This document shows positions 1-64,000 of a stretch of 64,000 nucleotides of DNA, in pieces. Every line of letters begins with the position of its first letter. The stretch's first letter is position 1. Position numbers and translations under genes: made by a program. The stretch covers positions 64,001 through 128,000 of the forward strand of contig CAZYCQ010000001.1 of the NCBI GenBank assembly GCA_964645535.1, read 5' to 3'. The DNA comes from an uncultured archaeon. GTDB taxonomy: Archaea; Asgardarchaeota; Heimdallarchaeia; Heimdallarchaeales; Kariarchaeaceae. The notes beneath the pieces are model-generated. The model made no database searches. It saw nothing but the letters and a program-made list of their open reading frames with translations, and was not told where the DNA came from.

Positions 1-2
1 AA

Positions 3-722
3 TACAATATTACTGTAATGGTGATCAATACTGATGGTGATACGGCAACAGCAACCACAATAGTCCAAGTTCAGGATACCACACCCCCAGTCATACATAT
101 TTTAGGAGATATGATTTTAGATGCGACAGAGCCTCAGGAACTTAATCTTTCCATAATTGAACCTTTCCCCCACTCAATTCAGATCCGCTATAAAGAACAG
201 ACAATTCTATTTTTAAGGCCATGGAATGGAAGCATGTTTTTCCAGCCATTAATGATTACTGGAGAACCCAACACATTTGCACAGGTGGATATCGGTGTTG
301 TAGATACTTCTGGCAACATTGCCAATAAGTCAGAACTCATTCAATGGAAAGATCTTACACCACCTTCAATCCAAGATTTAGAGGACATCACCATAACTGT
401 GGGTGAAACGAGAGATTTGACATGGACATGGGAAGAAAAATTTGTTGAAAAAGTAACAATGTACAAAAATGCAGAGATAATTTTTGAGACAACGGAATTT
501 ATTTCTTCAATTGAATTTACAGTTGGCGAGGCCAGTCCAGGAACAGTGGAATACAAGATAGTAATTGAAGATGCAGGGAACAATACAGCAATCAGTACAG
601 TTAATGTTGCCGTGATCGACATTGTAACCTCAGAAGCCTCAGGTCAAGCCTTCCTATCATTTGAAATCATCTGGTTTGCAGTCCCCATCATCCTTGCAGG
701 CAGAAAAAGACTTAGGCTTTGA
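3..722 (+). CDS. C-terminal part of a cell-surface protein with Ig-like repeats and C-terminal membrane anchor (5'-truncated by window)
   Basis: Frame open from window edge; repeated D-T/L-T-P-P and D-x-x-G-N motifs of tandem Ig-like domains; ends in a hydrophobic segment plus RKRLRL. Confidence 0.75.
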   Translation, partial: YNITVMVINTDGDTATATTIVQVQDTTPPVIHILGDMILDATEPQELNLSIIEPFPHSIQIRYKEQTILFLRPWNGSMFFQPLMITGEPNTFAQVDIGVVDTSGNIANKSELIQWKDLTPPSIQDLEDITITVGETRDLTWTWEEKFVEKVTMYKNAEIIFETTEFISSIEFTVGEASPGTVEYKIVIEDAGNNTAISTVNVAVIDIVTSEASGQAFLSFEIIWFAVPIILAGRKRLRL

Positions 723-2391
723 TCCAAACCTCTGTTTTTCCCTCAAATATTTTGATGATGAACCAACCATCTTCAACCAATGTTTCAAAAAGATCGTCCA
801 TTTCAAAATATCGATATCTAGGAAGGACTATGTAATTGTACGTCCCTTGATTTAACGCAGTTTTTAGCTCAAGCGTATAAGTCGAATTGACCCAATATAT
901 GGGAACATCATTATGAAGATAAGTATACGCACCTGTCAGGAACCATCTTTCGACAATGATAAGTCCTTCCAAATCATCTTGTTGTCCTACATAGGAGATA
1001 GCAGCATTGATATCGGAACCGAATTGGAAAACTGGTGTATAATACATGTGAACAAATGATGAGAAAGTGATTGAAAAAATAAAAAGGAAAACTGTTAAAT
1101 TGTAAATTCCTTGGGGATGAAAATTTGGTATTTTTCCTTTTGGAACCTTTTGAAGTTTGGAAAGTACGTTTTCCAAAAATTCCGAAAATAGGAAAATGAA
1201 CATGCTTATAGCAACAAAGTAAATGACATAAATGTTCATCATGAATCTTTCTTCCTTATGGCTTGCAGAATTCCAAAACAACAATCCAGCCCTCCATGGT
1301 GTCTCGTACAACAGCCAACCCAAGAAAATGGAGAGCATTAAACGGACAAATTCCTTGGTAAGGTGGTGAGATGGAAAAAATTGGTCAAATATTTTCCTTC
1401 TTCTGAAATACACATTACCCATGAAAAACAGAAAGGATAGGAGAAGAACAGAAATTAAGCCCAATCCATTTTCTATGACAAGTCTATAGGCATACCAACC
1501 AAACGGAGCAACGCCAAAGGAATCGGAATTTCCTTCAAGAACGTTGAATTTAAACCATTGAACTGGAACAATGCCAAAATCCTGTATTCCTTCATACATG
1601 AAAGCATCAATCGACATTCCCACAATCCATCCTCCAAGGGAAGGGGTCAAAACAACACTAAGATCTTCCAGAAATTGTTCCTTTTTCCCCTCCATAAAGT
1701 CAAAAACTTGGTGCACGACTGCCATGGAAAACAAAATAATTAGGAAATCAATCCTGACGTAGGTTGCAATTCCAAATCCAATGAAATAAACCAATTTTTC
1801 CTTTATAGTTTCATCTTCCGATGCGGCGGAAAGTCGTCTTTCATAAAAAGTCGCAATTGCATATATGAATATGGGGAGAAAAAAGACATTGAAAAGCGGC
1901 CGAGTCGTAATGTAAGCAATTTTCCACCAGATAGCCACAAGGAACCCACTTGTATAACCGATTTTTTTGTCTTGACTGATGACATCTCCCAGTCTTTTGG
2001 TGGCCGGAATTAGCATGAATGAAATGCAAGCCATTGTCAGCCGAATGAGGGGCAATGTGACACTCCAATATGGCAAATGCGAAACCTTGGCAATCCAAAA
2101 TATTGCCGCAAAGAATAGAGGAATAATCCATGATCTTGCTTTTGCATAGGATGGCGTATCAGGATTTGAAAGTTGAAATTCAGGAGGAACAAAACCATAA
2201 CCATAAACAATATAATGACCCATTTCTAGTGATTGAAAAATTTCATCAGGATGATATATCCCCGTTCCAGTTAAAGCATAAAAAATCCTCAAAATCAATC
2301 CTAAAACTACACCAATGTAGTATAATTTTCTGAATACACTGACATCGATTTCATTGATGAAATTTAGGTAGTGCTTTGATCGGTTAGCCAT
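712..2391 (-). CDS. GT22 family (PIG-B/ALG9-like) polytopic mannosyltransferase
   Basis: N-terminal HPDEIFQSLEMGH resembles the PIG-B PDEYWQSLE motif; HKEERF near the C-terminus; many TM segments; likely start MANRSK at 2391 (ORF open to 2475). Confidence 0.8.
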   Translation of the reverse strand: MANRSKHYLNFINEIDVSVFRKLYYIGVVLGLILRIFYALTGTGIYHPDEIFQSLEMGHYIVYGYGFVPPEFQLSNPDTPSYAKARSWIIPLFFAAIFWIAKVSHLPYWSVTLPLIRLTMACISFMLIPATKRLGDVISQDKKIGYTSGFLVAIWWKIAYITTRPLFNVFFLPIFIYAIATFYERRLSAASEDETIKEKLVYFIGFGIATYVRIDFLIILFSMAVVHQVFDFMEGKKEQFLEDLSVVLTPSLGGWIVGMSIDAFMYEGIQDFGIVPVQWFKFNVLEGNSDSFGVAPFGWYAYRLVIENGLGLISVLLLSFLFFMGNVYFRRRKIFDQFFPSHHLTKEFVRLMLSIFLGWLLYETPWRAGLLFWNSASHKEERFMMNIYVIYFVAISMFIFLFSEFLENVLSKLQKVPKGKIPNFHPQGIYNLTVFLFIFSITFSSFVHMYYTPVFQFGSDINAAISYVGQQDDLEGLIIVERWFLTGAYTYLHNDVPIYWVNSTYTLELKTALNQGTYNYIVLPRYRYFEMDDLFETLVEDGWFIIKIFEGKTEVWIKA

Positions 2392-2471
2392 CAAAAAACC
2401 TGACGTAATCATCAATTTATAGCTTTTTTCATTACCCAAGATATCCCATATGAAAATGGGAAAATTTGGTT

Positions 2472-3410
2472 TCATCTGAAATAATGAGCTTGGGAAATCA
2501 TGTCATCAATTTTGACAAAGTGAAGACGACCATTTTTTCCGAAATCTCTGATGATTTCATGGGGTTTGTCTGTATGAATGTGCAATTTTGCCAATTCCCC
2601 TTCAGAAGTAAGCATGAAATATGACCCTCTTTCAGAAAAATCTTGCCTGAGCTTGTCTATTGGTGATGAAGTTTTGATCAATGCTTCCGTGCAATATCTG
2701 TTGTCCGTCGATGTTTCAACTTCTTCCAGATCAATATGGCTTTTCAATCCTTCAAGACCAGAAATGATTTCCTCCTGCACCATAACTTTTGAAACATGTT
2801 CTTCAATCGTAAGAGCCCACCCTTGAAGGACATAAACTACACCAAGGGCACCTGAATCTACAACGCCACCATCTTGGAGAACATCCATCATTTCTCTTGT
2901 TTTCAGAGTTGCCTCTTGGCTAACTTCAAAAATTTCGTGGATAAAAGTTGACCAAGAGACGGAATGTAACTTTTGGGCATGATCTGCAATGAAGCGGAAC
3001 ACTGTTAACATGGTTCCCTCCTTAGGATCCATCATTGCGCGGTATGCTTTTTTCTTTCCTGCTTCCAACGCTTTTGCAAAGCTTTCGGGAGTTATGTGTT
3101 CCGATGTATTCAACTCATGGATCCAGCCTCTCAGAAACTGGGATAAAATTGTACCAGAATTGCCTTTGGCACCAATGAATGCACCTTGTGAAATGGCTTC
3201 AGTAATGCCCTCTTTGTCGTCTTTATCAATTTCATTGACCCTTTTGACGATTTCCTTAAGCGTAAGGTACATGTTTATTCCAGTATCTCCATCAGGGACT
3301 GGGAAAACATTAATTGAATCCAGATAATCTTTTTTCTCCTCAAAAATTTCAATGGATTTTTTCATCATCTTCGGGATGATTTCCCATGGCAAATGTTGTC
3401 CATTATCCAC
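2472..3410 (-). CDS. DAK2-domain protein, fatty acid kinase subunit A (FakA/YloV)-like, short form
   Basis: INVFPVPDGDTGINM, GAKGNSGTILSQF, P-K-EGTMLTV, VVDSGA, YCTE and KLHIHT motifs. Confidence 0.85.
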   Translation of the reverse strand: MDNGQHLPWEIIPKMMKKSIEIFEEKKDYLDSINVFPVPDGDTGINMYLTLKEIVKRVNEIDKDDKEGITEAISQGAFIGAKGNSGTILSQFLRGWIHELNTSEHITPESFAKALEAGKKKAYRAMMDPKEGTMLTVFRFIADHAQKLHSVSWSTFIHEIFEVSQEATLKTREMMDVLQDGGVVDSGALGVVYVLQGWALTIEEHVSKVMVQEEIISGLEGLKSHIDLEEVETSTDNRYCTEALIKTSSPIDKLRQDFSERGSYFMLTSEGELAKLHIHTDKPHEIIRDFGKNGRLHFVKIDDMISQAHYFR

Positions 3411-3468
3411 ATCTTGGAAAAAGATCGAATTATTTTATGGCTTTCCGTTAAGTGAGTGAAAAGAATTG

Positions 3469-4452
3469 TTAGTTGTCATCTTCATTTGTAGAAACAAACT
3501 CTTCTTCTTCGAAAATTTCCTCTCCGTTCTCATTCTTTTCTTTTTCAGAATCATCTTGAGAAGGTTCAACCTCTTCAACAGATTTCTTATTCTCTTCTTC
3601 CAAAGTTTCAAGTTCGTTTATATCGAAAATATCAGACCAATATTCCTTGTAATTTGGATTGATTTCGACTCCAAAGGCAAATCTCCGATAGCGTTGGGCA
3701 ATACGGACAACCTCACCGGTTCCTGCAAAAGGGTCAAAAATGACATCGCGAGGACAGGACCAAAGTGAAAGAGCTCGTTTTACCAAATGCTCAGAGAATT
3801 GTTCATACAAGGTACCATCAATATCCACTTTTGTAAAACCATCAATAGTCCAGACGGAGTTCAGATAATGAGGACGGCGTTTGCCCTTGCATCTTCTGTT
3901 TTTTTCTCCTCGTTTCAGAACAATGAGGTGCGAATGGATCAGAGAGTTTTGGACATTTGGGGCAAGGTGTATCAACTTTGATTGCGATTTTTCCGGAATG
4001 CTGACAATAATAACTTCATCCCAAAGGTTCCATCCAATTTGTCGTGCAATTGATATGAGATCGCCTACCATGGGGTAATAGCCCGTGATATTTTCTTCTT
4101 CGTCAAGTATGGGATCATTTTGAACAGAAAAGATAGCAAAACCGCCTTCTTTTGTTGCTCTAAATAGACCTTTAAAGATTCTACCCATGAATTCCAAATA
4201 CCCTTCATAGTCTTCCCAAAGCAGACGTCGTTCACCATCACGTTTCTCGACATATATTTTGTCTTTTGGTGTTGGTGGTCTTGTCAATGTCAGAGAAAGA
4301 AGATTCGTAGGAATTTTCCTGATAAAAAACTGTGAATCTCGGATATGGATCTTCCCAAGTAGATATTCCTTTTTCAAGGGTCTGATCCGGAATCTTCTTC
4401 TTCTTTTGCCTCGTGTAACACTTTGCTCTGACATCAATCTCCATTTTTCCAA
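3469..4452 (-). CDS. N4/N6 amino-methyltransferase-like protein (beta-class order) with degenerate catalytic motif
   Basis: C-terminal SAM motif VIFDPFAGTG and GVEINP; catalytic position reads LTRPPT instead of TSPPY/DPPY; basic N-terminus, acidic C-terminal tail. Confidence 0.7.
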   Translation of the reverse strand: MEKWRLMSEQSVTRGKRRRRFRIRPLKKEYLLGKIHIRDSQFFIRKIPTNLLSLTLTRPPTPKDKIYVEKRDGERRLLWEDYEGYLEFMGRIFKGLFRATKEGGFAIFSVQNDPILDEEENITGYYPMVGDLISIARQIGWNLWDEVIIVSIPEKSQSKLIHLAPNVQNSLIHSHLIVLKRGEKNRRCKGKRRPHYLNSVWTIDGFTKVDIDGTLYEQFSEHLVKRALSLWSCPRDVIFDPFAGTGEVVRIAQRYRRFAFGVEINPNYKEYWSDIFDINELETLEEENKKSVEEVEPSQDDSEKEKNENGEEIFEEEEFVSTNEDDN

Positions 4453-4500
4453 TCCTTTTATTAATACATCCGTATGTGTTCGTTCCAGAACCGATTTTAA

Positions 4501-5181
4501 TCAATTATCCCTTGTAGGAATGCTGAAGAACAACCAAGAACCAAAAAATACCAAGATCACAAATGAAACGGTTGAAGTTATTGGATTGAAAATTCTTGGA
4601 AAGAAGGTACCTAAATAAACTACTAGATTGACTATTGCAAGGATACCTGCAACAATGGTAATCCATCTAATACGATCCTCAAAATAATCCTGAAGCAAAC
4701 TTATTAGAGAAGGATCTATCTCTCTTTCTTCCTCAAGAACCATATCGATCCGACTGAAGTAAAATTTCTTGATTGTCAGTTCAGTCAGTTCATGGATGAT
4801 TAGAAACGATAAAGTCAAACTTATGGGCAACAAAATCACATGTTCAAATACAATATGCATAATGAGACCATCAACAATTGAAAAAGAAAGCAATCTACCC
4901 ATGAAAGGATCTTGGAAAAGATTTTTGCTCTTTAAAGCGACAATCAGTCCAAGAGGAAACAAGACCCAAGTGGAAAATCCAAATATCTTTTCGAAAATTG
5001 GAATACTGTCAGGCAATAGGATGATGGCAATGAGGAAATTTAGCATATTTCCGAAAATCTGGAAATAGGAAGAAAGAACAGCCAAGATTTTTGCCCAGCG
5101 GTTTAATTTCATGATAAAACCTTTTTGTTCGAAAATGTTGTCAATCGTTCGAGAAGTTTGAAAAGCACTTAATGAGCTCAT
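4501..5181 (-). CDS. Hypothetical membrane protein of the MoxR cluster
   Basis: About 6 hydrophobic segments; 4-bp overlap with the DUF58 gene. Confidence 0.65.
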   Translation of the reverse strand: MSSLSAFQTSRTIDNIFEQKGFIMKLNRWAKILAVLSSYFQIFGNMLNFLIAIILLPDSIPIFEKIFGFSTWVLFPLGLIVALKSKNLFQDPFMGRLLSFSIVDGLIMHIVFEHVILLPISLTLSFLIIHELTELTIKKFYFSRIDMVLEEEREIDPSLISLLQDYFEDRIRWITIVAGILAIVNLVVYLGTFFPRIFNPITSTVSFVILVFFGSWLFFSIPTRDN

Positions 5182-6455
5182 TGTTTCACCTCCGAAATTG
5201 CTCGAACACGATCAACATTGTAGGCCAACGAACGATCTAGACCCAAATGCGGATCCCAATTGTACACTCGAACTCCCTTTTTCTTAACCTGATTTTCAGT
5301 CAGTTCCCTCTTCATTTTGACAAGGGTCTTGGCAGTTCGTTCTTCCACAGAATCATGTTCTGATATGGTAAGTTCATTGTAGTTTGGAGAAAATACAGTA
5401 AGTCTACCCATCAGTGAAAGTTTATCAATTAAAATATGGTTAAGAGCCTGATCACGCAGAGGGGAGAACAAGAGAACTTCGTTCTGTGAGCCTGCCTTTT
5501 CTAAAACCGCGTGTAACCGTTGCTTGAACAAGTTCAATTCGGTAATTTTCATAGGCTTGGCAAGAGCCAAATAATGGCTAATTTGCAACAATTTTTTCCT
5601 GTTCGAAGTCGGCGGGAAATAAGCTGCGACATTCGAAACGACCAGAAGACCAGTTCGGCATTGGTTATTTATGAAGAAATCCAAAAGACCCATTACAGTT
5701 TTACTTGTCTCTTCAATCAATGTCTCATTGGCTTGAACCATATCGACAACGATCAAGATTTTTGTGGACTGTTCAATTTGAAATTCATTGGAATGAAGTT
5801 TCCAATATTTGGAGGTCACTTTCCAATTGATCCGTTTCAAGGTATCAGTAGGGACATATTCCCTAATACCTGCGAAATCCCAACCCTCTCCAACTAGTTT
5901 GGTTTGGAAAGGCCCCCCATAAGACCTGAGAAATTGAGCTGTGAATGGCGTTTTTGAAATTTTTGCAGGAACTGGCAAGACGATGATATCAAATGTGGTT
6001 TCCACTTCATAGACACTCGTTCTCAATTCCGAAAAATCATGGGAGAAAACCCGGACAGGACCAATCTTAAAAGAGCCTAGTTTGGGTATTGAAATTCCGT
6101 ACCGAATTTCAAATGTGCTGTTCGGCTCTAATTTAATGAGAAAGTTGTTTGTGCCTTCAATCAACCTGGCATATCGAGGGATGATGTCATAAATATTTCC
6201 TCTGAATGGTTTAGAACCTTTATTTCGAATTGTTAGGGTAATGGGAATTAAGTTTTCATTATGAAAATATTTTTGGGGGATATGTCTTGTGATTTCAAGT
6301 TCAGGTAACTCATGGGATAGAAGGAACTTCAGGAAGACAATTGAGCCAATAGATAGCAAACCCATTAACCAAACAGGATTTCCAGTGATCACGCTTAGAA
6401 TAATGAAGAGTGTTGCAAAACCCCTTGCAGGGATGATTTTTTGGCCGAGTCCCAT
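5178..6455 (-). CDS. DUF58 / vWA-like MoxR partner protein
   Basis: GWDFAGIREYVPTDTLKRINWKVT signature; N-terminal TM plus Ig-like part; start moved to the ATG just after the MoxR stop. Confidence 0.85.
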   Translation of the reverse strand: MGLGQKIIPARGFATLFIILSVITGNPVWLMGLLSIGSIVFLKFLLSHELPELEITRHIPQKYFHNENLIPITLTIRNKGSKPFRGNIYDIIPRYARLIEGTNNFLIKLEPNSTFEIRYGISIPKLGSFKIGPVRVFSHDFSELRTSVYEVETTFDIIVLPVPAKISKTPFTAQFLRSYGGPFQTKLVGEGWDFAGIREYVPTDTLKRINWKVTSKYWKLHSNEFQIEQSTKILIVVDMVQANETLIEETSKTVMGLLDFFINNQCRTGLLVVSNVAAYFPPTSNRKKLLQISHYLALAKPMKITELNLFKQRLHAVLEKAGSQNEVLLFSPLRDQALNHILIDKLSLMGRLTVFSPNYNELTISEHDSVEERTAKTLVKMKRELTENQVKKKGVRVYNWDPHLGLDRSLAYNVDRVRAISEVKQ

Positions 6456-6465
6456 AAAAATCCAC

Positions 6466-7416
6466 TCAAACAACTCGTGGAGCTGGAATACGATGGAAGA
6501 TTTCCGTAAGGATCGTTCCAGCATTAACACCACTAATTATATCACCTGATCTCAATATAATTCGGTGTCCCAACACAGGAATAAGGACATCTTGGATGTC
6601 TTGGGGATTGACAAAGTCACGACCGTTAAGCAATGCCCAAGCCTTTGAGGCTTGGATTAAACCCAAGCTTCCTCTAGGGCTGGCACCTACAGCAATTTGT
6701 CCATGATTTCGTGTCTTTTCAACAATGGTGACTGCATATTCGATTATCGGATCACTGACATGAACTTCTTCCACCAATCTCTGTAATGCCAATACATCTT
6801 CTTTAGTAGCTACGGTATCAATATCAACTTCTTCTTTTTTCCTATCCACTCGGTTTCTCACGATTTGCATTTCATCCTTCTTCGATGGATAACCAACACT
6901 TAATTTCATGAGAAACCTATCAAGTTGAGCTTCGGGAAGTGTGAAGGTTCCCTCATATTCCAAGGGGTTTTGGGTTGCCAAAACGATGAAGGGTGGATCC
7001 AATGAATAGGTGTTGCCATCTACAGTCACTGTTCTTTCCTGCATGGATTCCAAAAGAGCAGATTGTGTTTTGGGGGTTGCACGGTTGATTTCATCCGCCA
7101 ACAGTAGATTTGTAAAAACAGGACCTTGCCTGAATTCGAATTGGTTGGAAGACATGTTGAACATGGATATCCCTGAAATATCAGCAGGGAGAAGATCCGG
7201 AGTAAATTGGATTCTAGAGAAATCCAACCCAGTCGCTTGACCAAAGGTCCTGATCATGAGAGTTTTCCCCAAACCAGGTAGATCTTCAAATAGAATATGG
7301 CCGTTAGATAAAATCCCAGCCATAACGTATTTCAAAACCTCATCTTTTCCGATGATGGCTTTTTTGACCTCATTCAGTATTTGATTTATTTTTGTTGATG
7401 CTTGTTCAAAATTCAT
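6466..7416 (-). CDS. moxR: MoxR family AAA+ ATPase
   Basis: GHILFEDLPGLGKT, RIQFTPDLLPADI, LLADEINRATPKTQSALLE, ATQNPLE, LPEAQLDRF. Confidence 0.95.
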   Translation of the reverse strand: MNFEQASTKINQILNEVKKAIIGKDEVLKYVMAGILSNGHILFEDLPGLGKTLMIRTFGQATGLDFSRIQFTPDLLPADISGISMFNMSSNQFEFRQGPVFTNLLLADEINRATPKTQSALLESMQERTVTVDGNTYSLDPPFIVLATQNPLEYEGTFTLPEAQLDRFLMKLSVGYPSKKDEMQIVRNRVDRKKEEVDIDTVATKEDVLALQRLVEEVHVSDPIIEYAVTIVEKTRNHGQIAVGASPRGSLGLIQASKAWALLNGRDFVNPQDIQDVLIPVLGHRIILRSGDIISGVNAGTILTEIFHRIPAPRVV

Positions 7417-7933
7417 GATCATCACCTATATTTGGATAAATATGCTTAAGTTTCTCTATTAATTTATAAAGCTCGACCTTTACTTTTTCCTCATCTACCT
7501 TACGGAAAAGGAAGGAGCTTGAGGATCCTACTGAGTTCATCCAAAGAGCGGGATTGAAAAAGAATAGACGAATATCTTTGTCAGGAATTATCTTTTTCAT
7601 CTCTTCAGAAGAGCTTCGTATGGCAATAAATTCACTGTCAGACATTCCCAGCATAGCAGCAAGGATTGAGGATAGTTCCCGTCTAATGAGAAATACGTAA
7701 CCTTTGATCTCAGATGACCGCAACATATCAACCAATAGACCCAATTCTTCCAACGGTCGCCCTCGTGGACTGGCATCTGTATTCAAAACTTGGTCATAAG
7801 GAAGCCATTCATCGGTCTCTTGGTTTTGAAGGTAACTCAAAATGAAAAATATCGAAAGGGCAATGGAAAATAGCCATAACCAACCTTGGTTGAATATCAA
7901 ATCCAGAAAGGCAAGTAAATCCTCAGTTGCCAC
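7406..7933 (-). CDS. Hypothetical membrane-anchored protein of the MoxR cluster
   Basis: N-terminal TM; overlaps both neighbours; position typical of archaeal MoxR operons. Confidence 0.65.
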   Translation of the reverse strand: MATEDLLAFLDLIFNQGWLWLFSIALSIFFILSYLQNQETDEWLPYDQVLNTDASPRGRPLEELGLLVDMLRSSEIKGYVFLIRRELSSILAAMLGMSDSEFIAIRSSSEEMKKIIPDKDIRLFFFNPALWMNSVGSSSSFLFRKVDEEKVKVELYKLIEKLKHIYPNIGDDHEF

Positions 7934-8825
7934 TCAAAGGCACCTCCTTTTTCAGCAAAGACAAAACTTGATCAGCAGCTTCTCGTGCTTCTTCAACATG
8001 GCTTTCAGTTAATTCATGGGAAGAGAACCGAGCAAGTTCATACAGTTCAGTTAATATTGAGAAATAGTCAGACCCAGGAGAACCAAGCTCATCAACTAAC
8101 TCCCATAAGAACCTTGAAGGAGTATACCATGTTGGAACTCTTCCAATTTTTCCCTCAATCCGGTAACAGGTTGATCGGTAGATCTCAATTATGTCTTTTT
8201 GGAGTTTACTGACTTTTGATTGGTATGGGTCTTCCTCAATGAGTTCAAGATCCGCCTTGTTCTTGACAATAACTGCAAAAAAGAGCAGGTATATGAAAAA
8301 TATGGCCACAATTATAGTCACGAGAATATTGAACCACTCGGTTGCATTGACCAACCAACGAGGAGGAGCTTCAGTCACCGTAACCGTTCTGGTATAGGTG
8401 AAAAAAGACCCATCTGTCACGTTAGTAAATGTTTCTGTGACAACAGAAATGTTGTCATCACTTACGGTTCGACTTGTGGGGAAACGGTTTTGGCTTTCGT
8501 CGAAAAGGAGAGAGGGACGATAGCTAGCCAAAAAAGCCAACACTATGCCTGTGAGGACAATCGGCAAAAAGATTGCATCAAACCGATCAATTTTGAGACC
8601 CATTGATCTTAATGCGAAAATCAGGAAAAGGTACATTGCAATACCGAAGGGAAGCAGGATCTCAACCGTTGGATTGCTCACCAACAGCTCGATCTTACCT
8701 TTGATAAGCAATTCCGAAAGGAGGATATAGAACCCTAAAAGGGAAGCCCCTCCTTTTGCAAGCATTCCACGGTTAAGATCGAGATCTGAAAAACTCATCT
8801 GACAATTGCTCATTCGTTTGGACAA
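7923..8825 (-). CDS. DUF4129-domain membrane protein
   Basis: TM segments followed by IIEIY...TPSRF...LTELYELARFSSHELT. Confidence 0.8.
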   Translation of the reverse strand: MSKRMSNCQMSFSDLDLNRGMLAKGGASLLGFYILLSELLIKGKIELLVSNPTVEILLPFGIAMYLFLIFALRSMGLKIDRFDAIFLPIVLTGIVLAFLASYRPSLLFDESQNRFPTSRTVSDDNISVVTETFTNVTDGSFFTYTRTVTVTEAPPRWLVNATEWFNILVTIIVAIFFIYLLFFAVIVKNKADLELIEEDPYQSKVSKLQKDIIEIYRSTCYRIEGKIGRVPTWYTPSRFLWELVDELGSPGSDYFSILTELYELARFSSHELTESHVEEAREAADQVLSLLKKEVPLSGN

Positions 8826-8915
8826 TTTTTAATGTTCGCCTTCAACTGAAAGAGGATATGAATTTTTATAGACATTTATACGAGGAATTTAATTGAGAAA
8901 TACCAAATATGCAAT

Positions 8916-10244
8916 ATGCTCAATTTCCGTTTGGGATTAGATGACACAGACAATCCAGAGGGAGGATGCACAACCTATACCTTGACAAAAATAATTGATG
9001 CATTATCAAAAAAAGATCCAAAATTTACACTATTGGATTTCCCAAAATTGATACGATTGAATCCGAATGTCCCATATAAAACGAGAGGAAATGGAGCATT
9101 GGCGTTGCATGGACAAACCAACCTTTCTTTGAAAGAAGTGGAGAAAATTGTCCAACAGATCATAGAAAAGGATACTAGTACATGGCAAAAAGATAGTCGC
9201 ACTGAGCCAAGCTATATTCTGATAGATGAAAAGGATGTTATTGAGAATTCTGAATTTTATTGGTCAGCACTCAGATCTCTTAAACATCCTGATGAAATAA
9301 CCTCATTGCTGAAAAATTCCAAACATTGGTCGAGAAACGACAATCGAAGCTTAGTAGGAAGTTATGCAGCAATTATTGCAGACCTATCGGAAGATTTCAC
9401 TTATGAACTAATTGCTTACAGAAAACCAGAAAATTATGGAAGGAAGAGAGAATTCAATGAAAAATCATTGAAATCACAAATAATGGAAAACAGGGATATG
9501 TTGTTCTCAAACTATGACTTTATTGAAGATAGGGAATTGATTGCCCCTAGTGGACCAGATCCAGTATTTTGTGGAATTAGGGGAGAAGATCCAAGAATAT
9601 TGGTTCAGGTTTTCAAAAACCTCGACATTGCGGAATCATTGGAAGGGTATACGATCTTCAAAACCAATCAGGGAACCGGACATCATTTGAAGAGGCCACA
9701 TCATTCATTTCTTCCCAATTCAGTTCATACGGGAACCTATAGGTTAAGAGAGAACCCAATGATTTTGAAAGGAGGACATGTTAAACTTAAGTGCAGAGAT
9801 GTTTACAAGGCAAGATCTGTAGATCTAATGGTTTTTGAGCCTACCAAGACAATAGTGAAAACTGCTCAAAAGTTGAGGAAAGATGACATCATTCACATTC
9901 TTGGAGGGGTGAAACAAAATGACTTTGGAATTTCAATAGCTGTTGAAGAATTGTTTGTCATTCACCTTGCAGAGCAGATTAAAATCGAACCACCGATTTG
10001 CATTAATTGTAACAAAAGAATGACAAGTGCAGGCAGGTTCAAGGGATACAAATGCAGGAATTGCGGATACAAAATGATGGCAGGCATTCCCAAAAAACAG
10101 AAACGACCAAAAATCACAGCATTTTCCAGATTGCTTCCTGTAGCTTCAGCACAAAGACATCTTACAAAACCATATGAAAGGTACGGAAGAAAACCAGTCA
10201 CCATATCCCCCCATCATTTGAAGGATGTAAGAGTAATATTTTGA
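8916..10244 (+). CDS. tiaS: tRNA(Ile2) 2-agmatinylcytidine synthetase
   Basis: GLDDTD..GGCTTY, LIRLNPNVPYKTRGNGA, TNQGT, OB domain, CxxC...CxxC zinc ribbon, RHLTKP. Confidence 0.95.
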   Translation: MLNFRLGLDDTDNPEGGCTTYTLTKIIDALSKKDPKFTLLDFPKLIRLNPNVPYKTRGNGALALHGQTNLSLKEVEKIVQQIIEKDTSTWQKDSRTEPSYILIDEKDVIENSEFYWSALRSLKHPDEITSLLKNSKHWSRNDNRSLVGSYAAIIADLSEDFTYELIAYRKPENYGRKREFNEKSLKSQIMENRDMLFSNYDFIEDRELIAPSGPDPVFCGIRGEDPRILVQVFKNLDIAESLEGYTIFKTNQGTGHHLKRPHHSFLPNSVHTGTYRLRENPMILKGGHVKLKCRDVYKARSVDLMVFEPTKTIVKTAQKLRKDDIIHILGGVKQNDFGISIAVEELFVIHLAEQIKIEPPICINCNKRMTSAGRFKGYKCRNCGYKMMAGIPKKQKRPKITAFSRLLPVASAQRHLTKPYERYGRKPVTISPHHLKDVRVIF

Positions 10245-10285
10245 AGAGATAACTGCCAAAGCCTTTCCCGAAATGATATAAACTC

Positions 10286-11683
10286 ATGAAAAATACAGCC
10301 TCAGGGATGAACGAGAACTTTGACTATGATGTAATCGTGGTTGGTGGAGGTCCAGGTGGAGCTATTGCGGCATTCACCCTTGCAAAAGCAGGTTACAATG
10401 TTTGTATTTTGGATAAGAAAAAAAGAGAAAGAATCGGGGATAAAACCTGTGGAGACGCCCTTGACAAGGCAACAGTGGATTTGTTGAAAAAGGAAATCGG
10501 AATTGATGAGCCTCAAGGGGATGAAGTTTCAGACATCATTAGCAAAATGAGCATTGCTGCTAACAATATTGAAACAAAAGCAACCTTGACAGCCCCAGGT
10601 TACGTTGTCGACAGATTGAATTACGGTCAGAGACTATTGAAGGATTGTGAAGAAGCAGGAGTAACGGTTATATCACAGGCACCGGTTAGGGACATCATTA
10701 TAGAAAATGAGTTTTTGAAAGGGGTAAAGTTCTATCATGAGGGAGAAACAAAGGAATTGAGAGCTAAATTCACAATCGATGCTTCCGGATCATATGCTGC
10801 AATAAGATCTAGGCTACCTGAAAGTATGAGGTTTGGAAACATAATTGAAAAAGATTTGAAACCCTCTATGGTATGGCCAACATATAGGGAAATAATAGAA
10901 CTCAATGAGGAGAAAACACCCCATCCTTGGTTAGGGGAAATAATACTCCTTTATGAGCGAGAAATTCCAATACCAGGGTACTTCTGGATTTTTTCAAAAG
11001 GACCAAACCGGCTCAATGTTGGTTTGGGTTGGCTCAAAACTGAGAAAAATCAACCACCACTGAAAAAGGCATTGAGAAAAGAATTAGAAAAGTACTACAA
11101 GGAAGAAGATTATCGGGTCATCCGATCAGGAGGAGGTCAGATCCCAATCAGACCTCCTTTTGACACTCTTGTTTTTGATGGAGGAGCTTTAGTTGGAGAT
11201 GCAGGATGTTTGGTGCATCCAACTACAGCAGAAGGTCATGGTCCTGCCTTGGAAAGTGGTTTTTATTGCGCAAAAGCCATGATAAAGGCGCTTGAGAAAG
11301 AGGATTATTCACACAAAGCAATCTGGCAATATAATTTGGACATCATGCATCATTTGGGAGAAAAACATGCTAACGCCCTTTTAATCAGGGAGTTTCTAGA
11401 AAAGGTCGGAGCTGATAGTCTGGAATTCCTTTTGAAAAAGAGGTTTCTTACCAATGATGATTTGGACAAACTAGTTAGAGGACAAGCCGTTCAGCTGTCA
11501 TTGGGGGAGAAAATCAAAAGATTGTTGAGAATTTTTCCGATTTGGAGCCCTGTTTTTCACCTTGTTAAATTACTTAGAAAGTCTGAAGAGGTCAGAAAAC
11601 ATTATCTCGCATATCCAAAGGAGCCAGATCATTTGGAGGAATGGAGGAAGATGCGCAATTCAATTACAGGATGGGGCTTTTAG
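10286..11683 (+). CDS. Geranylgeranyl reductase family flavoprotein
   Basis: VVGGGPGG FAD motif, KTCGDAL, GYFWIF, LVGDAG..VHPTTAEG. Confidence 0.85.
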   Translation: MKNTASGMNENFDYDVIVVGGGPGGAIAAFTLAKAGYNVCILDKKKRERIGDKTCGDALDKATVDLLKKEIGIDEPQGDEVSDIISKMSIAANNIETKATLTAPGYVVDRLNYGQRLLKDCEEAGVTVISQAPVRDIIIENEFLKGVKFYHEGETKELRAKFTIDASGSYAAIRSRLPESMRFGNIIEKDLKPSMVWPTYREIIELNEEKTPHPWLGEIILLYEREIPIPGYFWIFSKGPNRLNVGLGWLKTEKNQPPLKKALRKELEKYYKEEDYRVIRSGGGQIPIRPPFDTLVFDGGALVGDAGCLVHPTTAEGHGPALESGFYCAKAMIKALEKEDYSHKAIWQYNLDIMHHLGEKHANALLIREFLEKVGADSLEFLLKKRFLTNDDLDKLVRGQAVQLSLGEKIKRLLRIFPIWSPVFHLVKLLRKSEEVRKHYLAYPKEPDHLEEWRKMRNSITGWGF

Positions 11684-11752
11684 GTTAGACAGAAGGGGCA
11701 ATGAAAGAAATAATAAATAATCAATATCAAATGGGAATTAAAGGAAGAGACC

Positions 11753-12586
11753 ATGACCAACAACGTCCGCAAATTTCCATTGGTTATTCTTGCAGGTGCA
11801 GAAAAGGAAGATTCTGTCAACTATAAGAAAGATAAATTATTAGAATATGCCAACGTTGACTATAAAGCCTTAATCGAGTTGAATGGGAAACCAATGATTC
11901 TCTATGTGATCAAAGCATTTGTGGAAAGTGGAAGAGTTTCAGAAATATTGATTGTCGGACTTCCAAAGGAGAGATTGACAATCCCCGATTCTCTTAAGAA
12001 AGTACCCATACACTTCATTGAAACAGATGCCCCACATGCAGAAAAATTGATCATTGCCAGTGAATTTCTGATGAAGCAAAATCTTGATACCGACTATGCA
12101 ATGTACATCGGAGGAGACGTCCCAACAATCACTCCTGAAGCCATTAATGATTTTTTGGACAAGTGCAAGGATTTGGACGCAGATTTCTTTTTCTCAATAA
12201 TCCGAGAAGAGACCATGAACAAGATGTTCCCTGAAAACCGAAGAACCTATGCTAGAATGAAGGAAGGCAGGTTTTGCGGAGGAGACCTCCAATTGGTCAG
12301 GTATACACTTGCTCCAGAACGGAAGGAGATAATTGAAAAAATCTTGAATAATAGAAAGAGCGTAATCAAACAAGCATTTTTCATCTCACCTTTAACATTC
12401 TTCAGATTCATCTTGCATAGAGTCAGTATAGAAGAAGCTGAGAAGTTGATCTCAAAGGTTATCAAAGCAAAAATGAAAGGGGTCATCTCATCCTACGCTG
12501 ATCTTGGCTTTGATGTGGATAAACCCAACCAATTGGAACTTGTGAGAAATCTCTTACAAGAGGGAAAGATCAAGTTGAGTTTATGA
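11753..12586 (+). CDS. MobA-like NTP transferase (nucleotidyltransferase family)
   Basis: VILAG...KALIELNGKPMILYV, GDVP, DVDKP. Confidence 0.8.
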   Translation: MTNNVRKFPLVILAGAEKEDSVNYKKDKLLEYANVDYKALIELNGKPMILYVIKAFVESGRVSEILIVGLPKERLTIPDSLKKVPIHFIETDAPHAEKLIIASEFLMKQNLDTDYAMYIGGDVPTITPEAINDFLDKCKDLDADFFFSIIREETMNKMFPENRRTYARMKEGRFCGGDLQLVRYTLAPERKEIIEKILNNRKSVIKQAFFISPLTFFRFILHRVSIEEAEKLISKVIKAKMKGVISSYADLGFDVDKPNQLELVRNLLQEGKIKLSL

Positions 12587-13095
12587 TGCTTGCTCGAATA
12601 TTGGATTTTGACCAATCGGTTTCTTCATCGATTGCCGCCACATTTCGGTCAATTTCAGGGGTATTGCGGTATGTGAAATATACAGCCAATCAATCCAGTT
12701 ATTGGATGGTAATTATTTTCCTTTGGTTTTTTGCCAAGATGAAAATAATGGCAATTCTTTATCTGACGGTGACAATTATTGCAGTTACAGTAATTCTGAT
12801 GCCGCTGAAACTTAACATTAGGAGAAAACGACCAAGGGACAAGATTCAAAATTCACATATTTTCGATGCATATTCTTTTCCTTCAGGACATGCAACAAGA
12901 GTTGGTTTGATTGCTACATTTTCAATTCTCTACGGAACAGAACCTCTCATATCATCAATACTGTTAATTTGGGCAGTCTTGATAAGTCTAGAACGAATTG
13001 TTTCTGAGGAACACTATTTTTTGGACGTGCTTACAGGGATCTTATTGGGAACAATGTCAGGGGTTCTCTCCAATCACCTGTTGATCGGATTTTGA
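12583..13095 (+). CDS. PAP2 family membrane phosphatase
   Basis: K..IRRKRP, SFPSGH, ERIVSEEHYFLDV. Confidence 0.9.
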   Translation: MMLARILDFDQSVSSSIAATFRSISGVLRYVKYTANQSSYWMVIIFLWFFAKMKIMAILYLTVTIIAVTVILMPLKLNIRRKRPRDKIQNSHIFDAYSFPSGHATRVGLIATFSILYGTEPLISSILLIWAVLISLERIVSEEHYFLDVLTGILLGTMSGVLSNHLLIGF

Positions 13096-13103
13096 GGAAA
13101 TCC

Positions 13104-13760
13104 TTAGTGTGATTTGTATCTGACCCTTTCATCAATCTTTCGCATACGTTTCAAAATCCTGTGCCCATCCCTTGCAATCTCCAGATATTGGCCAATAAAG
13201 TTGTCCCATGCAGGTGCCCAAACAGTCGGGTGTGTACTTTGAAGGGTTCGGAGCAAAACATTGATGTCAACTGCTTTCTCCTCAATATGACTCGAGAAAA
13301 GCGCCAAACCAAAATCAATCAGGAAGGTCTTTTCTGTCCTGTTTTCAATAACAACATTGGAAGTAGTCAAATCCCCATGAACAATATTCAGATTGTGCAG
13401 TAGAGCCACTTGTCTCCCAAGATCGGACAAGAAATCAATGCCATGCGGAGTTTCAATGATTTCTTTCAAAAGGGTACCATCTATTTTTTGTATGACAACC
13501 GAAGTTTCTTCCTTATCAATGAAAAAGACAAAAGGGACATTAAGTCCATTCTGTTTGGCTTGAACCAGAACCTTTACCTCTCGAATCAATCTAGCATTCC
13601 GAATTGTTTTATCAAGATGGGGGTGACGATATTTCTTGGGGATACGTTGTTTGATGACGATTTTCCGACCCAAATACTCTCCAGAAAAAATCAATGCCTC
13701 AGCATTCTTTGAAATCAACCTTTCTTTTTTTGGTTTTAACTCATTAAGAGAGTATTTCAC
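13104..13760 (-). CDS. bud32: KEOPS complex kinase Bud32 (stand-alone)
   Basis: AEA, KQRIPKKYRHPHLD, VHGDLTTSN, IDFGL, EEKAVD. Confidence 0.92.
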   Translation of the reverse strand: MKYSLNELKPKKERLISKNAEALIFSGEYLGRKIVIKQRIPKKYRHPHLDKTIRNARLIREVKVLVQAKQNGLNVPFVFFIDKEETSVVIQKIDGTLLKEIIETPHGIDFLSDLGRQVALLHNLNIVHGDLTTSNVVIENRTEKTFLIDFGLALFSSHIEEKAVDINVLLRTLQSTHPTVWAPAWDNFIGQYLEIARDGHRILKRMRKIDERVRYKSH

Positions 13761-13817
13761 AGTATTTCAGGACAGTTGCATTTTAAAGAGATGTCGTTAG
13801 GGACATCTAACCTTAAT

Positions 13818-13885
13818 TGATCATTTATTTTGTGCATATGATCATTCATTTTAACTTAATAATGAAAATTCACCAAATGTTTATA
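13818..13885 (+). promoter_or_regulatory. Putative Lrp operator repeats and TATA box
   Basis: TGATCATTTATTTT (13818-13831) and TGATCATTCATTTT (13839-13852), 21 bp apart; TTTATA at 13880 upstream of the Lrp gene. Confidence 0.45.
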
Positions 13886-13921
13886 CAAAATTTAAAAATT
13901 CAATTCAGATGGAGATAGGTA

Positions 13922-14401
13922 ATGACAGGGCTTGATGAGCTCGATAAGCGTCTGATTTATGAATTAAGAATAGATAGTAGAAAAAGCGTGCGTGAACTCG
14001 CAAAATCATTGGCAGAATCGCCAAGCACCATTTATAACAGACGAAAAAGGCTAGAGGACAAAAATATCATAACCCGTTTTTCGGTGAATTTAGATTTCAG
14101 TCAGATTAATCTAGGAAAATCAGTTTATTTTCTTGTGAAGGTTCGATGGGATGACGAAACATCAGCCCATTCAGTGGCAGAAGAATTGAAGAACAAAAAT
14201 TTCGTCTATCAAATATCGTTGATATCTGGACGGTTTGACATCCTATTGAAGGTGAGACTGCCCTCTGTTGATGAAGTGTCGAATTTTGTTTGGAATGAAC
14301 TCAGGAAAATTCCTGGTGTTGAAGAAATTGAACAATTGCAGGTTTTTGAGGAAGTTTTGAAAGAAGAAGATATCTTGGATCCGTTTCAGCATGAAGATTG
14401 A
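13922..14401 (+). CDS. Lrp/AsnC family transcriptional regulator
   Basis: LDELDKRLIYELRIDSRKSVRELA HTH; ISGRFDILLKV RAM domain. Confidence 0.92.
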   Translation: MTGLDELDKRLIYELRIDSRKSVRELAKSLAESPSTIYNRRKRLEDKNIITRFSVNLDFSQINLGKSVYFLVKVRWDDETSAHSVAEELKNKNFVYQISLISGRFDILLKVRLPSVDEVSNFVWNELRKIPGVEEIEQLQVFEEVLKEEDILDPFQHED

Positions 14402-14466
14402 AAATTGATGCCAATTGGAATTTTATCTTAGCCAATATTTTTAATCATAGACTTCTTGGTTTACAT

Positions 14467-14799
14467 ATGGCTGGAAACATTGTCCAAATGGACGATTCGA
14501 ATTATAAGGAGATATTGAAATCCCATCCATTGGTAATTGTGGATACTTGGGCGGAATGGTGCGCCCCATGCAAGGCAATTGCACCTGTTTTTGAAAGATT
14601 GGCCGCACAATATTCAGACAGACTTACATTTGCAAAAGTAAACACCGATGAGAATCTTGATTTTGCAAGATCGTTCAAGGTACTTTCAATTCCTACCTTC
14701 CTCGTTTTCAAGAATGGAGAACTGGTTAACAAATGGTCTGGTGCTAAACCCGAAAAACTTACCAAGGAAGTCAAGAAACTAGCAGAAGACGATAAATAA
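14467..14799 (+). CDS. trxA: Thioredoxin
   Basis: WAEWCAPC active site, SIPT cis-Pro motif; likely start MAGN at 14467. Confidence 0.92.
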   Translation: MAGNIVQMDDSNYKEILKSHPLVIVDTWAEWCAPCKAIAPVFERLAAQYSDRLTFAKVNTDENLDFARSFKVLSIPTFLVFKNGELVNKWSGAKPEKLTKEVKKLAEDDK

Positions 14800-14878
14800 G
14801 TAAAATTTCACAAAAAAAATCAACTTTTTTATCACTTCCAGAATTTTTACACACGAGTGCTTAAATAGTGACAATTGC

Positions 14879-14924
14879 ATATATAAACATAACACCAGAG
14901 AAAAAGTACCACCAACGGTGGTAC
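14879..14924 (+). promoter_or_regulatory. tfb promoter: TATA box plus perfect inverted repeat
   Basis: ATATATAAA at 14879-14887; GTACCACC-AAC-GGTGGTAC at 14906-14924; GGGTGA SD-like before ATG 14940. Confidence 0.55.
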
Positions 14925-14939
14925 ATTTGGGTGATTATC

Positions 14940-15911
14940 ATGAAGGAAACATGTTCTGATTGTGGCAGCACAAAAATCATTGAACGCTATCGTGAGGGAA
15001 CTCTTGTATGCGGTGACTGTGGACTTGTAATTGATCGTATAATCGACACAAGTTCAGAAATAAGAAGTTCCATCAGTTCTACAGGAACCGTGATTGAAAG
15101 GACAGGCAGCCCCATTTCTAACCTGCGACCGGATCTTGGGTTCTCAACTGAGATTGGAAATCAATCAAGGGATGCCTATGGATCCAAATTGACCGTATTG
15201 ACCAGAGAGAGAATGAGAAGACTCAGGTGGTTGAACTCACGGACATCGAAATCTGAGATTAGAAATTTGAGAGTGGCACTGAGAGAGCTCAAACGTCTGG
15301 CTTCTGCACTTCAAATTTCTCAGGACACTGCATCAACTGCATCGATGTATTACAGGAAAGCACTTAAGGCAAAGTTAATTCGTGGACGCTCAATTAATTC
15401 AATGATAGCGGCAGCCGTCTATTTAGCCGCACGAAAGCACAATTTCGCAATTGTCATCAAGGATTTGGAAGAGGTAAGCACTGTCCCCAAGAAAATCATT
15501 GCTCGATGCATGCGGGTCTATATGCAGGAATTGAACATCAAACCAGAACCAACCAATCCTGAGATGATGGTGTCTCGATTGGCAAGTAAGTTGGACATTA
15601 CCCCAGCAACTCAGAAAGAAGCAATCAAGATCCTCAGACAAACAAGGAACAAAAGATTGGATATGGGCAAATCACCTATGTCAATTGCTGCTGCCGCGAT
15701 TTACTTGGCTTGCCTTCGAACTGGTGAACGAAGAACACAGCAGATGGTGGCACAGGCCGCAATGACAACACCAGTAACCTTGAGAAACCGTTATCGAGAA
15801 ATTTCAGAAGCATTGACCATTAATGTCGAAGTGAAAAGAGGAGCCGCTGCAACACCAGTATATTTCAAATCACCATACAAGAAAGAAAAATCAATTTCAA
15901 AGAAAGATTAA
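14940..15911 (+). CDS. tfb: Transcription initiation factor B
   Basis: CSDC...CGDCG zinc ribbon, two cyclin repeats (LIRGRSI..MIAAAVY; GKSPMSIAAAAIY), TLRNRYREI. Confidence 0.95.
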   Translation: MKETCSDCGSTKIIERYREGTLVCGDCGLVIDRIIDTSSEIRSSISSTGTVIERTGSPISNLRPDLGFSTEIGNQSRDAYGSKLTVLTRERMRRLRWLNSRTSKSEIRNLRVALRELKRLASALQISQDTASTASMYYRKALKAKLIRGRSINSMIAAAVYLAARKHNFAIVIKDLEEVSTVPKKIIARCMRVYMQELNIKPEPTNPEMMVSRLASKLDITPATQKEAIKILRQTRNKRLDMGKSPMSIAAAAIYLACLRTGERRTQQMVAQAAMTTPVTLRNRYREISEALTINVEVKRGAAATPVYFKSPYKKEKSISKKD

Positions 15912-15997
15912 GCATATCGGAACAGTTCCTTCACGCTGTCAACAACGAATTACCTTTATATTCGAATATCTTGGATGGGAATGTAAGAGGATTTACC

Positions 15998-16795
15998 ATG
16001 GATGTATTTGCAATTGCAACACAAAAACCAATTACCTGCAAGCCCACAGAAATATTGGGAAATGCAGTCGTCACGATGTCGTCCAAAAAGTTCAGAAGGT
16101 TACCCGTCGTTGTTGATGAACAACTTGTCGGGATTTTGACTGCCAATGATGTGTTGAATGCACTTAAAAATGAAGGATTGGAATGTCTCAAGAATCCAGT
16201 TAAGCAGTATATGGTGCTGGATCCCATCGCAGTAACCAAGGAAACACCCTTGGGTGAAGCAACTACAATAATGTTTGAACATGGCTTTGGTGGTCTCCCC
16301 ATTGTTTCTGATTATGAAACCTACATTTTGGTAGGCATCATTACTGAGCGAGATCTTGTTAAAGAGTTTGTACACAAGATAGTAGATGCCAACCTTTCTG
16401 ATTTTGTTGCAGAACCAATAACTGTTAACTTTTCGAGGTCAAAGTTACGAAAGGTAATTGAAAAGATGACTGAAGAAAGAACAAGTAGGGTAATTCTAAC
16501 AGGATCAAAAAATTCACTCAAGGGAATAATTTCCTCTTCTGACATTCTTAAGTTAGTTGCAGACAAATACATCCGGGAACAGCTCGAGGAGGATATTCTT
16601 AACTTACCCGCCAAGGAATTGGCTGCGACAAAATTAGTCACGGCTAATATCAATTGGTCTGTCAAAGAGGTCGCAGATCTATTGACAAAATATAATTTTG
16701 GAGGAGTACCAGTAGTTGATGATAATGGCAATCTTGTCGGGATTTTTTCCGAAAGAGACCTCCTTCAAATAATTGGATTGTATGGGTTGTTTTAG
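15998..16795 (+). CDS. CBS-domain protein (four CBS repeats)
   Basis: RRLPVV..LVGILT, GGLPIV..VGIITERD, KGIISSSD, GGVPVV..VGIFSERD. Confidence 0.9.
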   Translation: MDVFAIATQKPITCKPTEILGNAVVTMSSKKFRRLPVVVDEQLVGILTANDVLNALKNEGLECLKNPVKQYMVLDPIAVTKETPLGEATTIMFEHGFGGLPIVSDYETYILVGIITERDLVKEFVHKIVDANLSDFVAEPITVNFSRSKLRKVIEKMTEERTSRVILTGSKNSLKGIISSSDILKLVADKYIREQLEEDILNLPAKELAATKLVTANINWSVKEVADLLTKYNFGGVPVVDDNGNLVGIFSERDLLQIIGLYGLF

Positions 16796-16797
16796 AG

Positions 16798-17463
16798 GTG
16801 GATCATTCATCGTTTATGGAACAAGTGCGAAATAAATTAGCGAACAGAAAAGAGAGACTTGTCAATCGTAACAATTTGAATGATCCTAAGGAAGGAGCTG
16901 TTTTGTTTCCTCTCCTTTATGCACCAGATGAGGAAATCCATCTTCTTTTGGTGAAACGTTCAAACCAAATGAGAAATAACCCAGGAGACATGGCATTTCC
17001 AGGGGGTAAACTGGATCTAGGAGAGACACCAATTGAAGGAGCATTAAGAGAAGCCGAAGAGGAAGTGGGAATTAAACCTAACCAAGTCAAAATACTGGGA
17101 ACCATGGATGAATATGTTTCGAGGAATCATACCGTCGTGCGGGCAGTTGTTGGAGCAATTGAAGTCAATCCCTCAGGAAATTTAAGAGAATGGGCAGAGA
17201 GGGTTTTTGCCCCAAAAACAGAAGAAAATTTAGTGACGCTGGTGATTCCACTCTCACACTTTCTGAATCCACAAGTCTATTCTTCTAAAAAATATATTGG
17301 ATCGAATAATCGAGTGGGATATATTCGCTATTTTGATATTTCCGAATATCTCCCAACAGAAAAAGTTTGGGGACTTACCGCCACGATCATCAGAAGGTTT
17401 GCAGATTTATTTTTTGCACACCAGCTACCTGAAGAGCCTTTGACTCAAGGAATCCAATCATAA
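16798..17463 (+). CDS. Nudix hydrolase, CoA pyrophosphatase type
   Basis: LLVKRS..MR..PGDMAFPGG plus Nudix box GALREAEEEVG; VWGLTA. Confidence 0.88.
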   Translation: MDHSSFMEQVRNKLANRKERLVNRNNLNDPKEGAVLFPLLYAPDEEIHLLLVKRSNQMRNNPGDMAFPGGKLDLGETPIEGALREAEEEVGIKPNQVKILGTMDEYVSRNHTVVRAVVGAIEVNPSGNLREWAERVFAPKTEENLVTLVIPLSHFLNPQVYSSKKYIGSNNRVGYIRYFDISEYLPTEKVWGLTATIIRRFADLFFAHQLPEEPLTQGIQS

Positions 17464-18494
17464 ATCAATTTTTCACCGGTTTGGATATATTGGAATTTGA
17501 CATCTCTTATTTTAAGCAATAGCTGTTCCTGTTCTTGTTTTTCAGGGATAATTTCATTCAAGAGGGTTTTTCCGCTTATAATGGAGGCAATTCCTGCACT
17601 AGAGAGTGAATAGGAAGAATCTCCTTTTGCGATAGCATTTGGATTTTCCTCACCAGTTAAAAGAAGACGATTGTAGTAATCTGGATGAGCTGAAAGAATA
17701 CTGAACCCATGGTGAGGTCTGAAGGACTCTGGATCTTTAATGACCGTATTGAATGCATCTATGGCGGCCTTATTGGGAAGGAAAATATTCCTTGAGATTA
17801 CCCCCCGTAACATTGCCTGGATGGAATATGCCTCTTCAATAATCGAAAATGGGATCATCGTAATAAGTTCATTTATTGTACTTCCATGAATATCTCCCTC
17901 AAAAATAGGAGGTGCATTCATCAACTTTTCAAAATGATCCATGGGAAGAAGGATCATATTAATTTCCCTTACATTCGTAATGAATTTTCCCTTATCCAAA
18001 CTGAATTCAGTGAAGAGTATGCCAGGCCCTGAGATCATGGCCAATTGAACACCCAATTTGTCCTGAACGATTTCAATTTCATTGTTCAGCATGATAATTG
18101 TATCCTTTCGGATTTCAACAACCGGACGATTCAAATAGAAGCCCAAGGTTTTCTTTTCAAGAAGGGCAGACCAAGATGGAATAATCAGCAAGGAATTGAG
18201 GTTCTTCTTTTCAATTTCTCTTAGACGAGCCAATTTCAGTTCTTTGTCAATTCTTTTGATCTCTTCATCGATCGTGTTTATTATTTCATCTACGTTTGTA
18301 GCAAATTGCCTTTTGGGAAAGCCGAAATCACTCATGAATAAAAGCAGATCACGAATGGAGAATTCGCCAAGATCCATTTCATCGAACCGATCTGTGCTAC
18401 TATAATAATATCGTAACAACTCTAGTAGCCTTTTTGTGCGAAGTGCATCTTGGTATGAATCTGTTTTCTCTATGTCTAACGGGATGACATCCAC
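17445..18494 (-). CDS. Hypothetical soluble protein, co-oriented downstream of the SNARE-like gene
   Basis: 349-aa ORF with GTG start preceded by SD-like TAGGAG; short coiled coil near the N-terminus; no family recognised. Confidence 0.7.
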   Translation of the reverse strand: MDVIPLDIEKTDSYQDALRTKRLLELLRYYYSSTDRFDEMDLGEFSIRDLLLFMSDFGFPKRQFATNVDEIINTIDEEIKRIDKELKLARLREIEKKNLNSLLIIPSWSALLEKKTLGFYLNRPVVEIRKDTIIMLNNEIEIVQDKLGVQLAMISGPGILFTEFSLDKGKFITNVREINMILLPMDHFEKLMNAPPIFEGDIHGSTINELITMIPFSIIEEAYSIQAMLRGVISRNIFLPNKAAIDAFNTVIKDPESFRPHHGFSILSAHPDYYNRLLLTGEENPNAIAKGDSSYSLSSAGIASIISGKTLLNEIIPEKQEQEQLLLKIRDVKFQYIQTGEKLIYDWIP

Positions 18495-18555
18495 CTCCTA
18501 TTTATTTTGGTTTCCTTCCTTTTATCATTACCCACAGGGATTAATAGATTTGAAA

Positions 18556-19284
18556 TCACTTCACCATCCCACTAAGCATTACGGTGGAAATCGCAGTGAT
18601 TGCAATCAAGATTATTACCCGATTTCCAGTAATTTTCCTACTTACCTCCTTGATAAGCTTCTGCGCTTTATCCAATTTGCTATCAAGGACATCAACTTTT
18701 TCATCAATTCCCCTGATTATTACACCCTGTTCCTCCAATTGACCTGCCATGTTATCTAGAGAGTTTTTGATCAATCCTATTTGGGCAGTTAATTGGCTCA
18801 TTGCCTCAGCAATATTGCTTTCCATCTGATTCATCCGTTCCTCCACCTTTTTGATGGCTTCATCCTCTTTACCTCCAGCCTCAAGCTTTACTAGATTGAG
18901 ATATGCATCACCTATTTCCTCATAATTTTGACGCGAGGTTCGCAATGCAATATCTAATTTCGCAATTGAATCTTCAAGGGCAGCCAAGGTGGATTTGTTC
19001 CGTCGTATTTTTTTTAGTCTTTCCTCTTCCTGTTTGATTTCAGCCGGCTTGATAAACGAGGGCAGTGTCGATTTCAGCCTCCCAAATCCCCCGCGTTTTT
19101 CCTTGAGTGTTTCCGAATATGATTCATCGAATTCCTCAAATACTTCCTTCATTGACCCAACTATGTCCTTCAATTCCGTCAGTGTTTCTTCGATGAGATC
19201 ATCAGTTGTATCCTTTCGGCTTAGCTTCTCCCCTATTTTTTTAATAAGAGACTTTTTGCTCTTTTTCTTATGGGTAGCACTCAT
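18556..19284 (-). CDS. Tail-anchored Q-SNARE-like (syntaxin-like) protein
   Basis: Heptad motif with central Gln186 (MAGQLEEQGVIIRGIDEKV); hydrophobic residues at layers -7 to +8; basic linker and terminal TM helix; helical N-terminus. Confidence 0.8.
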   Translation of the reverse strand: MSATHKKKSKKSLIKKIGEKLSRKDTTDDLIEETLTELKDIVGSMKEVFEEFDESYSETLKEKRGGFGRLKSTLPSFIKPAEIKQEEERLKKIRRNKSTLAALEDSIAKLDIALRTSRQNYEEIGDAYLNLVKLEAGGKEDEAIKKVEERMNQMESNIAEAMSQLTAQIGLIKNSLDNMAGQLEEQGVIIRGIDEKVDVLDSKLDKAQKLIKEVSRKITGNRVIILIAITAISTVMLSGMVK

Positions 19285-19419
19285 CTGATAGATTTAGGAA
19301 GGAACGATAATAAAACGTTCCTAATTTGAACCACGCTTTTTTCCACACTTGCGATGATATTTCACAAGTTATTACTTTGCTACATAGAGTTTTTAATCGT
19401 CTTTTGGGACACTTGTCTT

Positions 19420-21651
19420 GTGGAATTTCCACCATACCAAAATGATTTTGCATTTAGCCTTCCACATGAAAGGTTTCTTGGAAGTTGTAAAGTCAATGAA
19501 ATAAACTATGACCTTTTATTAATGGAGATTCCAGTCCTAATTCTTTTTTTGAGCTTTTTCCAATTCATTTCTTTGCCTTTCAGAATATTTACTGCAACAA
19601 TTGTTTTTCTGCTCACAACACCTTTTGTATTTAGAAAGTGGCATTTTGAGTTGACAAACAAACGTTTGGTTGTTCGTAGATGGTTTGCTGGACTTGAAAG
19701 ATTTCTTTCTTGGATATCCATTAAACTTTCAATGATTGAAACACTGGAAACATCTCCGAGAATTAAAGCTGGACCGCTCCTACTAGGATATTGGATTCTC
19801 ACATCTTATGCCTTGCCACTGATAGAGTTTGGGTTAAGTGGAGAAATCCCTCTCCCATTTGCCGTCAAGCTTGCTTTTTTTCTTGGATTGTATTCATCGA
19901 CTGTTGAAGGGTATGAGGAAGATTTTACACACATATTCATTGAACCGATTTTTGAAACCTTTGCCGATGTTTCCTTGATGGCAGGGACAGTCATGCTGAT
20001 CATTGGTTTGTTTCTTTTCTTGGCAGGATTGCCATATAGAAAGGAGTTCAGATTGATAACTATTTCTGGACATAGTTTTTCTGTCCGTACGGGTCTTCCA
20101 AATGACTTTTTATTTCTCTTGGATGGAATTATGCGGAAACATCACATACAGGGAGAATTTGAAAATGAAGTTCACTTTCCGAAACTTATTGATGAAGAAC
20201 TGAAAGCCAAAGGCAGATTGGGTCTAATAGATAGAAAGAATCAGTTGATTGGATTACTTTCCCTCATTATGTTTGTTAGAGGGTTCGCAAATCTCTTAAG
20301 CAGGTTACAAAATGCTGATCAAAGAGATGTCATTTTTCTTTTTCTGAATCTAATTGATTTTCTTCTCATTCTATTTTTAATTGTTTTTGCCAAAAGATTT
20401 CAGAAGATATGGGCAACAAACCACAGAATAATTTTTCAGGACGAACGAAGAGGAATATCTGGCCTATGGGGAAGAAGGATTTTCACATATCGTGATCTAC
20501 CGTTTTCACAAATCCAAGGGTTCAAGGTTTCCTATTACTCCGGATTTTCGCCTTACTCATTATATTTTGGAGTGGGAATCCTCTTGGCAATTCAAGCGAT
20601 TGCCACATCACTTGCGGTTAAATTACCTTCCAGCCCACATTTTTTGATCTATTCAGTTGGGGTTATTATTGCCGGTCTGTATCTTCTATTGAATTTCCGG
20701 ACATTTGGTGAGTTGACCCTATTTTCATTGGGTGGAAGAGTACATCGCTTAAGATTCAGAACTCCCTATATTGTATCCAAATTGTCACATAGACTCGAAG
20801 GAAAAGAAGGATTGGCCGAAAAATTCTTTCCAAATCTTTTGAGTGATGCGGAAATTCAGAAAATATGCAATGTAATTAGAGGATACAATGAACCAAAAAG
20901 ACCTTTGACAAAAAGGGAACATTATCTTGATGCATTTAGTTTTATAGGTAAAGATGAAAAAATACTTTTCAGCGTCGAGAAAATAAAACCCCATCCATTT
21001 TATTGGCTTTTTGCGATCGTATTCATTCTATCTGGTGTTACAGTGATTTATGTCTTCATGGTTCTTTTTGAGAAATTTGATTTTCCCAGTGTGGTTGCAT
21101 CAGGAATTCTGATTGCATCAACTTTATTTCTTCTTGTTCGAACTGTTGCATTTGCCATCATTAAAAGAAAATCCCTTATTCTAACTGAAGACCGATTAAT
21201 TGACCAATCTGAAACAAATCCAACCAAGTTGGCCAAATGGCTGGGATATTTGCCAATATGGGAACTTCGAGAAGTCAGAAATGACTTTGTAACTTCAATA
21301 AGACAGCAAATATTGTTTCATAGGTTCAGGCCTAAAGGTATCTTTTCCTTAGTGCTAATCTCCCTCTTTTCGGTCAAGATTGTTGTTCTCCTTGATTATC
21401 CATATTCTTCTTTTGACAGGAATCCTGTTTTTATTGTCCTGATGCTTTCACCATTTTTGTTGATTTCTTCCATCAACCATTTCCTGTTGGCACTTATGGA
21501 AACCATTCCCCGTTATGGACTCAAAATAGAAACACGAAAATTTACATTATCATACTCTCATTTCCCAAAATCAAAGCAGTTCGAACAGATTTTTTATCAA
21601 GCAGTAAGGAATCGAAACACCTACAATCAAATGATTAGGGAGGGACTATGA
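19420..21651 (+). CDS. Polytopic membrane protein with three PH-like (bPH/YdbS-type) repeats
   Basis: Repeats FELTNKRLVV, IWATNHRIIF and LILTEDRLID, each with TM hairpins; likely GTG start at 19420 after TTTTTAAT. Confidence 0.65.
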   Translation: MEFPPYQNDFAFSLPHERFLGSCKVNEINYDLLLMEIPVLILFLSFFQFISLPFRIFTATIVFLLTTPFVFRKWHFELTNKRLVVRRWFAGLERFLSWISIKLSMIETLETSPRIKAGPLLLGYWILTSYALPLIEFGLSGEIPLPFAVKLAFFLGLYSSTVEGYEEDFTHIFIEPIFETFADVSLMAGTVMLIIGLFLFLAGLPYRKEFRLITISGHSFSVRTGLPNDFLFLLDGIMRKHHIQGEFENEVHFPKLIDEELKAKGRLGLIDRKNQLIGLLSLIMFVRGFANLLSRLQNADQRDVIFLFLNLIDFLLILFLIVFAKRFQKIWATNHRIIFQDERRGISGLWGRRIFTYRDLPFSQIQGFKVSYYSGFSPYSLYFGVGILLAIQAIATSLAVKLPSSPHFLIYSVGVIIAGLYLLLNFRTFGELTLFSLGGRVHRLRFRTPYIVSKLSHRLEGKEGLAEKFFPNLLSDAEIQKICNVIRGYNEPKRPLTKREHYLDAFSFIGKDEKILFSVEKIKPHPFYWLFAIVFILSGVTVIYVFMVLFEKFDFPSVVASGILIASTLFLLVRTVAFAIIKRKSLILTEDRLIDQSETNPTKLAKWLGYLPIWELREVRNDFVTSIRQQILFHRFRPKGIFSLVLISLFSVKIVVLLDYPYSSFDRNPVFIVLMLSPFLLISSINHFLLALMETIPRYGLKIETRKFTLSYSHFPKSKQFEQIFYQAVRNRNTYNQMIREGL

Positions 21652-22604
21652 TCATGAATTGGGATGCCAAGCTAAAAGTGGTAATTTTTGGGAAATACGA
21701 TCTCAAGAGTATTTTTGAAAAGCATAGAATTCCTGGAGAAAGGCTAATCGCAGAACAAGACATCCTATATTATTCTGAAATTCCCCTGTTCCTTGCTTTA
21801 ATTATAGGGATTGTATCTCTTTTCCTCTCTTTGTTGCTGGATCCCATTTTTCTTGTTGGAATACCAATAATAATTCTAATTACGTATTTTTCCATTTCAA
21901 TGGAGTTTGTGTTTCTCACCGACGAAAGGATTCTTATTGAGAGAAGGTATCTGCTGGATAAAATACTATCAACCCGGACAATAATAAACATTGCATTGGA
22001 TCAGATCTCTATTGTAGAGTCAGGAAGAGCGCCTCCTAATTGGCCAGTTTCATTTGTCACTATGGGAACCCTCCTTTTATCTGTCTTTTCAGCCATGATT
22101 ACTTCCAATGTTTTTACCAAGTTAATATGGGGATATGTAGGATTAATTTCAACATTCATCTTGATTTATTCGTTACGACTATTCAGACGAGCAGTTTCAT
22201 TATTTGTTGTTGGAAGTAGACTTCCTATTGTAATTGGTGCAAGAAAAGGGATATCTGTGTATTGGGTGAAGAAACTTCATGAAACATTGTTTGAACGAAT
22301 TCACCACGTAGAACATATTTATTCATCTCACAAGGAACTTGACACCAAAATCAATGAATTCCCGTTGGAACTTCCCCAAAATCTCAAGAAAGTATTGGTC
22401 AATCTTTCACAAAATGTGGAAAAAGAGATATACAAACTACTTTATTTCGAGCCCCGAACAAAGAAAGAATTGTACTCTGAATTAGAAGATTTCGACAATC
22501 ATCTAATTGATAATGGCCTATCCCATCTCTCCAAGGAAGGGATGATTGTATATGACCGGAGCAGAAGAGTCTGGACAATTACTGGAAAGGTCCCAAATTC
22601 ATAG
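21648..22604 (+). CDS. Membrane protein with one PH-like repeat and a C-terminal winged helix
   Basis: VFLTDERILI..IALDQISIVE; 4 TMs; C-terminal EKEIYKLL..RTKKEL..LSHLSKEGMI..W; ATGA overlap with the upstream gene. Confidence 0.65.
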   Translation: MIMNWDAKLKVVIFGKYDLKSIFEKHRIPGERLIAEQDILYYSEIPLFLALIIGIVSLFLSLLLDPIFLVGIPIIILITYFSISMEFVFLTDERILIERRYLLDKILSTRTIINIALDQISIVESGRAPPNWPVSFVTMGTLLLSVFSAMITSNVFTKLIWGYVGLISTFILIYSLRLFRRAVSLFVVGSRLPIVIGARKGISVYWVKKLHETLFERIHHVEHIYSSHKELDTKINEFPLELPQNLKKVLVNLSQNVEKEIYKLLYFEPRTKKELYSELEDFDNHLIDNGLSHLSKEGMIVYDRSRRVWTITGKVPNS

Positions 22605-23652
22605 CCTTCCCAGAGGAGGAAGAGGATTGGAGGGCAGTCAAAACCCTTTGGAGATTGTAGGCATCCACAAAATTCGGGTTCAAGGAGCGTCCCATTTTTA
22701 TTGCTCCTGAAAAATCATAAAGAAGTTTCATAAATGGTCCGACGAGAGGATGGGCACCTTCTATTTTGGGGATGGAGAGACTTTGAGGGATTTCAAGGAC
22801 ATGGGGTTTTTCATCTTCACTTAATCGGGCTCCCCAAAGACGTCCTTGTTCATCAATCCCCAAATATCCTTCGTTCCCAAAAAACTCGATCCGGGTTCCC
22901 CTTCCAAATGGGGAAACTGAGCTGATTTGGACGATTCCGGTTGCACCGTCCCCTATTTCGAAGATACCGGAAAATGAATCATCTGCGGTTACCCTTTTCA
23001 TCTTGCCTGTTTTTTTATTCAATCGTCTTCCAACAAGGGTTGATGGTTTCCCATAGACCCTATCTATTCGGTTGAATACCTGGATGAGCATATCGATATA
23101 ATGTGCACCGACTGAGAAAAGAACCCCTCCTCCTTCGGATCGCTCACTCCACCAATTATATCCTTTGTCTCGGGGATTTAATCTACTTGGATTTCTTAAG
23201 ATAATGGTGAAATCATGAACCTTTCCGATATATCCGGATTTCAATAGCTCAACAAGATATGCACGGTTCGGAATATATCGAAATTCTAAGTTAACCATTC
23301 CCACACTCCCATGTTCCTCAATAGCCAAACGCATTCTTTCAGCGTCTTTAAGAGTTACACTGACAGGTTTTTCGCAAAGTATATGCTTGTTAGCTTCAAC
23401 CGCTGCCAATACCATCTCCAAATGATGTTTGGGTGGAGTTACTATGCTGACGACATCAATGTCAGGATTTTCCATTATTGATCTCCAATCAGTAGACCAA
23501 TTTGGTGCCTTGAGTCGTTTCGCAATAGCCTTGGTTTTGGATGCGTCCTGACCAACGATAACGGCCGGTTCGAAATCCGGATGGTGATAAAAACCCGGAT
23601 AGTGGACAAGGGAACCAAAACCAGTTCCGATTATTCCAACTTTTAAGCCCAT
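22579..23652 (-). CDS. Gfo/Idh/MocA family oxidoreductase
   Basis: VGIIGTG, DVVSIVTPP..H, KHILCEKP, GGGVL..GAHYID. Confidence 0.92.
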   Translation of the reverse strand: MGLKVGIIGTGFGSLVHYPGFYHHPDFEPAVIVGQDASKTKAIAKRLKAPNWSTDWRSIMENPDIDVVSIVTPPKHHLEMVLAAVEANKHILCEKPVSVTLKDAERMRLAIEEHGSVGMVNLEFRYIPNRAYLVELLKSGYIGKVHDFTIILRNPSRLNPRDKGYNWWSERSEGGGVLFSVGAHYIDMLIQVFNRIDRVYGKPSTLVGRRLNKKTGKMKRVTADDSFSGIFEIGDGATGIVQISSVSPFGRGTRIEFFGNEGYLGIDEQGRLWGARLSEDEKPHVLEIPQSLSIPKIEGAHPLVGPFMKLLYDFSGAIKMGRSLNPNFVDAYNLQRVLTALQSSSSSGKAMNLGPFQ

Positions 23653-23793
23653 CCTATCCCAAAGTGAGCTTTGAACTACTTAAACTATATGAACAAAATA
23701 AATTTATACGAGCACTTCTAGTATTAAACTTTTTGGCTTTTCAAAAAAATAGTAAGTCTAATACACTTTTATAGAAAAGCGTTCAACGATTTT

Positions 23794-24978
23794 GTGATGT
23801 TTGAGGGAGGAATCTTCTCAACCGATAGAAACCTGAATTTTGGAGGGACAGTCCATGGTTCAAATGAAACAGAGTCTAAAATCATGGATCAATACAGAAT
23901 TGTTATTGTTGGATACACAAAATCGTTTTCGCAGAATCCAAAGTTGTTCAAGTTCAATGAATGGAAACCCAACATATTCAAGCAATTCAAGAAAATTCTT
24001 TTCATGGGGATTAAGAGGAGGAGAATTAAGACCTCAACCATACCGAAATCCAAGCGAATTAGAATTGAAGGCGGAACAATTGAAATCGATTCAACCATCA
24101 AGGCAGTGAGTTTAGAAATTCATAATTCGAAGATCATGGTCAATAATCACATTAGATCAGCTAGCCTGAAACATCTCGAATTGGTTAATGTAGACATTGA
24201 CTTTGAATTCCCGTTTTTCAATCTCTTCCCCAATGTCCATACATTGCATCTTGACAACATACAAATCTCGAGGAATTCGGGATTAATAGATTTACCCTCT
24301 TTAAAATTCATAGAGATCGTAAATTTAGAATTACCATGGGATCTAAGTTTTCAGCATTTGCCATTGAAAAGATTGACCATGGTCAATTCCAAATCTCAAA
24401 AAATCCCTCCACTCCCAAGGAAAATCAAGACAGTCAGCATTGTGGATTGCAGGGGGTTGATCGTTTCCAAAACCCTCTTGGATAAAAAAATTGCATACCT
24501 TTTATCCAACAGGAATGTCATATATCCATCACACTTATTAAGAATCTCACCAATTTTTGAATCAATCTGCTGGAGTTGGGTCGATTTACCCCAACTAATC
24601 AGATTTCTTGAGTTTCTTTCAGCGAACCTTCAACCTTCTACCAGAAATGGACAAAAAAAACAATTGATCAATTCCATTCATATGATCAGAAGGGATTTAT
24701 TTCTGGTCAAGAACCGAAAACCAAGAAAGGACAGATATCCAAGTTTTGGGGAAATATTTATCCTGCAATCAAAAAATACTCCAGAAAGCCTTACTCTGTA
24801 CCTATTCTATGATTATGATGAAGAAAGTCTTCCTGTTGTCATGATCAAATTCAAGAATATAGAAATGATGGATTTGATCAATCTATTCTATAAGGCAGAC
24901 TTTGTTGAAACAACAGAGCAGTGTTATTGGGAACGTGATTCTCAGGAGAAAACTCTTAAAGCACCATGTCATGAATAA
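23794..24978 (+). CDS. Hypothetical protein with degenerate leucine-rich repeats
   Basis: LKHLELVNVDI, VHTLHLDNIQI, LKFIEIVNLEL, LKRLTMVNS, IKTVSIVDCRGL; start uncertain (possibly 23884). Confidence 0.55.
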   Translation: MMFEGGIFSTDRNLNFGGTVHGSNETESKIMDQYRIVIVGYTKSFSQNPKLFKFNEWKPNIFKQFKKILFMGIKRRRIKTSTIPKSKRIRIEGGTIEIDSTIKAVSLEIHNSKIMVNNHIRSASLKHLELVNVDIDFEFPFFNLFPNVHTLHLDNIQISRNSGLIDLPSLKFIEIVNLELPWDLSFQHLPLKRLTMVNSKSQKIPPLPRKIKTVSIVDCRGLIVSKTLLDKKIAYLLSNRNVIYPSHLLRISPIFESICWSWVDLPQLIRFLEFLSANLQPSTRNGQKKQLINSIHMIRRDLFLVKNRKPRKDRYPSFGEIFILQSKNTPESLTLYLFYDYDEESLPVVMIKFKNIEMMDLINLFYKADFVETTEQCYWERDSQEKTLKAPCHE

Positions 24979-24983
24979 CTTAA

Positions 24984-25084
24984 GGGCTTGTGGTGAAGTG
25001 GAATCACACTGGCCTTCGGAGCCAGCGTCCCGGGTTCGAACCAGACTATCTTGCGGGATAGTTGCGGAAGTCCCGGCAAGCCCT
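24984..25084 (+). tRNA. tRNA-Arg(UCG) with 30-nt non-canonical intron at 59/60 (25041-25070)
   Basis: Acceptor GGGCTTG/CAAGCCC; D-arm GTGA/TCAC; anticodon stem CTGGC/GCCAG with loop CTTCGGA; T-stem CCGGG/CCCGG; T-loop TTCGAA|T interrupted; BHB motif present. Confidence 0.9.
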
Positions 25085-25219
25085 CTTCCAAGTTTTCATG
25101 GATTTGAGTATGTATCCATAGAATTATTATTGCAAATCATGAAAGTAATTTGGCGATGACGAAAAAACCCCAGAAGGAGCCTTTTGGCGATGAATTCCAC
25201 ACGACAATTCCGAGCCATT

Positions 25220-25834
25220 TCAACTGATATACTTGATTGCCATAAGGGAAAGGACTTCTCCGGCATTCTTGATTTTGGCAATGATGGACTGTGCTCGTTT
25301 ATGCATATTCTCCAATGCTGCAAATTGTTTCCAATCCTGCGATTTTTGGAAGTATTCAGCTTCCAGTTGCATTCCTTTTTCCATCACCTCATCTCGACTG
25401 TTTTCAATCTTTTCAACAAGGTCGATGGCATTGTCGAAACTTGAATAGACCTCTTTTATTGCTTGGGAAAGTGATTCTGATGTTGATCGTATGGTTTCAG
25501 AAATGAATGCACCTCTTTCTGCAAAATCAGTGGGCAGGAATTTCCCATATTCTTTTACAGTCCTTGCTGTCCGTGCATATTCATCAAGGACATCATCAAT
25601 CCGCCTCAAGAGTTTGGCACGGTCAAGAGCAAGATAAGGGACGGACTGCTGTTTGGCGAAATGCTCATTCAAACGATCCCTTATTTTATCTCCCTCTTCC
25701 TCCACTTCAAGTACCCTATCGATTTTTTCCTGAACCGGCTCTGGTTGAAAAATAATTTCTCCGATGATTTGACCAGCAGTCTGAAGTAAGTCTGCGAGTT
25801 TAAAGAATTGTTCCTTTTCTTCTTTTTTGTTCAT
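25220..25834 (-). CDS. DUF47 / PhoU-like phosphate transport regulator
   Basis: EEEGDKIR...DR..L...IDDVLD helical pattern; ATGA overlap with the PiT gene. Confidence 0.85.
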   Translation of the reverse strand: MNKKEEKEQFFKLADLLQTAGQIIGEIIFQPEPVQEKIDRVLEVEEEGDKIRDRLNEHFAKQQSVPYLALDRAKLLRRIDDVLDEYARTARTVKEYGKFLPTDFAERGAFISETIRSTSESLSQAIKEVYSSFDNAIDLVEKIENSRDEVMEKGMQLEAEYFQKSQDWKQFAALENMHKRAQSIIAKIKNAGEVLSLMAIKYIS

Positions 25835-26829
25835 ATGGCTATACCTCCGAATTCGACAAGTTTCCAAAGGACATAGGTTGTCAGACCTGCGGCAAATGGA
25901 GTTCCCACGGCAGATGCCGCGATCCTTCCGACAGTCCGCTTATTCACGGTGCTTCTATTTGCAATCGCAACTCCAAGGAAAGAAGATACAAGAACGTGAG
26001 TTCCTGAAATGGGAATCCCCAGACTTGCAGAACCGGTGGTCACAATTGCCGTGGCCACCTGAACTGCAACTGCCGTAGTCGGACTCAGTTCGACAATATC
26101 ATTCCCCAAGGTAATGAGAACACGTCGTCCAATAATTATCAATCCAATTGCCATAAAACTCCCACCTAGAACGAGAGGAATACGTACAAAAAGACTGTCT
26201 TCTGTTCCGGCAAGAGACTGGAAAAGCGGGAGTAAAGGAGCAACTGCATTGGAGACGTCATTTGCACCTCTTGAAAAAGCGGTAATGCACACGGCTATCA
26301 GGAGACCATTCGCAAAAATCATTTCCAAACGGTCGACATCATCAAGACCTTTGATATAAGCCCGTTTCAACCTTAAAATCAGCTTCATGATTATGAAGGA
26401 TCCAATAAAACCCAAAATAGGGGAAAGAATCCATGACAAGACTATTTTGGTGACCACAGAAATCTGAAGTGCATCACTCCGCCCAAGAATTAAAGACATG
26501 GCAATCGTGCTCCCTACCATCGTATGTGTGGTAGAAAGTGGAAGCCCTTTCAAAGAACCCACAATCAGTAAACTTGCCACAGACAGAAGAATCACCAAAA
26601 CCTGTAAAGTCGTGTACTCAGTTTCCGTCAGATCAGAGCCCACTGTTTTCGCAACTTTGAACCCTAAGGTTGATGCACCCAATATAACAATGACACCGCC
26701 CAAAAAGACCGCCTGATTCACGGAAAGACGTTTTGAACCGATGGCAGGAGCGAACGTCTCGTCATTTGCACCAATTGCTATTGCAAGCAACATAGATATT
26801 GAAGTCAGCAGGATTAGGAAACTCTCCAT
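25831..26829 (-). CDS. pit: Inorganic phosphate transporter, PiT family
   Basis: Two GAND signatures (IGANDE, RGANDVSNA), GLPLSTTH, GIPISGTH. Confidence 0.92.
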   Translation of the reverse strand: MESFLILLTSISMLLAIAIGANDETFAPAIGSKRLSVNQAVFLGGVIVILGASTLGFKVAKTVGSDLTETEYTTLQVLVILLSVASLLIVGSLKGLPLSTTHTMVGSTIAMSLILGRSDALQISVVTKIVLSWILSPILGFIGSFIIMKLILRLKRAYIKGLDDVDRLEMIFANGLLIAVCITAFSRGANDVSNAVAPLLPLFQSLAGTEDSLFVRIPLVLGGSFMAIGLIIIGRRVLITLGNDIVELSPTTAVAVQVATAIVTTGSASLGIPISGTHVLVSSFLGVAIANRSTVNKRTVGRIAASAVGTPFAAGLTTYVLWKLVEFGGIAI

Positions 26830-26973
26830 TTTGCTTTCTCCCAAAAAAACCCAAGAATAATAAATCCATCGGGTTAAGCCCGTAAAATTGGTTTATCTGA
26901 TTTGGAAAAAAATAGGGAAGAACGGGAATAGTTCAGACAAGCAAGTCAAGGGTTCTGGATGCAAAACAGCGGT

Positions 26974-27293
26974 TCATCCAGTGGATCTCAAACTGAGAAC
27001 AAATCTGCATTTAATTCCTTCAACTGCATTTTTTTTGGTCTGTGCATAGATTCCCAATGTACCTACCCATTGCCAGATTCAATATCAATAATTCTTATAC
27101 CTATTTTTGCAAATTTTTTACCATTCCAGAAATCCATAAGCATTTCTATTAAATAGAATAAAACATCCTTTCCGTCTAATCTTGTTGGTTTTCTTACCAA
27201 CTTTTCCTTTTTCATATAGCTGATGAGTGCTCTTATACCTACCTCACTTTTTCCAAACCATTTTCGGGAAGGTTTCAAGGAGATTGATTGCAA
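26974..27293 (-). pseudogene. Possible decayed class I SAM methyltransferase
   Basis: IRIIDIESGNG ends in TAG; an adjacent frame continues GTLGIYAQTKKNAVEGI, together resembling SAM motif I. Confidence 0.3.
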
Positions 27294-27421
27294 AAGGAAC
27301 TTTGTTGTCTTCTTTGTGTTAATTTAACTATCTAGACCCCAAATTAAAAGCTGATAGAAAGATTTGTCGTATAGCAGCCACTATACGCGAAATAAACGGG
27401 AGATTAATCATATCTCTTCGC

Positions 27422-27742
27422 CTATTTCATATATACTCCAATCAACAGAAGTAAGGATCCCAAAATTGCAAGCAGATTTCCTGCGACCAATGCAAGGACA
27501 AGCAGTACAATTCCCAATAGTGTCAAGTCATTTATTTTGATCTTCCTTATGCCAATGAGAACAATAAGTAGATTAACTCCGAGATTGATTATCGTTCCCA
27601 CTATTCCCTCATTTCCAAAAAATCCTCTTGAATTACTGAAGCCAACTGACAGTGACAATGTCTGTAGAACAATTTCAAGAATGGAAAGCACGCCACCTAT
27701 AATTGCAATGATCCTACCGATTTCAACAACTTGCCTGTTCAT
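27422..27742 (-). CDS. Small hydrophobic membrane protein
   Basis: 106 aa, 3-4 TM segments. Confidence 0.7.
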   Translation of the reverse strand: MNRQVVEIGRIIAIIGGVLSILEIVLQTLSLSVGFSNSRGFFGNEGIVGTIINLGVNLLIVLIGIRKIKINDLTLLGIVLLVLALVAGNLLAILGSLLLLIGVYMK

Positions 27743-27806
27743 GGCTCACTGATTGATTGGCAGTTAAACTATTTTCCTTTTCCTTCTGGATCATCATGAT
27801 TTTGCT

Positions 27807-28277
27807 TCATGCATTTTGAAGTGTGATGGAATAGGCTGATCCGTTCCATTGGTAGAATATTGAAGGAGCAACGGAATTTCCATTGATCGTTCCTGAAAAT
27901 GCGATTTCTGAAGTGTTGAACCCTAGGAGGTAGGTGGTGACAATCGTCTCTGAAATGGGGTCAATTCCTGAAAGCACTGCGAAATCATTTTCTGAAGTGG
28001 CGTTGATCTGGTAGTTCTTGTTTGCTATTTCATTGGGTAGGTTGAGCACAATCGAGAGGCTAAAGGATGAAGTTGAAGGATTGCCACGTAAGGCATCCCC
28101 TCGTTCGATCAGATCCAATATTTTTGCCCCTATGTCTGCAAGGGTTTCAGAAAGATTTGCTTCCAACACATTATCTTCGGCCCTATTTTGGAAATTGTTT
28201 AGGGTTAATGCAAAAGCGCCAAAAGCCAGCATTCCCAATAACAGGAGGCTTTGATACATGACAGTTTCATCAGCCAT
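27807..28277 (-). CDS. Secreted/membrane-anchored protein, possibly archaeal pilin-like
   Basis: N-terminal hydrophobic helix continuing into a long amphipathic helix, then beta-rich domain with several N-x-S/T sequons; start MADETV at 28277. Confidence 0.5.
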   Translation of the reverse strand: MADETVMYQSLLLLGMLAFGAFALTLNNFQNRAEDNVLEANLSETLADIGAKILDLIERGDALRGNPSTSSFSLSIVLNLPNEIANKNYQINATSENDFAVLSGIDPISETIVTTYLLGFNTSEIAFSGTINGNSVAPSIFYQWNGSAYSITLQNA

Positions 28278-28341
28278 CTCAAAATATACACAGAATTTCT
28301 CATTTAATAATTTGATCGATGAATGAAGGTGAAAAGAACAT

Positions 28342-29268
28342 TCAATCCCGGATTTGTGTACCTTCCACCAATTTTCGGATATGATTGAGAATTGCATATT
28401 TGACACCGATTAATGCCTCTTCGGAAAGGGCGTCTGCGTCTGGCAGGATGTTCTTCAATTTGGGGATCACATCCATCATTTCAGGAATGGGGGGAAAGAA
28501 TGAAAGGTAATAGCTTGGAACAAAGATGCACAGCTGAAAATACCCGACACGAATTCGGTCATCGGTTGCTTTAGGATCATCAAGCCGGAAACTGAAAACA
28601 AGAACCACGTGCGATTTGGCGGAACCTGCTGGAAGGATATAAACGGATTCATGATATGTATGTCCCTGTCCGGTCAGGATCAGGTATTCAATAGCCAGTT
28701 TATCCAGAAAATGATTGATAGGAATATCCACATCCAGATTGGGAATTTCATGGAAATCCTTCATCAAGACTGCCGGACCTTCACTTTTCAGCTGGAACAG
28801 GGCTGCAGGGAAGTTGTCAGGAAAGAAGATCTCATCTAGAGCCTTTTGTTTGAATCGATATTGTTCAATTTTTGAAACAGCATTTTCAATAACTTGGGCA
28901 AAATCCGCCAAGAAAAACCGTCCTTTATAGACCAAATGGTCGGCTCCGTATTCAAGCCATTTCAGAGTTTGCCTGATATTGTTGTCGTCTACAAGTATTA
29001 TTATTCGCATGGAAGGGAAGCTGTTCTTTATTTCCATACCGAATTTCTTGAAGTCGAATCTTTCTTTTCCCAAATCCATTATCAAAAGGTTCGGCCGGTA
29101 TTGGGTTAAAAGAGAAATGGGATCAACGAAATCCCGCAGTGGAATTGTGGTGATCTTGGTTTTGTAGCGTTCTGCAAGGGAATCTGAAATAATTGTCTTG
29201 ATGGGGATTCTTCCCTCCTCTGCTCCGTCAATCAGCATAAATGAGAGTTCGGACTTTTCTGAGATCAT
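28342..29268 (-). CDS. Response-regulator receiver domain fused to a longin/uDENN-like C-terminal domain
   Basis: PNLLIMDLG, GADHLVYK receiver motifs; C-terminal LFQLKSEGP...TGQG...VFSFRLDD....R..YFQLCIFV. Confidence 0.6.
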   Translation of the reverse strand: MISEKSELSFMLIDGAEEGRIPIKTIISDSLAERYKTKITTIPLRDFVDPISLLTQYRPNLLIMDLGKERFDFKKFGMEIKNSFPSMRIIILVDDNNIRQTLKWLEYGADHLVYKGRFFLADFAQVIENAVSKIEQYRFKQKALDEIFFPDNFPAALFQLKSEGPAVLMKDFHEIPNLDVDIPINHFLDKLAIEYLILTGQGHTYHESVYILPAGSAKSHVVLVFSFRLDDPKATDDRIRVGYFQLCIFVPSYYLSFFPPIPEMMDVIPKLKNILPDADALSEEALIGVKYAILNHIRKLVEGTQIRD

Positions 29269-29387
29269 GTGGATTGAAAAAACCTCTATTTACTATTAGA
29301 TTCGTATCTTTTAAGAATAAAAGCATTTTTGTTATTTGTCTCCGCTAGAGATAAAATGAGAAGGTCTCCACAACAATTAGGCTTTTA

Positions 29388-30047
29388 TTGGCAGACTTGT
29401 TCTTTCTGATTGTGGTGGACTTTGACATCATCGAACCTGAAGGGGAGGTTCCATATAAGGTCGGACTGGATCTTCAAATGGAGTGTTGGAAGGAAGTTCA
29501 AGAAGGCGGAAAAAGTAAAGTAATCTTTCTTGAACATTCCCCTACAATTACGCTTGGAAGAAGAACGAAACAGTCACATCTTTTCCATACGATTGATGAA
29601 TACAGGGAAATGGGGATTGAAGTCGTGAAGGTGGATCGAGGCGGTTCAGTCACCTATCATGGCCCCGGACAACTTGTCGGGTATATCATCACAAAAGTCT
29701 CCAAACATGGAGGAACTCACAACCTAGTCACAAAGACAATGGCGCTTCTTGAAAAGGCAATCCACGATTTGGGCATCCAATGCAGAAAAAACAATGAATT
29801 TCCGGGAATTTGGACAGAAACCAAACCCATGAAGAAATTGGCGGCAATTGGAATGCAGATTAAATCAGGAGTTTCTCTTCATGGGTTCGCAGTTAACGTT
29901 GATCTTGACCTTGAACCATTTACCAAAATTCTTCCTTGCGGTTTACCTGAACCAGTGTCGACACTGAGCATTGAATTGGGTAGGAAGGTGAGGGTACAAG
30001 AAACAAAATACAAAATCTCCATGCTTCTACCGGATTTCCTCTTTTAA
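29388..30047 (+). CDS. lipB: Lipoyl(octanoyl) transferase
   Basis: LEHSPTITLG, DRGGSVTYHGPGQLVGY, KLAAIG, HGFAVN, PCG. Confidence 0.93.
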   Translation: MADLFFLIVVDFDIIEPEGEVPYKVGLDLQMECWKEVQEGGKSKVIFLEHSPTITLGRRTKQSHLFHTIDEYREMGIEVVKVDRGGSVTYHGPGQLVGYIITKVSKHGGTHNLVTKTMALLEKAIHDLGIQCRKNNEFPGIWTETKPMKKLAAIGMQIKSGVSLHGFAVNVDLDLEPFTKILPCGLPEPVSTLSIELGRKVRVQETKYKISMLLPDFLF

Positions 30048-31726
30048 AGCAGGTCTTGTTCAGAGCCAGGGTTCTGAAGCATCATTTTACGTAAAAGGCT
30101 TATTGGTGGACTACCATAGCTGAGAAGTGAATCATGGAAAGTTTTCAGATTGAATTCTCCGCCTTTTTCTTGTTCATAATCCCTTCTCAATTTTTTGATT
30201 AGAAGTTTGCCAAGTGTATAATTAAGATACATAGGATTGACAGTCCCTCTTGAAGCTTCAACCATGGCCGCCGGTTCAGTCATGAAAGCCTTTTCCATGA
30301 ACAGTTGCTTGGCTTCCTGTACTGTCATTCCTTTTGTATGCATTTTGATTGCCGCTACGTAACGGCAGTTGCGGATCAAAGCACCCAGAAGTTGACCGAC
30401 ATGCAACTTTGTCCTGTCAAATGGATCATATCCTTCTTCATAGACCATTTCCTCAGTATAATGAGCATATCCCTCTATCATTGTGACAGATCTGGCGAAC
30501 ATCTTGATCAAGTCAGATTCTGCAGATCGATTGTAGAGAAGTTGTAGGTAATGACCTGGCCAAACTTCATGGATAGTGACCATCTCCAAAAACGCATGGG
30601 AAAAAAACCTGAGAAAATCCTTTCGTTTTTCCTCAGGCCATGCCGGATCAGGGGGTGTCACCCAATAGTACGCTTCAGAGGCTTCATCCTTTTCGAAGGG
30701 ACCTGGTGTTGACATAGCGGCAAATGCAAAGCCTCGGGCAAATTTTGGAGTCGGAACAACATTGCATTGCTGTGTTGTGGGCAATGTCACGATATCCTTT
30801 TTGATCAGAAAATCTCGAGTGCGGTCAAGTGATTTTAACACAGTCGGAATCAAGTCCTCTTCAGAAGGATGATCGTTTTGCACAGCATGAATGTAATCAG
30901 CCCCCCTTTCGTCCAATATTTTCTTCATTTCGTAATAATTGCTCTCTAAATCTTCTTCACCCACTTTTAGAAGGTAATCAAGATCCAAATTGATCGATTC
31001 TGTCTTACTTAGCAGTTTTGAGAATTTCTCGGCACCCATAGCAAAGTCATCATGAGATTTAGGTAGGTAGTCTTTTGCCAAGCTGTCGAAAAATTCGGAT
31101 AATGCCCCTACTGCACGGATGTTGGCTTCTGACCATTCTTGGATAAGGTCTTCATCATCTGCTTGAACTATGAAGGAGATGAGATTATCTTTAAGAAAAG
31201 TCATAACTCCTTTAAGAAATTGCATTGCCATGTTTAGTTTTGCGGAAGGCAAGGATTGTTTCAGGTTTTCTTTTGCAGTCATCAGATATCGGGGGATCTG
31301 TTTTTCCATGGAAATGATTGACCTGATTCTATTTTCGACGGTATCAAAAGATCTGGCAACGTACGAAGTTTCAATCATCGTCAACGGAAAAATATAGATC
31401 AACGGATTTTCCTCAAACTCTCTGTGCTCGGTGAGATAGAACAGTTCTTCCTCTAGTCTCATTCGAACCAGTTCAAGTTCAAATTCTTCAAATTTATTTT
31501 TGAAAGGAAGCCGACTTACATATTCTATGTCATTCTTTAGTTCTTCAACCCTTTTTTCGATCCTTTCTTTAGAATAATCTGGAAGAAAGCCATCATATTC
31601 ATGAATGCCTAGGGAGTGAGCTGTTGAAGGATTGGCAGATAGCCACCGTTGAACTACACCATGAAGATCCTTCCGTATTGAAAAATCCATAGGATGTCTT
31701 CCTGTAGTAGTTCTTAAATTTTTCAT
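30044..31726 (-). CDS. DUF885 family protein (putative metallopeptidase)
   Basis: IHEVWPGHYLQ, EGYAHYTE, YTLGKL, FNLKTFHD. Confidence 0.9.
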   Translation of the reverse strand: MKNLRTTTGRHPMDFSIRKDLHGVVQRWLSANPSTAHSLGIHEYDGFLPDYSKERIEKRVEELKNDIEYVSRLPFKNKFEEFELELVRMRLEEELFYLTEHREFEENPLIYIFPLTMIETSYVARSFDTVENRIRSIISMEKQIPRYLMTAKENLKQSLPSAKLNMAMQFLKGVMTFLKDNLISFIVQADDEDLIQEWSEANIRAVGALSEFFDSLAKDYLPKSHDDFAMGAEKFSKLLSKTESINLDLDYLLKVGEEDLESNYYEMKKILDERGADYIHAVQNDHPSEEDLIPTVLKSLDRTRDFLIKKDIVTLPTTQQCNVVPTPKFARGFAFAAMSTPGPFEKDEASEAYYWVTPPDPAWPEEKRKDFLRFFSHAFLEMVTIHEVWPGHYLQLLYNRSAESDLIKMFARSVTMIEGYAHYTEEMVYEEGYDPFDRTKLHVGQLLGALIRNCRYVAAIKMHTKGMTVQEAKQLFMEKAFMTEPAAMVEASRGTVNPMYLNYTLGKLLIKKLRRDYEQEKGGEFNLKTFHDSLLSYGSPPISLLRKMMLQNPGSEQDLL

Positions 31727-31810
31727 ATTTCGGTGGGCAAGAATGTTCCATAAACTTCCTTATATAATAGCTAGGTAATTAATATTAGAGAACAGAAAAG
31801 GAGGATCAAA

Positions 31811-32995
31811 ATGAAACTAAAAACCAATTACCTTTTTGTTCTGCTAATTATTGCAGGATTGATTTTTGCCGCGGTTCCTTCAAAGCAGGTGCTTGCGGAT
31901 GAAAATGACACAGATCATACTGAAACATCAGATGACCACTCAGATGATCATTCAGATGACCACTCAGATGATCATTCAGATGACCACACTGATGACCACT
32001 CAACCGAAACGGAACACGAAACTGATACAAAGGAAAATGAAACCGAGGATCACTTTGAAGAAAAGAGTCAAGCGTTCGAAAGAGAGCATAAAATTGAGAA
32101 AGGAAATGAAGAATTTAAGTTGGAATCAGAAGCGAAAGCCGGATCTCAAAAAGATAAGATTGAAATTGAATTCAAGGCAGGAGGCAATGACGAGCTTGAA
32201 TTTGATTTTAAATATTCAACCAAAATTGACGAGAATAAAACCAAGCTTCGTTTCCGTTTCAAGATTGACAAAATAATCGAATTCGTCGAAAATGGGACTG
32301 AACCAGGATATCAACCAGGAGAGGAGGTTCAGGAGGTTCGACTCGGAGATATCGGTTGGAAGAACCTTGCCTATACCACGGAAAACCAAATTGAGGTCAT
32401 TACCGCCGAAACTATGGACGGAATGTTCAAACTGGTTATCAGGTATTCACCAACAATCATCAATGAGAGAAACTTTACCCTGACCCCCAATTCTCTCAAA
32501 TTTGACATCATTATTACCAACTTCCAATATCAGGAGACAGGAAGCCAACTTGCGGTTGAAACCAAATTGAAGACCGTCGCCAAACTTGAATACAAGACCC
32601 AATCTTTTGAGGAAGAAAATGGTTTCGGTGAACATGAACAAGAAATGGCACTTGAAGCTGGAGAATACAGAGGATACTTTTCATGGGCTGAAATTGCAGA
32701 AGCTGATGGACAGGTGGTAGCAGTCATCCCCTCTGAAACTTTTGATGCATCAGATGAAGAAGATGATCTTGATGTTGGAGAGACAGCTTCGAAGATGTTT
32801 TTTGCCTTTAATGCGACCAATCCGGACGTAATAGTTTGGGATCCAAAAATCGGAGTGGTCAGCGTATCTGCCATGGAGGCACTTTCCCAGTTGCTAGGCA
32901 GCAATTCTCCGGACTTGGCATTGCCGATCAACTTTTGGGTAATTGTATTTGCATTCTCTTCGATAGCATTAATTACAAGAAGATTTAGAAAATAG
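31811..32995 (+). CDS. Secreted acidic surface protein with His/Asp-rich repeat and C-terminal anchor
   Basis: Signal peptide, (S/T)DDH x6, beta-rich body with LKFDIIITNF and IVWDPKIG, terminal TM plus RRFRK. Confidence 0.8.
   Translation: MKLKTNYLFVLLIIAGLIFAAVPSKQVLADENDTDHTETSDDHSDDHSDDHSDDHSDDHTDDHSTETEHETDTKENETEDHFEEKSQAFEREHKIEKGNEEFKLESEAKAGSQKDKIEIEFKAGGNDELEFDFKYSTKIDENKTKLRFRFKIDKIIEFVENGTEPGYQPGEEVQEVRLGDIGWKNLAYTTENQIEVITAETMDGMFKLVIRYSPTIINERNFTLTPNSLKFDIIITNFQYQETGSQLAVETKLKTVAKLEYKTQSFEEENGFGEHEQEMALEAGEYRGYFSWAEIAEADGQVVAVIPSETFDASDEEDDLDVGETASKMFFAFNATNPDVIVWDPKIGVVSVSAMEALSQLLGSNSPDLALPINFWVIVFAFSSIALITRRFRK
31928..31999 (+). repeat. 12-bp coding tandem repeat, six units
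   Basis: tcagatgaccac/tcagatgatcat alternate (24-bp higher-order unit); last unit actgatgaccac. Confidence 0.9.
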
Positions 32996-32996
32996 A

Positions 32997-35900
32997 TTAA
33001 ACTTTGATTTTACCCTCTTCCTTAACGTAATACACAGGCGGTTTAGCACGAATCCGACATTCTTCAAGAAATTCAAGTAAAGCCGGGTCTTTTTCTTGAC
33101 GTTTTTGTGAACGTTCAATGGCTTTGCGAACCCGATCAGCAATTCGATGCCGTGGAATTGCTTCAGCAATTAATGTCATAGTCTCGTATGCATCCCGTCG
33201 GATTGAGGCGGATGAATGGTTAGCACCTTTCAAGGCCACCGTGACCATTTTGTTGAGCCCTTTCTCGATATTGCCAGGGATGGATTTCATTTTTGAAACT
33301 CGTTCCATTGTTTGCTTGAGAACTTGTTTTGCTACGTTTCTTGTAGCCATTTCTTCATCTGTCACAAGATTGGGAAGCAGGATCAAAGCCTCATCAACTA
33401 GAGTAAGATCCCGTTCTACGAGATTTCCAAGCAATAGAGCACCAGTCTGTCTGTTTCTGATATTTTTTGATTTGACCAGCTTTTTGCTTACGCCTAGGAA
33501 CTCTTTTGCCAAATCTTTTTTCCGTTCAAGTAATAATTCCACTGCATCCAAAGCTGTTTCGGAAACACGACCATCAGCGTCTTTCAACGCCATGGTCATT
33601 CTTCGTATCAACTCATTTTGGAAAGCATGGGAATGAAGGCCGATTCTAAATGAGGCATGATAGGCAGAATTCCTGACATTCCAGTCCTGTGAATTGGTAT
33701 AGGGATTCAATAAATCTAGGATCTCTTGAGCTAGCGTATTGTTCCTAATTCCAATTTCACCAAGAATTTTTAGGCATTTTTCAAGGATTTCACCGGAAGA
33801 GGAATTAAGTATGTCAGAAACCAATCGGTAAATGGGACGAGCCATTTCAGAATGCATTGAGGTCAATTGGAAGAGTAAGTCAAGAGTGGCGGATTTAACC
33901 TGTTCGTTTTGATTTTCGACCAAATTTTCTGCTATGAAAAACAGGTCTTCAGCCAATACGTTTTGGTTATCTGCAAGATAGGTTAAGGCACGAATAATAT
34001 GCAGTATTACCTCAACATCTTTGTTTTTCTTAAGTACGAGGGAGAGTAAATTAAAGCACTCCATGTCAAATCGATCTTCCTTTTTCACGATTTCAGCAAT
34101 CAATTCCACAGTTGCAATCAATTGATCACGTGATTGCATCAATTCATCAAAGGATGATTTTATGAGATTGAATATCTGGTCTGATTCAACAGTATCGTTT
34201 CGAATTGAAAATCTCAATCCTTTTAAAGCATATAGCCGGATATCCTTATCCTCAGATGAAAAAATGCTGAGAAGGTGCTGGGTGATCGTTTCAATTGTAT
34301 TGCTTTGAAATGATGCCATATTGGAAAGGATTTTTGCAGAATTTCGTCGAGTCGTCAAATCCGGATTTTCAAGTTCATTGACCACTAAACCCAGAAGTTC
34401 CTCTGTCAAGGAAGGTCTTGCCCTTAAAATTTGCCGCAATGCCTCAATTATCTGTTCATCCTGTTCTTGTGTGGTATCTTCTTGATGAAGTTGAGTGATA
34501 AGTGAGGAAATCAAGAGAGAACCGATTTCATGGCTTTTTCTTGATATTTGATGGATAAAATTGAGAACCTGTTCCTGTATCCCGCCAGTTCGTCTTGTAA
34601 CTGTCCGGATGACCAAGGCAATTATTGCCCCCCTTAGTGACGGAACATCATCAATTAATACTTGTAAGGTTCTATTAGCTTCCCAAGAAACAGAAACATC
34701 GGGATCGTACAGTTTGCTAATGATAAGAAGAAGCATTTCCATAATTCGGTCATCAGAAAAGAGTTTGGCATAGTATTTGAGAGCCCTAGTGGCAAAAATT
34801 TTGACACCAACCGATTCATCTTCCAAAGCATTGAGAAGCATCATATAGTAATCCTCATCCGGTTGATCTAGGTTGACAATAATTGAAAGCAAGGCTTTTG
34901 ATGCCGCCACCCGAACTGGTTCCTTTGGGGAATTCAAGGTTTCATGTAGGATCTCCTTGAAAAGGTTATGAGATTCGTTGTCTTCGGAGACTTGCTCTCT
35001 TGCCAAGTCAAGGAGAGCAACCAATGCCTTTTCAGAATGAATCTTATGGTAGAACTCTACCCAACCCGAAATATCTTCGTAATATTCAGGGATTTGCCAT
35101 ACAAGCCTCCTTTCAACAGACCCGGGAGGGTTAAGGATCACGATCGTTGAGGAAACAAGAAGGATGAAGTTTTGCAGGATCAGAAAAAGAAGAACCAATC
35201 TAGGATGGCGATTTACACCAAAAGCGCCTAAAACATTGATATTTTGAATTTCAGGGGATAGGCTGGCGTATACTTCGAGAATGCTCGCCAATACCACACC
35301 CATCAACACAAAAACAGGAAGGAATAGGCTCAAGGTGGAAATTTTGAAGCCACTTTCATTCCATACCGCGAGCATTTCCTTTAATGCACCACGTCCCTTG
35401 TTTAAAATTGAAAGGGTAAAGATTGCACCAACACTAAAAGAAGCCACAGCAGTTCCTTTTTGGGAAATGGTGACAATATCCAAGACATTTTCTATAACAA
35501 AAAAGAGAGTTGTCAACAACGCTTGAATTGCGAAAAGAACAAGCAATGCCCGCCCCAATTCAACTTCTGGAATCAGCCGGAATGACCCGTCAGGATCCCT
35601 GAATTTGAGTTTTGGCCACCCCAATCTGAAAAAATCTTTCCAAAAACGTCCTTTTCGAACAAGTTTCAGTGTGAGCAAATCTTCACCAAGTCCGGAACCA
35701 GCCAATGCCCCAAGGTTAGCCATAGGCAGAACAAGAGCCCACAAAAGGATTGCGGTTATGAAAGACGTGTGCAAAAATTGAATCAAAAGAAAAATAGGTA
35801 AAATGTAAAGGCCAAGATAAGCAACCAATGTGGCGAGAATTCGTGATTTTAATTTCTGTGCAAGATCTTCCATTAGTTCCTCAATAATGAATTCAGCAGG

Positions 35901-36320
35901 AATTGCAGATTCCTCACCCATTTCAGAAAGGCTGTAAAATTCAAAAAACGGGAAAATCAAAAGAAAAGCAACGGTAATAAGTATCAGGAAACGAGACAAT
36001 AGAGTACTTTCTGCATCATTCAGGATTTCTATTGAGACGACAAACAGGGTGACAAATCCCAATGCCACCAAGAGAGAGAAAAGGTAAAGCGCAATCAATC
36101 GAGAAAAAGGAAGATCCCCGACATCTGTTACTCCTGCTGTATTTTTTACTTCATCAGCAGCAAATGAATAAGAACCCAAGGTAATTAGGACAAATAAGAT
36201 TGAAGCCACTCCGGAAACGACCAATGGATCCAAAAATTGCGGATCTTGGGTAATGGTAAAAAGAAGATAATAGATAAGAACAATCATTAAACTAAGAAAA
36301 AGGGAAATACGAGGTTTCAC
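32997..36320 (-). CDS. Polytopic membrane protein with long C-terminal HEAT/ARM repeat solenoid
   Basis: About 400 aa of TM segments, then about 650 aa of HEAT-like units (PVRVAASKAL, DIRLYALKGL, WNVRNSAY, SIRRDAYE). Confidence 0.8.
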   Translation of the reverse strand: MKPRISLFLSLMIVLIYYLLFTITQDPQFLDPLVVSGVASILFVLITLGSYSFAADEVKNTAGVTDVGDLPFSRLIALYLFSLLVALGFVTLFVVSIEILNDAESTLLSRFLILITVAFLLIFPFFEFYSLSEMGEESAIPAEFIIEELMEDLAQKLKSRILATLVAYLGLYILPIFLLIQFLHTSFITAILLWALVLPMANLGALAGSGLGEDLLTLKLVRKGRFWKDFFRLGWPKLKFRDPDGSFRLIPEVELGRALLVLFAIQALLTTLFFVIENVLDIVTISQKGTAVASFSVGAIFTLSILNKGRGALKEMLAVWNESGFKISTLSLFLPVFVLMGVVLASILEVYASLSPEIQNINVLGAFGVNRHPRLVLLFLILQNFILLVSSTIVILNPPGSVERRLVWQIPEYYEDISGWVEFYHKIHSEKALVALLDLAREQVSEDNESHNLFKEILHETLNSPKEPVRVAASKALLSIIVNLDQPDEDYYMMLLNALEDESVGVKIFATRALKYYAKLFSDDRIMEMLLLIISKLYDPDVSVSWEANRTLQVLIDDVPSLRGAIIALVIRTVTRRTGGIQEQVLNFIHQISRKSHEIGSLLISSLITQLHQEDTTQEQDEQIIEALRQILRARPSLTEELLGLVVNELENPDLTTRRNSAKILSNMASFQSNTIETITQHLLSIFSSEDKDIRLYALKGLRFSIRNDTVESDQIFNLIKSSFDELMQSRDQLIATVELIAEIVKKEDRFDMECFNLLSLVLKKNKDVEVILHIIRALTYLADNQNVLAEDLFFIAENLVENQNEQVKSATLDLLFQLTSMHSEMARPIYRLVSDILNSSSGEILEKCLKILGEIGIRNNTLAQEILDLLNPYTNSQDWNVRNSAYHASFRIGLHSHAFQNELIRRMTMALKDADGRVSETALDAVELLLERKKDLAKEFLGVSKKLVKSKNIRNRQTGALLLGNLVERDLTLVDEALILLPNLVTDEEMATRNVAKQVLKQTMERVSKMKSIPGNIEKGLNKMVTVALKGANHSSASIRRDAYETMTLIAEAIPRHRIADRVRKAIERSQKRQEKDPALLEFLEECRIRAKPPVYYVKEEGKIKV

Positions 36321-36369
36321 GAGATAAATTATACATTATGAATTTAATAGTTTACACAATGAAAGAAGA

Positions 36370-36717
36370 TTAAAGTTCACTGCTTTCTGTGGGAGAAGGT
36401 AAATTCAAGGAGACAACAAAAGTCATCAATATTTTCAATTCGTCTGTGGTAATTTTATCATCCAAATTTGCTACATCAAAGGCTTCTTTCAGGATTTTTG
36501 CCTTCAGTTTTTTCAACGAATCCACTTCTTCAGGAGTGATGATCCCATCTTCCAAAGCTTCCTTAAGATGCTCGGTGAATTCTCGCATTGAAATCTCGAT
36601 GTTTTTGAGAACTGTTCGTTCATCTTCTGTGATAATTCCATCTTCTGCTGCAACCTCTACTAGCTTTTTCATTTGTATAGCAAATTGCTCATCTGGTGTG
36701 GAATCCGATGAAGCCAT
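36370..36717 (-). CDS. Small acidic helical repeat protein (TerB/EF-hand-like D-G-x-I-T-x-x-E motifs)
   Basis: DGIITEDE, DGIITPEE, DDKITTDE. Confidence 0.7.
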   Translation of the reverse strand: MASSDSTPDEQFAIQMKKLVEVAAEDGIITEDERTVLKNIEISMREFTEHLKEALEDGIITPEEVDSLKKLKAKILKEAFDVANLDDKITTDELKILMTFVVSLNLPSPTESSEL

Positions 36718-36764
36718 ACTAATAATATATCAATCAAGGTAATAAGCATCTAGGTTTAACATGA

Positions 36765-37727
36765 TCAACAATTTTCGGCAACATATGCTGCACCAAAATA
36801 CCTTCGTTCATCCATCAGAAGATCGATTTTCAAGGATTTAAAGCCTGCTTTTTGGAATATGATCAACCATTTTTCAGGGCTTAGCCAGCCAGGATGGGGG
36901 CGATAATCAAACGTCGGAACATTCCACCATCCCTCAAAGAAGGCAAACATTATTTCTAAAGGCCAAGGGGCATCCGCGGAGTACGGAGATCCTTCCCCTA
37001 TGACCAAAGTCCCTGTTTCCTTCAGATGGGACTTGATCCAACGCAAGGCTGCAACTATGTCGTTTGCCACGTGAATTGCATTTGTTGCGTAAATCACATC
37101 AAATTTTTGATCAATATCGGGAAGGTTATGGAGATCTAGTATTTGAGTATGTAAAGGAAGATCTTTTGGAAGTTTTTTCTTGATTCCCTCAAGAAAATAT
37201 GGCTTGATATCTGAAAAACAAAATGTCTTTGCGCGTTTAAGATCTTCGGCCAACAACAGGGCAGTTCCTCCAACACCGCCACCGATTTCTAAGACATCTG
37301 CATCTTCGATTAACGGATGGACATATCCTGCCACCAATTCATTGAAAAAATTTTGGGTTCCATTGTTTCTATTCCAGTCTTCCCAGAGCTGGACACCACC
37401 AGCTTTGATCACCTGACTTCCAGTAACCTTGCCCGATAGGAAATCCTCAAGATACTTATCTATAAGTTTGAGGTATTCTAGTGTGGGCCTAATTTCTTCC
37501 AAGTCAAATTTGGGCTCAGGCTGTTCTCCTCCATTAAGATGGGAAAGTATCCGTTGAGAAGTTCGGACAAGATAATTTGCTTCTGCCGAAGGAGCATCAT
37601 GCCGGGAAACCCAATCCATCACTCTCGTGGCAAGTCGGAAGCAGATGGGCTCCAGATAGTCATAGTATAGAGAGAGTTTCCTGACACTTGTTTTGCAATC
37701 TATTAAGTGAATATACAGTACCTCCAT
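36765..37727 (-). CDS. Class I SAM-dependent methyltransferase (PKS C-methyltransferase-like)
   Basis: VLEIGGGVGG, FSDI, FDVIYATNAIH, LSPEKW...AGF. Confidence 0.8.
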   Translation of the reverse strand: MEVLYIHLIDCKTSVRKLSLYYDYLEPICFRLATRVMDWVSRHDAPSAEANYLVRTSQRILSHLNGGEQPEPKFDLEEIRPTLEYLKLIDKYLEDFLSGKVTGSQVIKAGGVQLWEDWNRNNGTQNFFNELVAGYVHPLIEDADVLEIGGGVGGTALLLAEDLKRAKTFCFSDIKPYFLEGIKKKLPKDLPLHTQILDLHNLPDIDQKFDVIYATNAIHVANDIVAALRWIKSHLKETGTLVIGEGSPYSADAPWPLEIMFAFFEGWWNVPTFDYRPHPGWLSPEKWLIIFQKAGFKSLKIDLLMDERRYFGAAYVAENC

Positions 37728-37775
37728 ATTTCAAAAGGAAATTAGGTTTTTCAATCTTGAGAATTGGGTAGAAAA

Positions 37776-40481
37776 TCAATTCTTCAGTAATTGTGCCAAA
37801 ACATAATTTAGGATGCCGCCATATTTGTAGTATTGTATCTCAATGTCAGTATCAAGTCTTGCTATGACATTGAATTCAACGGTATCTCCATTTTTCTTTC
37901 GTGCAACTACACGCAACTTCTTTTTGGGAACCAAACCGGATTCGATGTCAAGAATGTCAAATTCTTCAGTTCCATCAAGACCGAGTTCTCTCCATCCTTG
38001 ACCTTCTTCAAATTGCAAGGGAAGAACACCCATTCCAATCAGATTGCTTCGATGTATCCTTTCAATTGATTTGAAGAAAACTGCTTTGATACCTAGTAAT
38101 GCAGGTCCTTTGGCAGCCCAATCACGGGAAGAACCAACACCATATTGCTTTGCACCAAGTACAAGGACAGGGGTGCCACTTTCGATGTACTTCCGGGAAG
38201 CATCAAAAGTTGTCATAGTTTCGCCAGTAGGAACGTATTGGGTCCACCATCCCTCTTTTCCAGGTACTAGTTGGTTTTTGACTCTAACATTGGCAAAGGT
38301 TCCACGCATCATTACTTCATGATTACCTCTTCGGGAGCCATAAGTGTTGAAATCTTTTTTCTGGACACCATTTTTTATCAGATACTGACCTGCGGGGCTT
38401 TCTTCAGCGATGGCTCCTGCCGGAGAGATATGGTCTGTGGAAATCTTGTCGTCCAATAGTTCAAGCACCCTTGCACCAACAATATTTTTGGGATCTTCGG
38501 GAGTAAGAGTGAAGTTTTCGAAGAAGGGAGGATTGCGGATATAGGTGGATTTTGGATCCCATTCAAACAAGGTGCTTTTAGGAGCATCAAGGGCTTGCCA
38601 TCTAAAATCACCCAACATGATCCGAGAATAGTGTTTTGTAAACATTTCAGGTTTGATGCCTTCTTCAATCGCTTTTTTGATTTCCTCCTGAGTTGGCCAA
38701 ATGTCCTTGAGAAAAACATCATGACCATCTTTTGATTTGCCTATTGGTTCATTGAGCAGGTCGATGTCAGTCCTTCCAGCTAGAGCATAGACTACAACCA
38801 GCATGGGGGATGCCAAAAAATTACCTCTGGTAAGTGGAGAAACTCGTCCGGCGAAATTCCGGTTACCACTTAGTACAGAGGTCACATAGAGATCCCCATC
38901 CTTGATTGCAGCTTCAATCTGAGGAAGTAAGGGACCAGAGTTTCCTATGCATGTTGTACAACCATAACCAACGGTGTAGAAACCCAATTGATCCAAATAC
39001 TTTTGTAGATCTAGCTGATTCATGTATTCAGTCACTACGAGCGATCCTGGCGCAAAGCTAGTTTTCACGTAAGGGGGTGTCTCCAATCCAAGTTCCACGG
39101 CCTTCTTTGCAACAAGACCTGCACCAACCATGACAGATGGATTTGACGTATTTGTACAACTGGTAATCGCAGCAATCACAACACTACCGTCTTTAAGCTC
39201 TGCCTCTTTGCCATCAACTTCTATTTTCCGACTCCTGATTTCAGCATCTTTGGATCGTTGGGAGATATAGGCTTCTTGAAATTCCATGGCTCTCCATTTT
39301 GCTTCCTTCAGTGAGACTCTTTCTTCAGGGTTCAGGGGACCTGCAATGGATGGTTCAACAGTGGACATATCCAACTCCAGATAATCAGAATACACTGGAT
39401 CAGGAGATTCATCAGTTCGGAATATATTGGCAGCCTTGGCAAATTCTCTTACGAATTCAATGTGCTCTTCATCCCGCCCAGTCAATCGGAGATAGGAAAG
39501 AGTGGTTTCATCTATTGGGAAGAACCCCATGGTTGCACCATATTCAGGAGCCATATTGGAAATAGTTGCACGATCAGGCAGTGAAAGTTGGGAGAGACCA
39601 GGACCATAAAACTCGACGAATTTTCCGACAACGCCCTTCTTTCTCAACATTTCAGTGACGGTAAGAACAAGATCTGTCGCAGTGGCTCCTTCAGGAAGTT
39701 TACCGGTCAATTTGAAGCCGACAACTTCTGGGAGAAGCATGTAATATGGCTGACCTAACATTACCGCCTCAGCTTCAATGCCACCTACACCCCATCCCAT
39801 AACCCCCAAACCATTGATCATGGTGGTGTGACTGTCAGTGCCGACCAAAGTATCGATAATGGCAGTTTTCTGGCCATCTTTCTCTCTAATATCTGCCACT
39901 TTTGCTAAATATTCAAGATTGACCTGATGAATGATTCCAGAACCGGGAGGAACTACCTGAAAATCCTTGAAGGCTTTCTGGGCCCATTTTATCAGAGTAT
40001 ATCGTTCCTTATTTCGTCCATATTCCATTTCAAGGTTAATATCCAAAGAATCAGGTCTCCCATATGCATCCACCTGAACTGAATGATCTATGACCAAGTC
40101 AGTAGGAATAAGGGGATTAATTTTTTCAGGATCACCACCATTATTATGCATGGCTTCTCTCATTGCGGCAAGATCTACAATCAGAGGAACACCGGTAAAG
40201 TCTTGGAGAACGACACGAGCAGGCATATAAGGAATTTCCTTTTGACCAGTTCCATTTGGCCAATTTGCGACACTCATCACATCCTCAAGGGTAATGAGCT
40301 TCCCATCATAATTTCTCAAGACGTTTTCAAGGAGCACACGAATTGAAAAAGGAAGTTTTTCTACCTCTAAGCCCTTTTGGATAAGAGAATCCAACACGAA
40401 CATATAGGCTTCCTTTGATCCAAGTTTCTTTTGAACTTTGGATCCAAAGATGTCCTCTTCCGTTATTTGTTGCATGGTCAA
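37776..40481 (-). CDS. acnA: Aconitate hydratase A
   Basis: QDFTGVP, DLVIDHSVQVD, GTDSHTTM, ITSCTNTSN, GYGCTTCIGNSG, DHISPAG, GSSRDWAAKG. Confidence 0.97.
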   Translation of the reverse strand: MTMQQITEEDIFGSKVQKKLGSKEAYMFVLDSLIQKGLEVEKLPFSIRVLLENVLRNYDGKLITLEDVMSVANWPNGTGQKEIPYMPARVVLQDFTGVPLIVDLAAMREAMHNNGGDPEKINPLIPTDLVIDHSVQVDAYGRPDSLDINLEMEYGRNKERYTLIKWAQKAFKDFQVVPPGSGIIHQVNLEYLAKVADIREKDGQKTAIIDTLVGTDSHTTMINGLGVMGWGVGGIEAEAVMLGQPYYMLLPEVVGFKLTGKLPEGATATDLVLTVTEMLRKKGVVGKFVEFYGPGLSQLSLPDRATISNMAPEYGATMGFFPIDETTLSYLRLTGRDEEHIEFVREFAKAANIFRTDESPDPVYSDYLELDMSTVEPSIAGPLNPEERVSLKEAKWRAMEFQEAYISQRSKDAEIRSRKIEVDGKEAELKDGSVVIAAITSCTNTSNPSVMVGAGLVAKKAVELGLETPPYVKTSFAPGSLVVTEYMNQLDLQKYLDQLGFYTVGYGCTTCIGNSGPLLPQIEAAIKDGDLYVTSVLSGNRNFAGRVSPLTRGNFLASPMLVVVYALAGRTDIDLLNEPIGKSKDGHDVFLKDIWPTQEEIKKAIEEGIKPEMFTKHYSRIMLGDFRWQALDAPKSTLFEWDPKSTYIRNPPFFENFTLTPEDPKNIVGARVLELLDDKISTDHISPAGAIAEESPAGQYLIKNGVQKKDFNTYGSRRGNHEVMMRGTFANVRVKNQLVPGKEGWWTQYVPTGETMTTFDASRKYIESGTPVLVLGAKQYGVGSSRDWAAKGPALLGIKAVFFKSIERIHRSNLIGMGVLPLQFEEGQGWRELGLDGTEEFDILDIESGLVPKKKLRVVARKKNGDTVEFNVIARLDTDIEIQYYKYGGILNYVLAQLLKN

Positions 40482-40616
40482 ATAATTGATATTCTTGTTA
40501 TAATGTTTGGGAATGACACACTAGATTTTCCACACCTTTATATCTGAAACTCGATCAATCAAAGGAAAGACACCTAAAAGAGAATATTAATTATTGTTGA
40601 ATTCCGTTCAAAGGTA

Positions 40617-41036
40617 TTGATGACCATAATTGAACATCAAGAAATCTGGAATTCCCAACTCTTGATGAAAATCATCATCGGATTGATTTCGTTGTTTCTG
40701 TATTTGGTGAGCTTTTTTGTGTTTGAGGTAATAAGGATTGGAAAGGGTATGTTTGATGCAAAAATCGTAGTTGATTTTCTTGGGATTCTCATAGCGACTT
40801 TTGCGGCCTTTGCCATGATGCGGGTGGACAATCTTTCAAGATTACCACTTGGTTTACTTGTTTTGATCATGGCAATGGTAATTACAGGTACTGCGGATCT
40901 GGTTTTAAATACAGTTGACCCGAATCGAGAAGGAGTAAGACCTTGGATTGAATCGTATAGAATTGCAATTGTGCTTTTTGTGATCCTTGTTGGCAGCCTT
41001 ATTGGAAAAAGAACAGCAAAAACGCAACAGAATTAA
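40617..41036 (+). CDS. Hypothetical four-TM membrane protein
   Basis: Four hydrophobic segments; start uncertain. Confidence 0.65.
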   Translation: MMTIIEHQEIWNSQLLMKIIIGLISLFLYLVSFFVFEVIRIGKGMFDAKIVVDFLGILIATFAAFAMMRVDNLSRLPLGLLVLIMAMVITGTADLVLNTVDPNREGVRPWIESYRIAIVLFVILVGSLIGKRTAKTQQN

Positions 41037-41350
41037 TATTCCATGTCTTCCAATTCCAACATTAATTCCCCTACCTTCATCAAGAGCATGTGCTCCTCAT
41101 TGCTTAAATGATTGTCTTCCAAGGCAGTTGCATAGGCATTTTCCCATATTCTTTCTCTTGTCAAGAATAGAAAATGCTTGTCACCCTCATCAAAAGATCC
41201 TTCTTCATTGATTTTGGTAAGGAGAATAAAATATCTTTCAAGCCCTTCCATTACACTTTGGATGACATTCATTTCCTCTTCAGTCAGCTCATTGTCCTGC
41301 AAGGCTGTTTCTTTCAACTCATTCCAAGCTCGCTGGAGGATGTGCTCCAC
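41033..41350 (-). CDS. Small acidic helical repeat protein, likely paralog of 36370-36717
   Basis: ALQDNELTEEE, EEGSFDEGD, ALEDNHLSNEE at similar spacing. Confidence 0.65.
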   Translation of the reverse strand: MEHILQRAWNELKETALQDNELTEEEMNVIQSVMEGLERYFILLTKINEEGSFDEGDKHFLFLTRERIWENAYATALEDNHLSNEEHMLLMKVGELMLELEDMEY

Positions 41351-41502
41351 AACATATACCGGTCAAATCTCAATTATAACCTTTCATAATTTTGAGATTG
41401 GTTGTTTTTTTGTTGCGCAAATTTCTTCTGAATGGGTATTCTGTTTTTTTCGCTAAATAAATTGTGTGCAAGGAAAACTTAGCCCAAGGATTATTTTTTT
41501 GA

Positions 41503-42717
41503 ATGGCAACAGGATTAGAGTTTATGTCACTACGAAAGGAAGCTGAAGAAATCAAACCGAAGCTTGTGGAAATTAGAAGGCAAATTCATATGTACCCGGA
41601 ACCAGGATTCGAAGAACACAAAACCTCAAAGTTCATTCAAGAAAAACTAAGGGAATTGGGGCTGGAACCAAAAGTTTGGGCAAAAACAGGAATTACTGCG
41701 GTGATAGAAGGAGGCCAAGGTAAAGGTAAAACAGTCCTGCTCCGTGCGGATATCGATGCCCTTCCAGTTCAAGAAGCAAATGATGTGCCATACAAATCAA
41801 GAAATGAAGGATTTTCACATGCATGCGGACATGATGCACATGTTGCATGCCTGTTGGGGGCTGCGGAACTGTTGCTCAAACATAAGGATGAATTCAGGGG
41901 AAAAGTCCTTTTGGTGTTCCAACCAGCTGAAGAAGGGCCAGGCGGTGCAAAACCAATGATTGAGGAAGGAGCAATTGGATCCCCTGAAAATCCAGATATC
42001 GACGCAGCAATGGCCCTTCATATCACAGCCATGGCAGATGTCGGTTTGATAGGGGTGACAGATGGATTACTTACTGCATCAGCAGATGAATTCTATGTGA
42101 CCATCAAGGGAAAAGGAGGACATGGAAGCGCACCACATATGGCTATTGACCCCATTTACATTGCAGGGCAAATTATTACAGGAATTCAGGGGTTCATTAC
42201 AAGAACAGTTGATCCAGTAGAGCACGTGGTGTTTACATGGGGGAAGGTTATCGGTGGAGAACGGCAGAATGTGATCAGTGAGACCTGCCGACTTGAAGGA
42301 ACTTTGAGAACACATAACAGAGAAGTCAGAAGTAAGCTTAAAGAGGAATTACCAAAATTCATTCAGTCGGTTGCAAAAACCTATGGAGGGAATGCGGAAG
42401 TTGAAGTGATTACAGGATATGATGTGGGAATCAATGACAAGAAACTCAATGATTCCATTAGGAGGGCGGTAAAGAAACATTATTCAGAGGATGTGATCAT
42501 TGATCGGGGGCCAATAATGGGCGCTGAAGACTTCTTCGAATTTGCCCTAGGAGGAAAAATACCGACATCAATGTTTTGGCTGTTCGCAGGGAATAAGGAA
42601 AAAGGATTTACACATGGAAACCACAGCAACTATTTCGATTTTGATGAAGATGCCTTGCCTATTGGAACTACCATTCTTGCTCAAGCGGCCATTGATTATC
42701 TGAATAATGAAGAATGA
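41503..42717 (+). CDS. M20D family amidohydrolase/carboxypeptidase
   Basis: RRQIHMYPE, LRADIDALP, HACGHDAH, FQPAEEG, GKGGHG, MGAEDF. Confidence 0.93.
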   Translation: MATGLEFMSLRKEAEEIKPKLVEIRRQIHMYPEPGFEEHKTSKFIQEKLRELGLEPKVWAKTGITAVIEGGQGKGKTVLLRADIDALPVQEANDVPYKSRNEGFSHACGHDAHVACLLGAAELLLKHKDEFRGKVLLVFQPAEEGPGGAKPMIEEGAIGSPENPDIDAAMALHITAMADVGLIGVTDGLLTASADEFYVTIKGKGGHGSAPHMAIDPIYIAGQIITGIQGFITRTVDPVEHVVFTWGKVIGGERQNVISETCRLEGTLRTHNREVRSKLKEELPKFIQSVAKTYGGNAEVEVITGYDVGINDKKLNDSIRRAVKKHYSEDVIIDRGPIMGAEDFFEFALGGKIPTSMFWLFAGNKEKGFTHGNHSNYFDFDEDALPIGTTILAQAAIDYLNNEE

Positions 42718-42762
42718 GCTAAGTGAAACTTTATCACATCTCAGTTCATTTTTAGAACAAGG

Positions 42763-43233
42763 ATGGTTGAGCTCGACAAAATTAAGTTTGTAACCATTAA
42801 ATACGTAACTGAAGAACAGGAGCTAGTTTACGAAGCAGTTAGGAGAGTGCTACCAGAACAGGTGGCAAAGTCCATAAGCCTAAAGAATTTTTCGAAGATG
42901 AGCGTTATTGGGCAGTACGGAGATCCCATGCTTCTTATTGAGCTCGTCATCAATAAAAAGCCGAAAGAAGTCATAAAACATATCTTTTCCAAACTCACCG
43001 AGACTGAAAAAAAACGTCTCTTACACGAATTCAACACGAGATTCGATCCTGAAACAACAACCTTCTTCTTTAGGTTAGATAAATTCTCTCCACTCAAAGA
43101 TGATCTTTATCTCAATGATGGATCTGATGTGATAAAAGTTGAGCTCAAGTTTAAGGTGTATGGAAAATTGGATCCTGAAAAGATAAAAGAAATACTCCAG
43201 TCGCTAATGGGTTTAGAGGAAGATGGAATATGA
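42763..43233 (+). CDS. Archaeal RNA-binding protein of the exosome/RNase P gene neighbourhood
   Basis: TE...V, GQYGDP, FFFRLDK, DVIKV pattern; upstream of rpp30-pop5. Confidence 0.75.
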   Translation: MVELDKIKFVTIKYVTEEQELVYEAVRRVLPEQVAKSISLKNFSKMSVIGQYGDPMLLIELVINKKPKEVIKHIFSKLTETEKKRLLHEFNTRFDPETTTFFFRLDKFSPLKDDLYLNDGSDVIKVELKFKVYGKLDPEKIKEILQSLMGLEEDGI

Positions 43234-43877
43234 GAGGGATTGAATGGAGCCCATTTGTATGGAAAAATCAACTCCATATAGCAGAAAAACTTGGGATAAC
43301 AGCCTGTGCAATAGAAGGAGACTTGCCAAAGAGAACCATACTTCATTGTTTTAGAAGGAAAACACTTTCAGAAATCAATGGAAAAGTTCAGAAAAAAAAT
43401 CTGAAAAAAACGGTTGCTGGTCTCAGGTCGGATTTTGATTGGGTTTCCATTGAGCCCTCTTCAATTAAAGTTCTGGTCGATGCAATTGCCTTTCCTCAGG
43501 TTGATGCAATCATGTTAACTGCATCGTCACCATTGAAATTGGCTCACCAAAAATACCTTGCTCTCCTTCGTGATCATTCAAAAATTCTTGAAATTGATTT
43601 GAATCCGTTTTTCTCATACAGGTCAAAGCAGAAAGAAATCACAAAGTTGCTCAAAATACTGAACCTAGTCCGTCAAAAACCGCCACAAGTAGTTTTTACG
43701 ATCTCAGATTCAAATCCTTTTTCATTTCGCAGATACAGAAATCTCCAATCGTTGGGAAATTCCCTAGGGATTGATATCAATTATTCATCACTTCGTCCGT
43801 TTATTGAAAACATTAAACGGAACAGGAAACGGAGAGAAGGAAAACTAATCTCAGGAGACATTGAGGTAGATAATTAA
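43230..43877 (+). CDS. rnp3: RNase P protein Rpp30 (divergent)
   Basis: VDAI, LEIDL, SDSNPFSFR pattern; conserved position before Pop5. Confidence 0.7.
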   Translation: MRGIEWSPFVWKNQLHIAEKLGITACAIEGDLPKRTILHCFRRKTLSEINGKVQKKNLKKTVAGLRSDFDWVSIEPSSIKVLVDAIAFPQVDAIMLTASSPLKLAHQKYLALLRDHSKILEIDLNPFFSYRSKQKEITKLLKILNLVRQKPPQVVFTISDSNPFSFRRYRNLQSLGNSLGIDINYSSLRPFIENIKRNRKRREGKLISGDIEVDN

Positions 43878-44209
43878 TGACTGTGAAAATTGATAAACGG
43901 AGATACCTCTTGGTGAGATTTCTAGGTAAAAAGCCAAAGAGAGAAGAGTTTGACAAGGAAATAAGAAAAATTGTACGGTATTTCTACGGTGAACTTACAC
44001 TGATTTGGAGCAACTTACACATTGTGGATGAATGGAATGACTTCTTCATCATTCGAACCAATCACAGGTATGTTGATCAAATAGAAGCCGCAATAACCAT
44101 TATGTGGTCTGAAGATTTTATTGCAGATATAATTTGTAAATCGGGAACTATAAAAGGACTCAAACGTAGATTCAAAAATTTATTTGAGACGGCGTCCGTG
44201 AGCTCGTAG
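43877..44209 (+). CDS. rnp2: RNase P protein Pop5
   Basis: KRRYLLV, YGE, IIRTNH, SGTIKGLKR. Confidence 0.85.
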   Translation: MTVKIDKRRYLLVRFLGKKPKREEFDKEIRKIVRYFYGELTLIWSNLHIVDEWNDFFIIRTNHRYVDQIEAAITIMWSEDFIADIICKSGTIKGLKRRFKNLFETASVSS

Positions 44210-44767
44210 ACTTGGTCTTGCTTTTTCAACACCACGACCTTTGCGGAACAGACCCCTTGATTTCTTCCCGGCAGCAGTAAGGCCTCGGTAAGTACGACCC
44301 TTGTGAACCTTCCGGTTGATCCAAGCAATTCTTTTGTCATTGACAATTGCAGGATGAACTGGATCCACCATGATAATTTCGAACCATTTGGATCGACCAT
44401 CTTGGCCTACCCAATAGGAGCCCAAAACTTCAAGATTAGGATATTTTCTTTGAGTTCTTGTTTCTGCGATCCATCTAAGGTTCCTTCCACTTGTTTTGTC
44501 AATTGCAAGGTTTACACCTCTGCTTCTCCCTCTATTTGGACGGGACATCCGTCGGGAACCCCTTCTCACCTTCGTCCTTACCACAACATACCCCGGTTTA
44601 GCCTTATAACCCAAGGCACGAGCACGATCAATTCTTAATGGACGTTCAACGCGTACAATCGTGTTTTGTCGTCTCCATTCAATCAGGCGTGGTTTTTGGA
44701 TTGCCTTGAATTCTGGTGTATTTCTTTTTCTCCAAAACATTCTGACATTTTTGTACAGATTAGTCAT
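44180..44767 (-). CDS. rpl15e: 50S ribosomal protein L15e
   Basis: WRRQNTIVRVERPLRIDRARALGYKAK, LEVLGSYWVGQDG, RGLTAAGKKSRGL. Confidence 0.97.
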   Translation of the reverse strand: MTNLYKNVRMFWRKRNTPEFKAIQKPRLIEWRRQNTIVRVERPLRIDRARALGYKAKPGYVVVRTKVRRGSRRMSRPNRGRSRGVNLAIDKTSGRNLRWIAETRTQRKYPNLEVLGSYWVGQDGRSKWFEIIMVDPVHPAIVNDKRIAWINRKVHKGRTYRGLTAAGKKSRGLFRKGRGVEKARPSLRAHGRRLK

Positions 44768-44855
44768 TGTTATCACTTCCCTGTGTCACATTACGATCAT
44801 TCACAGCAAATTTTCTCTAATTCATGAGAATTAAAAACTAGCGTTAGATTTCAGG

Positions 44856-46589
44856 TCAATAACTGTTGGTTCGGAATTCAGGAATCTTAAGTTGAGGGAT
44901 TTTTGTCAGATCAATTTCAAAAGCGGAAATCGGAACAATTATTCCATTATGTTCCAAGATTTCAATTTTCAGCTCTCCAATGATTCCAACTGGATTTCCG
45001 TTCACCAAAACTGAAGCAGACCTTCCAGGAATAAGGTAATTGCTTTCAGTTTCCACCAAGTCATATTCTATTCCTGTTAACCTGAAGACTGCATCAAGTA
45101 CCCTATGGGCAGTTTCAAAAGTTTCATCGGACCCCGCCAAGACAACGGCAGCCTTTGTAAGGGTGACAACATCTTCACCATCTCTGATAGCCACTTCACC
45201 TGTTTCAAACACGTGGTGAGGAAATGGAACTTCAGAATTCCTCTTTACAAAACGGATCAGGCCAGGAAGAAGATCGGGACGAAGGTATTCAAAGGTTGAG
45301 GTAACAGGATTTGTTAGACGGATGACATGCTTTCGCAGAAAATCATCATCCCTCAACACAGCATCGGTAATGGTTGCTCGATCAGTTAAATTGTAGTTCA
45401 TCACTTCCTGCAATCCACAGCCTACCAAAATTTCTCGGACAAGGTTTTCCTTTTGGGTGGAAACATGGAGCCCGCCTACTGTAAAGAGGTTGGCTGTTGA
45501 TGGACCTATTTTATTGTAATCTGCTGCAATTGCAACCTCTTCAGAAATATCCACCCAATGCATGATGTCATGTCGCCAAGGGCCATACAAAACAACCAAC
45601 TTGTCTTTGTTGGAACCGTTCCTGACATCATGACGTCTTTTCTTAATCAATTTCTTGATTTGTGTTTTGGTAAAACTAGTTCCCAAGTACTTGTTGATTT
45701 CCTTCACATCAACCTCGATTTCACCAGGGTCTTGAGGGGGATAAATCATTTCGGTAAAATCGTAACCTTCAGGATAGTGAACCTTGACTTGACCCACTTC
45801 AGCACCTCGATCTGCAAGGTTTTGAGCCAGAAGGGAAATGACAACCTTGACAGCTTCATGGTTGGTACCAGTGACCTCGACGAGGATATCAGTGGTTTCT
45901 TCAGTCACTCTTCCCACATCATTCGAGTTGATGATTGGAGGAAGAGAGAGAACTCCACCTTCTGCATCTACTAAAATTGGGACTTCATCAAAACCTGAAA
46001 TGATGTGCCCATATTCAATTCCTTTAGGATGTTTTTCCAGGATTTCCTCTATTGTCATCTCGGTTTCAAAACCCAGAGGAACAAATTTGAATGATTTAGG
46101 AACGGTTTTGTATTGGATGGGAGAGGTGATCATGTTGAGGTTATAGATGCCGATGGAAGTTCTTTTCCTTCTTCTTCCAAAGGAGAAGTCCACCTTATCT
46201 TGAACCTGTATCAGTTGCTTGATCAGGAAATCATTCAGCTTAAGTCCTTTAGCAACAACTGCCGCAACATATGGACGAATTGACTGAACACCTTTACTGA
46301 CTTCAATGGAATACCCGGAGTCAGGGAATTTTAACTTTGGGAGTCCAGGTTTATCTAGCAGTCCACGAATTTCACGTGCCAATCCTTCAGCACTCCAAAG
46401 ATCTGGACGGCTTGCAGTTTTGATGTCTATGGATATCTTGGTATGTCCGTTCTCATCTGGACCTTCAGGGTCTGAATCCACCTCTGCCTTTGCAAATGAT
46501 ACAAGGTCATCAAGTTCGGATGGAGACAGTGCCTGCTTCAGACCGAGAAGTCTTGAAAAATCTTCAATTGAGATATCGATTGTAACCAT
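44856..46589 (-). CDS. pheT: Phenylalanine--tRNA ligase beta subunit (archaeal/eukaryotic type)
   Basis: RPDLWSAEGLAR, LSLPPIINS, RHDIMHWVDISEEVAIA, LRPDLLPGL. Confidence 0.95.
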   Translation of the reverse strand: MVTIDISIEDFSRLLGLKQALSPSELDDLVSFAKAEVDSDPEGPDENGHTKISIDIKTASRPDLWSAEGLAREIRGLLDKPGLPKLKFPDSGYSIEVSKGVQSIRPYVAAVVAKGLKLNDFLIKQLIQVQDKVDFSFGRRRKRTSIGIYNLNMITSPIQYKTVPKSFKFVPLGFETEMTIEEILEKHPKGIEYGHIISGFDEVPILVDAEGGVLSLPPIINSNDVGRVTEETTDILVEVTGTNHEAVKVVISLLAQNLADRGAEVGQVKVHYPEGYDFTEMIYPPQDPGEIEVDVKEINKYLGTSFTKTQIKKLIKKRRHDVRNGSNKDKLVVLYGPWRHDIMHWVDISEEVAIAADYNKIGPSTANLFTVGGLHVSTQKENLVREILVGCGLQEVMNYNLTDRATITDAVLRDDDFLRKHVIRLTNPVTSTFEYLRPDLLPGLIRFVKRNSEVPFPHHVFETGEVAIRDGEDVVTLTKAAVVLAGSDETFETAHRVLDAVFRLTGIEYDLVETESNYLIPGRSASVLVNGNPVGIIGELKIEILEHNGIIVPISAFEIDLTKIPQLKIPEFRTNSY

Positions 46590-46590
46590 T

Positions 46591-48090
46591 TCATTCCACC
46601 TCTATTCCAGAGCTGACTTCTACATTCCGAAGCCAATTCAAGTCTTGCGAAAGTAATTCCCTGATGTCATTGATTTGGTTTTTGACCATGAACAACCTGT
46701 CAATTCCTAAACCCCACGCAATAACAGGATAATCGACCCCATAAGGTCTAACTACTTCCGGACGGAAAATTCCAGCTCCACCGAACTCGATTCTTCCCAA
46801 TACAGGATGTTTTGCGCTCAATTCAACCGAAGGGGAGGTGAAGGGATAATAATCCGGACGGAAATTCACTTCTGTGGCACCCGCGATGTCCTCTGCAAAA
46901 ACCTTCAGAATGCCGAGCAGATCCCGGAAGGTGATTGTAGGATCGCAAACAATACCCTCCACCTGATAGAATTCCACGCCATGTGTTGCGTCTATGTCAT
47001 CTGGACGGAAACATTTGGCAATTGAAAAGTATTTTTCCGGAGGATTGACTTTTCTTAAGGTTCGTGCAGAAATTGCGGTTCCTTGAGGTCGCAAAAGTAA
47101 ACGTGCAGCCTTTTTTGGATCCCATCTGTATTTGTAACCTCTCGAACCGGTAATCCAACCATCTTCATGTGTTTGTTTTACATTGTCCACAAATGCCTCA
47201 TTAGGAAGGTTACCATGTGTAGGGGAATCGATTAGGAAGATATCCGAATCTTCACGGGCCGGATGGTCTTGAGGGGCAAAAAGAGAATCAAAATTCCAGA
47301 ATTCCTGTTCAATGAGTGGCCCTTTCATCTCCTTGAAACCCAAGGCAATCAGTTTTTCCCTTAGGTGATCGTGGAAATGACGGTATGGATGGTATTTTCC
47401 TGGAAAAAGGGTTCGGGGTTTGCTTTTGATATTATAGGGTTTGAATTTTACCTTTTTCCATTTTCCGCTAATAATCATTTGAGGTGTGATCTGACTTACT
47501 TCCTCCTCCACTATTATCTCATATCTGTCAACAGGGACTGCGTTGACCTCCACAATATTGCGGATCTGTCTTTCCACAAGACCTCGTGAATGAAGGGTTT
47601 GAGCAATGGCTGGATCAACCTCTTTACCCTCTGCCACAAGTGAAAGTCCTGTCTGTAAATCATTTGAGACATCATCCACGAATGTTCCATCAGTTAGGGA
47701 AACCGTACCTTTTTCGATTTTAATCAGACCTGACTTTTTCAAAACGCCAATCCCTGCAGATAGATCGGGTTTGGAAAGTCCCAATGTTTTCCCAGCATCG
47801 GACATATGGAATGAACCAACCTTGGCTAAATGATTTGCAATTCTTCTTTCCACGAGACCCTGTTCCAAAGCCTCTCTCCCCCTGTCTGTCAGGGACAATG
47901 TTTCTTTTTCAATGACTTGCTTTTCTACGAGACCTTCTTTTGCGAGAAGCTCGACAAGAGAACTGACTTTACCCAATTCAAACCCAGTCTTCTCCGATAG
48001 CTGGTTCAGATTTGAGGTTCTTAGATTGAGAACCTCATCAAGTACTCGGGCTGCGTCAGGGGTTAATTTTACGCGCTGTTTTGACATCAT
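46591..48090 (-). CDS. pheS: Phenylalanine--tRNA ligase alpha subunit (archaeal/eukaryotic type)
   Basis: FWNFDSLFAPQDHPAR, FRPDDIDATHGVEFYQVEG, YPFTSPS, AWGLGIDRL. Confidence 0.96.
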   Translation of the reverse strand: MMSKQRVKLTPDAARVLDEVLNLRTSNLNQLSEKTGFELGKVSSLVELLAKEGLVEKQVIEKETLSLTDRGREALEQGLVERRIANHLAKVGSFHMSDAGKTLGLSKPDLSAGIGVLKKSGLIKIEKGTVSLTDGTFVDDVSNDLQTGLSLVAEGKEVDPAIAQTLHSRGLVERQIRNIVEVNAVPVDRYEIIVEEEVSQITPQMIISGKWKKVKFKPYNIKSKPRTLFPGKYHPYRHFHDHLREKLIALGFKEMKGPLIEQEFWNFDSLFAPQDHPAREDSDIFLIDSPTHGNLPNEAFVDNVKQTHEDGWITGSRGYKYRWDPKKAARLLLRPQGTAISARTLRKVNPPEKYFSIAKCFRPDDIDATHGVEFYQVEGIVCDPTITFRDLLGILKVFAEDIAGATEVNFRPDYYPFTSPSVELSAKHPVLGRIEFGGAGIFRPEVVRPYGVDYPVIAWGLGIDRLFMVKNQINDIRELLSQDLNWLRNVEVSSGIEVE

Positions 48091-48212
48091 GTTTCACTCC
48101 AGTATTTGTACTCTGACTCAATTTCGGTTGCTTGCGAATCTTTCTTTGATCGGATTTTATCTCAAAATAAATTCCAAGGCACCTAACCTCTTAATTGAAT
48201 TTTTCTGAGTTG

Positions 48213-58288: not shown

Positions 58289-61200
58289 ATGATCGCCAGA
58301 TCACTAACACGGAGTAGTGCAAAACAAAGATTGGCGGTAGTCATTTTCCTTTTTGGGATCCTTGTTTTTTCAGGGTTCCTGCCGGCAACCGCGCATACAG
58401 AAAGGAACAACAGATCATTTTCTGAAACAGTATCTTCTGTTGATCCTAATAACAGGCAAACAGTGGAACAGACCACATATTCAGCCAATTCAGGAAGAAA
58501 TCTACCATTCCTTGAACAAGATCGAAGGTACGATCTTCTTCGGAAAGAACTCAAGAATAAAGGATTGGAACTCAATTCAAAGGTAGTTTCTCCTTTTCTT
58601 TTGAATTTGCAAGGCAAAGATTTCCAAGCCAATCCTGATGGAACCTTGGATCTCATAATTTCAACAACAGGAGAAAAACCGATGACCGATATGCATTCTT
58701 TGGCGAATATGTTTGGCTTTGAAATGCTGAGAACAATTCCCCAGTTGGATGCATACGTCTTTCGAGGAAGAATTGCAGATTTCAATGCATTTCTGCTCAA
58801 AAACAGTAGATCTCTTGATGTAAAGTATGTTGCTCCTCGAACCACTTACCAAATCGAAGGGTTCCAATCCAGCAATTCAATTCAATTGGATGGAACACCG
58901 AATGATCCTAGATGGAATGATCAATACGGACCACAAATCATTCGAGCCGATAAGGCATGGAGCCAGATCAGTAGTCCCCCTACAGACCCAGTCATCATAG
59001 GTGTAATCGATACGGGAATTGATTACAATCATCCGGATTTAGATGGAGTCTATCTTCCCGGAGGATATGATTGGGTCAACGATGATACCGACCCTATGGA
59101 TGACAATAACCACGGAACACATGTTGCTGGAATCATTGCGGCAGAAATCAACAATAGTCTTGGTATTGCTGGAGTTGCCGGATTTGGTTCAAGTTACGTC
59201 AAGGTAATGGCTGAAAAGGTGTTCACTTCATATGGTGGAGGAAGTGATGACGTAATCGCACAAGGCATTGTGCATGCAGTTGACTTTGGTATTGACATTA
59301 TGAGCAATTCGTGGGGAGGTGGCCCTTCTGATTTAATTGAAGAAGCCATGGAATATGCTAGAGACAATGGAGTGATTATTATTGCCGCCGCAGGAAACGG
59401 TTTTGGACCCGATGCAGACCTGCATTATCCTGCATCTCTTCCATATGTCATTTCCGTATCCTCTACGGATAGAAATGATCAATTGTCTTTCTTCAGTTCC
59501 TATGGCTATACTGTAGATGTAGCAGCACCAGGTTCAGATATCCTCTCATCCATAATAGGAGGAGATTATGCTGAATTCTCAGGCACAAGCATGGCGACAC
59601 CTCATGTATCTGCCACTGCTGCATTGATGCTTCTGAAACAACCAGACCTTTCTCCCTTTGAAGTGCGGACTTTATTGCACGACACAAGTGTTGATCTTGG
59701 AACACAGGGATTTGACATTAAGTTCGGATATGGAAGGATTGATGCATTCAATGCTACAGTCGCAGCAGAAAGGCCAGATATTGATTTGAGAGCAACAATT
59801 TATGTACCCCAGCATCCAATAGTCACCAATTCCATCATTGACATTACAATTGGTCTGTTCAATTTTGGAACTACAAACCAAGATCTGGACTATACAATCA
59901 AGAGAGATGGAAAGGTGATAGACAGCGGCACCTATACGAATTTCTCTGCCGCAAGTGAAATCATGCTTCAAGAACAATTGTTTGTTGTAGACCCAAAGGA
60001 TGTAACCCTTGAGGTATTTATTACGCCAGTGACTGGTGAAACAAATCTTGAGAACAACAACGCCACCCAAGTCTTGAAATTTGGACAACAGACCTATCAA
60101 ATGATAGCTGAAGAATTCAGTTGGGATGATGCAAGAAATGGTGGGTATGATGCAGGGTTGCAAGGGGATGATACGGCAGTTGAAGTACCCTTACCGTTTT
60201 CCTTCGAATTCTATGAAGGATTTAACTTCGAGACGGTATTTGTCAGTTCTAATGGGTACGTCTCATTCATTGATCCTTTCCCCAGCTATTACTATCCGTC
60301 AATGTTTCCTGATGATTTCAATCCATTCGTCATTGCACCCTTATGGACTGATCTTGTGATGATGGACTTTTTCGGAAACACAACAGCGGATTCACCGAAG
60401 TTGTGGATTAAGGAAAGAAATGACTCTGTCATCTTTCAATGGACTAATGCACATTTGTTTTTCAACCCTAGCGCAAATCTTACCTTCCAGATGGTGCTGT
60501 ATACCAATGGCGACATTAGGTTCAATTATTTGAATGCGGCAACTGATTTCGCAACCATAGGTGTGAACAAAGGATTAAGATCCAATGATTACACCCAATA
60601 TTGGTCACCCCAACAGGGACCTGTTGTCTTGGAGAACATGTCATTACTCTTTACGAGACAAAATGTAAAGGTACAAAACGATGTTGGAGTCATGATGTTG
60701 ACAATGCCTGAAACTGGATTGCCAAATGACAATTACACCATTGAATTTGCAGTTGTCAATTTCGGGCTGAATGACGCAACGGGTGTTTCATATGATTTGA
60801 AAATAAATGGAACGTCTGTTCTTTCAAATACAACAGATGTGGAATCAGGGTTTGGTCAAGTGTTCATTTATCACTGGACACCAACTACAGAAGGTCTGTA
60901 CCAGTTCAACCTATCTGTAAGTCCATATCTCAACGAAACCAACCTTGGAAACAATGTGTTCGAAGCAGAGATTTCCATTGTATCTTCAAATCTGAATATC
61001 CCATTCGATGCAACCATGGAATACCTGTTTGATAGCACATTCTTTGGCGGATCCCAAAATGAATGGCCCTTATTGACAATGTATATTGAGCCTTCAGGAA
61101 GTGATCCGGTAATTGCAAGGTTCTGGTTAAGCTACACTGACATGAGAACAGGAGACCTCATGTTCGAGTTTTTCTTCGAATTCAATATCTTGACCTTTGA

Positions 61201-62797
61201 AATTGTAGATTCCTTTGGAGAACGGATTCCCTTCGTTCTTCCTGCATTTGCGGATATTGGATATGAGAACTCCTTTGGAACCATCGTAGCAACAACAACA
61301 TTCAATTATCAAGGTCAAACATTAAACGCATTCCGTCTTGAAAATGGATACGGTCAGCAAGTATTTTATGATCAGGTTACCGGGGCAATGCTTTTGGATA
61401 TAGAACAAGTCTGGAATGGAACTGAGCAGGTTACAGCAGAAGTTGAACTATTTTATGCACCGGAGGTCATCTCTCCACCTTCAGTCAATCAATTGGTAAA
61501 GATTTTTGCTCCTGATGGACCTAGTGGTGGAGAGACGACTGCTTTCATGTATGTCAGAAACACCGGAGCAACAGCAGTCAGCGGAACAACACTTTCTGTC
61601 ACACTCGACGGATCTGTCTTTGAAACAACACAGATGGGAGCTCTGGCACCAGGGGAATCACAAGTCATTCAATCAACAGTCCCAGCTCAGGAAGGAGTAC
61701 ATACCATCTCAGCCAATATTTCAGTGGCGACAGGTGAAACGGACGTTGAGGATAATTTTGATACAACTACATTCAGAGGAATCGGGATGATTGCAGTATT
61801 CCAAGACGATTATCCGTTTTTCTCATTCATGATGGAGGATGTCATCACTTATGAACTTGGAAAAGGGGTTATGTACTTCACTTCTTCTGATATCGGAAAT
61901 GTCAACATCTCAGGCTATGATCGGGTGGTCATTGCTTCTGCTCAGTCCGCCTCCTTTAGGCTTGCTGTTTCGAACAATGTGGAATGGTTCGAAGCCTATG
62001 CAGAACAAGGAGGAATCTTGGAAATTCATGCAGGATCTGAGAATGGACGATATCTTCAACTTCCAGGAGGAATAGATGTGATTGGGGATGTTTTTTACAA
62101 TGAAATCACCATTGAAGATCCCAATTCAGATGTTTTCAAGACACCTTACCTTGTGACTTCCCAAATGTTGAGCAACTGGTATTGGTCAGCCCTAGGTCAT
62201 TTAACCAATTTGAACCCCTTGACAAAAGTCTACGCAACTGAAGGTGAGAGTGGTGAATCAAATCCTGTCCTTGCAGCGCAGGCACAGGGTTCAGGTTATA
62301 TCATATATACCACTCTTGGTGTCGAAGCTTGGTGGGCAAGCTACGAATTCCTGAGTAACCTATTGCAGTTTGTTCCAACTGATGTACCTGTAAGTGGAGT
62401 TACTCCGGAGATCCAAGGAAACGAGGAAGTGGTGATGTATAATGACCAATATGAAACATTGATGTACATCCTTGAAAGTCCGTTCCATGACACCTATAAG
62501 GTAACTGTGGATGGTGTCGACACAATTTATGATTGGGACGAACCAATTGCAATCGTAACTGTTGAAACACAGGGATGGACGGTAGGTACTCATACAGTCC
62601 GTATCGAAGCAACGGATACAATTGGTCAGACAACCGTAATGGAAACCACGGTTGAGGTTCTTCAAGCACCAACAACAACTGTGGAGAGCTCATCCAGCAC
62701 TTCCGATAATGGACCACTTGATCTGTGGATCTTCATTGCAGGTCTTGGAATGTTGGTTGCAATTCCCATTCTAAAAAAGAAAAATAGGAAGATATAA
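58289..62797 (+). CDS. Large surface S8 subtilase with CARDB-like and NIDO-like domains and C-terminal anchor
   Basis: Triad VIDTG / HGTHVAG / GTSMATP, oxyanion AAAGN; three E-T-[ND]-x-x-[ND]-N CARDB-like ends; LPFSFEFY..VSSNGY..IAPLWTDL; terminal TM plus KKKNRK. Confidence 0.93.
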   Translation: MIARSLTRSSAKQRLAVVIFLFGILVFSGFLPATAHTERNNRSFSETVSSVDPNNRQTVEQTTYSANSGRNLPFLEQDRRYDLLRKELKNKGLELNSKVVSPFLLNLQGKDFQANPDGTLDLIISTTGEKPMTDMHSLANMFGFEMLRTIPQLDAYVFRGRIADFNAFLLKNSRSLDVKYVAPRTTYQIEGFQSSNSIQLDGTPNDPRWNDQYGPQIIRADKAWSQISSPPTDPVIIGVIDTGIDYNHPDLDGVYLPGGYDWVNDDTDPMDDNNHGTHVAGIIAAEINNSLGIAGVAGFGSSYVKVMAEKVFTSYGGGSDDVIAQGIVHAVDFGIDIMSNSWGGGPSDLIEEAMEYARDNGVIIIAAAGNGFGPDADLHYPASLPYVISVSSTDRNDQLSFFSSYGYTVDVAAPGSDILSSIIGGDYAEFSGTSMATPHVSATAALMLLKQPDLSPFEVRTLLHDTSVDLGTQGFDIKFGYGRIDAFNATVAAERPDIDLRATIYVPQHPIVTNSIIDITIGLFNFGTTNQDLDYTIKRDGKVIDSGTYTNFSAASEIMLQEQLFVVDPKDVTLEVFITPVTGETNLENNNATQVLKFGQQTYQMIAEEFSWDDARNGGYDAGLQGDDTAVEVPLPFSFEFYEGFNFETVFVSSNGYVSFIDPFPSYYYPSMFPDDFNPFVIAPLWTDLVMMDFFGNTTADSPKLWIKERNDSVIFQWTNAHLFFNPSANLTFQMVLYTNGDIRFNYLNAATDFATIGVNKGLRSNDYTQYWSPQQGPVVLENMSLLFTRQNVKVQNDVGVMMLTMPETGLPNDNYTIEFAVVNFGLNDATGVSYDLKINGTSVLSNTTDVESGFGQVFIYHWTPTTEGLYQFNLSVSPYLNETNLGNNVFEAEISIVSSNLNIPFDATMEYLFDSTFFGGSQNEWPLLTMYIEPSGSDPVIARFWLSYTDMRTGDLMFEFFFEFNILTFEIVDSFGERIPFVLPAFADIGYENSFGTIVATTTFNYQGQTLNAFRLENGYGQQVFYDQVTGAMLLDIEQVWNGTEQVTAEVELFYAPEVISPPSVNQLVKIFAPDGPSGGETTAFMYVRNTGATAVSGTTLSVTLDGSVFETTQMGALAPGESQVIQSTVPAQEGVHTISANISVATGETDVEDNFDTTTFRGIGMIAVFQDDYPFFSFMMEDVITYELGKGVMYFTSSDIGNVNISGYDRVVIASAQSASFRLAVSNNVEWFEAYAEQGGILEIHAGSENGRYLQLPGGIDVIGDVFYNEITIEDPNSDVFKTPYLVTSQMLSNWYWSALGHLTNLNPLTKVYATEGESGESNPVLAAQAQGSGYIIYTTLGVEAWWASYEFLSNLLQFVPTDVPVSGVTPEIQGNEEVVMYNDQYETLMYILESPFHDTYKVTVDGVDTIYDWDEPIAIVTVETQGWTVGTHTVRIEATDTIGQTTVMETTVEVLQAPTTTVESSSSTSDNGPLDLWIFIAGLGMLVAIPILKKKNRKI

Positions 62798-62830
62798 AAC
62801 CATAAAAGATTGTCAAACAAGAATTAATTA

Positions 62831-63436
62831 TTGAAATTCAATGAATTCATCAATGCCTTAGGAGATTACTTGGAAAAAGGAACTTTTACACAATCCAAAA
62901 CACCTATAGCATCTGTCATGATTCCATTTTTCGAGAGAAACAATGAACCTTGGATCATATTAACAAAACGCGCAAGCCATCTCAAAAAACATTCAGGACA
63001 AGTTTCATTTCCGGGGGGTAAGGCAGATCCGGAAGATAGGAACCCTTTGGAAACAGCATTTAGAGAAACACAAGAAGAGCTAGGAATACCACCACAGGAA
63101 ATAAGGCTATTGGGAAGGTGGAATGATTTCTGGACACCATATTATGACAATGTTGCCACCTATATTGGAGTACTGGATTCCATGAAAAATTTGCGACCAT
63201 CAATTGATGAAATTGAAAAGCTTATTTTTGCACCCTTGAAGATTTTTGGAGATGAAAGTAAGCATTGGATTGAAGAAAGAGTCCATGAAGGGAAAAAATA
63301 TCATGTCCACTACTTCAAAGTAGATGGGGAAGTTGTGTGGGGAGCTACAGGAGGTGTGATCTTTTACTTGCTGCGGGATTTGGGGGTAATTTCCTATGGT
63401 AAAGAATTTGAGCCCACCAACAGCGGACTGACTTAA
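62831..63436 (+). CDS. Nudix hydrolase, CoA pyrophosphatase type (second paralog)
   Basis: LTKRASHLKKHSGQVSFPGG, AFRETQEELG, VWGATG. Confidence 0.9.
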   Translation: MKFNEFINALGDYLEKGTFTQSKTPIASVMIPFFERNNEPWIILTKRASHLKKHSGQVSFPGGKADPEDRNPLETAFRETQEELGIPPQEIRLLGRWNDFWTPYYDNVATYIGVLDSMKNLRPSIDEIEKLIFAPLKIFGDESKHWIEERVHEGKKYHVHYFKVDGEVVWGATGGVIFYLLRDLGVISYGKEFEPTNSGLT

Positions 63437-63819
63437 AGACCCTTCTCTTCCTTGATTTCCTTCATTACCTTTAGACCTTCCATGGCTTGCGGGAACCCGA
63501 TAAACATTGAAAGATGGATGAACACTTCAATTAACGAATGGAATGGAATTCCGATTTTCAAGGCGGCAAGAAGATGAGACTTTAGCTGTTCCTTCAGCCC
63601 CAAACAGGTCAGAGCCGTAACTGCAATGAGTTCACGCTGATCCAATGATAATCCTGATCTCGGATAGACAGACCCATAAGGAACTTCAACAATAAACTTT
63701 GCATAATCGCTATCCAAATCCGCCAATGTCTTTTTGATTCTTCTCCAATTCCTGCCATAAAGTTGTTCTCCGATTTTGTCGGCCTGCACCATTCTATCTT
63801 CCTTGATCACAGTATCCAT
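63433..63819 (-). CDS. Carboxymuconolactone decarboxylase family protein
   Basis: YGSVYPRSGLSLDQRELIAV, QLKSHL, FIGFP. Confidence 0.88.
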   Translation of the reverse strand: MDTVIKEDRMVQADKIGEQLYGRNWRRIKKTLADLDSDYAKFIVEVPYGSVYPRSGLSLDQRELIAVTALTCLGLKEQLKSHLLAALKIGIPFHSLIEVFIHLSMFIGFPQAMEGLKVMKEIKEEKGL

Positions 63820-63927
63820 AAGTCATCAAGCCATTTCCTGCTTTAGCTTTATCGATTGTTGGAACAACAGATAACAGAATCCAACGAAAGTATTTGTACC
63901 TTTATAAGGAGAGATGAGAACCTCTAG

Positions 63928-64000
63928 ATGATGATCGAGCCAATCGAAAAAAATGAGCTCCACAACAAACTTGTGACAACAGGACACACCCTTCTTTCTC
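63928..64000 (+). CDS. Probable start of a gene truncated by the window end
   Basis: TTTATAA at 63901, then ATG 63928 with open frame MMIEPIEKNELHNKLV. Confidence 0.3.
   Translation, partial: MMIEPIEKNELHNKLVTTGHTLLS

What the first reader, a model, noticed from the sequence alone, without database searches (positions are those of the whole stretch)
18556..19284. Archaeal tail-anchored Q-SNARE with a complete 16-layer register
Seen: counting from Gln186 (codon 18729-18727), layers -7 to -1 are M,L,I,I,L,M,L and +1 to +8 are I,I,V,L,L,A,I,V. A short basic linker (SRKITGNR) and a terminal TM helix follow, with no signal peptide. Known: this is the SNARE motif/linker/TM layout, and NMAGQLEEQGVIIRGIDEKV resembles the syntaxin consensus DMAxLVExQGxxIDxIExNV. 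SNARE-like proteins have been reported from Heimdallarchaeota. Inference: the ~160-aa helical N-terminus may be an Habc-like regulatory bundle, making this a syntaxin-like prototype rather than a bare coiled coil.
Basis: partly seen in the sequence, partly recalled or inferred. Interest (0 to 1): 0.9.

Follow-up and report, generated by a model that had tools for sequence, protein, structure and literature searches.

The report
Known Heimdall-archaeal SNARE protein, another copy

Summary
Window 18556-19284 (-) is a 242-aa ORF. Counting from Gln186, all 15 other SNARE layers are hydrophobic, and no other centre in the protein gives 15/15. An 8-residue linker and a terminal TM helix follow.

It is 48% identical over its full length (E 1e-62) to OLS22354.1, the HPS2 protein of Heimdallarchaeota LC_2. 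Neveu et al. characterised HPS2 biochemically. Its relative HPS1 was crystallised in 2026 as a parallel homotetrameric 16-layer bundle with four Gln at layer 0.

The best solved-structure match is the syntaxin-6 (Qc) SNARE motif, with Gln aligned to Gln (E 1.5e-4). The register is gap-free in 28 family representatives (Q 25, H 3). The gene is single-copy in this genome.

The "syntaxin-like, Habc" part is not shown. The family is not Qa-type, and the N-terminal fold was inconclusive.

Two additions:
- An unannotated 349-aa gene lies within 3 kb of the SNARE gene in all 13 genomes of two families, in three arrangements. That family is much more widespread than the SNARE.
- The SNARE was not found in 31 genomes of the family that I infer to be Heimdallarchaeaceae.

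This scan had already noted the same family in at least 11 other genomes.

The parts
18556..19284 (-). Whole ORF, 242 aa plus stop: Heimdall-type prototypic SNARE, Kari clade
   Evidence: 48% identity, E 1.3e-62 to OLS22354.1 (HPS2); tree
19207..19284 (-). aa 1-26: basic, Lys-rich N-terminal tail, predicted disordered
   Evidence: pLDDT below 50 for residues 1-25; variable length among homologues
18877..19206 (-). aa 27-136: helical N-terminal region. Model helices are 27-64 and 81-136. Family-wide loop signals lie at 70-80, 118-125 and 134-138.
   Evidence: conserved LP(S)F motif with P75. A three-helix-bundle fold is not established.
18643..18801 (-). aa 162-214: SNARE motif, layers -7 to +8
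   Evidence: aligned to the syntaxin-6 SNARE motif 2nps_D
18727..18729 (-). Codon of Gln186, the 0-layer residue
   Evidence: Q in 25/28 and H in 3/28 family representatives; aligned to the 0-layer Gln of syntaxin-6
18619..18642 (-). aa 215-222: juxtamembrane linker SRKITGNR. TGNR is invariant in the 13 closest homologues.
18562..18618 (-). aa 223-241: single C-terminal transmembrane helix (tail anchor), followed only by K242
   Evidence: Kyte-Doolittle 2.46 over 19 residues; the only such segment
19308..19315 (-). TTTTATTA, a TATA-box-like element at -31 to -24 from the ATG (inferred archaeal promoter with little or no leader)
   Evidence: Read from the sequence. A similar A/T box lies at about -34 to -24 in 7 Kari-clade loci. 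The promoter role is an inference.
17445..18494 (-). Linked 349-aa gene of unknown function, 61 nt downstream on the same strand. Binding to the SNARE is not shown.
   Evidence: Within 3 kb of the SNARE gene in 13/13 genomes of families f1 and f4, in three arrangements. Confident model (pLDDT 86.7) with no fold or family match.

Best explanation
The gene encodes a Heimdall prototypic SNARE (HPS family, Kari clade), the single SNARE-like protein of this Asgard archaeon.

Shown here: it has the family's full architecture. This comprises a basic tail, a helical N-terminal region of about 110 aa, a 53-residue SNARE motif with 15 hydrophobic layers around Gln186, a short basic linker and a C-terminal tail anchor.

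Inferred from the published relatives: four copies zipper N- to C-terminally into a very stable parallel homotetrameric four-helix bundle. Its centre is a ring of four Gln (a 4Q layer), not the eukaryotic 3Q:1R layer.

Inferred further, and unproven for any family member: the protein is inserted post-translationally into membranes, and an ArsA/Get3-family ATPase is encoded in the genome. Bundles formed between molecules in apposed membranes would then tether or fuse them (vesicle-like compartments or protrusions). The helical N-terminal region may gate assembly. A Cdc48-like AAA ATPase, not NSF, would have to recycle the bundle.
For: - Full-length homology to HPS2 (OLS22354.1): 48% identity, 95% coverage, E 1.3e-62. 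SNARE-motif identity is 65%.
- In a maximum-likelihood tree the protein sits with its genus-level relatives as sister to the clade holding HPS2 and proteins named Kariarchaeaceae.
- The layer register is unique to Q186 and gap-free in 28 representatives.
- The top PDB hit, by three orders of magnitude, is the syntaxin-6 SNARE motif with the 0-layer in register.
- The family profile, searched against 1.84 billion representatives, returns 31 proteins. Marginal hits P0051, P0052, P0053 and P0055 pass Pfam thresholds for V-SNARE_C, V-SNARE or SNARE.
- There is one copy in the 89%-complete genome.
- The family is present in 37 of 400 genomes of the phylum, all in the same class. It occurs in five families (10/11, 1/1, 3/3, 20/22, 2/2), so it is a vertically kept gene.
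- Literature: HPS1 and HPS2 motifs are helical, melt only above 90 C and bind neuronal SNAREs. HPS1 is a homotetramer by SEC-MALS and in a 2.4 A crystal structure with 16 layers and four Q183. Full-length HPS1 localises to the ER in human cells (10.1101/810531; 10.64898/2026.10.19.760048).
- An ArsA/Get3-family gene lies at G000:C4:8357-9295 (288 bits).
Against: - Pfam SNARE-type models are well below their curated cut-offs for this protein (PF05739 10.4 bits vs 26.8; PF12352 13.9 vs 27.1). Generic coiled-coil families score equally or better.
- Oligomeric state was not tested for this protein. For its closest characterised relative, HPS2, the preprint gives only an apparent SEC mass of about 70 kDa.
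- No fusion or tethering activity has been shown for any family member.
- A parallel homotetramer of tail-anchored chains could equally form in cis within one membrane.
- The ArsA family search also rings in all 14 control genomes, so it is not specific evidence for a GET pathway.
Confidence: 0.85

Rival explanations
1. It is a true HPS-family protein, but its cellular role is not membrane fusion. The parallel homotetramer forms in cis and acts as a membrane scaffold, an oligomerisation platform or an anchor for other proteins such as the linked 349-aa protein.
For: No fusion activity has been shown for any family member, and murine NSF does not disassemble the complex. There is a single gene per genome, so no vesicle/target asymmetry. 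The bundles are extremely stable, above 90 C, and would be hard to recycle. The family I infer to be Heimdallarchaeaceae (31 genomes, two of them closed) lacks it altogether, so it is dispensable within the class.
Against: The 16-layer core, layer volumes and juxtamembrane linker plus TM layout match fusogenic SNAREs. Vesicle-like structures are reported in cultivated Heimdallarchaeia according to the preprint.
Confidence: 0.3
2. It is a generic tail-anchored coiled-coil protein whose likeness to SNAREs is convergent: heptad hydrophobicity plus one polar core residue.
For: At the single-sequence Pfam level, ATG17_like, Fez1 and DUF1664 outrank SNARE models, and none reaches threshold. Across 28 members DUF1664 (12) and Baculo_PEP_C (11) hit as often as SNARE (11) and V-SNARE_C (11). 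NCBIfam gives only Rad50/SMC-type coiled-coil noise.
Against: Among 177,635 PDB sequences the only significant hit is a SNARE motif, aligned in register with Gln on Gln. The family profile's first hits outside the family are proteins passing Pfam SNARE thresholds. Motif length, linker length and TM position are all SNARE-like and conserved gap-free. The HPS1 crystal structure was solved by molecular replacement with syntaxin-6 and superposes on SNARE complexes.
Confidence: 0.04
3. It is a eukaryotic SNARE present through contamination of the assembly or recent transfer from a eukaryote, as for the Legionellales SNAREs.
For: Bacterial SNAREs acquired from eukaryotes exist.
Against: The gene lies inside a long archaeal contig next to TFB, a RIO-type kinase, CBS and NUDIX genes. 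It has an archaeal-type TATA-like box. It is single-copy and present in 37 genomes of five related families, with a tree that separates the Hod and Kari groups. It is only about 20-28% identical to any human SNARE.
Confidence: 0.01

Closest known systems
HPS2 (OLS22354.1, HeimC2_29900, Ca. Heimdallarchaeota archaeon LC_2), a Heimdallarchaeota prototypic SNARE (Neveu et al., bioRxiv 10.1101/810531; Bentahar et al., bioRxiv 10.64898/2026.10.19.760048)
   Same: Nearly the same length (241 vs 242 aa). Same architecture: helical N-terminal region, 16-layer motif with Gln at layer 0, TGNR linker and tail anchor. 48% identity overall and 65% in the motif. Same (Kari) clade.
   Different: Different genus. 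The window's lineage has I/I/V/L at layers +1 to +4 where HPS2 has L/I/I/L, and a slightly longer loop at residues 134-138. The linked 349-aa gene is tandem downstream here but divergent in LC_2, with a 142-aa gene between.
HPS1 (PWI47941.1, archaeon B3-JM-08), crystallised as a homotetramer
   Same: Same family and layer register. Gln at layer 0 (Q183 there). The Hod-type cluster P0032, which has F155 and Q183 like HPS1, aligns gap-free over the motif.
   Different: It belongs to the other major clade (Hod), with only about 26% overall and 44% motif identity to this protein. The tetramer structure is therefore an inference for this protein, not a result.
Human syntaxin-6 SNARE motif (Qc-SNARE, PDB 2NPS chain D)
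   Same: 61 aligned residues covering layers -7 to +8, with LEEQ matched to LEEQ and the 0-layer Gln in register. E 1.5e-4 and 1.9e-4 with the family profile.
   Different: Syntaxin-6 works in a heteromeric Qa/Qb/Qc/R complex with a 3Q:1R layer and has a defined N-terminal three-helix domain. This protein is the only SNARE-like gene of its genome. Published trees place the family outside all four eukaryotic classes.
Syntaxin-1-type Qa-SNAREs with an Habc domain
   Same: Overall layout: helical N-terminal region, SNARE motif, short basic linker, tail anchor.
   Different: No Qa SNARE appears among PDB sequence hits even at E<=10. No Qa N-terminal family appears among the best Pfam rows. There is no long flexible linker between the N-terminal helices and the motif, because the helix runs on from about residue 139 into the motif. 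No SM protein is known in Asgard genomes.

Membership tests
Heimdall prototypic SNARE (HPS) family | Full-length sequence homology to HPS1/HPS2 | tested here: met
   48% identity, 95% coverage, E 1.3e-62 to OLS22354.1 = HPS2; clusters in the Kari clade
Heimdall prototypic SNARE (HPS) family | 53-residue SNARE motif with 16 layers and a polar (Gln) 0-layer | tested here: met
   15/15 hydrophobic layers around Q186, unique register; conserved gap-free in 28 representatives, Q 25 / H 3
Heimdall prototypic SNARE (HPS) family | Tail-anchor topology: one C-terminal TM helix after a short linker, no signal peptide | tested here: met
   TM 223-241, one residue after it, linker of 8 residues, hydrophilic N-terminus
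Heimdall prototypic SNARE (HPS) family | Helical N-terminal extension, proposed to be a three-helix bundle | tested here: inconclusive
   Helices 27-64 and 81-136 in a low-confidence model (pLDDT 58.5). Loop signals at 70-80, 118-125 and 134-138. Only generic helical-bundle matches.
Heimdall prototypic SNARE (HPS) family | Host in Heimdallarchaeia; usually one gene per genome | tested here: met
   Named homologues are Heimdallarchaeota/Kariarchaeaceae/Hodarchaeales. All 37 positive genomes lie in the same class. One copy in the own genome.
Heimdall prototypic SNARE (HPS) family | Stable parallel homotetrameric four-helix bundle | not tested
   Known for HPS1 only.
Eukaryotic SNARE superfamily (Pfam PF05739 SNARE, PF12352 V-SNARE_C, PF03908 Sec20) | Score above the Pfam gathering threshold | tested here: not met
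   PF05739 10.4 bits (cut-off 26.8), PF12352 13.9 (27.1), PF03908 11.9 (27). 11 of 28 family members reach E<=0.01 for PF05739, best 1.6e-5.
Eukaryotic SNARE superfamily (Pfam PF05739 SNARE, PF12352 V-SNARE_C, PF03908 Sec20) | Significant sequence similarity to a solved SNARE motif with the 0-layer in register | tested here: met
   2nps_D syntaxin-6, E 1.5e-4, residues 159-219 on 18-78, Gln on Gln. Family profile E 1.9e-4. Profile hits P0051/52/53/55 pass Pfam SNARE-type cut-offs.
Eukaryotic SNARE superfamily (Pfam PF05739 SNARE, PF12352 V-SNARE_C, PF03908 Sec20) | Heteromeric Qa/Qb/Qc/R set with a 3Q:1R 0-layer | tested here: not met
   Only one SNARE-like gene in the genome. The other weak hits are TM-less generic coiled coils. 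No R-type member among 28 representatives.
Syntaxin (Qa-SNARE) with Habc domain | Qa-type motif and Syntaxin-type N-terminal domain | tested here: inconclusive
   No Qa SNARE among PDB hits at E<=10. Only sub-threshold hits to Qc/Qb-type N-domains (PF09177 E 0.24, PF05008 E 0.11). I did not run a subtype phylogeny against eukaryotic SNAREs; published trees place the family outside Qa.

The most novel reading that the evidence does not exclude
In the Kariarchaeaceae-type family and a sister family of the same order, the SNARE works with the linked 349-aa protein. That protein belongs to an Asgard-restricted family with a confidently predicted fold for which no match was found. It would be a dedicated regulator, adaptor or recycling factor, an archaeal functional counterpart of SM, tether or SNAP-type factors, none of which is known in Asgard genomes.
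Probability: 0.12. Interest if true: 0.75.

Novelty: already known. Interest (0 to 1): 0.27.

Why it matters
SNAREs drive nearly all intracellular membrane fusion in eukaryotes. An archaeal single-gene, homotetrameric precursor bears directly on how the endomembrane system arose. That point has already been made and structurally documented by Neveu et al. and Bentahar et al., and this gene is one more orthologue.

What this window adds is modest:
- A hot-spring Kari-clade member with a fully canonical register.
- A gene pair (SNARE plus a 349-aa protein of unknown fold) that stays together through rearrangements in two families.
- Evidence that the family I infer to be Heimdallarchaeaceae, including closed genomes, lacks a detectable SNARE. 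This qualifies the published statement that the gene is conserved across all Heimdall subgroups.

Tried and rejected
- **Complex prediction.** SNARE cytosolic part (1-222, alignment A2) against the 349-aa neighbour (A3): no verdict. Score 0.08 against a mark of 0.32, and controls were not run. This is neither support nor evidence against binding.
- **Expression.** One DNA holder (hot-springs metagenome) and no RNA holder were listed. Read laying was therefore not used, and co-transcription is untested.
- **SNARE monomer fold.** Foldseek against PDB gave no match at E<=0.001. The VIA second look gave only generic four-helix bundles; the best was a de novo maquette, Z 14.4, rmsd 2.7 over 179 residues. 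The model (pLDDT 58.5) folds the motif back at the 0-layer, which I take as a monomer artefact.
- **349-aa protein.** All of these drew blanks:
  - Pfam, and NCBIfam.
  - Foldseek against PDB: best E 0.055.
  - VIA wide: best Z 7.7, covering only the N-terminal helical hairpin 4-98.
  - Atlas by shape: TM 0.27 or less by query.
  - Atlas by features: 0.81, which is chance level.
  - The roughly 600-670-aa relatives in other Asgard families also have no Pfam domain.
- **Paralogues in the own genome.** The three weak hits (E 0.03-0.35) are coiled-coil proteins without a TM helix. One pair carries C-terminal winged-helix-like ends.
- **A divergent SNARE in family f3.** Nothing lies next to the 349-aa homologue in two genomes. 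At E<=1 only 12-18-bit fragments appear in five genomes. A tail-anchored 283-aa neighbour there is a JAMM/MPN-type protein, not a SNARE.
- **The divergent 765-aa / 318-aa membrane gene pair as part of a conserved locus.** tblastn found no homologue near the SNARE in L005-L008.

Full report
**1. The observation**

Window 18556-19284 on the minus strand is an ATG-initiated ORF of 242 codons. Residue 186 is Gln, codon 18729-18727. I applied the canonical SNARE spacing: offsets -24, -21, -17, -14, -10, -7, -3 and +4, +7, +11, +14, +18, +21, +25, +28.

One third of the soluble part is hydrophobic, so 15/15 in a fixed register has a probability of about 7e-8. When every residue is tried as the centre, only Q186 reaches 15; the next best reach 13.

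The linker SRKITGNR (215-222) leads into the only hydrophobic segment of the protein (223-241), which is followed by one residue. The N-terminus is Lys-rich and hydrophilic.

**2. What it is**

A search of 5.8 billion proteins found 13 relatives, all 240-253 aa long. One of them, at 48% identity over 95% of the length (E 1.3e-62), is OLS22354.1, HeimC2_29900 of Ca. Heimdallarchaeota archaeon LC_2. This is the protein that Neveu et al. call HPS2 (bioRxiv 10.1101/810531).

That paper found SNARE-like tail-anchored proteins in Heimdallarchaeota with eukaryotic SNARE subtype HMMs. It showed that the motifs of HPS1 and HPS2 form complexes with neuronal SNAREs. It noted that the closest human SNARE is syntaxin-6 (20-28% identity) and placed the family outside Qa, Qb, Qc and R.

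A 2026 preprint from the same laboratory (10.64898/2026.10.19.760048) extends this:
- HPS1 and HPS2 motifs unfold only above 90 C.
- HPS1 is a homotetramer by SEC-MALS.
- A 2.4 A crystal structure shows a parallel four-helix bundle with 16 layers and four Q183 at layer 0.
- Full-length HPS1 localises to the ER in human cells.
- About 50 family members are now known, in 'Kari', 'Hod' and 'Heimdall' clades, usually one per genome.

In my maximum-likelihood tree of 28 representatives, the window's protein groups with its genus-level relatives and P0011. That group is sister to the clade containing HPS2 and proteins that NCBI names Kariarchaeaceae. The Hod-type sequences form the other major branch, with 100/100 support.

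**3. Independent tests of SNARE homology**

- **Pfam does not recognise this protein.** SNARE, V-SNARE_C and Sec20 score 10-14 bits against cut-offs near 27. Generic coiled-coil families rank higher.
- **Pfam across the family is equivocal.** Of 28 members, 11 reach E<=0.01 for PF05739 and 11 for PF12352. DUF1664 (12) and Baculo_PEP_C (11) do as well.
- **The solved-structure search is clearer.** Among 177,635 PDB sequences the single significant hit is the SNARE motif of syntaxin-6 (2NPS chain D, E 1.5e-4). It covers residues 159-219, with LEEQ on LEEQ. The next hit has E 0.15. The family profile gives the same result.
- **The exhaustive profile search agrees.** Against 1.84 billion representatives it returned only 31 proteins, 20 of them at E<=1e-10. 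Marginal hits P0051, P0052, P0053 and P0055 pass Pfam's own thresholds for V-SNARE_C, V-SNARE N-terminus or SNARE.
- **The register is conserved.** In the 28-sequence alignment the 16 layer columns contain no gaps. The 0-layer is Q in 25 and H in 3. Every other layer is aliphatic or Met/Phe, with rare Thr or Cys.

The first two are answered in favour of a SNARE. The third holds only at the Pfam single-sequence level.

**4. Distribution and copy number**

The own genome (3.6 Mb, 176 contigs, 89% complete) has one copy. The three weak secondary hits are TM-less coiled coils.

Among 400 genomes of the phylum, 37 have the gene, and all 37 lie in the same class. They fall in five families: 10/11 in the own family, then 1/1, 3/3, 20/22 and 2/2.

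Family f3, which is in the same order, has 0 of 31. One of its closed genomes has a contig of 3,081,793 bp. That is the length recorded for the contig carrying a protein named Ca. Heimdallarchaeum aukensis, so I infer that f3 is Heimdallarchaeaceae. Relaxing the search to E<=1 in five f3 genomes gave only 12-18-bit fragments. Another family of the class, f7, has 0 of 12.

This qualifies the preprint's statement that the gene is conserved across the recognised Heimdall subgroups. Naming differences between taxonomies may explain part of the discrepancy.

**5. The N-terminal region**

AlphaFold2 with 13 sequences gave a low-confidence monomer (pLDDT 58.5) with helices 27-64, 81-136, 140-185 and 193-241. 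It resembles single-chain up-down four-helix bundles (Z 14.4 to a de novo maquette; no Foldseek match at E<=0.001). This means the motif is folded back at the 0-layer and the TM helix is packed in. I regard that as an artefact of folding a SNARE alone.

Family-wide proline/glycine and indel positions put loops at 18-26, 70-80 (invariant P75), 118-125 and 134-138. This is compatible with two long helices and one short one before a helix that runs uninterrupted from about residue 139 into the motif.

Sub-threshold Pfam hits to the N-terminal domains of Vti1 (E 0.11) and syntaxin-6/10 (E 0.24) are leads only. An Habc-like bundle is therefore possible, and the authors of the family also propose one, but I could not show it. 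Nothing points to the Qa (syntaxin-1) type specifically.

**6. Surroundings**

A TTTTATTA box lies 31-24 nt upstream of the ATG. Similar A/T boxes lie at about -34 to -24 in seven Kari-clade loci. This fits an archaeal TATA box with a short or absent leader; the promoter role is an inference.

Sixty-one nucleotides downstream on the same strand lies a 349-aa ORF (17445-18494). It has no Pfam or NCBIfam match.

This gene is the only neighbour that stays with the SNARE in distant orthologous loci (SNARE identity 45-50%). Combining the two phylum-wide searches, the two genes lie within 3 kb in all 13 genomes of families f1 and f4 in which both were found. There are three arrangements:
- Tandem, SNARE then 349: the own genus G000, G053 and G054. 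In G055 two genes are inserted between them.
- Divergent: G045, G047, G049, G050, G051 and G052, and also LC_2.
- Tandem, 349 then SNARE: the three f4 genomes.

Against a dedicated partnership:
- In the Hod-type family f5 the genes are unlinked.
- f3 keeps the 349-aa gene at E near 1e-150 without any SNARE.
- The family or its core domain occurs in 194 of 400 genomes, including proteins of about 600-700 aa in other Asgard families.

The protein's model is confident (pLDDT 86.7, pTM 0.80). No library gave a convincing fold match. Neither SNARE paper mentions gene neighbourhood. The linkage is a real regularity, but its meaning is open.

The divergent 765-aa and 318-aa membrane genes are not conserved beside the SNARE.

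**7. Mechanism, with its status**

- *Shown here:* family membership, register, topology, single copy and lineage.
- *Inferred from HPS1/HPS2 experiments:* assembly into a very stable parallel homotetramer with a 4Q centre.
- *Inferred from general SNARE knowledge, and untested for any member:* post-translational insertion, trans-assembly that tethers or fuses membranes, gating by the N-terminal helices, and recycling by a Cdc48-like ATPase. On insertion, an ArsA/Get3-family gene is present, but that family search is unspecific. On recycling, murine NSF does not disassemble the complex.

A cis-acting scaffold role is the main rival.

**8. Verdict**

The core interpretation, an archaeal tail-anchored Q-SNARE of the Heimdall type, is also correct. 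The syntaxin/Habc refinement is not supported as stated. The family is already published, biochemically characterised and crystallised, and this scan has noted it in at least 11 other genomes with the same conclusion.

Novelty: already known. Interest is low to moderate, and rests on the linked 349-aa gene and the patchy distribution.

Noticed in passing
window 17445-18494 (-): A 349-aa gene with no family or fold match stays within 3 kb of the SNARE gene in 13/13 genomes of two families, in three arrangements. It is unlinked in the Hod-type family and present without a SNARE in family f3. The family occurs in 194/400 genomes of the phylum.
   Followed up: partly
genomes G011-G041 (family f3) and G080-G091 (family f7); loci L021, L022: No Heimdall-type SNARE in 0/31 and 0/12 genomes of two families of the same class, including closed genomes. 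f3 appears to be Heimdallarchaeaceae, by a contig-length match to Ca. Heimdallarchaeum aukensis. This is at odds with the statement that the gene is conserved across all Heimdall subgroups.
   Followed up: partly
proteins P0012, P0029, P0034 (alignment A2): Three of 28 family representatives carry His instead of Gln at the 0-layer, in different branches of the tree.
   Followed up: partly
G078:C473:2993-3694 and 3760-4473 (both -): Two SNARE genes lie in tandem, 66 nt apart, in one genome of family f6. This is a local duplication of the kind the 2026 preprint mentions for two assemblies.
   Followed up: no
window 19308-19315 (-); loci L007, L009, L010, L011, L013, L016: A TATA-box-like A/T element lies at about -34 to -24 from the SNARE start codon and is conserved in Kari-clade loci. 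This suggests a short or absent 5' leader.
   Followed up: partly
window 19354-21651 (+) and 21648-22604 (+): A divergently oriented pair of overlapping genes (765 and 318 aa). The 765-aa product is visibly multi-pass hydrophobic. Neither has a Pfam match at E<=0.001, and no homologue lies near the SNARE in the distant loci L005-L008.
   Followed up: partly
L021:10400-11251 (-): In the genome I infer to be Ca. Heimdallarchaeum aukensis, a 283-aa protein combines a JAMM/MPN-like motif (HTHPGYG) with a C-terminal tail anchor.
   Followed up: no
window 13104-16795: Ordinary archaeal context: a RIO-type kinase (13104-13760, -), TFIIB/TFB (14868-15911, +) and a four-CBS-domain protein (15971-16795, +). 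A NUDIX hydrolase (16798-17463, +) overlaps the 3' end of the 349-aa gene convergently by 19 nt.
   Followed up: no
window 17400-19400: The only public run holding this stretch is a hot-springs metagenome from 2018, probably the source sample. No RNA run was listed.
   Followed up: no
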